This document shows, one piece after another, positions 1-64,000 of a stretch of 64,000 bases of DNA. This DNA is from Gemmatimonadota bacterium. Lineage in GTDB: Bacteria; Gemmatimonadota; Gemmatimonadetes; Palauibacterales; KS3-K002. The notes beneath the pieces are model-generated. The model worked only from the letters and a program-made list of their open reading frames with translations. It had not been told where the DNA came from and ran no database searches. The stretch lies in NCBI GenBank assembly GCA_036475815.1, contig JAZGAL010000175.1, positions 4,403-68,402 of the forward strand, written 5' to 3'. The number at the start of each line of letters is the position of its first letter. The first letter of the stretch is position 1. The translations under genes were made by a program, and so were the position numbers.

Positions 1-368
1 GCGGCGAGCTGTACGTGAACGGGGTGCGCCAGGCGGAGGCGTACGTGCAGCATATACACCCTGACGGCGATTACTACGACCGGCAGTTCGAGTGGCAGCG
101 ACGCTACCTTGCACCCGAAGTGGACGTCGACACCTATCGCCCGACGCGTGACGATTGGGGCCCGATCGTTGTCCCGGAGAGAAAATACTTCGTGATGGGC
201 GACAACCGTGACAACTCGCAAGACTCGCGCTACTGGGGATTCGTGGACCGGGGCTTGATTAAAGGGCAACCTTTGTTCATTTACTACTCGTACGATGCCA
301 ACGAGCTTCGACCGCTGCCGTGGCTGACCGAGGTGAGGTGGGGCCGGATCGGGGATCTGGTTCGATAG
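1..368 (+). CDS. lepB: signal peptidase I, C-terminal part (5' end lies outside the window)
   Basis: Frame-3 ORF is open from the window edge (GELYVNGVRQ...). It carries S26 family C-terminal boxes YFVMGDNRDNSQDSRYWGFV. It is paralogous to the next ORF. Confidence 0.85.
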   Translation, partial: GELYVNGVRQAEAYVQHIHPDGDYYDRQFEWQRRYLAPEVDVDTYRPTRDDWGPIVVPERKYFVMGDNRDNSQDSRYWGFVDRGLIKGQPLFIYYSYDANELRPLPWLTEVRWGRIGDLVR

Positions 369-529
369 GGCCGTCTTGGGTAGGTTCATCTATCCCAGCG
401 CATCGCCGGGTTGGCAGCGAGGGACGACCGGCCCGATGGCCGGCGTGGACCCTCGGAAGCGTTATGAGGTACACTTAGGAGTGCGCTGCGGTCATTGCTT
501 CCGGTAGCGCGGCGGATCGACGGGGAAGA

Positions 530-1294
530 TTGATGCCGAAGAATCAAGACAAGGCTGACAAGAAAGTACAGGAAGAGCTGCGGGAGCAGCAGAGCGGACA
601 CGCGGCGCAGGGCACGGGTCGCTGGCTCTGGGAGTGGGTCAAGTCGATCTCCGTGGCGATCCTGTTGTTCCTCATCATTCGGACATTCGCGGTAGAAGCC
701 TTCAAGATCCCCACCGGCTCCATGGAGAAGACCTTGCTGGTCGGGGATTTCCTTCTGGTGAACAAGGCCGTATATGGGGCGCAGGTCCCGTTCACGGGTT
801 TGCGGTTGCCCGCGTTCGAGAGTCCCGAGCGAGGCGATGTGGTCGTGTTCGAGTTTCCGCTCGATCGCTCTAAGAACTATGTGAAGCGGGTTGTCGCCCT
901 GCCGGGCGACAGAGTTGCGATGCGCCGCGGGCAGTTGTATGTGAATGGGGTGCGGCAGGACGAGGGGTATGTGCAGCACACGCAGCCCGGCGGCGATTAC
1001 TACGATCCCCAGTTCGAATGGCAGCGGAACTTCCTCGCGACTGAGGTTGACGCCAGCACGTATCGGCCGACGCGCGATGACTGGGGCCCAATCATCGTCC
1101 CGGAGGCGAACTACTTCGTGATGGGCGACAACCGGGACAATTCGCAGGACTCCCGCTACTGGGGATTCGTGCACCGGAGTATGATCAAGGGGCAGCCCCT
1201 GGTCATTTATTATTCTTTCGATCGTAGCAAGCTTCGACCCCTGCCGTGGCTGACCGAAGTGAGATGGAGCCGGGTTGGCAACCTGGTCCGATAG
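530..1294 (+). CDS. lepB: signal peptidase I (second tandem copy)
   Basis: 254 aa with an N-terminal TM helix. Catalytic Ser box IPTGSMEKTL, Lys box YVKRVVALPGD and box E GDNRDNSQDSRYWGFV are present. TTG at 530 is followed by ATG at 533, with GGGGAAG 5 nt upstream of the ATG. Confidence 0.9.
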   Translation: MMPKNQDKADKKVQEELREQQSGHAAQGTGRWLWEWVKSISVAILLFLIIRTFAVEAFKIPTGSMEKTLLVGDFLLVNKAVYGAQVPFTGLRLPAFESPERGDVVVFEFPLDRSKNYVKRVVALPGDRVAMRRGQLYVNGVRQDEGYVQHTQPGGDYYDPQFEWQRNFLATEVDASTYRPTRDDWGPIIVPEANYFVMGDNRDNSQDSRYWGFVHRSMIKGQPLVIYYSFDRSKLRPLPWLTEVRWSRVGNLVR

Positions 1295-1360
1295 ATCAGG
1301 CCGGAGCAGACTCAAACCAACGAACATGCTGGGTCCTTTAGCGACATCGGGGTTTCGCGC

Positions 1361-2296
1361 TTGAGTCGAAAGGGGCAACAGAACATGCCCGACGGGGCCA
1401 GTCCTGAGGAACGGTCCGACGAAGGTGCCGGGTTCCTGCAGGCGTTCGGGCCGGCCCATCGGGCGGCTACACCACCGGGGTCACTCGACCAGTACCTGAG
1501 GGAGATCAGCAGCTACGCCCTCATCGACCGTGATGAGGAGGCTAATCTGGCGCGTCGCATTCGGTGTGACGACCGCGAGGCACTGGAGAAGCTGGTCAAC
1601 TCGAACCTCCGTTTCGTCGTCTCCATCGCCAAGAAGTACCAGAATCAGGGTGTCGCCCTCGCCGACCTGGTCAACGAGGGCAACCTGGGGCTGATCCGTG
1701 CCGCGGAGAAGTTCGACGAGACCCGAGGCGTGAAGTTCATCAGCTACGCCGTATGGTGGATCCGGCAGGCGATACTGCAGGCGCTGGCGGAGCAGTCGCG
1801 CATCGTGCGCGTCCCGCTCAACCGCGCCGGCGAGATCCACCGGATCGGCAAGCGGTCAAGCGCTCTGGTTCAGGAGCTGGGGCGCGAACCGACGGTGGCC
1901 GAGCTGGCGGAGGGACTGGACGTGGACGCGGACGAGCTGTACAAGACCATATCCATCGCCATGGCCCACCTCTCCCTGGATGCTCCGCTGGTCCCCGGCG
2001 AGGACAACAAGCTGCTCGACTACCTCCCCGACGAATACCGGCCCGGGCCCGAGCAGCAGGCGTTCGAGAAGGCGCTGAGGACGAACGTGGAGGAGGCGTT
2101 GTCGACGCTTAAGCCGCGTGAGGCCTTGATTCTGCGCCTCTACTACGGGCTGGACGGTGAAGATCCCATGACCCTCGAGCAGATCGGCGAGCAGCTGGGG
2201 GTCACGCGTGAGCGGGTGCGCCAGATCAAGGAGCGGGCCCTCGCCCGCCTCCGGCACGTCTCGCGGGCGCGCTCGCTGGAGAGCTTCCTGGGCTAG
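1361..2296 (+). CDS. RpoD-family sigma-70 factor, short form without region 1.1
   Basis: Region 1.2 (LDQYLREI), region 2 (NLRFVVSIAKKY...GNLGLIRAAEKFD...FISYAVWWIRQAI), region 3 and region 4 (TLEQIGEQLGVTRERVRQIKERAL) are recognisable. Start is uncertain: TTG 1361 or ATG 1385. Confidence 0.9.
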   Translation: MSRKGQQNMPDGASPEERSDEGAGFLQAFGPAHRAATPPGSLDQYLREISSYALIDRDEEANLARRIRCDDREALEKLVNSNLRFVVSIAKKYQNQGVALADLVNEGNLGLIRAAEKFDETRGVKFISYAVWWIRQAILQALAEQSRIVRVPLNRAGEIHRIGKRSSALVQELGREPTVAELAEGLDVDADELYKTISIAMAHLSLDAPLVPGEDNKLLDYLPDEYRPGPEQQAFEKALRTNVEEALSTLKPREALILRLYYGLDGEDPMTLEQIGEQLGVTRERVRQIKERALARLRHVSRARSLESFLG

Positions 2297-2325
2297 CCGC
2301 CGGGCGCCCGCAGGCCCCAACTTCC

Positions 2326-2354
2326 TTGACATGGCAGGATTTGCCGAATATTCT
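2326..2354 (+). promoter_or_regulatory. candidate sigma-70 promoter for rplM-rpsI
   Basis: Perfect TTGACA (2326-2331), a 17-nt spacer, then TATTCT (2349-2354). It lies about 75 nt upstream of the rplM ATG in an intergenic region. Confidence 0.45.
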
Positions 2355-2429
2355 TCTCCGCTGTTCTAAAATGCGGAAACCTCGCTGCGGCCCTGGCTGC
2401 CGCGGTAGAATAATCTGTCTGGACGCGAG

Positions 2430-2888
2430 ATGGCAGAGTTGCTGACCAATTCGATGAAGACCCTGGTGGCGAAGCCGGAGGAAATCACCCGGCAGTGGTA
2501 CCTGGCGGACGCTGACGGCGTGGTTCTCGGCAGGCTCGCGGCCGAGATCGCAAAGGTGCTGCGGGGCAAGCACAAGCCGATCTTCACCCCGCACGTCGAC
2601 TGCGGCGACGGCGTAATCGTTGTGAACGCGGAGCGCGTGCGCTTGACGGGGAAGAAGGCGGAGCAGAAGGTGTACTTCCGCCACAGCGGCTACATGGGCG
2701 GGGCCAAGTTGATACCGTTCAAGCGCATGCTGGATCGGCGCCCCGAGTTCGTGATCCAGAGGGCCGTGCGGGGCATGTTGCCGAAGACCACCCTGGGCCG
2801 GCAGATGGCGAAGAAGCTGCGCGTCTATGCCGGGCCTGAGCACCCGCATAAGGGGCTGGCCACGCAACCACTCGAGGTCAAATCTTAA
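2430..2888 (+). CDS. rplM: 50S ribosomal protein L13
   Basis: 152 aa. [38 protein letters not shown] is typical L13. Followed by rpsI as usual. Confidence 0.97.
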
Positions 2889-2900
2889 GGTGACGTCCCG

Positions 2901-2940
2901 CGATCACAATCACGATCACAATCACAATCACAATCACAAT
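2901..2940. repeat. hexanucleotide microsatellite (CRATCA)x6.7 in the rplM-rpsI spacer
   Basis: Read directly: cgatca caatca cgatca caatca caatca caatca caat. It is G-poor and AT-rich relative to the genome. It is flanked by TGACGT (2891-2896) and ACGTCA (2948-2953). Confidence 0.9.
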
Positions 2941-2957
2941 ATCGGTAACGTCAAGAC

Positions 2958-3365
2958 ATGATCGGTAAAAAACTAGACGACGGGCGGGTTCATGCGGTGG
3001 GCCGTCGGAAGACGTCCGTCGCTCGGGTCTTTATCCAGCGAGGTAAGGGCGAGTGGCGGATCAACAGGCGCTCGATTTCCGACTACTTCCCACGTGAGGC
3101 GTACCGGTTGTTCCTGGAGCAGCCGTTCCAGGCTACGGACACGGTTGGGGAGTATGATGTGATGGTCAACGTGCACGGCGGTGGACTCACGGGCCAGGCG
3201 GGCGCGATCCGGTTGGGTGTGGCCCGGGCGCTGCTGGTCGAGGATGAGGATCGCCGGTCGTCGTTGCGTCGAGAGGGACTGCTCACTAGAGACCCGAGGC
3301 GCGTCGAGCGCAAGAAGTACGGTCAGCCGAAGGCGCGCAAGCGTTTCCAGTTCAGCAAGCGGTAA
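2958..3365 (+). CDS. rpsI: 30S ribosomal protein S9
   Basis: 135 aa. GRRKTSVARV near the N-terminus and the C-terminal KKYGQPKARKRFQFSKR signature. Confidence 0.97.
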   Translation: MIGKKLDDGRVHAVGRRKTSVARVFIQRGKGEWRINRRSISDYFPREAYRLFLEQPFQATDTVGEYDVMVNVHGGGLTGQAGAIRLGVARALLVEDEDRRSSLRREGLLTRDPRRVERKKYGQPKARKRFQFSKR

Positions 3366-3434
3366 TTGCGGGCGTCGTCGCGATCACGTTGGCAGGGCGA
3401 TTGGGCCGCACGCACGGAGCGGTCGGCTCCACTT

Positions 3435-3455
3435 AACACTGAACACTGATTACTG
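3435..3455 (+). repeat. three tandem heptamers (AACACTG AACACTG ATTACTG) just upstream of the rpsB ATG
   Basis: Read directly at 3435-3455. The ATG is at 3459. There is no GGAGG-like Shine-Dalgarno in the last 25 nt. Confidence 0.6.
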
Positions 3456-3458
3456 CTT

Positions 3459-4409
3459 ATGAGTGTAGGACTCCAGGATCTTCTGCAAGCCGGGGTGCAC
3501 TTCGGTCACCAGACGCGCAGGTGGAATCCGAAGATGCGCCGCTACATCTTCGCGCAGCGGGGTGGCATCTACATCATCGATCTGAAGAAGACGCTCCGCG
3601 AGCTCGAGCGGGCCAAGGCGTTGATTCGGGATGTCGTTCACCACGGCGGGTCGGTGCTGTTTGTCTGCACAAAGTCGCAATTGAACGAGGTCATCCGGTC
3701 GGAAGCCGAGCGGTCCGACGCGTACTATGTGACCGAGCGCTGGCTGGGCGGGATGCTCACCAACTTCCAGACGATCAAGAAGAACATCCGTCGGCTGAAA
3801 GAACTGGAGCGCGGTGCGGAAGAGGGCGCCTTCGAGTTCTACACTAAGAAAGAGAAGCTCCTCCTCGAACGTGAGCGGGAGAAGCTGGACCGTTATTTGT
3901 CCGGGGTCAAGGACATGACGCGACTGCCGGGCGCGCTCTTCGTGGTGGACTCGCGGAAAGAGTATATCGCCGTCGCGGAGGCGAACAAGCTAGGTATCCC
4001 GGTCGTTGCCATCGCCGATACGAACGCCGATCCGGACCTGCTGACAGTGCCGATCGCGGGCAACGACGATGCGATCCGCTCGGTCTCACTTATCGCGCGC
4101 GAGATCGCCGACACCGTCCAGGCCGCGATGGCTGAAGTGCCGGCAGAGCTGCGGGCGGCCGCCGCCGCGGAGGAGGAAGGGGAGGTCTTCACGTACTCCA
4201 GCGACTCGGCGGTGGCCGTGACGGAGCGAGGGGCGGGCCGGCCAGCGCGCAAGCGACGGCGGCCGCGGCCGGAGGTGATCGCCGCTCATCGCCCGCAGGC
4301 GGAGGGTGCGCAGGGCGGTGGCCCCGCTATTGAAGCCGCGGCTGAAGGCGCTGAAGAAGGAGGGCCGGCGGAAGCTGATGATGACACGGGCGATGGCAGC
4401 AGCGAATGA
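3459..4409 (+). CDS. rpsB: 30S ribosomal protein S2 with a long low-complexity C-terminal tail
   Basis: 316 aa. The N-terminus LLQAGVHFGHQTRRWNPKM is classic S2. The last ~80 aa are an Ala/Glu/Gly-rich extension with a KRRRPRP patch. Confidence 0.97.
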   Translation: MSVGLQDLLQAGVHFGHQTRRWNPKMRRYIFAQRGGIYIIDLKKTLRELERAKALIRDVVHHGGSVLFVCTKSQLNEVIRSEAERSDAYYVTERWLGGMLTNFQTIKKNIRRLKELERGAEEGAFEFYTKKEKLLLEREREKLDRYLSGVKDMTRLPGALFVVDSRKEYIAVAEANKLGIPVVAIADTNADPDLLTVPIAGNDDAIRSVSLIAREIADTVQAAMAEVPAELRAAAAAEEEGEVFTYSSDSAVAVTERGAGRPARKRRRPRPEVIAAHRPQAEGAQGGGPAIEAAAEGAEEGGPAEADDDTGDGSSE

Positions 4410-4421
4410 TGATCGTTGACG

Positions 4422-4444
4422 GGGCCACTTCGGTGGCCCTTTTT
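4422..4444 (+). terminator. intrinsic terminator or attenuator between rpsB and tsf
   Basis: GGGCCAC-TTCG-GTGGCCC (7-bp GC stem, UUCG tetraloop) is followed by TTTTT. It lies 13 nt after the rpsB stop. Confidence 0.8.
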
Positions 4445-4466
4445 GTGAAGGTGTAACAAATACCGG

Positions 4467-5069
4467 ATGAAGATGAGCGAGATCAAGGCGGCGGAGGTGA
4501 AGGCGCTCAGGGAGCGCACGGGCGCGGGGATGATGGACTGCAAGCGCGCGCTTCAGGAGACGAATGGAGATGCGGAAGCGGCGGTCGAGTGGCTGCGCAA
4601 GAAGGGTGTGGCGGCGGCGGAAAAGCGAGTCGGGCGTGAGGCCCGGGAGGGAGTAATCGAGGCTTACATCCACCACTCCCGCAATGTCGGTGTGCTGCTC
4701 GAGCTCAACTCTGAAACCGATTTCGTGGCACGCAACGCCGAGTTTCAGGAGCTCGCCCGCGATATCGCGATGCAGATTGCCGCGACCGATCCCGTCGCGG
4801 TCTCTCGTGAGGGCGTGCCGGAGGATGTGGTCGAGCGCGAGCGGGCAATCTTTCTAGCGCAGGTCAAGGAGCAGGGGAAGCCCGACCACATCGCCGATAA
4901 GATCGTGGATGGCAAGTTGCGGAAGTTCTTCGAGGAGCGTACGCTGCTCGAGCAGAAATACGTGAAGGATCCAGCAATCACGGTGGCCGATCGCATCTCG
5001 CAGACCCAGAGCAGGCTTGGCGAGAAGATCGTCGTCGCGCGGTTCGTGCGCTACAAGGTAGGTGAATAG
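4467..5069 (+). CDS. tsf: elongation factor Ts (short form)
   Basis: 200 aa. The UBA-like N-terminus [19 protein letters not shown] is present. Conserved position after rpsB. Confidence 0.95.
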
Positions 5070-5071
5070 TC

Positions 5072-5806
5072 GTGACGGGCTCGGAACTGCGATACCGGCG
5101 CGTACTCTTGAAGCTGTCGGGCGAATCGCTGGCGGGCGGTGAAGCTTTCGGGATATCGCTGCCGGCGGTCGATCGGCTGACAGAGGAGATCAAGGTGGTC
5201 CGCGATGCCGGCGTCGCTTTGGGGCTGGTGGTCGGCGGCGGCAACATAGTGCGCGGAGCGGTGGCGGCGGAGGGCGGAATGGACAGGGTCTCCGCCGACT
5301 ACATGGGCATGCTGGCCACGGTTATCAACGCTCTCGCGGTCCAAGACATGCTGGAGAAGAAGGGCGTCGAGACGCGGGTGTTGAGCGCCATCCGTATGGA
5401 AGCGCTCGCGGAGCCGTACATCCGCAGGCGGGCGCTCCGCCACCTGGAGAAGGGGAGGGTGGTGCTCTTTGCAGCCGGGACCGGCAACCCGTATTTTTCA
5501 ACGGATACGGCGGCCGTTCTGCGGGCGATCGAGATGGAAGCCGAGTTGATCATCAAGGCTACGAAGGTTGATGGTGTGCATTCGGCGGATCCTATGACGG
5601 ATCCGACTGCGGAGTTGATCCCCGAGATTTCGTTCTTGGAAGTGATGACACGCGAGCTGGGAGTGATGGACGCGACGGCGATCTCGCTTTGCAAGGACAA
5701 CGACCTGCCTGTGATCGTGTTGAATATCCAACGCCCCGGCGCGGTGCTGGCGGCGGCACGCGGCGAGCAGGTGGGCACCCTGATCTCCGGTAAGGCGAAC
5801 TCATGA
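5072..5806 (+). CDS. pyrH: UMP kinase
   Basis: GTG start 2 nt after the tsf stop. [11 protein letters not shown] and VVGGGN motifs are present. 244 aa. Confidence 0.95.
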
Positions 5807-6354
5807 CCGATATCAAGCAGGCCCGTGCCCGGATGAACGATGCGCTGGAGGCGATGCGGCGCGAGTTCGCGTCGGTTCGAACCGGCAAGGCGACGCCGGC
5901 GCTGCTGGAGCATGTGCGAGTCCATGCCTACGAGACGCAGATGCCGCTGGAGCAGTTGTCGACCATCAGTGCGCCGGAGCCACGAATGCTGGTCGTGCAG
6001 CCCTGGGACAAGAGCCTGATGGGCGCGATCGAGAAAGCTATCCAGAGCTCGGACCTGGGTTTGAACCCGTCCAACGACGGTGCCGTCATCCACGTGCCGA
6101 TCCCGCCGCTGAACGAAGAGCGCCGGCGTGAGCTGGTGAAGGTTCTTCACAAGATGGCGGAAGAGGGGTACATCTCCGTGCGTACCGCCCGCCGTTCGGC
6201 GAACGACGAGATCAAGGAGGAGATGAAGGATGGCGAGATCTCCGAGGACGAGGGCCATCGGGTGATGGATGAGATTCAGAAGATGACCGACGACTACGTG
6301 AAAAAGATCGACGCCCTTCTCAAGGCCAAAGAAGACGAAGTGCTCGAAGTCTGA
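5803..6354 (+). CDS. frr: ribosome recycling factor
   Basis: 183 aa. ATGA overlap with pyr[15 protein letters not shown] and [11 protein letters not shown] motifs are present. Confidence 0.95.
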
Positions 6355-6358
6355 ATCC

Positions 6359-7105
6359 ATGCCCTCTGAACGCCTCCAGAAAATCAAAGAGCTGAACGCG
6401 AGCCAGGTGCCGCGTCACGTCGCCATCATCATGGATGGCAACGGCCGCTGGGCGAAGGAGCACGGGTTGCCGCGTTCCGAAGGTCACAAGGCCGGCATGA
6501 AGTCCGTCAGGGAGGCTGTAGAAGGGTCGATCGAGGCGGGCGTCCAGGTTCTCACCCTCTTCGCGTTCTCTCAGGAGAACTGGCAACGACCCACCCGGGA
6601 GATCGCGTTCCTCTGGTCTTTGCTGCAGCGCTACGCCCGTTCCGAGTACAAGGACCTGGTCAAGAACGGCGTCGAGGTCCACATGGTGGGCGAGATCGAG
6701 CGCCTGGGGTTAACGGAACGCGCGGCGGTTCGCAAGATCATCGACGCCACCCGCGGAGGCAAGAACCTTCAACTTGTGGTCGCCCTGAGCTACGGTAGCC
6801 GCGGCGAGCTTGTCCGCGCAGCGCGCCGGCTGGCGGAGCGCGTCATGAGTGGCGAGCTGAAGCCGGAGGAGATCGATGAGACGACTTTTGCGGGTGAGCT
6901 CTACACGGCGCCGTGGCCGGACCCCGACCTCTTGATACGAACTTCGGGCGAGCATCGGATCTCCAATTTCTTGCTCTGGCAGGTCGCCTACGCCGAGCTG
7001 TACAGTACGCCGGTCCTCTGGCCGGATTTCACCCGCGAGACTCTTTACGAGGCGATTCTCGAGTACCGGAAGCGGGAACGCCGGTTCGGTAAGGTCTCAG
7101 CGTGA
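6359..7105 (+). CDS. uppS: isoprenyl transferase (undecaprenyl diphosphate synthase)
   Basis: HVAIIMDGNGRWA, LTLFAFSQENW and RTSGEHRISNFLLWQ motifs are present. 248 aa. Confidence 0.95.
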   Translation: MPSERLQKIKELNASQVPRHVAIIMDGNGRWAKEHGLPRSEGHKAGMKSVREAVEGSIEAGVQVLTLFAFSQENWQRPTREIAFLWSLLQRYARSEYKDLVKNGVEVHMVGEIERLGLTERAAVRKIIDATRGGKNLQLVVALSYGSRGELVRAARRLAERVMSGELKPEEIDETTFAGELYTAPWPDPDLLIRTSGEHRISNFLLWQVAYAELYSTPVLWPDFTRETLYEAILEYRKRERRFGKVSA

Positions 7106-7950
7106 TGGGGCGTTCCGGCGGCGATCTCGCGAAGCGTGTGGCGGTCGCATCGCTCGGCATCCCGATCACCGTGGCTCTGGCCTACCTGGGCGGCTATTGG
7201 CTGGCCGGTTTGCTGGCGCTGATGGCGTCGCTGGCCGCCTGGGAGTTCTGCGCCATGTACCGCGACCGGGGCCTGCCGTCTTCCCCGCTCACGGCCGGCC
7301 TGATGGCGCTGGTTTACATACTGCTGGCGGCGAGCATGCCCGTTCGGGAGTATACCGTATGGGCCACGGTCCTGACTCTGGTCGTGGCGGCGGCGCTGAT
7401 GCTCCGCACCGAGCCGGACTCGCGGCCCGGTTTGACCGCGATCATCACGCTGTTCGCCGCCGCGTACACCGGCGCTCTGCTCGTCTTCGGTCAGTGGCTG
7501 CGGGCCATCGACGGGACGGTGCCCAGCTGGCGGGGCGCGGCGATAATCTTCCTGCCGGTGGGCATCACTTGGCTGGGTGATACTGCAGCTTATTTCGTTG
7601 GACGGGCGGTCGGCCGTCACAAGCTGGCCCCCACTATCAGCCCGAAGAAGACCTGGGAGGGCGCGGTGGCGGGATTCCTGGCGACGGTTGTGGGCGCGGC
7701 GCTCTGGGTCGCGCTGACGCAGCCCCTGGTGTCGTGGACGATGACCTTGCTCGAGGTCGTTGGCCTTGGCGCAGCCGTCGCGGTGGCGGGTCAGATAGGC
7801 GATCTGTTCGAGTCGCGGTTCAAGCGCGACTGCGATGTGAAAGACAGCTCGAACCTGTTGCCCGGCCACGGCGGGGTTCTGGATCGGCTGGACGCGCTGC
7901 TCTTCGCGTTCCCGGTCACCTACGCGTACCTCGGCCTCGTGGGGGTGTGA
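7102..7950 (+). CDS. cdsA: phosphatidate cytidylyltransferase
   Basis: 282 aa polytopic membrane protein. The C-terminal signature SRFKRDCDVKDSSNLLPGHGGVLDRLD is present. Overlaps the uppS stop. Confidence 0.9.
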   Translation: MMGRSGGDLAKRVAVASLGIPITVALAYLGGYWLAGLLALMASLAAWEFCAMYRDRGLPSSPLTAGLMALVYILLAASMPVREYTVWATVLTLVVAAALMLRTEPDSRPGLTAIITLFAAAYTGALLVFGQWLRAIDGTVPSWRGAAIIFLPVGITWLGDTAAYFVGRAVGRHKLAPTISPKKTWEGAVAGFLATVVGAALWVALTQPLVSWTMTLLEVVGLGAAVAVAGQIGDLFESRFKRDCDVKDSSNLLPGHGGVLDRLDALLFAFPVTYAYLGLVGV

Positions 7951-9110
7951 TGAGCGCGCGCGGCGTGGCGGTTCTGGGCTCGACCGGCTCGATTGGGAAG
8001 ACGACGTTGAACGTGATCGCTGCTTTCCCGGATCGCTTCCGGGTCGTGGCGCTGACGGCGCACCGCAACGCCGACGAACTGGCGGAGCAGGTGAGCCGTT
8101 TCAAACCGGAGCTGGCCGTCCTCGCCGACGGGGATTCCTCGCAGGTGGCCGATATACCTGGAGTTCGTTTCGCCACCGGCGCGGACGCCGTGCTGGAGGC
8201 GGCGAGCCACCCGGACGTCGATATCGTGGTCAACGCGCTGGTGGGAGCGGCGGGCCTCGAGCCGACGTTGAAGGCTCTGGAAGCCGGTAAGCGGCTGGCG
8301 CTGGCCAACAAGGAGTCTCTGGTGGTGGGAGGCCCGCTGGTGATGCGTGCTCTCGAGGACGGGCACGGTGAGCTGATACCGGTGGACAGCGAGCACAGCG
8401 CCGTGCTCCAGTGCCTGCAGGGTGCCGGCCTGGAGAGCGTGAGCAGGATCGTTCTGACGGCCTCGGGCGGGCCGTTCCGGGATCGTGATCACCTGGAGCT
8501 GGCCGGGGTGACGCCGGAAGAGGCCCTGCGTCACCCGACATGGAACATGGGGGCGAAGATCACCATCGATTCGGCGACGCTGGTGAACAAAGCGTTGGAG
8601 GTCATCGAGGCGCACTTCTTGTTCGGGATGCCGTACGACCGGGTGACGGTGGTGGTCCACCCGCAGTCGATCGTTCACTCGCTGGTCGAGTTCCGGGATG
8701 GCTCGATCCTCGCGCAGCTTGGCCATCCGACCATGGCGATACCGGTGCTGTACGCGCTCAGCTACCCGGAGAAGCTGCCGTTCGATACGCCGTCACTCGA
8801 CCTCGCGCAGGTCGGCGCTCTTACTTTCGAGCCGCTCCCGCCGGGGCGGTTTCCCGCCTTCGAGCTTGGGCGAGAGGCGGCCCTGCGTGGGGGCACGGCA
8901 CCGGCCGTGTTCAACGCCGCGAGCGAGAAGGCGGTGGCCGCGTTCCTCTCGGAGAGTCTCCCGTTCACCGGGATACCGGCCGTGATCGGTGAAGTGTTGA
9001 GCGAGCACACGGTGCAGGAAGTCACATCGTTGGAAGTAGTCCGCCAGGCCGACAGTTGGGCGCGAGCGGCGGCGGACAGAATAGCGGACAAATCACAGCG
9101 GTTGGCTTAG
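7950..9110 (+). CDS. dxr: 1-deoxy-D-xylulose 5-phosphate reductoisomerase
   Basis: I placed the start at ATG 7950, a TGATG 1-nt overlap with cdsA. This gives MSARGVAVLGSTGSIGKTTL, the NADPH-binding N-terminus. The track ORF from 7734 is an upstream in-frame extension inside cdsA. Confidence 0.95.
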   Translation: MSARGVAVLGSTGSIGKTTLNVIAAFPDRFRVVALTAHRNADELAEQVSRFKPELAVLADGDSSQVADIPGVRFATGADAVLEAASHPDVDIVVNALVGAAGLEPTLKALEAGKRLALANKESLVVGGPLVMRALEDGHGELIPVDSEHSAVLQCLQGAGLESVSRIVLTASGGPFRDRDHLELAGVTPEEALRHPTWNMGAKITIDSATLVNKALEVIEAHFLFGMPYDRVTVVVHPQSIVHSLVEFRDGSILAQLGHPTMAIPVLYALSYPEKLPFDTPSLDLAQVGALTFEPLPPGRFPAFELGREAALRGGTAPAVFNAASEKAVAAFLSESLPFTGIPAVIGEVLSEHTVQEVTSLEVVRQADSWARAAADRIADKSQRLA

Positions 9111-10205
9111 ATGGTCTCAGTCCTGGCGTTCATACTGGTTCTCGGCGTACTCATCGTCGTGCACGAACTGGGGCACTTCATCACGGCGAAGGCCGCGGGC
9201 ATCGCCGTGCCCAGGTTCTCGATCGGACTCGGCCCCCGGATATGGGGAGTCAAGATCGGGGAGACGGAGTATGTGCTCTCGGCGTTCCCGCTCGGCGGCT
9301 ATGTAAAGATGGCGGGTATGGGCGAGGACGAGGCGCTGGAGAAGCTCGAGGGTGGCAAGGCCGATCTGGAGGTCCCGCCGCAGCGTCGCTTCGACGGGAA
9401 GCCGATACGCACGCGCGCCGCGGTGATCGCGGCGGGCCCAGCCATGAACTTCGTGTTCGCGATCCTCGCCTTCGCGGGACTCGCCTACTACACTTCTTAC
9501 GCTCCACTCATCGCCGACGTGCAGGAGGGCTGGCCCGCGGCTGAAGCCGGCGTGCGGGCCGGCGACGTCATCCTGGCCGTGGATGACGCCGAGACCGAGC
9601 TTTGGGTCGATTTCGCCCAGCAGATCAGGCGGCGGCCGGGCGAGACGGTGACGTTGCGGATCGAGCGCGACAGGCGGCAGATCCAGTTGACGACTCTCGT
9701 GGCGGCATTCGACACGACCATGGCCGATACGGCGGGGAACGACACCACCATCACCCTGGGCAGGATCGGCGTAACCCTCGACACCGAGAGCCCACGCCGC
9801 GCGTTCGGTATCGGGGCGTCTTTGGCCGCGGGAAGCCGGCAGGCCGTCGATCTTTCCGTGCTGATCCTGGACTTCCTTGGGGAGCTGATCACAGGTAAAG
9901 CGTCGCCGCGGAATCTGGGGGGACCGATACTCATCGGGCAGGTCTCCGGACAGGCGGCGCGGGCGGGTGCGGGCGCGCTCCTCGGCTGGATGGCCTTTCT
10001 AAGTGTGAACCTGGCCGTACTGAACCTGCTGCCGATACCGATCCTCGATGGTGGCCACCTCGTCTTCCTGGCCATCGAAGCGATCCGTGGCCGGGCGTTG
10101 TCGGCTCAAGCCCGGGCCCGCTTGAGCCAGTTCGGCTTCATCCTGTTGATGGCTTTGATGGTCTGGGTCTTCACCAGCGATGTGCTGCGCCTGACTGGTA
10201 ACTAG
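9111..10205 (+). CDS. rseP: RIP metalloprotease RseP (M50 site-2 protease)
   Basis: HELGHF zinc motif at the N-terminus, a central PDZ region and a C-terminal NLLPIPILDGGH motif. 364 aa. Confidence 0.9.
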   Translation: MVSVLAFILVLGVLIVVHELGHFITAKAAGIAVPRFSIGLGPRIWGVKIGETEYVLSAFPLGGYVKMAGMGEDEALEKLEGGKADLEVPPQRRFDGKPIRTRAAVIAAGPAMNFVFAILAFAGLAYYTSYAPLIADVQEGWPAAEAGVRAGDVILAVDDAETELWVDFAQQIRRRPGETVTLRIERDRRQIQLTTLVAAFDTTMADTAGNDTTITLGRIGVTLDTESPRRAFGIGASLAAGSRQAVDLSVLILDFLGELITGKASPRNLGGPILIGQVSGQAARAGAGALLGWMAFLSVNLAVLNLLPIPILDGGHLVFLAIEAIRGRALSAQARARLSQFGFILLMALMVWVFTSDVLRLTGN

Positions 10206-10218
10206 GAGCAGGTAACCG

Positions 10219-11049
10219 TCAGAACAAGCCGAGCTGTGGTGAGCGAACCGCCGCGGTGAGCTCGTTGACGTCGAGCCCGGCGAGTGGCTCATCCTGCGCG
10301 GCGACGCAGAGCAGCGCCTCGTAGCCCTTCTTCTCGAGCGCCGCTCCCACGACCTCGGCTGCCAGCGCCGGCTCGTTGCACTCCTGACTCAAGTGAGCGA
10401 GCACAACGGCTGCGAGCCCCGGGTGGTGCAGCTCCCCTCCGAGTTGCGCCGCGGCCCGGTTCGACAGGTGTCCGTGTCGCCCGGCGATCCGGCTCTTGAG
10501 CGGCCACGGGTAAGGGCCTGTTCGCAGCATGACATCGTCGTGGTTGGCCTCGAGGATGAGGAGATCGCAGCGTCGGAGGGCGTGACGCACCGATACGGTC
10601 GGCGTACCGAGATCGGTGGCAACTCCCACCTTGAGCCCGCTCGAGCGCTGGCGGATGGTGACCCCTATCGGGTCGATGGCATCGTGGCAGGTCAGAAACG
10701 GCTCGATGCGCAGATCACCCAGATCGATCGGTTCTCCCGCGCTGTAGAAGCGGAGCTCTTCTTGGCCGTTGAGCAGGGTTGAGCAGGACGTTGCGGTGGC
10801 GCGGGCGATGTAGATCGGGATGTTCCAGCGGCGCGCGAAGATGCCCATCCCCTGGGTGTGGTCGCGATGCTCGTGCGTGATGACGAGAGCCGAGACGCTG
10901 TCGGCGGGGATCTCGACTGCCTCCAGGCGCCGCTCGATCTGCCGCCCGCTGAACCCGGCGTCTACCAGGATACGGGTTTCTGAGGTCTCGAGAAGTATGG
11001 AATTGCCGCGACTGCCACTACCCAGAACGTGCACCCTGAAAAGAGTCAT
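10219..11049 (-). CDS. MBL-fold metallo-hydrolase
   Basis: 276 aa. HEHRDH (HxHxDH) motif and a later HLS histidine. GSGSRGNS near the N-terminus resembles YycJ/PhnP-type beta-lactamase-fold proteins. Confidence 0.8.
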   Translation of the reverse strand: MTLFRVHVLGSGSRGNSILLETSETRILVDAGFSGRQIERRLEAVEIPADSVSALVITHEHRDHTQGMGIFARRWNIPIYIARATATSCSTLLNGQEELRFYSAGEPIDLGDLRIEPFLTCHDAIDPIGVTIRQRSSGLKVGVATDLGTPTVSVRHALRRCDLLILEANHDDVMLRTGPYPWPLKSRIAGRHGHLSNRAAAQLGGELHHPGLAAVVLAHLSQECNEPALAAEVVGAALEKKGYEALLCVAAQDEPLAGLDVNELTAAVRSPQLGLF

Positions 11050-12257
11050 TCACCCCGCCCTTTGCGCCAGCAGCCTTCGAGGAATCTCCGCCCGCGCTCG
11101 TCCAGATCCACGCCACGCCTGGCCATCGCCGCCTGTGCGGTGTCGAGAAACTCGGTCAGCCGGTATTCACCCAGATCGTCACCCTCTCCCCAGCTGAACG
11201 GTTCCACGTAGCGGGGCGGCATGACGCTCCCGTATAGATTAGCGCCGGCGCCCACCACGGTGCCAGTGCCGAGGAGCAGCCCGATCCCAGTCTTCACATG
11301 ATCGCCGAAGAAGCAGCCCACCTTCATCTCGCCCGTGTCCACGAGCCCGGAAGGGGTCCAGACGCGCACCGGGCGGTAGTTGTTCTTCAGATCGCTGTTG
11401 GTAGTGAAGGCGCCCAGGTTGACCCACTTCCCCACGTAGGAGTGGCCGAGGTAGCCGTCGTGCGCCTTGTTTGAGTAGCCCAGCACGACGGTCTCCGCCA
11501 CTTCACCTCGCAGGTAGGAAAAGGGGCCCGTGGAGATCCGCTCGAACGAGCCTCCCAGCAGACGCGACTGCGGGCCCACAGCAGCGGGCCCGGCCAGCCG
11601 CGTTCCCGCTCGAATCTCCACCTCGTCCCCCACCAGGACCGGCCCCTCACGAGTGTCGAACAGGGTGCCCGGCTCGATGCGTACGCCACGGCCAAGGATC
11701 AGCGGCTGAGCGCCGAGCGAATAGACGCCGTCAGGCAGACCGGACGGCATCGAGCCTCGAGCGGAAGCCAGGTCCTGGATCAGCTGATCGGGCGTGTGCA
11801 GGACCAGGTCCCATATCCGCTCGAGCAGTCGGCCGGCCACGTGGACTTCGGCCGGCGGCCCGGAATCGAGCGTCAGCTGATCGAGGAAGGCGCGATCGGG
11901 GCGCCGGCCCGCCGCGGCGTAGAGGCCCACCGGACGACCGTCCATGAGGAAGACGGCCGGGTCCGACGGCACGACTACGCTCTCTTCCGGATCGGCCGCG
12001 GCCCGCGAGCACCAGAAGACGAGATCCCGGTCCTTCGGCAGGTCGTCGAAGCTCAGTACCGCGCGTGCGCCGGGCTCCGAGAAGCCGGCGAGGTGTTCAG
12101 AGGTGAGGTAACCGATGCAATCGAGTCCCAGGGCTCGCTCGGCACGCTCCACCAGCGTGGAGGCGCCGAAGCGGAGCTCGCCGGCCGGGCGGGTGAGCGC
12201 GAGCGGCGCCCACTGCCGGGCTCTATCGTCGTCGAAGAGAACCAGTCCCGGCGCCAT
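11046..12257 (-). CDS. GlmU-like left-handed beta-helix protein with a degenerate N-terminal nucleotidyltransferase-like domain
   Basis: 403 aa. The C-terminal half has hexapeptide repeats and a GlmU-like stretch NLGAFTTNSDLKNNYRPVRVW...VGCFFGDHVKTGIGLLLGTGTVVGAGANL. The N-terminus (LVLFDDDRARQWAPLALTRPAGEL) lacks the GxGxR loop. Confidence 0.7.
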   Translation of the reverse strand: MAPGLVLFDDDRARQWAPLALTRPAGELRFGASTLVERAERALGLDCIGYLTSEHLAGFSEPGARAVLSFDDLPKDRDLVFWCSRAAADPEESVVVPSDPAVFLMDGRPVGLYAAAGRRPDRAFLDQLTLDSGPPAEVHVAGRLLERIWDLVLHTPDQLIQDLASARGSMPSGLPDGVYSLGAQPLILGRGVRIEPGTLFDTREGPVLVGDEVEIRAGTRLAGPAAVGPQSRLLGGSFERISTGPFSYLRGEVAETVVLGYSNKAHDGYLGHSYVGKWVNLGAFTTNSDLKNNYRPVRVWTPSGLVDTGEMKVGCFFGDHVKTGIGLLLGTGTVVGAGANLYGSVMPPRYVEPFSWGEGDDLGEYRLTEFLDTAQAAMARRGVDLDERGRRFLEGCWRKGRGE

Positions 12258-12260
12258 GCC

Positions 12261-13328
12261 TTACTCAACTCCTTTCTTCAGGTCGTCGGGTAACTCCGCG
12301 AGAAGCTTCTTGAGGTCCGCGCTGCGATCCCGCGGCGTGACGAAAGTGATGCCCGAAGCCCGAACAACGACGATGTCGGAGAAGCCAAACGCCACGACGG
12401 GGCCGTCCTCCGCCCAAACCAGGCTGTCCCGGCACTCGATCGCATGGGCATCTCCAACCAGCAGGTTCCCCTCGCCATCGAGTTCCCTGACCCGCATCAA
12501 CGCTGCCCAGGCGCCGACGTCGTCCCAATCGAACTCGGCCTGCACCACCGCGCTGTTCCGGCTGCGCTCCATGAGACCGTTGTCGATGGTGAGCGTGGGG
12601 ACAGCGGCGAAGAATCCCTCGATATCACCGTCTCTCAGCCGCTCGAGCTCGCCCGCCAGCTCCGGCGTGTGGGCGGCGAGCTCCGCCAGCAGAAGCTGGG
12701 GCCGCCATACGAACATCCCCGAGTTCCACAGGAAACCACCCCGGGCCAGGTACGCTTCCGCCGTGGCGCGGTCGGGCTTCTCGACGAAACGCCGAATCTC
12801 GAAGACGTCGGGACTCAACAGGCTTCCCACCTCGATATATCCATAGCCGGTCTCCGGTCGGCTGGGCGCGATGCCCACGGTGAGGAGCCGGTCAAGCGCC
12901 CCCGCTCCCTCCACGGCCCGCTCCAGCGTGGAAACGAACTGGTCGAGCGGACGAACCACGTGGTCCGAGTGCAACGATACCATCACCGCCTGTTCCGGCC
13001 GTTGCGAGCGTGTGAGGATCTCCTGGGCCGCCCAGGCCAGGGCCGGGGCCGTGCCCCGCGCCTGCGGCTCGCAGAGCAGCTGCTCCGGCGGCAGCTCGGG
13101 TAGCTGCCGCTCTATGTGGGGGCGCAGGTGCTCTCCTGCCACGATGAGCACGTTCTCCGGGGGAGCCACGGCGTGGGCTCGGTCCAGAGTGTCGACGATC
13201 AGGGGACGGCCGCTGGCGAGTGGCAGGAACTGCTTGGGCCTGCCCGGTGTGGAGGCCGGCCAGAATCTGGAGCCGATCCCACCGGCCAGAACCACGATCC
13301 AGCGTTCGAATCCTGCGTTCGCGTTCAC
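12261..13328 (-). CDS. manC: mannose-1-phosphate guanylyltransferase-type sugar nucleotidyltransferase
   Basis: 355 aa. VLAGGIGSRFWPASTPGRPKQFL signature, and GYGYIE and FVEKPD motifs typical of ManC/CpsB N-terminal domains. Confidence 0.85.
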   Translation of the reverse strand: MNANAGFERWIVVLAGGIGSRFWPASTPGRPKQFLPLASGRPLIVDTLDRAHAVAPPENVLIVAGEHLRPHIERQLPELPPEQLLCEPQARGTAPALAWAAQEILTRSQRPEQAVMVSLHSDHVVRPLDQFVSTLERAVEGAGALDRLLTVGIAPSRPETGYGYIEVGSLLSPDVFEIRRFVEKPDRATAEAYLARGGFLWNSGMFVWRPQLLLAELAAHTPELAGELERLRDGDIEGFFAAVPTLTIDNGLMERSRNSAVVQAEFDWDDVGAWAALMRVRELDGEGNLLVGDAHAIECRDSLVWAEDGPVVAFGFSDIVVVRASGITFVTPRDRSADLKKLLAELPDDLKKGVE

Positions 13329-13367
13329 GCGAGGACCCGTCGCTCTCGGGGACCGCTCAGGGTGTCC

Positions 13368-13721
13368 TCAGACCAGTTTGGCTATCTGCTCGCGGTTGTG
13401 CCGCAGCTCGTACAACAGGGCGCCGAACGGGACTCCGGGTTTGACGAAAGTCACGACGATAAGCTCCGGCGGCACGTCCGTGACGATCGCCACGCCATCA
13501 GCGTACTCGACGACGGCGGCGCCGAGTCCATCGTGATGCGCTGCAGCGCCAAGCTCACGGGCGTTGTGCAGGATGTTCGGTGCCATGGCCGCCACGGCCT
13601 CCGCATCGGTCCCCGGGGGCCCGATCTGGTCTACCAGAAGACCGTCCTGGCCCACCACGAAGACAGCTTCGACCTCTGAGCGGCTCGACAGACGAGCGAG
13701 AAGATCCTTGAGTGTTGGCAT
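13368..13721 (-). CDS. Roadblock/LC7 (MglB-like) domain protein
   Basis: 117 aa. The pattern VEAVFVVGQDGLLVDQIG...DGVAIVTDV...LIVVTFV matches the Roadblock alpha-beta-alpha fold. It is the first gene of the minus-strand operon. Confidence 0.75.
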   Translation of the reverse strand: MPTLKDLLARLSSRSEVEAVFVVGQDGLLVDQIGPPGTDAEAVAAMAPNILHNARELGAAAHHDGLGAAVVEYADGVAIVTDVPPELIVVTFVKPGVPFGALLYELRHNREQIAKLV

Positions 13722-13785
13722 TCGGCACCTACAGGCTGGTGGCTAAGCGGGAGTTGGAGCAAGCTAATTCGTCCGGGGTCACAAA

Positions 13786-13837
13786 GTCAAGCGCGCTTTG
13801 AGCTTCGCTTGACAGCCCGCGCGGCGTCGGATAAGGT
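13786..13837 (+). promoter_or_regulatory. inverted repeat plus candidate promoter in a divergent intergenic region
   Basis: GTCAAGCG (13786-13793) and CGCTTGAC (13806-13813) form an 8-bp inverted repeat with a 12-nt spacer. TTGACA (13809-13814), a 17-nt spacer and TAAGGT (13832-13837) lie 12 nt before the ATG at 13850. Confidence 0.3.
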
Positions 13838-13849
13838 TGCCCCACAACG

Positions 13850-14437
13850 ATGCCAAACTTCAAGATGTCTGTGGACCGCCGCGCGGCGGTCCTGGTGCTC
13901 ACGCTCCTTGCCGTCGTCTCGTGCGGTGACGATACGACCAGCAGCTTCCCGCGGCCGAGCGAGCCGCTCGATCTCTCGTTGTATGACCTGGTCGATGGCC
14001 CCATCGACCGGGCCAGCGCCCTGAGCGTCGTGGCGGGGCGTGGCACGGGCTTCCCGCGAACGGTGCGGGTGGATCAGACCGAGCAGTGGGACATAGCGTT
14101 CGGCGTGCTCGACGGCGATGCCGTCTGGTTGCCGCGCGGCTTCTTCGAGGGCCTCGAGCCCTCGAGCGGGATCTTGGCCGTGCCCGGAGATTTCGAGGAC
14201 GCGGGTCAGGCCCCTGAGAACAAGGATCTGTACGAGATCCGGGAGCCCGTCCCCATGACCGTGGGTGAGACGTACATCATCCGCAGCCGGAACGATCCGA
14301 CACTCTCGCTGCCGTGCCGCATATTCGCCAAAGTCGTGGTGCAGGGGATTCAACAGGACCCGGCCAGGATGGATTTTCGCATCGTCTGGAATCCGAACTG
14401 CGACGATCGCGAACTCACTCTCGAACAGGCGCTATAG
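13850..14437 (+). CDS. hypothetical lipoprotein
   Basis: 195 aa. Signal peptide with lipobox LLAVVSC-GDD. I recognise no family. Confidence 0.6.
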   Translation: MPNFKMSVDRRAAVLVLTLLAVVSCGDDTTSSFPRPSEPLDLSLYDLVDGPIDRASALSVVAGRGTGFPRTVRVDQTEQWDIAFGVLDGDAVWLPRGFFEGLEPSSGILAVPGDFEDAGQAPENKDLYEIREPVPMTVGETYIIRSRNDPTLSLPCRIFAKVVVQGIQQDPARMDFRIVWNPNCDDRELTLEQAL

Positions 14438-14460
14438 CGGGCGGGTTCGATCCTCGAGTT

Positions 14461-15741
14461 ATGCTCGACCTGAAGCGAATCCGATACGAGACCGATGCGG
14501 TCAAGGAGCAGCTAGCAAAGCGTCCAGATCCCTCCCTGGCGGCTGCGGTCGACGAAGTCGTCGAACTGGACGAGGCAAGGCGCCAGGTGATCCAGAGTGT
14601 CGAGGAGCTGAAGGCTCGTCGCAACGCGGCGTCGAAGGAGATCGCCCGGCGGAAGAAGACCGGGGAGGATGCGTCGGATCTGATCGGCGAGATGAAGGAG
14701 GTCGCGGAGCGGATCTCCCGTTTCGACGCTCGCCTGAGCGCCGACGAGAGCAGGATAGAAGAGCTCCTGCTCTGCATTCCGAACACCCCGCTCCCTCCCG
14801 TGCCCTCCGGGGATGAATCAGCCAACCGGGAGATCCGGTCGTGGGGCGAGCCGCTGGAGCCGGCGCGCTGGCATAGGCCGCATTGGGATCTCGGCGCAGC
14901 GTTGGGAATCCTCGACCTGGAGCGCGGCGCCAAGATCTCGGGTTCGGGCTTTCCGGTCTACATTGGGACGGGCGCTCGCCTGCAGCGCGCGCTCATCAAC
15001 TTCATGCTGGACACTCACCGCAAGGAGCACGGGTACACGGAAGTCCAGCTGCCGTACCTGGTGCGCACTGAAGCGATGGTAGGCACGGGCCAGCTGCCCA
15101 AACTGGCCGATGACGCTTATCACATCGAGGGCGATGATCTCTGGTTGATACCCACAGGCGAGGTTCCGCTTACGAACCTGCATGCCGGTGAAGTGTTGGG
15201 GCCGGAGGATGTGCCGCGTCACTACGTGGCGTACACGGCGTGCTTCCGCCGCGAGGCCGGCGCCGCCGGCCGGGACACGCGTGGCGTGTTGCGCGTACAC
15301 CAGTTCGACAAGGTCGAGCTGGTGCGCGTGGAGCGGCCGGACGACTCGCAGGAGGCGCTTGAGGAACTCACGGGGCAGGCCGAGGCGATCTTGCAGCGCC
15401 TCGGCCTGGCGTACCGGGTGGTGCTCCTCGCCGCCGGCGACATGGCGCAGTCGAGTGCGATGACCTATGATCTCGAGGTATGGTCGCCCGGTGTCGGGCG
15501 TTGGCTGGAAGTCTCTTCGTGCTCCAACTGCACCGACTATCAGGCGCGGCGGGCGGAAATCCGTTACCGGCGCGAGCCACGCGGGAAGCCGGAATTCGTG
15601 CACACGCTGAATGGGTCGGGTCTGGCGCTCCCGCGGACGGTTATCGCCCTGCTCGAGAACTACCAGCGTGAGGACGGGAGCGTCGACCTCCCTGAAGCGC
15701 TGCACCCGTACATGGAATCCACGCGGATCGAGCCGGTGTGA
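14461..15741 (+). CDS. serS: serine--tRNA ligase
   Basis: Start chosen at ATG 14461 (MLDLKRIRYETDAVKEQL, the typical SerRS coiled-coil N-terminus). Class II motifs are present (FRREAG..., GSGLA). The track ORF from 14314 is an N-terminal over-extension. Confidence 0.95.
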   Translation: MLDLKRIRYETDAVKEQLAKRPDPSLAAAVDEVVELDEARRQVIQSVEELKARRNAASKEIARRKKTGEDASDLIGEMKEVAERISRFDARLSADESRIEELLLCIPNTPLPPVPSGDESANREIRSWGEPLEPARWHRPHWDLGAALGILDLERGAKISGSGFPVYIGTGARLQRALINFMLDTHRKEHGYTEVQLPYLVRTEAMVGTGQLPKLADDAYHIEGDDLWLIPTGEVPLTNLHAGEVLGPEDVPRHYVAYTACFRREAGAAGRDTRGVLRVHQFDKVELVRVERPDDSQEALEELTGQAEAILQRLGLAYRVVLLAAGDMAQSSAMTYDLEVWSPGVGRWLEVSSCSNCTDYQARRAEIRYRREPRGKPEFVHTLNGSGLALPRTVIALLENYQREDGSVDLPEALHPYMESTRIEPV

Positions 15742-16928
15742 AAGCTCGTTTATGGCCTCTAGGCCTCGCTCTACTTTTCGGCGTCGTCCTGGCCTGGTAC
15801 CTGTTCTACACGCATCAGTTGGTTAGCGCCGTGAACACGAACGCGGCGACGCTGTCGCAGATGTACGCCCGTGTCTTCCAGGGGCTGAGCGATCCGGATC
15901 AGGAGAGCGGCGATGCGGTCCTGTTCGACATGCTGATCGAGATCAAGGAACTGGGGATTCCGGTGGTGGTGATCAACACGGAGGGTGAGCCGTACGCCGC
16001 CGAGAACCTGCCGTTCGAGCCCGATCTCGATGATCCTGAAGGCCGGCAGAGAGTCCTCGCCTACGCCTCGGAGCTCGACAAGCGCAACGATCCGATCGCG
16101 GAGGTGGGCATCGGTGAGATCCACTTCGGGATGCCGGCGGTGGTCGAGCGCCTGCGCTGGGTGCCCTGGATCCAGGCAGCAACACTGATCGTGATCGTGC
16201 TCACCGCTATCTGGATCTTCCGTTCGACCAGCCGGGCGGAGCGGGAGCGCGTTTGGGCCACGATGGCCCGCGAGTCGGCGCACCAGCTCGGTACGCCGCT
16301 CAGCTCGCTGGCAGGCTGGGTCGAGATATTGAGGATGACGGACGTCGAGCGGTCGGAGGTCGCCACCACCGATAGGATAGCCCGCGAGGTGGCGGTCGAT
16401 GTCGAGCGGTTGAACAAGGTAGCCCAGCGCTTCGAGCTGATCGGGCGCCGGCCCAAGCTGCGGCGGGTGGATGTGGGCGCAGTATTGCGGGGACTCGAGG
16501 AGTACTTCTGCACGCGATTGCCGCACATGGACCTCTCGATACACCTGAATGTGGACGCTCCCGAGGGTCTGGCGCCCGTCGCTGGAAACCCCGTGCTGCT
16601 CGAGTGGGCGTTCGAGAACATCATCAAGAACGCGATCGACGTGCTGGCGGGGCGTGGTGGTCGCATTGACGTGAAAGTCGATCTGGCTGAGGATGGCCGC
16701 GTCAGGATACGGTTCATCGATGATGGCCCCGGCGTTCCCACTGACTTGCGCAAGAATCTCTTCGAGCCGGGCGTCTCGGGCAAAGAGGACGGCTGGGGGG
16801 TCGGCCTCTCGCTGACGCGCCGGATCGTGCAGGACACGCATGGCGGGTCTATCGAGCTTGGGCGTTCGCGGAAGGGCGCCGAATTCATCGTCAAGCTGCC
16901 CGTCATGCCGCCGGACCGAGTGGCTTGA
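15738..16928 (+). CDS. sensor histidine kinase (two TM helices, HisKA, HATPase_c)
   Basis: GTG start in a GTGA overlap with the serS stop. H-box ESAHQLGTPLSSL, N-box ENIIKNAID, and G-boxes DDGPGV and GWGVGLSL are present. Confidence 0.85.
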   Translation: MKARLWPLGLALLFGVVLAWYLFYTHQLVSAVNTNAATLSQMYARVFQGLSDPDQESGDAVLFDMLIEIKELGIPVVVINTEGEPYAAENLPFEPDLDDPEGRQRVLAYASELDKRNDPIAEVGIGEIHFGMPAVVERLRWVPWIQAATLIVIVLTAIWIFRSTSRAERERVWATMARESAHQLGTPLSSLAGWVEILRMTDVERSEVATTDRIAREVAVDVERLNKVAQRFELIGRRPKLRRVDVGAVLRGLEEYFCTRLPHMDLSIHLNVDAPEGLAPVAGNPVLLEWAFENIIKNAIDVLAGRGGRIDVKVDLAEDGRVRIRFIDDGPGVPTDLRKNLFEPGVSGKEDGWGVGLSLTRRIVQDTHGGSIELGRSRKGAEFIVKLPVMPPDRVA

Positions 16929-16931
16929 GAC

Positions 16932-19220
16932 GTGCCATCCAGTGACTCGAAGCTCGGGGGCTATCTCGAGTCGCTGAATCCCCAGCAACGCGAGGCCGTT
17001 GAGCACTTCGAGGGCCCGCTCCTCGTGCTCGCCGGTGCCGGGTCCGGCAAGACCCGCGTGCTCACCAGCCGAATAGCGCACCTCATCGAGCATCACGGAG
17101 TCGATCCCAATCTCATCCTGGCCGTCACCTTCACCAACAAAGCCTCTGGGGAGATGCGCGCTCGCGTTCGCGCCCTGCTCGGAGTCGAGCCGGCGGGCAT
17201 GTGGATAGGCACTTTCCACTCGATCGGCGCCCGGATCCTCCGACGTTACGCTACCCGGGTGGAGTTTGGCCCCGATTTCACCATACTGGATGCCGATGAC
17301 AGCCTGCGCGAGATCAGGCACGTCATGGAAGATCAGAATGTCCCCAAGCGCTGGCGGCCGCGGGCCATACACGAAGCGATATCGACCGCCAAGAACCAGC
17401 TCATAACGCCCCATGCCTACTCCGAGACGGCGTACGACCCGTTCTCGCGGATGGTGGCGGACGTTTATCCGGCCTATCAGCGCCGTCTGCGCAGCGCCAA
17501 CTCATTCGACTTCGACGATCTGCTGGTCAAACCCGTCGAGCTGTTCGAGTCGGAGGCGGAAGTGCTCGATCGGTTTCGCAGCCGCTTTCAGTTCGTCCTG
17601 GTGGATGAGTACCAGGATACCAACCACGCCCAGTATCGATTCCTCGAGTTGCTCGCCAGAGAGCACACGAACCTGTGTGTGGTTGGAGACGACGACCAGT
17701 CGATCTACGGCTGGCGCGGGGCCGATATCCGCAACATCCTCGAGTTCGAGCGGGACTTTCCCACCGCCCGGACCGTTCGCCTCGAGAGGAATTACCGGTC
17801 CACCCAGGTGATTCTCGACGCGGGGAACAGCGTCATCGCGGAGAATGTGAACCGGAAAGGGAAAACGCTATACACCGAGAACAAGACGGGTTCGCTGATA
17901 ACGCTCGTCATGGCTGCGGATGAGGCTGATGAGGCGAATTGGATCGCGGGGGAAATCAGCGATCGAGTCGCCCACTCGCTTGACATGGGGCATCGCAGCT
18001 TCGTTGTTCTCTATAGAACCAACGCGCAGAGCCGCTCGCTCGAGGAAGCTTTCCGCGACGCCGATTTGCCATACCGGATCATCGGAGGGGTCAGGTTCTA
18101 CGAGCGGCGTGAGATCAAGGACGTCATCGCCTACCTCAAGCTTGTCTCGAATCCGAGGGAAGTGAGCTCGTTCCTGCGCATCGTCAACTACCCTCGTCGG
18201 GGGATCGGTGATACAACGCTCACCGCTCTGCTCACCGCGGCGCGGGCGGCCGGCATCTCTCCGCTCGAGGCGGCCCGCTCGGCGAGTCGCATCGACGGAA
18301 TCCGGCCGGCGGGCGCATCAGCGCTGGAAGCGTTTGCCCGGATGATCGATCGCTATCGCGAGCTCGCTCATCACATGCACATTCACGAGCTGCTGACCGA
18401 ATTGATCATCGGGCTGCAACTGCTGGAGAAGTTGCGGGAGGAGGGACACGAAGGGATCGATCGAGCTCAGAACGTCGAGGAACTTGTTGCGGCGGCGTCC
18501 GAGTTCGATGCCGCTTCGGCGCTGGAAGACGAGGAGCTCGAAGAGGCAGGCGAAGTTACGGAGCTGGATCTGTTCCTGCAGAAGATCGCGCTGATTGCCG
18601 ATATCGATAACCTCGATCCCGATGCCGATGCCGTCACGTTGATGACGGTCCACACCGCCAAGGGCCTCGAGTTCCCGGTGGTGATGATCGCCGGCCTGGA
18701 GGAGGGCCTGTTCCCGCTTTCTCGCTCGTACGACAGCCTGGAGCAGCTCGAGGAAGAGCGGCGACTGTTCTACGTTGGGATCACGCGGACACAAGAGAAG
18801 CTCTATCTGACCCATGCGAGGCGTCGTCGTCGGGCCGGTGATTGGATGGTGTCGAGCCCGTCGAGCTTCTTGCGCCCGCTTCCGGACACGCTGTTGGAGA
18901 TATGCGAGACGGAGCGGTACAGCGACAGGCTATCGAGCCGTTGGCCGGCTGATCGGTCGGGACGGTTGACCCGGAGGCAGCGCGGTCCGGAGCCCGGCGA
19001 GCTCGCGTACGACTACTCCGATTCTCAAGAGGTCGCGACGCTTCCCAATATCACGGTAGGCAGCAGCGTGCGCCATCCGCGGTTCGGCCTCGGCACTGTA
19101 GCCCAACTTGAAGGGCATGGCCTGGACGTGAAAGCGGTGATCGAGTTCGAGACCGTTGGGCTGAAAAAGGTCGTGGTGAGATACGCGAACCTCGAAGCCG
19201 ATAACGCTGATGAGTCATGA
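16932..19220 (+). CDS. pcrA: ATP-dependent DNA helicase, UvrD/PcrA family
   Basis: 762 aa. Walker A AGAGSGKT. Helicase motifs TFTNKASGEM, VDEYQDTN, YRS, VMTVHTAKGLEFP and YVGITR. C-terminal Tudor-like VRHPRFGLGTV. Confidence 0.93.
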   Translation: MPSSDSKLGGYLESLNPQQREAVEHFEGPLLVLAGAGSGKTRVLTSRIAHLIEHHGVDPNLILAVTFTNKASGEMRARVRALLGVEPAGMWIGTFHSIGARILRRYATRVEFGPDFTILDADDSLREIRHVMEDQNVPKRWRPRAIHEAISTAKNQLITPHAYSETAYDPFSRMVADVYPAYQRRLRSANSFDFDDLLVKPVELFESEAEVLDRFRSRFQFVLVDEYQDTNHAQYRFLELLAREHTNLCVVGDDDQSIYGWRGADIRNILEFERDFPTARTVRLERNYRSTQVILDAGNSVIAENVNRKGKTLYTENKTGSLITLVMAADEADEANWIAGEISDRVAHSLDMGHRSFVVLYRTNAQSRSLEEAFRDADLPYRIIGGVRFYERREIKDVIAYLKLVSNPREVSSFLRIVNYPRRGIGDTTLTALLTAARAAGISPLEAARSASRIDGIRPAGASALEAFARMIDRYRELAHHMHIHELLTELIIGLQLLEKLREEGHEGIDRAQNVEELVAAASEFDAASALEDEELEEAGEVTELDLFLQKIALIADIDNLDPDADAVTLMTVHTAKGLEFPVVMIAGLEEGLFPLSRSYDSLEQLEEERRLFYVGITRTQEKLYLTHARRRRRAGDWMVSSPSSFLRPLPDTLLEICETERYSDRLSSRWPADRSGRLTRRQRGPEPGELAYDYSDSQEVATLPNITVGSSVRHPRFGLGTVAQLEGHGLDVKAVIEFETVGLKKVVVRYANLEADNADES

Positions 19221-19249
19221 ACTCCACCTGCTCATGATGACACGGGGCC

Positions 19250-19570
19250 ATGAGGATAAGTCGCTCTGAGTTGGAGAGAATCGCCGAACTGGCCAGCCTG
19301 GAGCTGAGCGAGGAGGAGGCGGAACGCCTGACACGCGACTGCCAGGCGATCCTCGAGTACTTCGAGATCGTTCGTGGGGCCGATACGGGCGACGCTGCAC
19401 CAGCCGGCCCATTGGAGCATGCCGGGCCGCCGCGCGAAGACAGCGCGGACTGCGACCCGCTGCGGAGGCGATTGGATGAGATCGCACCGGCCTGGCGCGA
19501 AGGCTACTTCGTGCTCCCGCGCCTGCCGGCGATGGATGCGGATATCCCCGCTGAGAGTGACGACGTGTAG
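19250..19570 (+). CDS. gatC: Asp/Glu-tRNA amidotransferase subunit C
   Basis: 106 aa. The N-terminus ELERIAELASLELSEEEAERL is typical GatC. It lies immediately upstream of gatA. Confidence 0.9.
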   Translation: MRISRSELERIAELASLELSEEEAERLTRDCQAILEYFEIVRGADTGDAAPAGPLEHAGPPREDSADCDPLRRRLDEIAPAWREGYFVLPRLPAMDADIPAESDDV

Positions 19571-19571
19571 C

Positions 19572-21044
19572 ATGTCACGGTCGAGTAGCCGGACTGTGGA
19601 GGAGCTGCACGAGCGGCTGCGGTCGCGTGCTGTTCGCGCCGAGGATCTGCTGCAGGCGACGATGAAAGCGATCGCCGAATCCGATGCTCAGGATGCTCCG
19701 CTCAACGCATTCATTTCGCTGGGCGGTGAAGAGCTTGCCGGACAGGCCGCGGCTTTGGACCGGGCGCTCGACAATGGCGACGAGGTCGGTCCCCTGGCCG
19801 GAATCCCCATCGCGGTCAAGGACAATATCTGTACTGGGGATATGCCCACGACGTGTGGGTCGAGGATCCTCGAGAAGTTCGTCGCGCCGTACGAGGCCAC
19901 CGTCATCCGCAGGCTGCGCGCTGCGGGCGCGCTCATCGTAGGGAAGACAAACCTCGACGAGTTCGCCATGGGTTCGTCAACGGAGAACAGTGCCTTCGGT
20001 CCGACGCGCAACCCATGGAACCGCGAACGTGTGCCGGGAGGGAGTTCCGGCGGCTCGGCCGCGGCGGTGGCCGCCGATCTGGTCACCCTGGCACTGGGCT
20101 CGGATACCGGGGGCTCGGTTCGACAGCCGGCGTCCTTTTGCGGAGTCGTGGGTTTGAAGCCCACCTACGGCCGGGTCAGCCGTTACGGCCTGATGGCTTT
20201 CGCATCCAGCCTCGACCAGATCGGCCCGCTGGCCCGCACTGTCAAGGATGCTGCGTCGATGTTGAACGTCATCGCCGGAGGCGATCACTTCGACTCCACC
20301 ACAGCGCATGTCCCTGTCCCGGATTTCACCGGACTGCTGGAGGGAGGCGTCGAGGGGCTCGTCGTCGGTGTGCCACGTGAGTACTTCCCGAACGATCTCG
20401 ACAGCGGCATCGCTGCGCTCTGCGAGACGGCCGTGGAGCGACTGGAAAGGATGGGCGCGGAAGTCCGTGAGATCTCCCTGCCCAACACGGTTTACGCGGT
20501 ACCGGCTTACTATCTGGTGGCGAACGCCGAAGCATCCAGCAACTTGGCCCGGTACGATGGGGTGCGTTACGGGCTCCGGGCACCTGGCGCGCGCAGCACC
20601 GCGGCTGTCTACAGGGAGACCCGGGGGATGGGCTTCGGGTCCGAGGTCAAGCGCCGGATCATGCTGGGCACCTACGGGCTCTCGGCGGGCTATTACGACG
20701 AGTACTACGGCTGCGGTCAACGGGTGCGCAGGATGATCGCCGACGATTTCGAGCGGGCTTTTGCGAAAGGTGTCGATGTGGTGTTCACACCGACCGCTCC
20801 GACTGTAGCTTTCCGGCTCGGCGAGCGCGTCGACGATCCAGTTCAGATGTACCTGTCGGATGTGTTCACGGTGACGGCGAACCTGGCACGTACACCGGCG
20901 ATCTCCATCCCGATCGGTCGCGTAGAGGGCCTCCCGGTGGGCGGGCAGTTCGTCGCGCGCCACTTCGAGGAAAGCACCATGCTACGAGCGGCCTACACCC
21001 TCGAAGCATCGATGGCCGGCGAGTCCCTGGAGAGCAGAGCTTAG
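19572..21044 (+). CDS. gatA: Asp/Glu-tRNA amidotransferase subunit A
   Basis: Start placed at ATG 19572, 1 nt after the gatC stop. Amidase signature GGSSGGSAAAVA and GSDTGGSVRQPA. The track ORF from 19374 over-extends into gatC. Confidence 0.95.
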   Translation: MSRSSSRTVEELHERLRSRAVRAEDLLQATMKAIAESDAQDAPLNAFISLGGEELAGQAAALDRALDNGDEVGPLAGIPIAVKDNICTGDMPTTCGSRILEKFVAPYEATVIRRLRAAGALIVGKTNLDEFAMGSSTENSAFGPTRNPWNRERVPGGSSGGSAAAVAADLVTLALGSDTGGSVRQPASFCGVVGLKPTYGRVSRYGLMAFASSLDQIGPLARTVKDAASMLNVIAGGDHFDSTTAHVPVPDFTGLLEGGVEGLVVGVPREYFPNDLDSGIAALCETAVERLERMGAEVREISLPNTVYAVPAYYLVANAEASSNLARYDGVRYGLRAPGARSTAAVYRETRGMGFGSEVKRRIMLGTYGLSAGYYDEYYGCGQRVRRMIADDFERAFAKGVDVVFTPTAPTVAFRLGERVDDPVQMYLSDVFTVTANLARTPAISIPIGRVEGLPVGGQFVARHFEESTMLRAAYTLEASMAGESLESRA

Positions 21045-21049
21045 ATTAG

Positions 21050-22513
21050 ATGTTCGCCTCGAGAAAGTCGTTGGACTACGAGTCGGTCATAGGGCTGGAG
21101 ATCCATGTCCAGCTCAAGACTCGCAGCAAGATGTTCTGCGGCTGTCGTGTGGAGTTCGGCGCACCGCCCAATACCCTCGTTTGCCCCGTCTGTCTCGGCT
21201 TGCCTGGCGCGCTTCCCGTGGTCAACGAGCGTGCCGTGGAGCTCGCCGTTCTCGCGGCGCTTGCCCTCAGCTCGCAGGTGAACCTGCGATCGGTCTTCGC
21301 GCGTAAGAACTACTTCTATCCCGATCTTCCCAAGGGCTACCAGATCAGCCAGTACGATCGACCGCTGGCCACGGGTGGTTGGCTGGACTTGCCGGGGGAA
21401 GACGAACGAGAGAGCACGCGGCTTCGCATCCGGCGACTGCATGTCGAGGAGGACTCCGGCAAGTCACTCCACGATCGTTTCCCGGGCCAGACTGCCATCG
21501 ACCTGAATCGGGCGGGCGTGCCGCTCCTCGAGATCGTCACCGAGCCCGATCTCCGTTCACCCGCTCAGGCGCGGGCGTTCCTGGGCGGGCTGAAGCAGAT
21601 CCTCGAGTACCTGGAGGTGAGCGACTGCAACATGGAGGAGGGGAGTCTCCGGGTGGATGCGAACGTATCAGTTCGGCCGGCGGGCAGCGAAGAGCTGCCG
21701 ACGAAAACTGAAGTCAAGAACATGAACTCGTTCAGCCAGTTGGAAAAAGCGCTGGAACACGAGGCGGCACGACACAAAGCCATTCTGATGTCCGGCGGTG
21801 AGATCGAGCGTCAGACGATGTTGTGGGATCCAGCTCGCAGCCAGGCGCGGCCGATGCGTGGCAAGGAAGAAGTGCATGACTATCGTTACTTTCCCGAGCC
21901 AGATCTGCCCGCACTTCAGCTGAGTGACGAGGTCATCGCGCGCGCCACTGCGCGGTTGCCGGAACTGCCGAGAGAGAAAGCGCTGCGTTTCATGACCGAG
22001 TACAACCTGCCTGCCTACGATGCCGAAGTCCTGAGCGCGACCCGGGAGCTGGCCGACTACTTCGAGGCGGTGGCGCGGGTGACTGCCAATCCGAAGCTGG
22101 CTTCGAACTGGGTGATGGTCGAAGTCCTCGCCGTGGCCAACGAGCTTGGGGTGAGGATAGGCGAGTTGGGTATCGAACCGGCGCGGGTCGCCGGGCTAAT
22201 CACGATGGTATCGGGGGGCACGCTGTCACATGGTCTGGCTCGGCAAGTCCTGCGCGAGATGGTCGGGAGCGGCAAGACGGCCGAGCAGGTGATCGAGGAA
22301 GAGAATCTGAGCCAGGTCAGCGACAGCGCCACGATAGAGGGTTGGGTCGCTGAAGTAATGGCCGGGAACCCAAGGGAGGTTGAGCGCTACCGCAGCGGTG
22401 AAGATAAGTTGCTCGCCTTTTTCATCGGACAGGTGATGCGGAAGTCACAGGGCAAAGCCGATCCGGATCGGTTGCGCGAGGTGCTGAGGGAAGCGCTGGG
22501 CGAGAACCGCTGA
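21050..22513 (+). CDS. gatB: Asp/Glu-tRNA amidotransferase subunit B
   Basis: 487 aa. YESVIGLEIHVQL, KMFCGC, CPVCLGLPGALP and the C-terminal YqeY-like domain are present. Confidence 0.95.
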   Translation: MFASRKSLDYESVIGLEIHVQLKTRSKMFCGCRVEFGAPPNTLVCPVCLGLPGALPVVNERAVELAVLAALALSSQVNLRSVFARKNYFYPDLPKGYQISQYDRPLATGGWLDLPGEDERESTRLRIRRLHVEEDSGKSLHDRFPGQTAIDLNRAGVPLLEIVTEPDLRSPAQARAFLGGLKQILEYLEVSDCNMEEGSLRVDANVSVRPAGSEELPTKTEVKNMNSFSQLEKALEHEAARHKAILMSGGEIERQTMLWDPARSQARPMRGKEEVHDYRYFPEPDLPALQLSDEVIARATARLPELPREKALRFMTEYNLPAYDAEVLSATRELADYFEAVARVTANPKLASNWVMVEVLAVANELGVRIGELGIEPARVAGLITMVSGGTLSHGLARQVLREMVGSGKTAEQVIEEENLSQVSDSATIEGWVAEVMAGNPREVERYRSGEDKLLAFFIGQVMRKSQGKADPDRLREVLREALGENR

Positions 22514-22535
22514 GAGCGGGCGTATCGACTGTTCG

Positions 22536-23552
22536 TTACTTCCGTCCCTGCGATACCTTCTTAATAGCTCGGGCGAGGCGTCTCCGCTTCGGCTTGATGA
22601 GCTTCGCCTTCAGGTGGACGAGATCGATCCACATTCCCTCGGCGCTCAGGCGCTGCTCCCACCAACCCGGCAACTGCTCTGGTAGCTGAAAGTGCTCGTC
22701 GGCCAATCGCGCGAGCTGCTCCTGGCGCTGTGTCTTTCCCATGGGTCCGTACTCGCGGTTCAGGCGCTTCGCTTCGCCGAGCGCCCGCTCGCCGGTCGGG
22801 TCGAGGAACGCGGTCGGCGATTGCTTGCGATTGATCAGATAGTCTGCCGCGAAGTCGAACGTGTACCGCACCCAGGTTGCGATCTCACGGTCGTCCACGT
22901 CCCAGCGCGAGTAATCCAGCACGCGATCGAACATGGCTTGCCACGTACTGTCGTCGGCGAGCCGGATAATTCCTCTGAAGATGCGGCGGTTGGTCTGGAA
23001 GCTGAAAATCGCCCGGTCCAGAACTCTATCCATCAATTGGTCGTTATGGGCGTGGTCGACCTCCGTGATCAGGTGGTATGCGGCGCGCAGGTAGGCCTGA
23101 CCCAGATGGATGTCCATCCGATGCTCCCAGTAGGAGTGACCGATCATCTGCGTGTTGGCCGAGGTCACAAGCTTGCGCGGCAAGAAGTAGTTGTGGGCTA
23201 TGGTATCGCCGGCCAGGTGAGTCAGGTAGCCGAGGGCGCAGGCGCGTGTCGCGTCCGTGTCGGCAGCCTCGTAGAGCTCCTCTCCGACATGCCAGTGGTG
23301 GCAGTTGCGCCCGACCGGTGCGTATTTCTTCCCTACCGTGATGTCCGCGGCGATGCAGCCGTACAAGAAGTCGTAGGGGAAACGGCGAAGAATCCCGGCC
23401 ACGGCCGCCGGGAACAGGCCCAGCGCGGCGAGCAACTCGGTGCCCACGAGAATGTGCATGCCCGGACCCCAGGCCCAGGCCGGCTCCGGCAAAAGGAGAA
23501 TCGCGACCCCAGCGATTCCCAGGATCTCGAGCCAACGCATTCGCCGTGTCAC
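22536..23552 (-). CDS. zinc-dependent phospholipase C-like, metal-dependent hydrolase family protein (secreted)
   Basis: 338 aa. Signal peptide ending PAWA followed by WGPGMH. HLAGDTIAHNYF and other His/Asp clusters are present. 4-nt overlap with the upstream YtxH gene. Confidence 0.65.
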   Translation of the reverse strand: MTRRMRWLEILGIAGVAILLLPEPAWAWGPGMHILVGTELLAALGLFPAAVAGILRRFPYDFLYGCIAADITVGKKYAPVGRNCHHWHVGEELYEAADTDATRACALGYLTHLAGDTIAHNYFLPRKLVTSANTQMIGHSYWEHRMDIHLGQAYLRAAYHLITEVDHAHNDQLMDRVLDRAIFSFQTNRRIFRGIIRLADDSTWQAMFDRVLDYSRWDVDDREIATWVRYTFDFAADYLINRKQSPTAFLDPTGERALGEAKRLNREYGPMGKTQRQEQLARLADEHFQLPEQLPGWWEQRLSAEGMWIDLVHLKAKLIKPKRRRLARAIKKVSQGRK

Positions 23553-23914
23553 CGGCGGAGCCTCCCATACTCGCGTCGCAACGTCCTGCGGGCCTGTTCT
23601 AGCTGCTGGCGGGCCATATCACCGAACTCCTCCCGGGCCGCCTCCAGGCCGGCGCTGAGTTCCTCACGGAAATCGGCGGCAGCGTGACGGCTGGCTTTGC
23701 GGATCTCCTCGAGAGCTGCGGCGCCGGACCTTCGCACCCGACGGTAGCCTTCCCGAAGGCCGGCAGCTGCCCTCCTGCGCCGCCGCTCAGGAATCCAGGT
23801 GACGGCAAGCCCGATCCCGACAAGCGCGCCGATTGTGAACGCGAGGAGGAACTCGGTGCTGTGGCGCCGCTCGACATTCTCGGAGTCGTCCCCGCGTTCG
23901 GACTGCGCGACCAT
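23549..23914 (-). CDS. YtxH-like membrane-anchored stress protein
   Basis: 121 aa. A single TM helix (FLLAFTIGALVGIGLAVTWIP) is followed by a long charged helix. This matches the YtxH architecture. Confidence 0.6.
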   Translation of the reverse strand: MVAQSERGDDSENVERRHSTEFLLAFTIGALVGIGLAVTWIPERRRRRAAAGLREGYRRVRRSGAAALEEIRKASRHAAADFREELSAGLEAAREEFGDMARQQLEQARRTLRREYGRLRR

Positions 23915-23920
23915 AGCGTG

Positions 23921-24388
23921 TTACTCCTCCTCGGTCTCTTTGTCCGAGCGCTCGTCGTCCCGCCGCCGGCGAAGCAACTTCGCGCCCGCGCGGATGCCGC
24001 GGAGTGTCGAGGTGGCGGTCAGCACCGTGTCCTCCACTTCTCCCTGAACGACATCGATAAGCGCGCCGAGCTCCTGTACCCGCTCGTCCGCCGACTCCAG
24101 GGCTTCCGCGAGCCGGTCATTGGCGATCGATATCGTCTCGCTGACGCGCTCGACTTCCTTGCGGACCGACATCACGAGGAAGTTCAGGTTCTCGCCTATC
24201 GCGCGCGCGCGGTCCAGGACTGGCCTCGCATCGTGCCCGATCGTGGCCAGAGCGTCGTCCACGTTCTTGATGCTGCGCGTGATGCGGAAGATGGCCCGCG
24301 CCAGCAAGACCATGCCAATGCCCAACACCAGCATTGAGAGAATGCCGAGAGATTGAATCACTACGGTTAGCCACGCCACACCTTCCAC
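23921..24388 (-). CDS. DUF948-like membrane-anchored coiled-coil protein
   Basis: 155 aa. An N-terminal TM helix is followed by long amphipathic helices (ITRSIKNVDDALATIGHDARPVLDRA...). DUF948 and YtxH are commonly adjacent. Confidence 0.65.
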   Translation of the reverse strand: MEGVAWLTVVIQSLGILSMLVLGIGMVLLARAIFRITRSIKNVDDALATIGHDARPVLDRARAIGENLNFLVMSVRKEVERVSETISIANDRLAEALESADERVQELGALIDVVQGEVEDTVLTATSTLRGIRAGAKLLRRRRDDERSDKETEEE

Positions 24389-24401
24389 GCGACACCCCCT
24401 G

Positions 24402-25655
24402 TCATCTCATCTGTTTGCCAATGCGGCCCGAGTGCGCCATCTGCCGGTCAAGCTCGCCGGCACGCTCGAGTACGTTGCGAACCAGGAACGGCCCGATCAA
24501 GTCGCTGATGCCCACGGCGATCACCACCGTGGCGAAGAACATGTTGACCGCAGCTGTAAGTTCAGGCCCCGTAGGAACATAGATAAGGACGAACGAAATC
24601 GCCATGGCCAGCGAGAGGCCGCCCTGCGGCGTGAGGGCCAGGCCGAATCGGCGCGGTAGTTCGATGCCCCGTGGGCCGAAACGTTGGGCCACCACGCCGC
24701 CCGCCCACTTGGCCAGAATTCGGGCCGCAACGTACGCGGCGACCAGGGGGGCGATCCACCAGGACGAGAACTGCAGGAGCGCGCCGGCCACGACCAACAT
24801 CATGATGTAGATCGGTTTCTCCCAACCCGACAGGGCGGCGTAAACGCGGCGGCGCATCGGCGAAAGATTCCCGATGATCACACCTGCGATCATGCACACG
24901 AAGAGGGGTGAAAGCGAAAGATAGAATGAGGTGCCGGACGCGAAGAGCACCAGGCCGATCAAGAGCAGCGTGAGTTCTTGAGTCCGCGGGCGAATGCGTG
25001 TGAGTGAAAGGAACACGACGCCGAAGAAGATGCCCAGGAGAGCCGAGAAGGTGAACCACTCGAGAGGCGATAGCGCTATTCCGCCTCCGGGCAGCTCGGC
25101 GTGATGCGCCGCATGGGTAAGCCCCAGGACCACGATCCCAACGGCCGCGTCCAGGCTTGCTACATAGAAGAGCAGCCGGGTGATCCGGCCACGCGCCCTG
25201 TAGGTGTTCGAGATAAGCGCTATCGCCGCAGGCGTGGAGACGCTGGCGGTGGCGGCGGCCGCGAGCAGGATCGCATCGATTCTGAGCGAGAACCAGGAAT
25301 CGGCGATCAGGTAGGCGATGCCGAAGACGATGCAGAACGCCACCAGCGCCTGTAGCCAGGCGAGGGCCATGTAGCCCGCCGGGAACTGGCTTAGGTGGCC
25401 GCGGTCCAACTGCAGCCCGAACAGCACACCGATCCAGCCCAATCCGAGCGCCAGCAGCGGGGTGAGCAGGTTCACCGTCTCTCCGGACAGGATCTGCGTC
25501 GCGTGCGGCCCCAGCGCGAACCCGAGGAAGAGAAACGGTCCGCCGATGGCGATGAAGATCCGCGGTCCCAGTGGCACCTGCCGCTGAGAGAAGGTGAGTT
25601 CGGCCCCCAGCAGCCCGATCAGCACCAGAAGCAGAACGGTGATGATCGGGTTCAC
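24402..25655 (-). CDS. cation:proton antiporter (CPA2/Kef-like membrane domain only)
   Basis: 417 aa with ~12 predicted TM helices. The N-terminus LLLVLIGLLGAELTF is typical of the Na_H_Exchanger family. There is no C-terminal KTN/RCK domain. GTG start in a GTGA overlap with the upstream gene. Confidence 0.85.
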   Translation of the reverse strand: MNPIITVLLLVLIGLLGAELTFSQRQVPLGPRIFIAIGGPFLFLGFALGPHATQILSGETVNLLTPLLALGLGWIGVLFGLQLDRGHLSQFPAGYMALAWLQALVAFCIVFGIAYLIADSWFSLRIDAILLAAAATASVSTPAAIALISNTYRARGRITRLLFYVASLDAAVGIVVLGLTHAAHHAELPGGGIALSPLEWFTFSALLGIFFGVVFLSLTRIRPRTQELTLLLIGLVLFASGTSFYLSLSPLFVCMIAGVIIGNLSPMRRRVYAALSGWEKPIYIMMLVVAGALLQFSSWWIAPLVAAYVAARILAKWAGGVVAQRFGPRGIELPRRFGLALTPQGGLSLAMAISFVLIYVPTGPELTAAVNMFFATVVIAVGISDLIGPFLVRNVLERAGELDRQMAHSGRIGKQMR

Positions 25656-26008
25656 AATTCGGACTCTTCCCCGAGCTCCGGCGCGATGCCCTCTGCCCGG
25701 GAAACTGGGATGGTGAAAACGATGCCTGTGCCTGGCTCCTCCATGCTGCCGCAGACGTCCTGGATGACGGCGAAGGCCGCATCAGCCTTCTCGTCGTCAT
25801 CGATCACGCTGAGGATCGTGTAGTTCTGTGCCCGTGATCGCGAGAGCAGCGTTTGTATTCCCGCGAAGAGCGGGATGTCGTGGGTCAGGACGCGACCCAT
25901 CCCTTCGCTGTTGATGATCGTAGCACCGGTGATCCCCAACTCCAAAAATCCCGACAGGACATCGTCGAGCGCCTCTGCCTGGTTAATCACCGCCACCAGT
26001 AATTGCAT
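25652..26008 (-). CDS. PII-like small signal-transduction protein
   Basis: 118 aa. A beta-alpha-beta x2 pattern aligns by eye to GlnB-type PII. MQLLVAVINQAEALDDVLSGFLELGITGATIINSEGMGR is followed by a T-loop-like segment, then YTILSVIDDDEKADAAFAVIQD...GTGIVFTIPV. Confidence 0.6.
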   Translation of the reverse strand: MQLLVAVINQAEALDDVLSGFLELGITGATIINSEGMGRVLTHDIPLFAGIQTLLSRSRAQNYTILSVIDDDEKADAAFAVIQDVCGSMEEPGTGIVFTIPVSRAEGIAPELGEESEL

Positions 26009-26029
26009 AGAAGTGCCTCTTCGCTACAG

Positions 26030-35595: not shown

Positions 35596-36576
35596 ATGCG
35601 AATGGCTGGAATGAGGGACAGGCTCGAATCCGTCGATGCGCATGGGCTTCCGCCCCAGGCAAAGGGTGCCTGCATCACGGTGGGAACGTTTGATGGCGTT
35701 CACCGCGGCCACTGGGTGGTGCTGCAGCGGCTCCATCAGGCGGCGCAGGAAGCAGGCCTGCTCAGCGTGCTCGTGACCTTCGATCCGCACCCTCTGAAGA
35801 TCGTCAGACCGGAGGCGGCGCCGCGCTTGCTGACAACGCCCAACGAGAAGAAGGAGATCCTGACGCTTTCCGGGCTCGATTACGCCATCTTTCTCACCTT
35901 CACTCGGTCGCTCTCGCGCTATCTTCCGGAACAGTTCGTCCGTGAGGTGCTGCTGGCCCGATTCGGGTTGAAGCGACTGGTTGTCGGCTACGACCACGGT
36001 TTCGGCCGGGGACGCAGTGGCAGTGCGGAGACGATGCGCGAGATCGGGGCGCGTTGCGGCTTCGAGGTCGAGGTGGTGGACCCGGTTCTGATGAACGGCG
36101 AGGCGATATCATCCAGTCTCATTCGAGCCGCGTTGCGGGACGGAAGCATGGAGCGGGCGGCCACAGGACTCGGTCGACCTTACTCGCTTACCGGCATCGT
36201 GGTGCATGGCGAGGGGCGTGGCCGCACGCTGGGGTTTGCGACGGCGAACGTCAGCGTTGGCCAGGGCGACAAGATGCTGCCCCGTCAGGGGATCTATGCG
36301 GTGCGAGCGGCGCTGCGGACCCACCAGGGGCCCGGGCTGCTGCACCTGGGCCCGCGGCCCACGTTTAAGGGCTCGCCGCCGTCGGTGGAGCTGCACCTTC
36401 TCGACTTCGACGGCGATCTCTACGGCGAGCTGGTGCGCGTGGAGTTCCTGACCAGGCTGCGGGACGTACAGCCGTTTGGCTCGGCCGCGGAGCTGGTCGA
36501 GCAGATGAGGCGGGACCGGGAGGCGGCTGTGGAGTTCTTCAAGCGAGCGGGAGAGGCGCCTTTACACGAGGGATAA
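35596..36576 (+). CDS. ribF: bifunctional riboflavin kinase / FAD synthetase
   Basis: 326 aa. GTFDGVHRGH in the N-terminal FMN adenylyltransferase domain. GEGRGRTLGFATAN and PTF...VELHLLDF in the kinase domain. Confidence 0.93.
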   Translation: MRMAGMRDRLESVDAHGLPPQAKGACITVGTFDGVHRGHWVVLQRLHQAAQEAGLLSVLVTFDPHPLKIVRPEAAPRLLTTPNEKKEILTLSGLDYAIFLTFTRSLSRYLPEQFVREVLLARFGLKRLVVGYDHGFGRGRSGSAETMREIGARCGFEVEVVDPVLMNGEAISSSLIRAALRDGSMERAATGLGRPYSLTGIVVHGEGRGRTLGFATANVSVGQGDKMLPRQGIYAVRAALRTHQGPGLLHLGPRPTFKGSPPSVELHLLDFDGDLYGELVRVEFLTRLRDVQPFGSAAELVEQMRRDREAAVEFFKRAGEAPLHEG

Positions 36577-36657
36577 GTCGGAATAGCTTTCCCGGTCTAT
36601 CTCGACAGAAAGACAGGCACAGCGGAGCAGGGCGGAAGCCCAGGAATTGGCGACAGA

Positions 36658-36927
36658 ATGGTATCGACGAAGGACGAGCGCGAAGCGCTCATAGCGAAAT
36701 ATCAGGTCCACCCGAGCGACCGAGGTTCCACGGCCGTGCAGGTCGCGCTGCTGACCCAGCGGATCTCGGACCTGACGGGACACTTGCGGGCGAACCCCAA
36801 GGATCATCATAGCCGCCACGGGCTGCTGAAGTGGGTGGGTAAGCGCCGGCGCTTGCTGCGCTACCTCAATCGTTCCAACCCCGAAGCTTACCGGCAGCTA
36901 ACAAGCGACCTTGGCCTGCGAGGATGA
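36658..36927 (+). CDS. rpsO: 30S ribosomal protein S15
   Basis: 89 aa. GSTAVQVALLTQRISDLTGHL...HHSRHGLLKWVGKRRRLLRYL is present. Confidence 0.96.
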   Translation: MVSTKDEREALIAKYQVHPSDRGSTAVQVALLTQRISDLTGHLRANPKDHHSRHGLLKWVGKRRRLLRYLNRSNPEAYRQLTSDLGLRG

Positions 36928-36934
36928 CCATCGA

Positions 36935-36966
36935 GGCCCCGGCAAGACGCGCCGGGGTCTTTCCTT
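36935..36966 (+). terminator. rpsO terminator / pnp leader hairpin
   Basis: GGCCCCGGC (36935-36943), a 7-nt loop and GCCGGGGTC (36951-36959) form 9 bp including one G:U. Followed by TCTTTCCTT. Confidence 0.75.
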
Positions 36967-37004
36967 ACATCTCATCATCAATTGGAGCATTGGTAGCAGA
37001 GACT

Positions 37005-39122
37005 ATGGCAACACTAATCGAACGCAAATTCGCCGGTCGGAACTTGAAGATGGAGACCGGCCGCATGGCGCGACAGGCAGACGGAGCTGTCCTGGTGCAA
37101 TTCGGGGAGACCGTGATCCTGGCCACGGTCGTAGCGGGCAACAAGCCGACAAAGCTTCCGTTCTTCCCGCTGACGGTCGAGTACCGGGAGAAGAGCTACG
37201 CGGCGGGCAAGATCCCGGGTGGTTTCTTCAAGCGGGAAGGCCGTCCGGGCGAGAAGGAGATCCTGTCGGCCCGACAGATCGACCGGTCGATCCGGCCGCT
37301 CTTCCCCGAAGGGTTCATGAACGAGCTGCAAGTCGTCATCTATATCCTCTCGGCTGACCAGGAGAACGATGCGGATGTCCTCGGTCTGCTGGGCGCCTCG
37401 GCGGCTCTAAACCTGTCGAGCGTGCCTTTCCCGCACCCGATCGCCGCGGTTCGCGTGGGCAGACTGGACGGTGAGTGGGTGCTCAATCCCACGTTCCAGC
37501 AGCTCGAGTTCTCCGACGTCGATATCGTCGTCGCCGGCTCAGAGAACTCCGTCGTGATGATCGAGGGCGGCGCCCTCGAGATCTCCGAGGAAGAGTTCAT
37601 CTCGGCGCTCGAATTCGCGCAAGAAGGAATCCGCGAGCTCGTGGCCATCCAGAAGGAACTGGTCGAGCCGCTGGCCAAGCCGAAGATGGAATGGACGCCT
37701 CAGGAGATGAACGACGAGCTGGTCGCGCGGGTGAACGACCTGGCCGCCAGGCGCGTCGACGAAGCGCTCAATCTGCCGAACAAGGAAGAGCGCAATGCGG
37801 CGCTCTCGGAGCTGCGCCGGGACATCATCGGCGAAGTCGCCGACCCGTTCAAGGACCAGATCGAGAACTACGAGGAGCAGGTCAACAAGGTCATCGACCG
37901 GATCGAGTACGAGACCCTGCGGGGGCAGATCATCAATAAGGGCGAGCGCGTCGATGGCCGCGCGCCCGACGAGATCCGTCCCATCAGTTGTGAAGTGGGC
38001 TTGCTGCCGCGCACCCACGGTTCGGCGCTGTTCACGCGTGGTAGCACGCAGGCTCTGGCGGTTGTGACTCTGGGTACGAGTCGGGACGAGCAGCGGGTCG
38101 ACACGATCGACGTTTCGCAGGAGACCTCCAAGTCGTTCATGCTTCATTACAATTTCCCGCCGTTCTCGGTGGGCGAAGTGCGGCAGTTCCGGGGGGTTAC
38201 CAGACGTGAAGTCGGGCACGGCGTTCTCGCTGAGCGTGCGCTGCAGCCGCTGCTGCCACCTTACGAGGAGTTTCCTTACACGATCCGCATCGTGAGTGAC
38301 ATCCTGGAGTCGAACGGCTCGTCGTCGATGGCGACGGTCTGCGGTGGATCGCTGGCCCTGATGCAAGCGGGCGTTCCGGTTCGCGCGGCGTGCGCCGGCA
38401 TCGCGATGGGCCTGGTCAAGGAAGGCGATAAAGTCGTCATCCTCACGGACATCATGGGCATCGAGGATCACCTTGGCGATATGGACTTCAAGGTGGCCGG
38501 GACCCGCAAAGGCATCACTTCGATCCAGATGGATATCAAGATCGAAGGTCTTTCCATGGAGCTCATGCGTGAAGCGATGCGACGCGCCAATGATGCGCGC
38601 ATGAAGATTCTCGAAGTCATGGCCAGCACGCTGGCCGAGCCGCGTTCCACCCTGTCGCCCCTGGCGCCTCGAATCATCACCCTGCAGGTGAACCCCGACA
38701 AGATCGGTGAGGTTATCGGTCCCAAGGGCAAGACGATCCGTGGCATCGAGGAGGAGACGGGCGCTGAACTCAATATCGAGGATAGCGGCTTGATCACGAT
38801 CTCGTCCGTTAGCGGTGAGGCGGGAGAGCGGGCGCGCGAGATAGTCGAGTCGATCGTTCAGGAGCCGGAGATCGGCAAGATCTACGAGGGTGTGGTCAAG
38901 AACACGACGTCGTTTGGGGCGTTTGTTGAGATTATGCCCGGTAAAGAGGCGCTTTGTCACATTTCGGAGCTCGAAGAGGGACGCGTCGAGAAGACCGAAG
39001 ACGTGGTGAAGCGTGGCGACATCGTCAGGGTCAAGCTGATCTCGGTCGACGATCGCGGCCGCATGCGTCTGTCCCGCAAGGCCGCCATGGCTGCGGAAGC
39101 GGAACCTGCCAAGTCGTCGTGA
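37005..39122 (+). CDS. pnp: polyribonucleotide nucleotidyltransferase (PNPase)
   Basis: Start placed at ATG 37005 (MATLIERKFAGRNLKMETGRMARQADGAV), downstream of the rpsO terminator. Two RNase PH domains, KH and S1 (GKIYEGVVKNTTSFGAFVEI) are present. The track ORF from 36924 would overlap rpsO and the terminator. Confidence 0.97.
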   Translation: MATLIERKFAGRNLKMETGRMARQADGAVLVQFGETVILATVVAGNKPTKLPFFPLTVEYREKSYAAGKIPGGFFKREGRPGEKEILSARQIDRSIRPLFPEGFMNELQVVIYILSADQENDADVLGLLGASAALNLSSVPFPHPIAAVRVGRLDGEWVLNPTFQQLEFSDVDIVVAGSENSVVMIEGGALEISEEEFISALEFAQEGIRELVAIQKELVEPLAKPKMEWTPQEMNDELVARVNDLAARRVDEALNLPNKEERNAALSELRRDIIGEVADPFKDQIENYEEQVNKVIDRIEYETLRGQIINKGERVDGRAPDEIRPISCEVGLLPRTHGSALFTRGSTQALAVVTLGTSRDEQRVDTIDVSQETSKSFMLHYNFPPFSVGEVRQFRGVTRREVGHGVLAERALQPLLPPYEEFPYTIRIVSDILESNGSSSMATVCGGSLALMQAGVPVRAACAGIAMGLVKEGDKVVILTDIMGIEDHLGDMDFKVAGTRKGITSIQMDIKIEGLSMELMREAMRRANDARMKILEVMASTLAEPRSTLSPLAPRIITLQVNPDKIGEVIGPKGKTIRGIEEETGAELNIEDSGLITISSVSGEAGERAREIVESIVQEPEIGKIYEGVVKNTTSFGAFVEIMPGKEALCHISELEEGRVEKTEDVVKRGDIVRVKLISVDDRGRMRLSRKAAMAAEAEPAKSS

Positions 39123-39145
39123 GAAAGCCGTGTTGCGTGAATCAT

Positions 39146-39179
39146 AGCCTGTCCCGTAGCCTACGGGGCAGGCTTTTTT
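39146..39179 (+). terminator. strong intrinsic terminator after pnp
   Basis: AGCCTGTCCCG (39146-39156) pairs with CGGGGCAGGCT (39164-39174) as 11 bp with one G:U. Followed by a run of T to 39179. Confidence 0.85.
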
Positions 39180-39209
39180 GTCCGCAGTCGGATTGAGCCG
39201 GGGTTCCTG

Positions 39210-40490
39210 ATGGGATCACATGCTCCCACCACGGTACAGCTCGACGAACGGGCCTGGATGACCGAGCTCGATGGTGGGCCGATCGTCCTCTCCGAGACGA
39301 TCCCCACCGTGCGCTCGGTAGCGACCGGCATCTGGGTGCGCTGGGGCTCGAGTCACGACCCTGTGGACCGGATGGGCGCTTCCCACCTCTTGGAGCACAT
39401 GATCTTCAAGGGGACCCAGCGGCGTTCCGCGCACGAAATCGCTCTCGCGATCGAAGGGATCGGCGGTTCGCTCGACGCCTACACGTCACGTGAGCATACC
39501 GCCTGTCACGCGAGAGTGCTCGATGAGCACTTGCCGATCGCAGTGGACATTCTCGCCGACCTAATCTTCAGGCCGTTGCTGAGTGAGAATGATCTCGAGG
39601 TGGAGCGCAGGGTGATTCTCGAGGAGATCGCCGGCATCGAGGACACGCCGGAGGAGCTGGTCTTCGACCTGCATGCCACGGCGCTCTGGGGCGGGCACGC
39701 GTACGGCAACCCGGTCCTGGGCACCGCGGAAACCGTAGGGGCGATCACTCGCGACGATCTCCACGCTCTCTGGCGTGCGTCGTACCGACCAGACGTCTGT
39801 GTTGTGGCCGCCGCCGGGAATCTGGAGCATGAGGACCTGCTGGAGCAGGTGGCACGGCATTTCCCAGAAGATGACGAGGCGGGACTGGCTCCGAACTTGC
39901 AACGCCCGGAAGCTGTGACACCGCGGGAGGAGAAGTTCGAGCGCGACAGCGCGCAGGTGCACATTTGCATGGGCACCCCTACGTTTCCGCGCAGAGACCC
40001 GCGACGCTATGGAGCGATCCTCGTATCGACCGCGCTGGGAGGCGGCATGAGCAGCCGGCTGTTCCAACGGGTGAGGGAGGAGCTGGGGCTTGCATACACA
40101 GTCTACACGTTCCAGTCATTCTACGCCGAGGCCGGCCTTTCGGGGGTCTACATGGCGACCAGACCGGAGACGGCGGACCAGGCGGTCGGTGAGGTCCGCA
40201 GGGAACTGGAGCGGCTTGCAAGTGCAGGCCTGAGCGGTGAGGAGCTGAGCGGCGTCAAGAACCAGACGAAGGGGCAGGTGCTCCTCTCGTTGGAGTCGAC
40301 GTCGGCGCGCCTGCACCGGCTCGCGGGGACGGCGCTGTACGAGGAACCCTATCTGACGCTGGATGAGATTTGTACGCGAATCGACGCGGTCACCGAGGAG
40401 GAGATGGCCGCGCTCTGTCGAGAATACTATGCTCCTGAGCAGCAGACCGTCGTCCGTCTGGGCCCCAATCGTGCAGCGCCACAGTCCTAG
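39210..40490 (+). CDS. M16 family (pitrilysin/insulinase-like) zinc peptidase
   Basis: 426 aa. Inverted zinc motif HLLEHMIFKGT (HxxEH) and a downstream E in the EIAGIED region. The position after pnp is common in bacteria. Confidence 0.88.
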   Translation: MGSHAPTTVQLDERAWMTELDGGPIVLSETIPTVRSVATGIWVRWGSSHDPVDRMGASHLLEHMIFKGTQRRSAHEIALAIEGIGGSLDAYTSREHTACHARVLDEHLPIAVDILADLIFRPLLSENDLEVERRVILEEIAGIEDTPEELVFDLHATALWGGHAYGNPVLGTAETVGAITRDDLHALWRASYRPDVCVVAAAGNLEHEDLLEQVARHFPEDDEAGLAPNLQRPEAVTPREEKFERDSAQVHICMGTPTFPRRDPRRYGAILVSTALGGGMSSRLFQRVREELGLAYTVYTFQSFYAEAGLSGVYMATRPETADQAVGEVRRELERLASAGLSGEELSGVKNQTKGQVLLSLESTSARLHRLAGTALYEEPYLTLDEICTRIDAVTEEEMAALCREYYAPEQQTVVRLGPNRAAPQS

Positions 40491-40556
40491 CGGACGCTTC
40501 ATTCTGAATCCCGTGCGGTTAAGACAGTCTGGCCACTAACGAACGAGGCTACAGAG

Positions 40557-41687
40557 ATGATCGTTGGGGTGCCCAAAGAGATCAAACCCGGTGAGAACAG
40601 GATAGCGATGGTACCGGCGGGTGCCGAAGCGCTGGTCCGGCATGGTCACCAGGTGTTGATTGAGACAGGCGCAGGGGTCGGAAGCGGCTTCGAGGATTCG
40701 CTCTACAGTGATGTCGGGGCGACCATCGTAGACTCTGCGGACGCGGTATGGGCGGATTCGGAGATGGTGGTGAAGGTCAAGGAACCGATAGCGGAGGAAT
40801 ACCCGCGCATCAAGCAGGATCATGTGATCTTCACGTATTTCCACTTCGCTGCCTCGAAGGAGCTCACGCTGGCGCTCCTCGACAGCAAAGCCGTCTCCAT
40901 CGCCTATGAGACGGTCCAGCTCCCCACCGGCGAACTCCCGCTGCTGACGCCGATGAGCGAGGTGGCGGGGCGCATGGCGGTCCAGGAGGGCGCGAAGTAC
41001 CTGGAGAAGAACTTCGGGGGACGTGGCATCCTCCTGGGCGGTGTGCCCGGCGTGCCATCGGCAGAGGTGGTGATTCTTGGTGGTGGCGTGGTCGGCACAC
41101 ATGCCGCGAAGATGGCCGCCGGTCTCGGTGCCCGCGTCATCCTGCTCGACATCAATCTCGAGCGGCTCCGCTACCTCGATGATGTGATGCCGGCCAACGT
41201 CGATCTCGTATACTCCAATCGTCCCAACATTCTCGAAGCGATCGTCAGGGCCGATCTGCTGGTCGGGGCGGTTCTGTTGCCCGGCGCCAAGGCGCCCCAC
41301 CTCGTCCTGCGCGATGATCTGAAAGTGATGAAGGACGGGGCTGTCATCGTGGACGTCGCCGTTGACCAGGGCGGCTGCATCGAGACGGCAAGGCCGACGA
41401 CCCACGAGGACCCCGTATACGTCGTCGAGGGCGTCATGCACTACTGCGTGGCCAACATGCCGGGAGGCGTGCCACGTACCTCGACGCTGGCGCTCACTAA
41501 TGCGACCTTCCCCTACACTCTGAGGCTGGCCGATGACGGTTGGGAACGGGCGTGCCGGGAAGATCCGGCGCTGGCGCTGGGCGTGAACATGGTGGACGGC
41601 AAGATAACTTACCAGGGTGTGGCGGACGCGTTCGGGCTGGACCATACACCCGTAGACGAGGTTCTAGGCGCCGCGGCGGGCCGCTGA
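40557..41687 (+). CDS. ald: alanine dehydrogenase
   Basis: 376 aa. [21 protein letters not shown]-terminus, NAD fold [22 protein letters not shown] and [10 protein letters not shown] motif. Confidence 0.95.
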
Positions 41688-41734
41688 CGGCCGGCTCTGA
41701 GCCAGTGCCTTCGGTGCGGTTTTGGTGGGGCGGA

Positions 41735-41764
41735 TTGACCCGGCCTACCCTTCCTATCTAATAT
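41735..41764 (+). promoter_or_regulatory. candidate promoter for the mreBCD-mrdA-rodA operon
   Basis: TTGACC (41735-41740), an 18-nt spacer and TAATAT (41759-41764). It sits in an AT-rich patch ~95 nt upstream of the mreB ATG. Confidence 0.4.
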
Positions 41765-41856
41765 TCGGGCTGGGAAGCTCTGCTCGCCCGGCAGAGAGCA
41801 GGGGTTTGGAGGGTGGTGCCCCCCGCCGCGTACTCGAAGGAGTGTACTTAATCTCA

Positions 41857-42894
41857 ATGGGCTTCAGCTGGTTCAATTCCGGCAGACTGCTCCCAGTCAA
41901 CGATATCGCTGTCGATCTGGGAACGGCGAACACGCTCATCTACGTCAAGGGCGAGGGGATCGTCCTCAACGAGCCATCGGTGGTGGCGATCGAGAAATCG
42001 AACGGCAAGCTGGTGGGCGTGGGCATAGAGGCGAAGAACATGCTCGGCCGCACACCCGGCGGGATCGAGGCAATCAGACCGCTCAAGGACGGCGTGATCG
42101 CCGATGTCGATATCAGCGAGTTGATGCTTCGGCACTTTCTCAAGACCGTGACGGCCAAGCGGGTGTTCCGCTTGAAGCCGCGGGTAGTGATCGGAGTGCC
42201 ATCGGGGATCACGGAGCTCGAGCGCCGGGCCGTACGGGCTGGGGCCCAGGCCGCGGGCGCGAAGGAAGTGTACATGGTGGCCGAGCCGATGGCCGCCGCC
42301 ATCGGTGTCGGACTGCCGGTCGAGATTCCTACGGGCAACATGGTGATCGATATTGGCGGCGGCACGACGGAGATCGCCGTCATCGCCTTGGGCGGAATAG
42401 TGTCGGACACATCGATTCGCGTGGGCGGCGACGAAATCGATGTCGCGATCGTCACCTTCCTGAGAAAGAACTACAATCTCCTCATAGGCGAGCCCACTGC
42501 GGAGGCGATAAAGATACAGATCGGTTCGGCGAGCGCCGTGGGTGAAGAGCGTGAGATGGACGTCAAGGGGAGAGACCTCGTCTCCGGGATACCCAAGACA
42601 GTGCGCATTCACTCGGAGGAAGTCCGCGAGCACATACAGGAGCCGATTCAACAGATCGTCGAGGCGGTACGCCGCGCACTGGAGATCACGCCGCCCGAGC
42701 TCGCCAGCGATATCGTCGATCGTGGTATAGTCATGACAGGCGGTGGATCGCTCATTCGGGGACTCGATCGCCTGCTCGCGGAAGAGACCAATCTGCCTAT
42801 TCATGTGGACGAGGAGCCGCTGACGTGCGTAGTACGTGGCGCCGGGCGTATTCTCGACGATCTGCCGAGATACCGAGGGGTGCTGGCCAGCTGA
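41857..42894 (+). CDS. mreB: rod shape-determining protein MreB
   Basis: Start placed at ATG 41857 (MGFSWF...DIAVDLGTANTLIYVKG), with GAAGGAG upstream. Actin-fold motifs are present (DIGGGTTEIAVI). The track ORF from 41722 is over-extended. Confidence 0.96.
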   Translation: MGFSWFNSGRLLPVNDIAVDLGTANTLIYVKGEGIVLNEPSVVAIEKSNGKLVGVGIEAKNMLGRTPGGIEAIRPLKDGVIADVDISELMLRHFLKTVTAKRVFRLKPRVVIGVPSGITELERRAVRAGAQAAGAKEVYMVAEPMAAAIGVGLPVEIPTGNMVIDIGGGTTEIAVIALGGIVSDTSIRVGGDEIDVAIVTFLRKNYNLLIGEPTAEAIKIQIGSASAVGEEREMDVKGRDLVSGIPKTVRIHSEEVREHIQEPIQQIVEAVRRALEITPPELASDIVDRGIVMTGGGSLIRGLDRLLAEETNLPIHVDEEPLTCVVRGAGRILDDLPRYRGVLAS

Positions 42895-43769
42895 CGCGTC
42901 GGGGCACAGACCCAGAGTCCGGCTTCAAGCGGCTGACTCGCCGCGATCCCCTGCAACTGCTGTTATTGCTCCTGGCTGCGGTCGTGTTGATCACATTGCC
43001 GCACAGGCACCAGCTTATGCTGGCTACGGCCGCGAGGTCGACCGTCCTCTCACCGGTGCTAAGGCTCCAGCGCGGGTTTTCCGACATGCGGCTGATACGC
43101 GGTCGGGTGCAGGATCTTCGCTTCGAGCGCGATTCCCTCAAGGCTCAGCTGCTCGCACTGCAGAACGTTGAGGAAGAGAATCTCAGGCTTCGAGCGCTGG
43201 TCGGACTGACAGAGCGTGGGAAGAATCAATTCGCGCCGGCGAATCTCTTTCCCGCCGGGCGCACCGGCCAGATCGTGGCGCGGTCATTTCGCTTGGACCT
43301 GGGTGCCGATGACGGGGTAAAGCCCGACGCACCGGTCATAGCACCGGAAGGTTTGGTCGGAGTGGTTCGAGTGACTTCGGGAGGACAGGCGTTGGGTGAT
43401 TTCTGGACGCATCCTGAGTTCCGTGTCAGCGCGATGACCACGGACGGCCGCGTGTTCGGGATCATAAGGCCCCTGGGTGAGAGTCCTCTGCTCATGCAGC
43501 TGGACGGCGCTCCCTACCAGTTGGAGCTCGCTGCCGGCACCGAGCTCGTCACGTCGGGAATGGGCGGGGTGTTCCCGCGTGGCATCCCCATCGGCCGCGT
43601 CACGAGGCTTATGAGCGCCGAGGAGGGTTGGGCCAGGAGTTACGAGGTACAGCCGTCAACGTATCCCGAGGCCGCGGTCGAGGTGATGGTACTGATAGAG
43701 CGAGACGAGGCCGGCGACCTGGAAGACGCTTGGAATCAGGCGGCGACTGACAGCCGGCAGGGACAGTGA
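42825..43769 (+). CDS. mreC: rod shape-determining protein MreC
   Basis: An N-terminal TM helix, a coiled coil (QLLALQNVEEENLRLRAL) and a beta-barrel core. The only canonical in-frame start upstream of the TM segment is GTG 42825, which overlaps mreB by 70 nt, so the start is uncertain. Confidence 0.8.
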   Translation: MRSTWRRAYSRRSAEIPRGAGQLTRRGTDPESGFKRLTRRDPLQLLLLLLAAVVLITLPHRHQLMLATAARSTVLSPVLRLQRGFSDMRLIRGRVQDLRFERDSLKAQLLALQNVEEENLRLRALVGLTERGKNQFAPANLFPAGRTGQIVARSFRLDLGADDGVKPDAPVIAPEGLVGVVRVTSGGQALGDFWTHPEFRVSAMTTDGRVFGIIRPLGESPLLMQLDGAPYQLELAAGTELVTSGMGGVFPRGIPIGRVTRLMSAEEGWARSYEVQPSTYPEAAVEVMVLIERDEAGDLEDAWNQAATDSRQGQ

Positions 43770-44239
43770 TCGACCGAGCGCACAACCGGATTGGTCTCGC
43801 TTTCACCGTACTGGTCCTCACGTTCCTGCACTTCGCGCTGGACCCGCTCTTCGATTCGTGGTACTTCAGTCCGAACCTGCTGGTCTGTGCGGTGTTGATT
43901 TCGGCTCGCGAGCTGAGACCGGGGGCGGCCGCAATGGTTGGGTTCGCGCTCGGCTTGCTCGAGGATGCAATGGCGGTCAGCTATTTCGGTATGGCGACCT
44001 TGCTGCTGGTGCTGATCGCCTTTCTGGGATCATTGACGCGGGATCTGTTTCTGGGCGAGGAGCGCCTGTTCATGGGCACCTACCTGTTCGTAGGCACATG
44101 GGTTTATGAGACTGTTAGCTATCTGCTCATGGGTGCTGGTGGAGATCCGGTGGCCTTTATCTTGCTGAAGGCGCCGCTGGATGCTGTTGCCACCGGAGCA
44201 GTTGGCTATCTTGCGCTTCCCCTGGTGAGGGCCCGGTGA
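43766..44239 (+). CDS. mreD: rod shape-determining protein MreD
   Basis: 157 aa multi-TM protein, translationally coupled (GTGA) between mreC and mrdA. Confidence 0.7.
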   Translation: MIDRAHNRIGLAFTVLVLTFLHFALDPLFDSWYFSPNLLVCAVLISARELRPGAAAMVGFALGLLEDAMAVSYFGMATLLLVLIAFLGSLTRDLFLGEERLFMGTYLFVGTWVYETVSYLLMGAGGDPVAFILLKAPLDAVATGAVGYLALPLVRAR

Positions 44240-46038
44240 GTTTCATCAACCCGCCGGCGGAGATGTACAGGAGAGGGCGCGGCCGCCTGGCCCGCTGGTC
44301 GGTGATCCTTGTGATCTTCGTGCTCTCGGTCCAGTTCTTCAGGATCCAGATCCTCAAGCACACGACTTACGCACTGCGCTCCGACGACAATCGCATCCGC
44401 AAGTTGTCGATACCGGCGGCGCGAGGCACGATATACGACCGCAACGGCCTGGTGATAGCCGAGAACGTACCGGGCTACTCCATCGTTGTGCTTCCGTCAT
44501 CGGTCGACTCGCTCCGTGTGGTGCTCGACTCACTGGCGGCGATACTCGGGCACTCCAGCGAGAAGACCGAGCGATTGATGGCTACTTATCGGCAGCATCC
44601 CAATCGGCCGATCATCGTCGAGAGCGATGCGAGGTTTGCTGAGGTCGCCGCTATCGAGGAACGGCGGGCTCACCTGCCGGGTGGGATCGTTATCGAGACT
44701 GCTCCGAAACGCCGCTATCCCGGCGGACCCGATCTCGCGCACGTGGTCGGCTATGTCGGAGAGATCAGCAACGCGGAACTGAAGCTGCCGGAATTTGAGG
44801 GTTACGAGGTTGGTCGCATGATCGGGCAGACAGGTGTCGAGCGCATCTACGACCGGGTTCTGGCGGGCACGCCGGGCGAGCGCTACGTGGAGGTGAACGC
44901 TCTGGGCAGGTTGGTGGGTGAGTTCAGAGGTCGCGAGATGGTCCCGGCGATTCCCGGTCGCGACCTGTACCTGAACATAGACCTGAGGTTGCAAGAGCGT
45001 GCCGTGGAGCTTTTCCCTGACACGATGGCCGGTGCGGTGGTCGCCCTGGATCCGAAGAGCGGGGCTGTGCTCGCCATGTACAGTGCGCCGAGTTTCGACC
45101 CGAACGTCTTCGTGGGAAGGTTCGAGCCGGAGGATTGGCGCGCGCTCAACACGGACCCGGGACGCCCAATGTTCAATCGCGCCATTTCCGCGCTGTACGC
45201 GCCCGGCTCCATCTTCAAGCTGGCCATGGCCGGCATCGCGTTGAGTGAGGGTGAGGCGGACATGGACACCGAGATGCCGATACCGTGCCGGGGCGCCCTC
45301 CGGTACTACACTCGCGTCTTCAAGGACTGGAAACCATCGGGTCACGGTGTGCTCGACCTGGAAGGCGCGATCAGAGAGAGCTGCGACGTCTATTTCTATC
45401 AGCTTGGAATCAAGCTGACGCTCGAGAACATCCTGGCTGACATGCCGAGATTCGGGTTCGGCCGCGCCACCGGGATCGATCTGCCTGCGGAAGCGAGCGG
45501 GATCTTTCCTCCGGATACGGCGTGGTACACCCGGCGTTACGGTCGCAGAGGCTGGACGAACGCGGTCGTGCTGAATCTGGCGATCGGGCAGGGCGAGAAC
45601 GCGCAAAGCCCCCTCAAGATGGCGCAGTTCTATGCTGCGCTCGCCTGGGACGGCAGCCTGCCGACACCGAGGATCAGCCGTGATGGCCCGGTGGCGGAGC
45701 CCGGGGAACGTATTCCGCTTGATATGGATCAACTGGCGGCCTTGAGAGCGGCGTTGGTCGGGGTCGTAAACGAGGAAGGCGGCACCGCGCGCGGCTCGCG
45801 ATTGCGCCGCTGGACTCTCGCGGGCAAGACAGGAACCGCGCAGAACCCGCACGGTGAAGACCACGCATGGTTCGTCGGATTTGCGCCGGCGGAGGATCCG
45901 GAGATCGTCGCGGTTGCGCTGGTCGAATTCGGCGGTCACGGTTCGTCGGTTGCCGCGCCCATCGTGTCCAGACTGATCGAGTACTATCTCGAGAATCGCA
46001 GTGCGGCAGGGCAGGCGGTGGAGGTGGCGGGCGGGTGA
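44236..46038 (+). CDS. mrdA: penicillin-binding protein 2 (elongasome transpeptidase)
   Basis: 600 aa. SxxK (APGSIFK), SxD (ESCD) and KTG (GKTGTAQ) motifs. RGTIYDRNG in the N-terminal pedestal domain. Confidence 0.93.
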   Translation: MSFINPPAEMYRRGRGRLARWSVILVIFVLSVQFFRIQILKHTTYALRSDDNRIRKLSIPAARGTIYDRNGLVIAENVPGYSIVVLPSSVDSLRVVLDSLAAILGHSSEKTERLMATYRQHPNRPIIVESDARFAEVAAIEERRAHLPGGIVIETAPKRRYPGGPDLAHVVGYVGEISNAELKLPEFEGYEVGRMIGQTGVERIYDRVLAGTPGERYVEVNALGRLVGEFRGREMVPAIPGRDLYLNIDLRLQERAVELFPDTMAGAVVALDPKSGAVLAMYSAPSFDPNVFVGRFEPEDWRALNTDPGRPMFNRAISALYAPGSIFKLAMAGIALSEGEADMDTEMPIPCRGALRYYTRVFKDWKPSGHGVLDLEGAIRESCDVYFYQLGIKLTLENILADMPRFGFGRATGIDLPAEASGIFPPDTAWYTRRYGRRGWTNAVVLNLAIGQGENAQSPLKMAQFYAALAWDGSLPTPRISRDGPVAEPGERIPLDMDQLAALRAALVGVVNEEGGTARGSRLRRWTLAGKTGTAQNPHGEDHAWFVGFAPAEDPEIVAVALVEFGGHGSSVAAPIVSRLIEYYLENRSAAGQAVEVAGG

Positions 46039-47261
46039 GGCAAAGAACACCGTATTACATCGGTGACCAGGCCATCCTCGCTCTCGTGCTGGCGCTGGCC
46101 ATCTTCGGTGTGGCCATGATCTTCTCAGCGGGCGAGCTGGACATTCCTTCTTCGGTGACGGGTCTCTGGCGCAAGCAAGCCATTTGGCTCGCCATCTCGC
46201 TCGTCGCGTTCGCCCTCGTATTACGAATCGAGATCCGCTGGCTCGATTGGCTGACCCCAATCATATACGTTCTGGCTATCGTTGGGCTGATCGTCGTGTT
46301 GGTGGTGGGAGGCGGTGAGGGAGCACGCAGTTGGGTCCGCTTCGGGTCGATCGGGTTCCAGCCATCGGAGTTTGCCAAGCTTGCGACGATCATGGCGCTG
46401 GCCAGGCTCGTGGCGGGCCGGGAACGCCCTCCGGACAGCCTGTGGGAACTCTGGCCGTTCGTGGCCGTTGTGTTTCTGCCGCTGGCTCTCATCATGGGGG
46501 AACCCGATCTGGGGACCGCCTCGGTGTTTGTCGCCATACTCATAGCTGCGCTGTATTGGTCAGGTCTCCCTTTCGCCAAGCTCCTTCTCTTCCTCAGCCC
46601 CCTGGTTAGCCTGGCACTGGCGTTCTCCACTTTCTGGTGGGGCGTGTGGGTTCTGTTGATTGTCGGCTTCCTGTACCGCAGTCGCGCTTACCTGACCGAG
46701 TCGCTGGGTGTCGTGCTCGCCAACGTGGCGATGGGGGTTGTTGTGCTGCCCGTCTGGCGCAGCCTGGCCACGTACCAGCAGGTGCGCATCCTGGCGTTCC
46801 TTCAGCCGGAAGCGGACCCACGGGGCGCGGGTTGGCACCTTATCCAGTCGCAGGTGGCCATCGGGTCAGGTGGCTGGCTGGGGAAGGGTTTTGCGCTGGG
46901 GACGCAAAAGCGCCTGGCTTTCCTGCCGGAACAGCACACCGACTTCATCTTCGCTGTCGTGGGTGAGGAGTTCGGCTTCGCAGGCATCCTGCTGGTCTTG
47001 CTCTGCTTCGCCGTCATCCTCTGGAGGATCCTGCTGGTTGCGGAGCGCACAACGGACAACTTCGCTTCGGCGCTAGTGTTTGGGATTTTCGGGATGTGGT
47101 TCGCCCACCTGGTGGCGAATGTCGGTATGACCGTTGGGCTGTTGCCAATAACCGGTTTGCCGCTCCCGTTCCTGAGTTATGGGGGCAGTTTCCTGCTCGT
47201 GTCGTTCCTCGCGCTGGCGGTCGTCGAGCGAGTTGCGGCGGAGCGCAGATTGGAGCCGTGA
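46035..47261 (+). CDS. rodA: SEDS glycosyltransferase RodA
   Basis: Start placed at GTG 46035 (GTGA overlap with mrdA). The 408-aa polytopic protein has GSIGFQPSEFAKL and LPEQHTDFIF motifs. The track ORF from 45867 over-extends into mrdA. Confidence 0.93.
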   Translation: MRQRTPYYIGDQAILALVLALAIFGVAMIFSAGELDIPSSVTGLWRKQAIWLAISLVAFALVLRIEIRWLDWLTPIIYVLAIVGLIVVLVVGGGEGARSWVRFGSIGFQPSEFAKLATIMALARLVAGRERPPDSLWELWPFVAVVFLPLALIMGEPDLGTASVFVAILIAALYWSGLPFAKLLLFLSPLVSLALAFSTFWWGVWVLLIVGFLYRSRAYLTESLGVVLANVAMGVVVLPVWRSLATYQQVRILAFLQPEADPRGAGWHLIQSQVAIGSGGWLGKGFALGTQKRLAFLPEQHTDFIFAVVGEEFGFAGILLVLLCFAVILWRILLVAERTTDNFASALVFGIFGMWFAHLVANVGMTVGLLPITGLPLPFLSYGGSFLLVSFLALAVVERVAAERRLEP

Positions 47262-47449
47262 TCTCCCGCCCGGGGGCGGGATGAGCGGTGATGGGTGGGC
47301 GGCGGGTCAGACGGGCAGAGCGCCGGGTAACGGTACGGACCCAATCTAGCAGGATTGTGGGCATTGCGGTGATAGCTGCAGCGGCTGATCTTTATTTGTT
47401 GAGGGCGCTCGGGCGCCGCACGGCGAATCGTAGCTTCGAGGCGTAGTCC

Positions 47450-48286
47450 ATGGCGTGGTTTCGGAAAGAGAAGACCCGGTTAGTCGGGCAGAAGCGGGAG
47501 TTGCCGCCTGACGTTTGGGCGAAGTGCGATGGTTGCGGCGAGATCGTGTACCGCGAGAAGCTGGCTGATAATCTCTATGTGTGCTTGAATTGCGGATATC
47601 ACTTCCGGATCAAGGCCGGCGACTACGCCGACCTCCTGCTCGACCGGTCGCTGGAAGAGGAATACGATTCGGACCTGCGCTCGGTCGATCCGCTGCAGTT
47701 CGTGGGCCCCACGCCCTACGCGGAGCGCTATGAGCGGGCTTTGGAGAAGGGCGTGGGCAAGGAGGCGGTCCTGACGGGACGAGGGCAAATCGAAGGGTGC
47801 CCCGTGAAGTTCGGCGTGATGGATTTCGACTTCATCGGCGGGTCGATGGGCTCGGTTGTCGGCGAGAAGATTGCGCGGGTGACCGAGCGGGCGCTGGACG
47901 AAGAGCAACCGCTGATCCTGGTATCGGCGTCGGGCGGCGCCCGCATGATGGAGGGCGTGCTCTCGCTGATGCAGATGGCGAAGACCTCCGGCGCCCTGGG
48001 CCGCCTACACAAGTTGCGATTGCCCTACATATCGATATTGACTGACCCGACGACAGGCGGCGTAACAGCGTCGTTCGCCATGCTCGGCGATGTCATCATC
48101 GCGGAGCCGGGGGCGCTGATCGGGTTCGCGGGCCCCCGCGTGATCGAGCAGACCATCGGTCAGAGCCTGCCGGACGGCTTCCAGCGGTCGGAATTCCTGC
48201 TCGAGCACGGTATGGTGGACATGGTCGTGCCGCGCCCCGAGCTGAAGTCCACCGTTGCCAGGCTGCTGCGCCATATGGTCGGCTAG
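47450..48286 (+). CDS. accD: acetyl-CoA carboxylase carboxyltransferase beta subunit
   Basis: 278 aa. N-terminal Cys4 zinc ribbon CDGCGEIVY...CLNCGYH. Carboxyltransferase motif GGSMGSVVGEK and SGGARMMEG. Confidence 0.95.
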   Translation: MAWFRKEKTRLVGQKRELPPDVWAKCDGCGEIVYREKLADNLYVCLNCGYHFRIKAGDYADLLLDRSLEEEYDSDLRSVDPLQFVGPTPYAERYERALEKGVGKEAVLTGRGQIEGCPVKFGVMDFDFIGGSMGSVVGEKIARVTERALDEEQPLILVSASGGARMMEGVLSLMQMAKTSGALGRLHKLRLPYISILTDPTTGGVTASFAMLGDVIIAEPGALIGFAGPRVIEQTIGQSLPDGFQRSEFLLEHGMVDMVVPRPELKSTVARLLRHMVG

Positions 48287-48444
48287 TCGCGCCGGCTATC
48301 GACGACGCGGCTGGCTGCCGCTCTTTGCTCACCGCTCACCGCCTACTGCCCTACCCACAGCGAGACTGTGCCTTATTATTAGGCGCCATGAACACAACGC
48401 TCGGGTTTGACCGGGTGGCTGGGCACGAGCTTCCTGCGGATTGA

Positions 48445-49752
48445 TTGATGGAGACAGCCGATCTGCTGGAGGAGCTCCTCGGGTTGCAGCCCACCGGGGA
48501 GATCCGCTGGGGACTGCGCCGGGTCCGTGGCATGCTCCACGCCGTGGGCCGGCCACACATGGCGTTCCGTTCGGTGCACGTGGGTGGAACGAACGGGAAA
48601 GGCTCTGTGGCGGCGATGATCGCCAGCGTACTGGGTAGAGCCGGGCACAGTGTGGGGCTCTATACGTCCCCCCACCTCATTGAATTCGGCGAGCGGATCC
48701 GGGTTGCGGGCCGGCCAGTGGCCGATGAGTTGCTTGCGGCTGGGGCGCGTCGGCTCCGCCCGATCGCGGAGAAGACGGGCGCCACGTTCTTCGAGGCGAC
48801 GACGGCACTGGCTTTCCTCTGCTTCGCCGAGGCTGACGTCGATTTCGTCGTGGCGGAGGTGGGCCTGGGCGGTCGGCTGGACGCGACCAACGTTCTGCTG
48901 CCCGAGGTGGCAGCGATCACCAACGTCGCGTGGGATCACGCCGACTACCTCGGCCATACGCTCTCGGCCATAGCGAGAGAGAAGGCCGGGATCTGCAAGC
49001 CCGGGATTCCGCTCGTCCTGGGCCGGCTCGAACCGGAGGCAGGGCGGATCGTCCGGGGTGCGGCCGAGCAGGCGGGGGCGCCGCTGCGGCAGATCGGATA
49101 CGATGCCGGCGTGCGGCGCATCCGGATCGGGCGCGAGTGCACCGAGCTCGAGTACGTGGGCCCCGGCCCGTGCGCCGCGATCGAGCTGCGTTGCCCTCTG
49201 CTCGGAGCACACCAGGCTTGGAACGCGGGGCTGGCGGCGCTCACGGTTCAGAGCATGCCGGAGGAGTGGCGGCCCACAGCCGATGAGATTGTGGACGGTA
49301 TCGCTTCCGTGCGATGGCCGGGCCGCCTGCAGATCGAAGAGCGTGAAGGGCGGACCTGGGTGCTCGATGTGGCGCACAATCCAGTCGCGGTAGAGGCGCT
49401 CACCCAGGCGCTGACCAGCCTGGACATCGCCGGCCCGCTGGCGCTGGTCGTCGCGATCATGGGTGATAAGCCCTGGCCGGAGATGTTGCCTCCGCTGCTG
49501 GCGTTTGCCGACTTGTCGATCTTCACGGTGGCGCCCAGCTCGCCGGTCGAGCGACGCTGGGACGCTAACGCGGTGGCGGCGGCGATATCGAGCTACCCGG
49601 TGGAGGTGATCGAGGAATTCGATGCGGCGCTCGAGCGCGCGACCGAATTGGCGCAGACGATCGTTGTGACGGGATCGAACCATACAGTGGGCGATGCGAT
49701 GCGGCGCCTGGACATTCCTGCTGCCTTGATGACGACGAACAGGGTCGGATAG
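48445..49752 (+). CDS. folC: bifunctional folylpolyglutamate synthase / dihydrofolate synthase
   Basis: P-loop VGGTNGKGSV. Mur-ligase motifs EVGLGGRLDATNV and HNP. TTG 48445 or ATG 48448 start. Follows accD as in many bacteria. Confidence 0.9.
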   Translation: MMETADLLEELLGLQPTGEIRWGLRRVRGMLHAVGRPHMAFRSVHVGGTNGKGSVAAMIASVLGRAGHSVGLYTSPHLIEFGERIRVAGRPVADELLAAGARRLRPIAEKTGATFFEATTALAFLCFAEADVDFVVAEVGLGGRLDATNVLLPEVAAITNVAWDHADYLGHTLSAIAREKAGICKPGIPLVLGRLEPEAGRIVRGAAEQAGAPLRQIGYDAGVRRIRIGRECTELEYVGPGPCAAIELRCPLLGAHQAWNAGLAALTVQSMPEEWRPTADEIVDGIASVRWPGRLQIEEREGRTWVLDVAHNPVAVEALTQALTSLDIAGPLALVVAIMGDKPWPEMLPPLLAFADLSIFTVAPSSPVERRWDANAVAAAISSYPVEVIEEFDAALERATELAQTIVVTGSNHTVGDAMRRLDIPAALMTTNRVG

Positions 49753-49759
49753 ATTCGCG

Positions 49760-51064
49760 ATGGTGGAACTGAAAGGATTGCCGGGGTTTAGGGATTTCTA
49801 TCCGGAAGAGCTGGCCGCGCGCTCGTATCTCATGGGCGTATGGCGGGACGTCGCTCGGCGGTACGGATTCGAGGAGTATGACGGCCCACCGCTCGAGTCC
49901 CTCGAGCTGTACACCCGGAAATCGGGCGAAGAGATCGTGCAGCAGCTCTATGCGTTCGAGGACAAGGGAGGCCGTCGCGTCGCTCTGCGCCCCGAGATGA
50001 CGCCGACTCTGGCTCGCATGGCCGGTGCCCGGGCCCGAGCGCTTCGCAGGCCCGTCCGCTGGTTCTCCGTGCCGCAGCTCTTTCGTTACGAGCGCAAACA
50101 GCGCGGCCGTCTCCGGGAACACTTCCAGTTGAACCTGGACATCCTTGGAGAGTCGAACGTGCTGGCGGATGCTGAGCTCCTGGCCGCGGCCATCGACATC
50201 GTTCGCGCCACCGGGCTAGACTCCGGCCAGGTCAGGGCGCGAGTGTCGGACAGACGGGTGCTGGCGGCCGTATTCCGTCATCTTGGTGTGGAAGAAAACA
50301 AGCTCGAGCCTGTGTACGAGGTGGTGGACAAGCTCGAGCGCGAGCCGCGCGAGCGCCTCGAGCGGCGTCTGGAGGAACAGGGTCTGGATTCGCGGACAGC
50401 GGGCGGCGTCATCGACGTTACGCAGCTCCGCGGAATAGACGAGATCGAGGCCGCCTTCGGCGGAGTGACCAGTGTAGCGGAGAGCATCGCCGTGCTGTCC
50501 ATGTATCTCGAGCACCTGGAGGACCTCGGGGTCGCTGATTACGTCGATGTCGATCTTTCTGTGGTTCGCGGATTGGCCTACTACACCGGCATCGTCTTCG
50601 AGTTGTGGGACGCGCGCCGCGAGCTGCGGGCCATCTGCGGGGGAGGCCGCTACGACGACCTGTTGCGGCTTATAGCCGGTGTCGACATGCCGGCGCTGGG
50701 ATTCGGCATGGGCGACGTGGTGCTCACTGAGCTTCTGCGTGACCACGGGCTGCTTCCCACAGCGCCACCTGTGATCGACTGTTTCGTCGCCTGGTTGGGG
50801 TTGGACGGCAGGCGTCAGGCACTGCGCGCGGGGCAGGCGCTGAGATCGGCGGGGCTGTCAACGGTCTACGAGTTTCGCGATCGACGCATCGGGAACCAGC
50901 TGAAGAGCGCGGATCAGCTTGGCGCACGCTGGACGGTGATCTTCGGACCCCAAGAGGTGGAAGCGGGCCAGGCCCGGATACGCGACATGTCGACGGGCGA
51001 TGAGCGCGTTGTGGATTTCGGTCAACTTGTTGGGAACTTGATGAACGATAGCAAGGATGGGTGA
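49760..51064 (+). CDS. hisS: histidine--tRNA ligase
   Basis: 434 aa. GFRDFYPEE, LRPEMTPTLAR, RYERKQRGRLREHFQ and GGGRYDDL motifs are present. Confidence 0.95.
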   Translation: MVELKGLPGFRDFYPEELAARSYLMGVWRDVARRYGFEEYDGPPLESLELYTRKSGEEIVQQLYAFEDKGGRRVALRPEMTPTLARMAGARARALRRPVRWFSVPQLFRYERKQRGRLREHFQLNLDILGESNVLADAELLAAAIDIVRATGLDSGQVRARVSDRRVLAAVFRHLGVEENKLEPVYEVVDKLEREPRERLERRLEEQGLDSRTAGGVIDVTQLRGIDEIEAAFGGVTSVAESIAVLSMYLEHLEDLGVADYVDVDLSVVRGLAYYTGIVFELWDARRELRAICGGGRYDDLLRLIAGVDMPALGFGMGDVVLTELLRDHGLLPTAPPVIDCFVAWLGLDGRRQALRAGQALRSAGLSTVYEFRDRRIGNQLKSADQLGARWTVIFGPQEVEAGQARIRDMSTGDERVVDFGQLVGNLMNDSKDG

Positions 51065-51070
51065 CGAGCT

Positions 51071-51634
51071 ATGAAGCACAGGCACGATACGAGGCGTTGG
51101 AGCGCATGGATCCTAGCCGCTCTCCTGGGCGCTCATGTCGTCGCTTGTGTTGGAAGCGAAACCGGCGGTGAGTCGGCCGGCGGAGCCGCCGGCCAGGCAG
51201 AGAAGTTCTCGAGCCTGGAGGAAGACGGGCCGGGCGGGGCGGTTTACATGGACACGGTATCGCCGCTCCCCTTCCAGGTCTTCGAGCGGGTTATCGAGAG
51301 CGAGAACCCGAGGAAGATCTCGTACAAGCTCATGGTGCTGGAGTCGGCTGAGGACCGGGCGTTGGTCAAGACGCTGCGCGTCGCTCTCGACTCCCTTGTC
51401 AGCGAGGATACCACTCTGGTCGCCGTTCGTACGATCCTCTATCACTATCGGCCCACGCAGCGGACGGCGGGACGGCTCATGGCGAAGGTGTGGGGTGAAT
51501 GGATACCGCCGGAAGGTTGGGAGGCGGCCGCGGCCGGACCGCGGAGCCGGATACACCGTTCATATATCTATCACCTGAACCCGGGTTGGGCTCCAGCTAA
51601 GTCCGATTCCACTCGGGAAGCGACGGCTCGATGA
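51071..51634 (+). CDS. hypothetical lipoprotein
   Basis: 187 aa. Signal peptide with lipobox HVVAC-VGSE. I recognise no family. Confidence 0.55.
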   Translation: MKHRHDTRRWSAWILAALLGAHVVACVGSETGGESAGGAAGQAEKFSSLEEDGPGGAVYMDTVSPLPFQVFERVIESENPRKISYKLMVLESAEDRALVKTLRVALDSLVSEDTTLVAVRTILYHYRPTQRTAGRLMAKVWGEWIPPEGWEAAAAGPRSRIHRSYIYHLNPGWAPAKSDSTREATAR

Positions 51635-51897
51635 AAGAGGGGAGCCTGGAGCGCGGCCTTCACTCTGCATGGGAACAGCTTGGCCCGTTGAGCGTAGGGG
51701 CCGTGATCAGCAGCGTGGTGGTCGTAGGAGCGAGCGCGTTGCTCCGGCGGGCACTCGGCTCGAAGCGGCACTTGCTGGGCTGGGCCGGCGCCGCTGCTCT
51801 CCTGCCCATAGGTCTGTGGCTCTTGTCTGCGGGCGGCGAGGGCGGGGACGCTGAGCAGGCGAGCGATGAGGCGAGCGCGCCAACAGCGGAGGCCTAG
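51631..51897 (+). CDS. hypothetical small membrane protein
   Basis: 88 aa. ATGA overlap with the preceding ORF. Two hydrophobic helices and an acidic tail. Coding status is inferred only from coupling and frame. Confidence 0.45.
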   Translation: MKEGSLERGLHSAWEQLGPLSVGAVISSVVVVGASALLRRALGSKRHLLGWAGAAALLPIGLWLLSAGGEGGDAEQASDEASAPTAEA

Positions 51898-51906
51898 AGA
51901 ACTTCG

Positions 51907-53364
51907 ATGGCGGAAGACAAAGCGCTGACCCCGCGGAGCGAGAATTTCTCCGCCTGGTATAATGAATTGGTGCAGCGGTCCGAGCTTGCCGGACATACCC
52001 CGGTTCGCGGGTGCATGGTGATACGCCCGCACGGTTACGCGATATGGGAGCTCATGCAGTCGGCCCTGGACGGCATGTTCAAGGCGACCGGCCACCAGAA
52101 CGCGTACTTCCCGCTCTTCATCCCCGAGAGCTACCTGAAGAAGGAGGCCGAGCACGTCGAGGGCTTCGCGCCCGAGACGGCTGTAGTGACCATAGGCGGT
52201 GGGAAGGAGCTCGAGGAGCGACTGATCATCCGGCCGACCTCCGAGGCGATCATCTGGCCGATCATGGCCGACTGGATCCAGAGCTATCGCGATCTTCCGT
52301 TGCTCATCAACCAGTGGGCGAACGTTGTTCGCTGGGAGATGAGGACGCGTCCGTTCCTGCGCACGCTGGAGTTCCTCTGGCAGGAAGGGCACACGGCCCA
52401 CGCGACGGCTGAGGAGGCTGAGGCCGAAGCTCTTCTGATACTCGATATCTACCGGAAGTTCATGGAAGAGTGGATGGCGATGCCTCCTGTTGTCGGCGTG
52501 AAGGCGGAGTGGGACAAGTTCGCCGGCGCGTTGCGCACCTACGCCCTGGAAGCGCTGATGCAGGACAACTGGGCGCTCCAGGCGGGGACGACTCACAATC
52601 TTGGCCAGAACTTCGCGAAGGCGTTCGACGTGAAGTACCAGACGGAGGCCGGTGAGCACGAATACATCTGGAGTACGTCGTGGGGCGTGTCGACACGGTT
52701 ATTGGGTGCGCTGGTGATGACGCACAGCGATGATCAGGGCTTGATTCTGCCGCCGAAACTGGCTCCGCTGCAGGCGGTCATCGTGCCCATCTACAAGTCG
52801 GACGGGCAGAAGACCAACGTGCTCGAGGCTTCGGATCGTCTGAAGAGCAAGCTCGAAGGAACGCTCAGGGTCAAGCTCGACGACCGGGATACGGTGAGCC
52901 CTGGTGCCAAGTACTACGAGTGGGAAGGCAAAGGAGTGCCGTTTCGCATCGAGATCGGGCCGAAGGACCTGGAGAAGCAACAGGTGACGGTCGTTCGTCG
53001 GGTCACGATGGATGGCGAGCAACGGAAATTTCCGCTGGCGGAGAACGAAGTGCTGACCAGGCTGCCGGAGCTGCTCGACCAGATGCAGAGCGATCTCTAC
53101 GAGGCCACGCTGCGTCGCCGTGAGGAAAACTCGTACCGCGGTATCAGCGACTACGACGAGTTCAAGCGGATCGTCTCCACGACGGGCGGATTCATCTACA
53201 CGGGGTACTGCGGTAGGGAGGAGTGTGAGACGCGCGTGAAGGATGACACAAAGGCGACGATCCGTCTGATCCCGGACGAGGCCTTTCGCTCTGAGAGTGT
53301 CCCTGCGACATGCATATGTGGTGGGAAGGCTCAGTATGAGGTGGTGTGGGCGCGGGCGTATTAG
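51907..53364 (+). CDS. proS: proline--tRNA ligase, archaeal/eukaryote-like type (no editing-domain insertion; C-terminal zinc-binding domain)
   Basis: 485 aa. N-terminus FSAWYNELVQRSELA. Class II motifs. C-terminal Cys-containing region and terminal WARAY. Confidence 0.95.
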   Translation: MAEDKALTPRSENFSAWYNELVQRSELAGHTPVRGCMVIRPHGYAIWELMQSALDGMFKATGHQNAYFPLFIPESYLKKEAEHVEGFAPETAVVTIGGGKELEERLIIRPTSEAIIWPIMADWIQSYRDLPLLINQWANVVRWEMRTRPFLRTLEFLWQEGHTAHATAEEAEAEALLILDIYRKFMEEWMAMPPVVGVKAEWDKFAGALRTYALEALMQDNWALQAGTTHNLGQNFAKAFDVKYQTEAGEHEYIWSTSWGVSTRLLGALVMTHSDDQGLILPPKLAPLQAVIVPIYKSDGQKTNVLEASDRLKSKLEGTLRVKLDDRDTVSPGAKYYEWEGKGVPFRIEIGPKDLEKQQVTVVRRVTMDGEQRKFPLAENEVLTRLPELLDQMQSDLYEATLRRREENSYRGISDYDEFKRIVSTTGGFIYTGYCGREECETRVKDDTKATIRLIPDEAFRSESVPATCICGGKAQYEVVWARAY

Positions 53365-53368
53365 GGAA

Positions 53369-53440
53369 GTGATTAGTGATTGGTGATTAGTGATTAGTAT
53401 TGCGGAACGCACTAATTACTAATTACTAATTACTAATCAC
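53369..53440 (+). repeat. inverted arrays of heptamer repeats forming a 30-bp RNA hairpin (candidate proS terminator / guaA leader element)
   Basis: The left arm (GTGATTR)x4 is at 53369-53398 and the right arm (TAATYAC)x4 at 53411-53440. I paired all 30 positions by hand: 26 Watson-Crick and 4 G:U. The 12-nt loop contains GCG-GAA-CGC. There is no downstream T-tract. Confidence 0.85.
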
Positions 53441-53494
53441 CGGAACGAGGAAGCAGCAACGAACAGAACGACCGCAGCCCTACCAAGGGACCGA

Positions 53495-55030
53495 ATCCTG
53501 ATTCTCGACTACGGGTCGCAGTACACGCAGCTCATCGCGCGGCGGATCCGGGAGGAGCGGGTGTATTGCGAAATCCATCCACCGACCCGTTCGCTGGACT
53601 GGATCCGGGATTGGGAAGCGAGCGGGATCATCCTCTCCGGTGGCCCCGCTAGCGTCTACGACGAAGGTGTGCCGGGACTCGAACCCGGGCTCGTCGAGAT
53701 CGGGACGCCGGTGCTCGGCATCTGTTACGGGATGCAGCTTCTCGCCCGGCTGGCTGGTGGCGAGGTACGCGGCGCCGCGAAACGTGAGTACGGTCGTGCC
53801 GATCTCCAGGTGAAGGTGCCGAACGATCTGTTTGATGGCTTCGCTGCGGGTGAGCGTACGACGGTCTGGATGAGCCACGGGGATCATTTGGAGGAGCCGC
53901 CGGCGGGCTACGAGGTGCTGGGCGCCACCGAATCCGTTCCGGTGGCGGCCTGCAGAGCGAAGGACCGCCCGATATTCGGCGTGCAGTTCCACCCGGAGGT
54001 GGCGCACACCGCTCGAGGCGGCGAGATCATCTCCAACTTCCTCTTCCGCGTATGCGGCTGCAATCCGAGCTGGACGACCGGCTCGTTTATCGAGAACCAG
54101 GTCGCCACGATCCGGGAGCAGGTGGAGGGTCGGGGGCAAGTGATCTCGGCCCTTTCCGGCGGCGTCGATTCGTCGGTCGCCACGGCCTTGGTCCACCGCG
54201 CGCTTGGGGATAAGCTCGCCTGTGTCTTCGTCGATACGGGCTTGTTGCGCAAAGGCGAACGTGATTGGGTCGCGCGTACCTTCCAGCAGCACCTCGGGAT
54301 CGACCTTCGGGTTGTCGATGCCGTGGACACGTTCCTTGACCGATTGGCGGGCGTTGAGGATCCGGAAGAGAAACGGCGGATCATCGGCCACACTTTTATT
54401 GATGTCTTCGAGGAGGAGGCGCGGGGAATCGGTGATGACGTCGAGTTCCTTGTACAAGGTACGCTCTACCCGGACGTCATCGAGTCGCTCTCCGTTCGCG
54501 GTCCTTCCGATACGATCAAGACCCACCACAACGTTGGCGGCCTGCGTCCGGACCTCCCCTTCGAGTTGATCGAGCCGCTTCGGGAGCTCTTCAAGGACGA
54601 GGTGCGCCAGGTCGGACGCGAGCTCGGGCTTCCCGAGGAATTGGTGGGCCGGCACCCGTTTCCCGGGCCGGGCCTGGCGGTGCGCGTGCTCGGTGACGTT
54701 ACGCGCGAGCGACTCGCGGTCCTGCAGGAATCGGACGCGATCTTTCTAGAGGAAATCCGCGCCGCGGGCCTCTACGACGAGATCTGGCAGGCCTTCGCTG
54801 TCCTGCTGCCCGTGCGTTCCGTTGGCGTGATGGGCGACGGTCGCACCTACGAGAACGTCGTCGCGTTGCGAGCCGTGACCAGTCGCGACGGGATGACCGC
54901 CGATTGGTACATGTTCCCGCACGAGGTGCTCGGGCGAATCGCGACCCGGATCATCAACGAAGTCGCGGGAATCAACCGCGTCTGCTACGACGTCAGCTCG
55001 AAGCCTCCGGCAACCATCGAGTGGGAGTGA
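53495..55030 (+). CDS. guaA: GMP synthase (glutamine-hydrolysing)
   Basis: GATase catalytic [12 protein letters not shown]-PPase SGGVDSSV and C-terminal PPATIEWE. The conserved N-terminus [20 protein letters not shown] is encoded upstream of the first canonical start (GTG 53561). The true start is probably ATC 53495, CTG 53498 or ATT 53501, after AAGGGA. Confidence 0.93.
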
Positions 55031-55797
55031 GCGTGGGCGCTGTCGATCTGCGCGAGCTCGTCGCCTATCTGGACGAGTATCTGGAGATCGCTGCGGTGCC
55101 CGACTTTCCCGGTGCCGCCAACGGCTTGCAGGTAGAGAACAGCGGAGCGGTCAGCAAGATCGCGGCCTGTACCGATGCCTGCCAAGCCACGATCGAGGCG
55201 GCCGCCGGGCTCGGAGCCGACCTGCTGCTCGTTCACCATGGCCTCTACTGGGGTGCCGGACTCAGGCCGCTCACCGGCCGCAACTACCGTCGCGTGCGGA
55301 AGCTGGTCACCAGCGACATCGCCGTCTACTCGGCTCATCTTCCTCTGGACGTCCATCCAAAAGTCGGGAACAACGCCGAGCTGGCGCGTGGCATCGAGCT
55401 GCGCGTTCTTGGCCGGTTCGCTGAAGAGCAGGGTTGCGCCATCGGCGTGTGGGGCGAGCTGAACGTTCCTCGGGAGGAGCTAATAGAGCGGCTCCAGAGA
55501 CTGCTGGGTCATGAGGCGTTCGTCATCGCAGCGGGCCCGGAGGAGGTTCGGCGGGTAGGGGTGCTCAGCGGGGGCGGTGGAGCGCACATCGGGGATGCGC
55601 ACCGCATGGGCCTGGACACCTTCATCACGGGCGAGGGAGCCCACCACACGTTCTTCGACGCGCAGGAATGGGGGCTGAACGTCTTCTACGCGGGCCACTA
55701 CGCGACGGAGACGTTGGGGGTGAAAGCCCTGGCGAACCAGCTGAGCGCGAAGTTCGGTCTGGAGTGGGAGTTCATCGACCACCCGACGGGCCTGTAG
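55027..55797 (+). CDS. Nif3-like dinuclear metal centre protein
   Basis: Start placed at GTG 55027 (GTGA overlap with guaA). [25 protein letters not shown] and TGEGAHH motifs are typical of the NIF3/YbgI family. Confidence 0.85.
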
Positions 55798-56143
55798 GCT
55801 CGTCGTCGCGCGACCGCCGGCGATCTTCCACGTTGGATGAGTCCTGCGGTTCGGGACTCCGCAGCCGCCTCTCGATTTCCAGCCAGACCTCACTCAAGTA
55901 CTCGGGATCGTCTGCATAATGCTCGGCGAAGCCCAGCAGGTCTTCCTGGCTGACACCGCGTCGGTCGAGGATCTCTTGGGCGCGCTGCGAGGCGGCGACT
56001 TCGTCCGGCTCCTCATCGGCCGCACGCAGGATCTCCACATAGATGTCGACGTACTGCTGCTGACTGATGGGGGGGCGCTCGATAACCTTGTCGCAAGCCG
56101 TCACGAGCAAAAGGGTGCTCAGGGCCAAGACGGCCCCGAGCAC
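55772..56143 (-). CDS. small hypothetical lipoprotein
   Basis: This is the C-terminal 123 codons of the 55772..57133 track ORF. A GTG at 56143 gives LGAVLALSTLLLVTAC-DKV (lipobox) followed by an acidic helical domain. It lies 35 nt downstream of the OPT gene stop. Its 3' end overlaps the convergent nif3 gene by 26 nt. Confidence 0.5.
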   Translation of the reverse strand: MLGAVLALSTLLLVTACDKVIERPPISQQQYVDIYVEILRAADEEPDEVAASQRAQEILDRRGVSQEDLLGFAEHYADDPEYLSEVWLEIERRLRSPEPQDSSNVEDRRRSRDDEPTGPSGGR

Positions 56144-56178
56144 CCTTCCCTCGGGTCGGGCACCGACCCGGCTCGGCG

Positions 56179-58146
56179 CTACAGCGCCTTCGCCTCGGCG
56201 TTCGAGAAGCGGTAGAAGTACCACAGTACCAACGGGAACACCAGCAGACCGAGTATACTCTGCAACTTTGGATCGCTGATTATCGTTGGAAGCGAGTAGT
56301 TCGCGACTATCAACCCCGCGATCAGCACTCCCATCAACGCCTCGCCGGCCACGAACCCGGAGGCGACCAGGATGCCTGTATTGCTGGCACGCTCTAACTG
56401 CTTGGGCGTGTACTTCTTGCGGGCAAGCATCCCGTCTACCATATACTTGAGGACACCGCCAATGAAGATCGCGAAGGTGCTGTAGATCGGGAGGTACATG
56501 CCCACAGCCACCAGCATCGGCGAGGGTGCCCGGAGCAGGATCAGCATGACCCCGAACAGCATGCCCGCCAGGAACAGCGGCCAGACCATCTCGCCGCCTA
56601 CGATGCCCTGGCTTACCATCGCCATGAGACCGGCCTGCGGTGCGGGCAGCGCCGTGGCAGGATCCGCGCCCGGGGCACCGGCGAACCCGTAGGCTCTGCC
56701 CAGCAGCCACAGCGCGACGGCGAGCGCGGGTGCCGCGAAGATCACCGCGATCAGCTCCCCTTTCTCCATCGACTTCGGTGTTCCACCCAGGATATGTCCG
56801 ACCTTCAGGTCCTGCATCATGTCGCCGGCGATCCCCATGGCGCAGCACACCACCGCCGCCACGCCCAGCACGGCCAGGACGCCGCGGTCGCCGGTCAGGC
56901 CGATGGCGACCATGAGCAGCGCGGCCAGGATGAGGGTTGTCAGGGTGAGCCCGCTGATCGGGTTGTTGCTGCTGCCGATGACACCCACCAGGTAGCCGGC
57001 GACGGCCGCGAAGAGGATGCCTGCGACCACCATCACGATAGCTGCCAAGATCGAGCCGCCGAAGCTGCGGCTGAAGAAGTAGTACAGTATCGTGATCGGA
57101 ACGAGCAGGCCGAGGATCCCAAAGACGATCCACTTGTACCTCAGATCCTGCTCGAGGCGGCTTTCCACCTCGACCGCCTTCACCTGCTTCACGTCCCTAA
57201 GGACCCGGCCTATGCCGGTGCCCAGGCTCTGACGCATACTCCAGAGCGTCCAGACGGCACCGACCACCATCGTTCCCACGGCCAGCGGGCGGACCATCGA
57301 CGCCCAGACCACGTTCACGGCCACCGGCCCCCAGCCCTCGACATCGGCCAACGGCACGAGGTCTCGGTTAACGAACGTCATCACGGGTACCAGGCACCAC
57401 CAGCCGAGGACGCCGCCGGCGAAGACGACCGACGCCAGCCGCGGGCCGATGATGTATCCAACGCCGAGTAGCGCCGGCGATGCGGAAGGCGTGGATAAGT
57501 AGATGCCGCCGACGTACTCGGAGATCAGGGCTCGACCCTGATCGATACGCGCCACTCCCCAGGACCAGAACCCCGTCATCGTCCCGCTGAGAACGCGCAG
57601 GCCCGACGCGTTCTTCATCAGTTCAATCAAGGCCGCCGTCAACCCGGCGATCACCAGGTACTTGCCCCCGGTCGCCCCACCCTGCCCGGCCTTGTGGATC
57701 TCGCTGGCGGCCACCGATTCGGGGAAGGGGAGCCCCGCATCCTCGACCAGCGTGCGGCGCAGGATGATCACGAAGAACACACCGAGCATTCCACCGATCA
57801 CCATGATGATCCCGGAGAGCAAGATGTTGACCTCCGGCCACACGCCGGCGATGACGAAAGCAGGGATCGTGAAAATCGCCCCGGCTACCAGCGCCTCGCC
57901 CACGGAGGCGGTGGTCCGTGCGATGTTCTCTTCCAGGATGGACCCTCCCACCGGTCGCAGCATGGCCATGGCCACGACAGCGGCGGGGAAGGTGGCGGCG
58001 ATCGTGAGGCCGGCCACCATGCCGATGTACGCGTTGGCTGCACCCAGGATCACGGCCATCACCACGCCAAGCAACACGGCGCGCAGAGTGAACTCCTTCA
58101 GACGCGTGTCCGCCGGGACGTAGGGCTCGTACGGTTTCGGGTCCAT
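56179..58146 (-). CDS. OPT family oligopeptide / metal-chelate transporter
   Basis: 655 aa with ~16 TM helices. N-terminus EFTLRAVLLGVVMAVILGAANAYIGMVAGLT and internal GYLVGVIGSSNNPISG are typical of bacterial OPT transporters. Confidence 0.88.
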   Translation of the reverse strand: MDPKPYEPYVPADTRLKEFTLRAVLLGVVMAVILGAANAYIGMVAGLTIAATFPAAVVAMAMLRPVGGSILEENIARTTASVGEALVAGAIFTIPAFVIAGVWPEVNILLSGIIMVIGGMLGVFFVIILRRTLVEDAGLPFPESVAASEIHKAGQGGATGGKYLVIAGLTAALIELMKNASGLRVLSGTMTGFWSWGVARIDQGRALISEYVGGIYLSTPSASPALLGVGYIIGPRLASVVFAGGVLGWWCLVPVMTFVNRDLVPLADVEGWGPVAVNVVWASMVRPLAVGTMVVGAVWTLWSMRQSLGTGIGRVLRDVKQVKAVEVESRLEQDLRYKWIVFGILGLLVPITILYYFFSRSFGGSILAAIVMVVAGILFAAVAGYLVGVIGSSNNPISGLTLTTLILAALLMVAIGLTGDRGVLAVLGVAAVVCCAMGIAGDMMQDLKVGHILGGTPKSMEKGELIAVIFAAPALAVALWLLGRAYGFAGAPGADPATALPAPQAGLMAMVSQGIVGGEMVWPLFLAGMLFGVMLILLRAPSPMLVAVGMYLPIYSTFAIFIGGVLKYMVDGMLARKKYTPKQLERASNTGILVASGFVAGEALMGVLIAGLIVANYSLPTIISDPKLQSILGLLVFPLVLWYFYRFSNAEAKAL

Positions 58147-58257
58147 CGACAGCCTCCTCGCAGTCTTCGGATTCTGGTCGATCCAGCAGCACGGCTCACC
58201 CCGAGCCGTTATCTACCGCTGACAAGCTGTTGGACGGGAGTTCAGTGAAGCCGCGAC

Positions 58258-58286
58258 AGCGTAGGACGCTCAAAGCGGCATGTCAA
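58258..58286 (-). promoter_or_regulatory. candidate promoter for the OPT transporter gene
   Basis: On the minus strand: TTGACA (58286-58281), a 17-nt spacer and TACGCT (58263-58258). It lies in the 143-nt gap between the NHL gene stop and the OPT start. Confidence 0.3.
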
Positions 58287-58289
58287 GCG

Positions 58290-59396
58290 TCAGAGCGCGC
58301 CAAGGAAGGCGACCGGAGTGCGCCGCACTATGTGGTGGCCGCTATCGGAAAGGTAGAGAAGGTCGAAGGCCGATACGGCGAGCCCCTGAGGCGAGCTGAG
58401 GGCCGTCGCTCCGGCGGGGAGGAGATCGCCGTTGAAGTCCACTTCACCCGTACCGGCAAAGGTGGAGATCCTCCTGTTCACCAGATTGACAACGCGGACG
58501 CGATGATTGTCCGTATCGGCGATATACAGCACCGATGCGTCGGCGGCGACGGCCAGGGCCGAAGGAGCGTTGAGCAGCGCTTCGATTGCCGGCCCGTCGT
58601 CACCACTGGATCCCGGCGCGCCCGCCCCGGCGACCGTGCGGATCAACCCGGTCGCCAGGTCGATAGCCCTGATCCGGTTGTTGCCGCTGTCCGCGATGAA
58701 GAGGACGCCGTCTCCGAAGACCAGACCGGAGGGCTCCTGCAGTCGCGCTACATCGGCCGGGCCGTCGTCACCGGTGAACCCGGCCAGACCCGTCCCGGCG
58801 ATGGTTACCAGCACGCCGTCGGCCTCGATTCGGCGAACCCGGTGCGCGCCCGTCTCCGTGAAGTAGATGCGACCGTCCGCTGCTACGGCGACATCCGTCG
58901 GAGTGTCGAGGTTCGCCTGCAGGGCGTCGACGCTGTCCGGCACCGTGCCGCGAACACCTGTCCCGGCAATGGGCACGAGGTCCGCCGTGGCGATATCCAG
59001 ACGCCAGATCCGTTGGCCGAACGGATCGGCGATGAGCAACCCGCCCCTGCCGTCCAGGGCGAGCCCATTCGGCGCGTGGAGTCTCGGTTCCTGTCGGCGG
59101 TCACTGTGATCGACCAGTACGACGATGTCGCCGGACGGCGACACCACCAGCACGCGGGCGTTCCCGCTGTCGGCGATGTAGACGGTACCGTCCTCGCCCG
59201 CCGCCAGGTCCAGCGGTGTGTCGAGCAGGCTCTCGGTCGCCGTCGCGCCCAGGCTGTCTCCCGGCAGATCCGCGACTCCGGCGATGATTCGCAGGGTTCC
59301 CGGCGAATCGCCCACGACGATCAGCGGATCGCCGCAGGCGCCGAGCGGCAGCGCAAGCGCGCCGGTCAGGGCAGCAGCTCGAAGGAGATGACCCAT
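58290..59396 (-). CDS. NHL-repeat beta-propeller lipoprotein
   Basis: 368 aa. Lipobox ALPLGAC-GD. About six repeats of the type P.GLA.D..G.LYIAD.GN.RI. Confidence 0.8.
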   Translation of the reverse strand: MGHLLRAAALTGALALPLGACGDPLIVVGDSPGTLRIIAGVADLPGDSLGATATESLLDTPLDLAAGEDGTVYIADSGNARVLVVSPSGDIVVLVDHSDRRQEPRLHAPNGLALDGRGGLLIADPFGQRIWRLDIATADLVPIAGTGVRGTVPDSVDALQANLDTPTDVAVAADGRIYFTETGAHRVRRIEADGVLVTIAGTGLAGFTGDDGPADVARLQEPSGLVFGDGVLFIADSGNNRIRAIDLATGLIRTVAGAGAPGSSGDDGPAIEALLNAPSALAVAADASVLYIADTDNHRVRVVNLVNRRISTFAGTGEVDFNGDLLPAGATALSSPQGLAVSAFDLLYLSDSGHHIVRRTPVAFLGAL

Positions 59397-60550
59397 ATGT
59401 CGTAATCGCCGCGCTGACTCAGCTTAGAGAAGGCCAGGTGCAGGCCATCGGGCGAGATCGCCGGCTCACGGCCGCCTTCGCTGAAGGACAGGGGTACGGC
59501 ATTGCGGCCGTCCGCCTCGCCCATCCAGATCCGGTCGTCCCGCCGGAAGAGCAGCATCGCCCCGTCGCTCGACCAGGCCGGATCCTCACCATCTCCAAGC
59601 TCCGTGAGCCCGCTGCCGTCCGGGCGGATCAGGCTCAGGATTCGATGGCCCTGGAGGTAGTTCGTGCGCTCCTGCACGCAAAACGCAACGAACCCCCTGA
59701 CGTATACACAGGTCGTAGCGGACGAATCGGCACGCTCCAGGCGCGTGAAAGCGATCAACGCGCCGTCCGGGCTCCAGGCCGGGCTGACTCCTTCGCTACT
59801 GTTAGGTATAGGCTGGGGCTCGTCGTCACCCACGTTCCAGATGAGCAACTGGAGCCCATCGCTGTAGACCACCCGCGCGCCGTCGGGCGCCCAGCTGGGC
59901 CGAAACACCGATGTGCCCTCCTGGTCGAACAGCTGATGGAACGGATAGTTGTGCACCACGTGAGTGCGCGGGGTGTTGAGGATGTTGAAATCGTAGACGA
60001 CACCTGGAATTGCAACGGTGAGGGCGGGGTCGCCCTCCGCAGACCCGGTCGCGTCGAAACGGCGGACGCGCAGGATGATAACGCGCAAGCGGGGTAGCGA
60101 CGCATCGTTGACAGCTGGGTTGCAAGAGACGGGGGTGCCGGGACACACCTCAGGCCATGGCGGGCCTAGTTCCGCATAAACGAACCGCTCACCAGAGGGC
60201 GCAACCTCCGGTGCGATAAGCCAGCGCTCGATAGTGCCGGGAACCTGAACGTTCGTCGTGATCGGTCGTGCTACGCCACCCAGCCGCGGCTGGCCGACCA
60301 GTACGTTAGCCTGGTCGGAGAAAAGATCGAAGCCACCCGCGGCGTAGTAGATCGAATCGCCGTCGCTCGACCAGGTGGGCGTTCGGTCGTCACCCGGATT
60401 GAAGGTCAGGCGAAACGCGACCTGCTCGGCGGGCAGCCTGCGGTCGCCTGCCGAGAACGGCGCTACGTCATCCCGGCAGCCACCGGCAGCCACCGCTGCC
60501 AGGCCGATCAACAACAAGGCGCGTTGTCCCACATCCCTGCTCTTTGTCAA
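59366..60550 (-). CDS. TolB-like PD40/WD40-like beta-propeller lipoprotein
   Basis: 394 aa. Lipobox AAVAAGGC-RDD. PD40-type repeats are present (PTWSSDGDSIYY, PSWAPDGARVVY, PAWSPDGALIAF, PAWSSDGAMLLF, PAISPDGLHLAF). TTG start overlaps the TBDR stop. Confidence 0.75.
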   Translation of the reverse strand: MTKSRDVGQRALLLIGLAAVAAGGCRDDVAPFSAGDRRLPAEQVAFRLTFNPGDDRTPTWSSDGDSIYYAAGGFDLFSDQANVLVGQPRLGGVARPITTNVQVPGTIERWLIAPEVAPSGERFVYAELGPPWPEVCPGTPVSCNPAVNDASLPRLRVIILRVRRFDATGSAEGDPALTVAIPGVVYDFNILNTPRTHVVHNYPFHQLFDQEGTSVFRPSWAPDGARVVYSDGLQLLIWNVGDDEPQPIPNSSEGVSPAWSPDGALIAFTRLERADSSATTCVYVRGFVAFCVQERTNYLQGHRILSLIRPDGSGLTELGDGEDPAWSSDGAMLLFRRDDRIWMGEADGRNAVPLSFSEGGREPAISPDGLHLAFSKLSQRGDYDIWVISFELLP

Positions 60551-63486
60551 AACGCGATCTCCAGGCCGAGGCGCAGTTGCAGGGGTTGGCCGAAGTAGAG
60601 CGATGGATCGCTGGCGTCCAGCGCGGCGGCGAACCTCGCGGTCTCGAACTCCCTGACGCTGATCACGCCGTCACGATCCAGGTCGGCAAGCGCACTGTAG
60701 CGCGGCGACTCGAAGGGGATCGGCGTGAACCCGTCGGACAGCTCGACCGCGACATCTTCCAGATCACTCGTTCGGGGCGCGAGCTCGCCGGTGTCGCGTC
60801 GCAGCGCGATCACGTTGTCCGTGTCCAGTATGTTCCGACCGTCCAGTAGCACGCGCCAGCTACACCTGCACACGCCCAGGTTGCCCAGGTCGTAGCTGAA
60901 CCGGAAATTGAGGAAACTCGTCCAGGGCAGCCGCGCCCTCAGATGCGGCACCTCCTCCGAGATACTCCCGCCGGCGAGCTGCCGGTCGATGGGGTAGCCG
61001 CTCTGCAGCGATCCTGTCAGCGAGGCGCCGAACCTCCAATCCGTAGCTCCCGCCGCTCGCCCCACGAAGACCATGAAGTTGGCGGAGTGGCGACGATCGA
61101 ACGCCAGGGGAAACTCGATCCGCCGATCCGCGGCCGCGGAATCTACCTCCTCGAATGCTCCTGACGTGACACCCACGGCCTCCTGCAGGGCATAGCCAGC
61201 CATCAGTCGCACCTTTGGCCAACGTCCCTGGAAGCTGAGCTCGATGCCCCGGACGTTGCCGAAGTCGCCCGTCGTGAATTGATTCGCCACCGTGTTCGAG
61301 AACGAGAGGCCGCTGGTAACCAGGTTGTTCAGCTCCTTCAGGAACACCACGGCGCTCACCGCGAGCCCCTCGGTGAACATGTGGCGAGCTCCAAACTCGT
61401 AGGCCGTACCCTGTTCGAAGGCGAGGTTGGGATTCCCCTGTCGTCGGATATCAGCTCTCAGCGAGTCGCCTATTGTGCTGTCGAGGAAGAAGCGGAAGTC
61501 GGGTGGCTGGGCGACCTTGCCGTAGTTGAACCAGAGCATCGTGCGGTTCTCAGTCATGGGGATGGGGATAGCCACGCCGATCCTTGGCATGAGGAGACTC
61601 CGCCACTCCGTATCGATGACGGGTGACAACAGGTTCGCCCGATCTTGCTGGAAGCGAAGACCGGACCGGAAACCCTCGTATCGAACCCCGAGCTGCACGG
61701 TGATGTCGTCGGCCGTGAGCAGCCCGAGCTCGGCCCACGCGTTGGCTGTGGTCGGGTAGAACCGCGCGAAGCTGGGTGAAGACCCGGGCAGGAAGGAAAG
61801 CACTCGCTCGTAGTTTTCAACCTCGTAGAAGCGCGTCGAACCGCCGGCTCGCAGCGAGTGGCCGCTCGCTGAGAGGATCTCGCCCACCAGATCGCCGCCG
61901 ATGAAACCGGTGCGGTTCCAGTTTGCGATGTCGGGGGTGCCCTCGGTGAAGAAGATTCCTTCCGCCGCCGGACCGAACGGCGACCCAGTCACTCCCCCCG
62001 GCGGCACGTAACCGGGCACAGCGGTCCCCGACTTGATCTGTTCTTCTATCGGCTTGCGCGCGAACTCTTCGCCCAGGAACCGGAAATCACCGAAGCCGAA
62101 GCCGGCAATGCGCGTTCGCGCGTCGAACGTCCAGGGATCGACTACTCCCAGGTAGCGGTCCAGGCGCATCGCGGCCGCCCGCGCGACAACGTGGTACGCG
62201 CGCCCCGGTACGCTCCGGCCCCAGTCCAGCGTCAGGGTGGCCAGGTACCCCTTCGTGCGTAACCCTTGCTGGAACTCCGGGTTGTACTTGAACTGGGGCG
62301 TGTACAGCTCGCTCTGTCGTCGATTGTAGATGAGCGTGAACGTCAGGTTGGTGCTCGGCGCCAGCGGCTGATCCCAGCGCAGCAGGCCGATCGTTCTGTC
62401 CCCGCGCTGGTACGGCAGCCGCGGCCCCGTATAGGGACAATACAGGTGCCGGGTAGTCGGGTCGCTCGTGAGAGCATCGATCGCTTCAGCCAGCTGGGTA
62501 TCGCCGTCCTCCGGTCGGAGACAGGCCAGGCCGCGCGCGCGCGGATCGGCGTCAACCAGTCCTTGAGCGAGGACATCGACAAACAGCGTGCTCCGCTCTC
62601 CCAAGAACCTCAACGGTCCGCCGAGCGAGAAGGCGAGGCTGGAGAAGCCGCGGAAGAGGTCGTCCGGCAGCCACTGGTCGCTGGACACTTCAGCCCGGCC
62701 CTCCCAGCGCTCGGTGTTGCCCCTACGGGTCACGTAGCTCACCACACCGGACAACGCTGAGCCGAATTCGGGCCTCGTCCCACCGGTAACGACCTCGATC
62801 TCCTCAAGTGCGTGAGGCGAAAGCTCGATGCCACCGACCTGGCCCGTGGCCTCGAACTGGTTCTTCACCTCGAGTCCGTCGATCCGGTAGGTCTCCTGTC
62901 CGACCCGCCCGCCTCGAAAGTGGCCGCCGCTCACTCCCGTCGTCAGCTCGATCACCTGGTCGGTATCGTCCACGGGCAACTCGATCAGCTCACGCCCCAG
63001 GACAATCTCGTGCGACACGGTGACCTCGGGATCGATGAGCCGAACCCGCTCGACCTCGGCCTCCACGCCCTCGACTTCCAACGGGCTTGGCGTCAGCTCG
63101 ATCCTAACGGGCACGGTTCGGCCGGCGCGTACCAGCACTGTGGCCGTGACGGTGCGGTAGCCCAGCAGATCCACCACCAGCCTGTGCTCACCGGACGGCA
63201 CCGTAGCGAGTATGAACTCGCCGCGCTCCGAGGTGAGGACGTACAGCTCCAGTCCCTCCACCCGGACTTCCGCCATCGGGATCGCCTGCCTCGTCACAGC
63301 GTCGGTCACGCGGCCGATGATCTGGCCTGTCGTCTGGGCCCAGGAAGAGGCCGGCACGCTGACCGGAACGAGCGCCAGCCCGACGACGTAGAGGACGCGC
63401 CCGGCTGCGCCGTGCCGCGCTCGCAGCGTGGCGCTCACGCTGCGCAGCCGGTCTCGCAGGTCATCGGCCGGCGAAGAGATGCTCAT
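60547..63486 (-). CDS. TonB-dependent receptor with an N-terminal carboxypeptidase-regulatory-like domain
   Basis: 979 aa. A signal peptide precedes the CarboxypepD_reg domain (GQIIGRVTD...VPSGEHRLVVDLLGYR). The plug has RGGRVGQETYRIDGLEV. A long beta-barrel ends in the terminal aromatic LGLEIAF. Confidence 0.88.
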   Translation of the reverse strand: MSISSPADDLRDRLRSVSATLRARHGAAGRVLYVVGLALVPVSVPASSWAQTTGQIIGRVTDAVTRQAIPMAEVRVEGLELYVLTSERGEFILATVPSGEHRLVVDLLGYRTVTATVLVRAGRTVPVRIELTPSPLEVEGVEAEVERVRLIDPEVTVSHEIVLGRELIELPVDDTDQVIELTTGVSGGHFRGGRVGQETYRIDGLEVKNQFEATGQVGGIELSPHALEEIEVVTGGTRPEFGSALSGVVSYVTRRGNTERWEGRAEVSSDQWLPDDLFRGFSSLAFSLGGPLRFLGERSTLFVDVLAQGLVDADPRARGLACLRPEDGDTQLAEAIDALTSDPTTRHLYCPYTGPRLPYQRGDRTIGLLRWDQPLAPSTNLTFTLIYNRRQSELYTPQFKYNPEFQQGLRTKGYLATLTLDWGRSVPGRAYHVVARAAAMRLDRYLGVVDPWTFDARTRIAGFGFGDFRFLGEEFARKPIEEQIKSGTAVPGYVPPGGVTGSPFGPAAEGIFFTEGTPDIANWNRTGFIGGDLVGEILSASGHSLRAGGSTRFYEVENYERVLSFLPGSSPSFARFYPTTANAWAELGLLTADDITVQLGVRYEGFRSGLRFQQDRANLLSPVIDTEWRSLLMPRIGVAIPIPMTENRTMLWFNYGKVAQPPDFRFFLDSTIGDSLRADIRRQGNPNLAFEQGTAYEFGARHMFTEGLAVSAVVFLKELNNLVTSGLSFSNTVANQFTTGDFGNVRGIELSFQGRWPKVRLMAGYALQEAVGVTSGAFEEVDSAAADRRIEFPLAFDRRHSANFMVFVGRAAGATDWRFGASLTGSLQSGYPIDRQLAGGSISEEVPHLRARLPWTSFLNFRFSYDLGNLGVCRCSWRVLLDGRNILDTDNVIALRRDTGELAPRTSDLEDVAVELSDGFTPIPFESPRYSALADLDRDGVISVREFETARFAAALDASDPSLYFGQPLQLRLGLEIAF

Positions 63487-64000: not shown

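What the first reader, a model, noticed from the sequence alone, without database searches (positions are those of the whole stretch)
25652..26008. PII-like 118-aa protein translationally coupled (GTGA) to the antiporter
Seen: the stop of the 118-aa ORF overlaps the GTG start of the antiporter gene. The sequence follows the PII double beta-alpha-beta pattern with a ~20-residue T-loop-like insert (VLTHDIPLFAGIQTLLSRSRAQ). It lacks the canonical GlnB uridylylation context. Inference: this is a dedicated transporter-bound sensor rather than a nitrogen regulator. The ligand (ATP/ADP, cAMP, c-di-AMP) is unknown.
Basis: partly seen in the sequence, partly recalled or inferred. Interest (0 to 1): 0.6.

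Follow-up and report, generated by a model that had tools for sequence, protein, structure and literature searches.

The report
PII-like/EIIA switch on cation antiporter

Summary
A 118-aa minus-strand ORF (25652..26008) ends in a TGA that overlaps the GTG start of a 417-aa exchanger gene. It passes Pfam P-II (37.3 bits, cut-off 25), and its model best matches GlnB/GlnK structures.

It is a divergent PII. By alignment to E. coli GlnB it lacks Y51, Q39, K58, K90, R101 and R103 but keeps the glycine/threonine scaffold of the nucleotide cleft.

Of 51 distant loci, 44 could be judged. In 41 of these 44 an antiporter gene follows directly: CPA type in 30, Mrp type in 11. EIIA is adjacent in 38 of 51. 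Two EIIA-PII fusion proteins exist.

"Dedicated" is too strong. Some Gemmatimonadota keep the protein without EIIA or exchanger.

Best reading: a PII-like plus EIIA pair gates the exchanger. Binding and ligand are untested, because the complex predictor was unavailable. I found no paper describing this. This scan noted the same module earlier on other DNA.

The parts
26030..26494 (-). PtsN-like EIIA gene (154 aa), first gene of the unit
   Evidence: PF00359 PTS_EIIA_2 scores 101.1 bits. TIGR01419 PtsN scores 91.8 bits, below its cut-off of 138.7. His67, Arg51 and Glu52 are invariant in 57 of 57 aligned neighbours of PII relatives.
26016..26021 (-). Shine-Dalgarno-like AAGAGG, 7 nt before the ATG of the PII-like gene, inside the 21-nt EIIA-PII spacer
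   Evidence: Read.
25652..26008 (-). PII-like protein gene (118 aa), the finding itself
25826..25900 (-). Codons 37-61: extended T-loop with the conserved motif around Pro46 and Phe48
   Evidence: The loop is 3 residues longer than in E. coli GlnB. Pro46 is invariant and Phe48 is at least 90% conserved in alignment A2. Model pLDDT here is 63-71.
25652..25655 (-). GTGA overlap: the PII stop (TGA) and the exchanger start (GTG)
   Evidence: The same -4 overlap is the first possible start in 37 of 66 Gemmatimonadota-type loci.
24402..25655 (-). Membrane-only CPA-fold cation/proton exchanger gene (417 aa) with no cytoplasmic regulatory domain
   Evidence: PF00999 scores 56.6 bits. There is no NCBIfam hit and no PDB hit by sequence. 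The model has pLDDT 89.9 and is helical to residue 416. Foldseek matches SOS1, PaNhaP, NapA, NHA2 and KefC at E 2e-9 to 1e-6.
23921..24388 (-). DUF948-like gene (155 aa), 13 nt after the exchanger gene
   Evidence: PF06103, 30.5 bits, below its cut-off. It is syntenic in Gemmatimonadota only.
23549..23914 (-). 121-aa gene with no family assigned, 6 nt after the DUF948-like gene
22536..23552 (-). Zn-dependent phospholipase-C-like gene (338 aa); its start overlaps the previous gene by 4 nt; last gene of the co-directional run
   Evidence: PF00882 scores 69.8 bits. Coordinates.

Best explanation
The 118-aa protein is a divergent member of the PII family. I propose that it works with the PtsN-like EIIA encoded just upstream as a two-protein cytoplasmic switch, which gates, after translation, the membrane-only CPA-fold exchanger encoded just downstream.

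Shown here:
- PII family membership and fold.
- Loss of the canonical ATP-phosphate, Mg/2-oxoglutarate and modification residues, with the cleft scaffold kept.
- Tight gene coupling.
- Recurrent linkage of the subfamily to EIIA, including fusions, and to two unrelated antiporter classes.
- A regulatory PTS (EI, HPr, HPr kinase) in the same genome.

Inferred:
- The PII-like trimer binds a small molecule other than ATP-Mg-2-oxoglutarate in its inter-subunit clefts. An adenine nucleotide or c-di-AMP are candidates.
- EIIA reports PTS phosphorylation state through His67.
- The pair docks on the exchanger through the conserved T-loop, supplying in trans the regulatory domain that this bare exchanger lacks. 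This mirrors how unphosphorylated PtsN inhibits E. coli YcgO through its CorC domain.

Which of the two proteins touches the exchanger is open.
For: Family and fold:
- PF00543 scores 37.3 bits against a cut-off of 25.
- The model has pLDDT 86.1.
- PII structures head both fold searches.

Operon:
- A 21-nt spacer with AAGAGG lies between EIIA and PII, and a GTGA overlap joins PII to the exchanger.
- No terminator-like site lies between the genes.

Linkage beyond inherited synteny. The distant set is 51 loci of at most 55% identity without the murA/PLC flanks.
- 44 had enough downstream sequence to judge, and 41 of them have an antiporter gene directly downstream.
- The types are EIIA-PII-NHE 24, PII-NHE 4, ?-PII-NHE 1, PII-NHE-EIIA 1, PII-EIIA-Mrp 9 and ?-PII-Mrp 2.
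- Pfam checks were made on 78 neighbouring ORFs.
- Spacing from PII to the exchanger is at most 8 nt in 20 of 29 such loci.
- The Mrp-linked proteins form their own clade of 13 rows (SH-aLRT 99). NHE linkage occurs in several separate clades (quick tree).

EIIA partnership:
- EIIA is adjacent in 77 of 92 Gemmatimonadota-type loci and in 38 of 51 distant loci, in both gene orders.
- Fusion proteins P0187 (289 aa) and P0263 (275 aa) join EIIA to PII.
- The phospho-acceptor His is invariant in 57 of 57 sequences.
- The own genome encodes HPr, the EI N-domain and HPr kinase.

Ligand:
- By alignment to E. coli GlnB, G27/T29, G35/G37 and G87/G89 are kept. The changes are Q39 to V, Y51 to T, K58 to N, K90 to I, R101 to G and R103 to A.
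- The family's near-invariant residues G28, T30, G36 and G95 lie on the cleft elements.
- A K58N change in S. elongatus PII abolishes 2-oxoglutarate binding but leaves ATP binding (PMC6908673, passages read).

Precedents:
- Unphosphorylated PtsN binds and inhibits the CPA1 exchanger YcgO through its CorC domain (PMC11808508 abstract; bioRxiv 10.64898/2026.08.14.744764 abstract).
- GlnK-AmtB and SbtB-SbtA are PII-transporter pairs (PMC10710835 passages).

The exchanger has no cytoplasmic domain of its own.
Against: - No binding, ligand or transport test was made. The complex predictor never ran.
- The PII gene outlives its neighbours. Eleven Gemmatimonadota-type loci have it with neither EIIA nor exchanger (10 PII-other, 1 ?-PII-other). 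Four have a CN-hydrolase gene overlapping or following it instead. L086 and L090 have EIIA-PII without an exchanger.
- Of the 18 of 61 sampled genomes that carry a relative, three (G046, G056, G059; 97-100% complete) gave no relative of this exchanger at E <= 1e-8. In three more (G011, G026, G036) the best exchanger-like hit lies elsewhere.
- In the own genome (77% complete) and in G045 (97% complete) this is the only PF00543 match, so it could be a general regulator.
- Solved CPA exchangers such as YcgO are dimers (abstract), whereas PII proteins are trimers. A review notes that PII control seems restricted to trimeric transporters (PMC10710835).
- CPA and Mrp antiporters are unrelated in structure, so one docking surface for both is unlikely.
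- The exchanger has Asp-Ala where canonical relatives have Asp-Asp or Asn-Asp, so its substrate and activity are themselves uncertain.
Confidence: 0.5

Rival explanations
1. It is the organism's general PII regulator with many targets, and the exchanger is only one of them, or just a neighbour. The divergent sequence reflects lineage drift rather than a dedicated role.
For: - It is the only PF00543 match in the own genome and in G045.
- In 9 of the 18 genomes that carry a relative, no other PF00543 match was found.
- The gene persists without EIIA or exchanger in 11 loci and sits before a CN-hydrolase gene in 4.
- Fusions to other partners exist: PrmC-PII (P0166) and PII-PilZ (P0183).
Against: - It lacks the 2-oxoglutarate ligands Q39 and K58, the phosphate ligands K90, R101 and R103, and Tyr51.
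- 8 of the 18 genomes also carry a canonical-type PII, so it does not simply replace one.
- No Amt transporter was found in 5 of 5 genomes that have only this type.
- Antiporter linkage recurs with different flanking genes in 41 of 44 distant loci that could be judged.
Confidence: 0.2
2. The PII-like protein never touches the exchanger. It binds and modulates the EIIA, for example by controlling its phosphorylation or availability, and EIIA alone regulates the antiporter as PtsN does with YcgO.
For: - EIIA-PII fusions exist.
- EIIA-PII pairs occur without an exchanger (L135, L086, L090).
- In Mrp-type loci EIIA lies between PII and the antiporter genes.
- PtsN binds YcgO directly.
Against: - PII-antiporter pairs occur without EIIA nearby. 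L107 and L098 have 3.4-3.5 kb of upstream sequence and no EIIA. L030, L097 and L102 also lack it.
- In CPA-type loci the PII gene is the one that abuts or overlaps the exchanger gene.
- The exchanger has no CorC-like domain for EIIA to bind.
Confidence: 0.2
3. The adjacency is inherited gene order without functional meaning. The small ORF is an ordinary neighbour in a conserved murA-gatB interval.
For: Within Gemmatimonadota the whole interval (murA, EIIA, PII, exchanger, DUF948, a 121-aa gene, PLC-like, gatB) is syntenic. Conservation inside the phylum alone therefore proves little.
Against: - The trio recurs where none of the flanking genes are shared.
- It recurs with a different antiporter class.
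- EIIA and PII appear in both gene orders and as fusions.
- Start and stop codons overlap or lie within 8 nt.
Confidence: 0.05

Closest known systems
GlnK-AmtB (PII protein plugging the ammonium channel)
   Same: - PII fold. The best structural matches are GlnK and GlnB.
- The small gene is coupled to a transporter gene.
- The T-loop is the likely docking element.
   Different: - The transporter is a CPA-fold exchanger, not Amt.
- There is no Tyr51, and the equivalents of Q39, K58, K90, R101 and R103 are missing.
- The NCBIfam GlnB score is 21.3 bits against a cut-off of 202.
- An EIIA partner is present.
- The trimer-dimer mismatch with CPA exchangers is unresolved.
SbtB-SbtA (cyanobacterial PII-like protein on the Na+/bicarbonate transporter)
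   Same: - A non-nitrogen PII-like protein is co-transcribed with a Na+-linked transporter.
- SbtB structures score Z 11.6-11.9, within about 1 of the canonical PII hits.
- SbtB binds several adenine nucleotides and c-di-AMP (titles and abstracts).
   Different: - The neighbour is PF00999, not SbtA.
- The window protein has a single cysteine, so it cannot form the C-terminal redox R-loop disulfide described for SbtB (abstracts).
- SbtB is not paired with an EIIA.
E. coli PtsN (EIIA-Ntr) inhibiting the CPA1 K+/H+ antiporter YcgO
   Same: A PtsN-like EIIA with a conserved phospho-histidine is linked to a cation/proton exchanger. In E. coli the unphosphorylated form binds and inhibits (PMC11808508 abstract; bioRxiv 10.64898/2026.08.14.744764 abstract).
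   Different: - YcgO carries its own RCK and CorC domains, and PtsN binds CorC. The exchanger here has no cytoplasmic domain.
- Here a separate PII-like protein stands between EIIA and exchanger.
- The EIIA is below the PtsN equivalog cut-off. It is one of three EIIA_2 genes in the genome.
PotN of lactobacilli (PII-like protein in a polyamine ABC-transporter operon)
   Same: Recalled from memory only, seen in no call: a PII subfamily encoded inside a transporter operon that binds ATP/ADP but not 2-oxoglutarate.
   Different: The transporter class differs and no EIIA is involved. The search term 'PotN' gave 0 occurrences in the 15 papers listed, so nothing here was checked.

Membership tests
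PII family (Pfam PF00543) | Match to the family HMM above the gathering score | tested here: met
   37.3 bits against a cut-off of 25, residues 4-108.
PII family (Pfam PF00543) | Double beta-alpha-beta core with a T-loop between b2 and b3 | tested here: met
   The AlphaFold2 model gives E2-8, H11-23, E30-34, loop 37-55, E62-69, H72-86 and E95-101. Foldseek finds PII structures at E about 1e-6. VIA-align gives Z 13.1, rmsd 3.9, 97 residues aligned.
PII family (Pfam PF00543) | Homotrimer with ligand clefts between subunits | not tested
   The complex predictor was unavailable.
Canonical GlnB/GlnK | NCBIfam equivalog score | tested here: not met
   NF008111 scores 21.3 bits against a cut-off of 202. 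NF007946 scores 15.5 against 181.
Canonical GlnB/GlnK | Phosphate-binding Lys90, Arg101 and Arg103 | tested here: not met
   The aligned residues are Ile96, Gly107 and Ala109 (alignment to 1pil). The residue roles come from established PII structural work and are recalled.
Canonical GlnB/GlnK | Mg/2-oxoglutarate ligands Gln39 and Lys58 | tested here: not met
   The aligned residues are Val40 and Asn62. Asn62 is invariant in alignment A2. A K58N change abolishes 2-oxoglutarate binding (PMC6908673). The loop alignment could be off by one or two positions.
Canonical GlnB/GlnK | Modifiable Tyr51 (or Ser49) in the T-loop | tested here: not met
   Thr53 and Ile51 stand at the aligned positions.
Canonical GlnB/GlnK | Adenine-pocket scaffold (G27-x-T29, G35-x-G37, G87-x-G89) | tested here: met
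   G28-A-T30, G36-M-G38 and G93-T-G95. G28, T30, G36 and G95 are at least 90% conserved in 99 sequences.
SbtB | Pairing with an SbtA gene and a C-terminal redox loop with two cysteines | tested here: not met
   The neighbour is PF00999. The protein has one cysteine and ends without such a loop.
DarA/PstA (c-di-AMP receptor PII-like) | Sequence or fold closer to PstA than to GlnB | tested here: inconclusive
   The family profile hits PstA chains only at E 0.33. PstA is not among the 50 entries listed by VIA-align. A diadenylate cyclase gene is present in 5 of 5 module-bearing genomes tested.
PtsN / EIIA-Ntr (the upstream neighbour) | PTS_EIIA_2 domain with the phospho-acceptor histidine | tested here: met
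   PF00359 scores 101.1 bits. His67 is invariant in 57 of 57 sequences.
PtsN / EIIA-Ntr (the upstream neighbour) | NCBIfam PtsN equivalog score | tested here: not met
   TIGR01419 scores 91.8 bits against a cut-off of 138.7.
CPA cation/proton antiporters (the downstream neighbour) | PF00999 match and CPA fold | tested here: met
   56.6 bits against a cut-off of 26.2. Foldseek finds SOS1, PaNhaP and NapA at E 2e-9 to 2e-8, with TM-scores 0.56-0.73 normalised to the query.
CPA cation/proton antiporters (the downstream neighbour) | Asp-Asp (CPA2) or Asn-Asp (CPA1) ion-binding pair in the fifth core helix | tested here: not met
   MAFFT alignment A3 puts Asp-Ala of the window protein under Asp-Asp of the canonical relatives L100 and L107. 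The Lys of the later helix is kept. The meaning of the motif is recalled. No solved structure was aligned residue by residue.

The most novel reading that the evidence does not exclude
A PII subfamily has given up ATP-Mg-2-oxoglutarate sensing. It has joined physically with a PTS-Ntr-type EIIA, sometimes as one polypeptide, to form a portable control module. This module gates structurally unrelated cation/proton antiporters (CPA and Mrp) across several bacterial phyla, possibly reading c-di-AMP or an adenine nucleotide. That would merge the two classical 'nitrogen' signalling systems, PII and PTS-Ntr, into a single ion and pH homeostasis switch. The PII-like protein would act as the trans-acting stand-in for the RCK/CorC domains of regulated exchangers.
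Probability: 0.35. Interest if true: 0.8.

Novelty: new variant of a known kind. Interest (0 to 1): 0.62.

Why it matters
PII proteins and the PTS-Ntr are two of the most widespread bacterial signalling systems. They are usually studied apart and in relation to nitrogen and carbon.

A conserved gene module, with natural fusions, ties a PII-like protein to a PtsN-like EIIA and to Na+(K+)/H+ antiporters. This points to a direct, testable link between metabolic state and ion, pH and osmotic homeostasis.

It would also show how exchangers that have no regulatory domain of their own are controlled. It would extend PII control to transporters that are not trimers, which a recent review treats as the apparent limit of PII regulation (PMC10710835).

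The parts are small and soluble, so the idea can be tested with standard binding and vesicle assays.

Tried and rejected
- **Metagenome scan with the 99-sequence alignment A1.** I repeated it with the 12-sequence alignment A2.
- **Search for longer, fused relatives of the window protein.** None scored. The tool calls this weak evidence. The fusions came from the representative search instead.
- **Complex prediction of a PII trimer with EIIA.** The queue was full, and the tool was declared unavailable. Nothing was folded, so binding stays untested.
- **Telling GlnB/K from SbtB by fold.** Not possible. Canonical PII scores Z 12-13.1 and SbtB scores Z 11.6-11.9, which are tied. PstA/DarA and CutA do not appear among the 50 listed entries, which excludes nothing.
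- **My guess that the ORF after the CN-hydrolase gene in L032, L033, L035 and L041 is NadE-like.** Rejected. There was no Pfam match at E <= 0.001 and only chance-level hits at E <= 5.
- **Riboswitch, promoter and terminator scans of 22000-27500.** No relevant Rfam match was found; the single hit was a microRNA family far below its threshold inside murA. No sigma-70-like promoter was found. Terminator-like sites lie only inside coding sequence.
- **cAMP as the ligand.** A class III cyclase was found in only 3 of 5 module-bearing genomes. It was not found in G003, which is 99% complete. This weakens the idea but does not exclude it.
- **Sequence look-up in this scan's earlier notes.** Nothing was found. 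The word look-up found the module in other genomes.
- **Careful maximum-likelihood tree.** It did not finish in 300 s, so only the quick tree was used.
- **Literature.** Searches, and a term search inside bioRxiv 10.1101/2023.08.10.552651, found no description of a PII-EIIA-antiporter module. One search failed on term syntax.
Full report
**Observation.** The window carries a minus-strand ORF at 25652..26008 (ATG start, 118 aa, TGA stop). In one search, bases 25652-25654 read 'tca' and 25653-25655 read 'cac'. On the minus strand the TGA stop and the GTG start of the next gene (24402..25655, 417 aa) therefore share the four bases GTGA. The start is credible. The N-terminus is shared with relatives whose start codon overlaps the PII stop in the same way, for example L010. 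A -4 overlap is the first possible start in 37 of the 66 Gemmatimonadota-type loci in which an exchanger ORF was found. Downstream, three more genes follow with gaps of 13, 6 and -4 nt. The unit therefore looks like a six-gene operon, read from the 99-bp divergent region shared with murA. Scans found no promoter consensus, no intergenic terminator and no riboswitch.

**What the small protein is.** It matches Pfam P-II above the curated cut-off (37.3 against 25 bits). It falls far below the NCBIfam GlnB and GlnK equivalog cut-offs (21.3 against 202). The best solved relative by sequence is the Neisseria PII 2gw8, at E 3e-5 for the single sequence and 1.1e-6 for a 99-sequence profile. No member of this subfamily has therefore been solved.

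An AlphaFold2 model built on that alignment (pLDDT 86.1, pTM 0.78) has the double beta-alpha-beta core. Between the second and third strands lies a partly helical loop of lower confidence. Foldseek lists only PII proteins at the top, led by 3ta1 at E 1.5e-6. VIA-align gives Z 13.1 for GlnK1 (7p52), rmsd 3.9 over 97 residues, with SbtB at Z 11.6-11.9. Fold alone therefore does not separate GlnB/K from SbtB.

I mapped residues through the HMMER alignment to E. coli GlnB.
- Kept, the glycine/threonine scaffold of the nucleotide cleft: G27/T29 to G28/T30, G35/G37 to G36/G38, and G87/G89 to G93/G95. These are among the most conserved positions of the subfamily.
- Changed: Q39 to Val40, Y51 to Thr53, K58 to Asn62, K90 to Ile96, R101 to Gly107 and R103 to Ala109.

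The roles of these residues are established PII knowledge, which I recall. For K58 I read passages showing that K58N abolishes 2-oxoglutarate binding while ATP still binds (PMC6908673). The T-loop is three residues longer than in GlnB and carries a conserved hydrophobic motif (Pro46 invariant, Phe48 at least 90% in A2). I conclude that the cleft is probably still a ligand site, but not for Mg-ATP plus 2-oxoglutarate. I also conclude that the protein cannot be uridylylated at the usual tyrosine.

**The neighbours.** The upstream protein is a PTS_EIIA_2 domain (101.1 bits). It resembles PtsN most closely but lies below the equivalog cut-off (91.8 against 138.7). In 57 such neighbours of PII relatives, His67, Arg51 and Glu52 are invariant. 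The own genome (a Gemmatimonadota assembly of 2.5 Mb, 77% complete) encodes HPr, the EI N-terminal domain and HPr kinase. A phosphorelay that could charge His67 is therefore present. It also has two further EIIA_2 genes, one stand-alone and one fused to CBS domains.

The downstream protein matches PF00999 modestly (56.6 bits). It has no NCBIfam hit and no PDB hit by sequence. Its model (pLDDT 89.9) is helical to the last residues. It best matches SOS1, PaNhaP, NapA, NHA2 and KefC (E 2e-9 to 1e-6). It is thus a CPA-fold exchanger without any cytoplasmic regulatory domain. The label CPA2 is not justified, because CPA1 and CPA2 structures match equally well.

In a MAFFT alignment, the window protein has Asp-Ala where canonical relatives from other loci have Asp-Asp. 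The lysine of the later helix is kept. I recall the meaning of that motif from the literature and did not check it against a solved structure.

**Distribution and context.** The word-indexed search found 706 relatives at E <= 0.001. The exhaustive search of 50%-identity representatives found 742, of which 264 were at E <= 1e-10.

Names attached to a few of them point beyond Gemmatimonadota. They include Spirochaetota and candidate division CSSED10-310, and an Atlas cluster whose commonest phylum is Spirochaetota.

I collected 63 loci from species genomes, all Gemmatimonadota. I also collected the best 80 of 545 confirmed metagenome loci, found with one degenerate peptide pattern. The sample is therefore biased towards relatives of the window protein.

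I split the loci by identity and by presence of the murA/PLC flanks, not by the feature being counted.

The Gemmatimonadota-type set has 92 loci:

| Arrangement | Loci |
|---|---|
| EIIA-PII-exchanger | 68 |
| PII-exchanger | 1 |
| EIIA-PII-CN hydrolase | 3 |
| PII-CN hydrolase | 1 |
| EIIA-PII-other | 4 |
| PII with neither neighbour | 11 |
| Too short to judge | 4 |

Of the four EIIA-PII-other loci, L042 and L061 have exchanger fragments further off, and L086 and L090 have none.

Because the whole murA-gatB interval is syntenic in this phylum, these counts alone prove little.

The distant set has 51 loci of at most 55% identity and without those flanks. It is more telling. Seven loci had under 700 bp downstream and could not be judged. 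Of the remaining 44, 41 have an antiporter gene directly downstream. The three exceptions are L105, L118 and L135.

| Arrangement | Loci |
|---|---|
| EIIA-PII-NHE (often two tandem exchanger genes) | 24 |
| PII-NHE | 4 |
| ?-PII-NHE | 1 |
| PII-NHE-EIIA | 1 |
| PII-EIIA-Mrp | 9 |
| ?-PII-Mrp | 2 |

The Mrp loci encode MnhE, MrpF, MnhG, MbhD/E, MnhB, MnhC and MnhD-type subunits. This antiporter class is unrelated in structure to CPA.

EIIA is adjacent in 38 of the 51 distant loci and in 115 of all 143 loci. It lies before or after the PII gene. Two representative proteins are EIIA-PII fusions (P0187 and P0263).

A quick IQ-TREE tree was used because the careful search did not finish. It puts the Mrp-linked proteins in one clade (13 rows, SH-aLRT 99) and the Gemmatimonadota proteins in another (92 rows, 97). 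Several separate exchanger-linked clades lie between them. The taxonomy of the metagenome loci is unknown. Part of the distant set may belong to other classes of the same phylum, since families f7 and f8 show the tandem-exchanger form.

**Evidence against a dedicated role.** In a sample of 61 genomes of the phylum, 18 carry a relative at E <= 1e-8. The sample includes the unpublished G053, on which no claim rests. Comparing places with the exchanger search gives:
- 10 genomes with an exchanger relative directly beside the PII gene.
- G002 with one 1.4 kb away.
- G024 cut by a contig end.
- G011, G026 and G036 with their best exchanger-like hit elsewhere.
- G046, G056 and G059 (97-100% complete) with none found by this query.

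In 9 of the 18 genomes the Pfam P-II search found no other PII-type gene. In 8 a canonical-type PII is present as well. G046 has a weak partial second match. In five genomes with only the divergent type, no Amt transporter was found, against 14 of 14 control genomes. These lineages therefore seem to lack the classical GlnK-AmtB pair altogether (not found in those searched). The protein is thus not a back-up GlnK. It is also not strictly tied to the exchanger.

**How it most likely works.** I commit to this model at about even odds. EIIA and the PII-like protein act as a pair on the co-transcribed exchanger. EIIA reports the phosphorylation state of the regulatory PTS. The PII-like trimer reads a small molecule in its altered clefts. 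The conserved T-loop is the docking element.

The closest precedent for the EIIA half is E. coli PtsN. Its unphosphorylated form binds the CorC domain of the CPA1 K+/H+ exchanger YcgO and holds it inactive (abstracts of PMC11808508 and bioRxiv 10.64898/2026.08.14.744764). The exchanger here has no such domain. The PII-like protein may therefore supply it in trans. This last step is inference only.

The precedents for the PII half are GlnK-AmtB and SbtB-SbtA (passages of PMC10710835). That same review notes that PII control seems limited to trimeric transporters, which is a real difficulty for a dimeric CPA exchanger. Linkage to both CPA and Mrp also argues against one shared docking surface.

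A variant in which PII acts only on EIIA is a serious rival. So is a general-regulator role.

On the ligand I can say little. A diadenylate cyclase gene is present in 5 of 5 module-bearing genomes tested (also in 11 of 14 controls). A class III cyclase was found in 3 of 5. c-di-AMP thus remains possible and cAMP less likely.

**Novelty.** I found no paper describing a PII-like/EIIA/antiporter module (searches; term search). Subscription journals and supplements were not covered. Earlier notes of this scan, which are unchecked AI notes, describe the same module in other genomes. They include Mrp-linked and fused forms in spirochaetes. I reached the same reading before that look-up and confirmed the Mrp-linked, tandem-exchanger and fused forms on my own loci.

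I class the finding as a new variant of known kinds: PII-transporter pairs and PtsN-exchanger control. The window contributes the Gemmatimonadota form, with separate EIIA and PII genes, a single exchanger and a GTGA overlap.

**Limits.** No binding, ligand or transport evidence exists. The complex predictor never ran. Residue mapping in loops may be off by one or two positions. The context counts rest on tblastn typing and on related, non-independent loci.

Noticed in passing
window 24402-25655 (minus strand); alignment A3: The exchanger has Asp-Ala where canonical relatives (L100, L107) have the Asp-Asp pair of the ion-binding helix. The conserved Lys of the later helix is kept. In distant loci two exchanger genes stand in tandem, and the first one (the window's closest type) varies at this pair (DD, DS, SG) and falls below the Pfam threshold.
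   Followed up: partly
L032, L033, L035 and L041, just after the PII gene: In four Gemmatimonadota loci the exchanger gene is replaced by a CN-hydrolase gene (PF00795, 99-102 bits) whose start overlaps or closely follows the PII stop. It is followed by a 214-221-aa ORF with no Pfam match.
   Followed up: partly
own genome, contig C96 (locus L149:1054-1959, minus strand): A 301-aa protein fuses an EIIA_2 domain to a CBS pair. It is encoded between a succinyl-CoA ligase alpha gene and ndk. It is the third EIIA_2 gene of this genome.
   Followed up: no
genomes G000, G045, G026, G036 and G059: Neither an Amt ammonium transporter (0 of 5, against 14 of 14 controls) nor a canonical PII was found in these Gemmatimonadota genomes. 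Four of them are 97-99% complete.
   Followed up: partly
proteins P0166 and P0183: Other fusions of this PII subfamily exist. One has a PrmC-type methyltransferase followed by PII (422 aa). The other has PII followed by a PilZ domain (405 aa), which hints at a c-di-GMP link. Either could be a gene-calling read-through.
   Followed up: no
L010 and L021 (both from record CP070722.1): One assembled chromosome carries two copies of the whole murA-EIIA-PII-exchanger stretch at different places, with PII identity to the window of 86% and 85%. This is either a segmental duplication or a binning or assembly artefact.
   Followed up: no
window 22536-24388 (minus strand): Three further genes are packed against the exchanger gene with gaps of 13, 6 and -4 nt: DUF948-like, a 121-aa gene with no family, and a Zn-dependent phospholipase-C-like gene. 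They travel with the module only inside Gemmatimonadota.
   Followed up: partly
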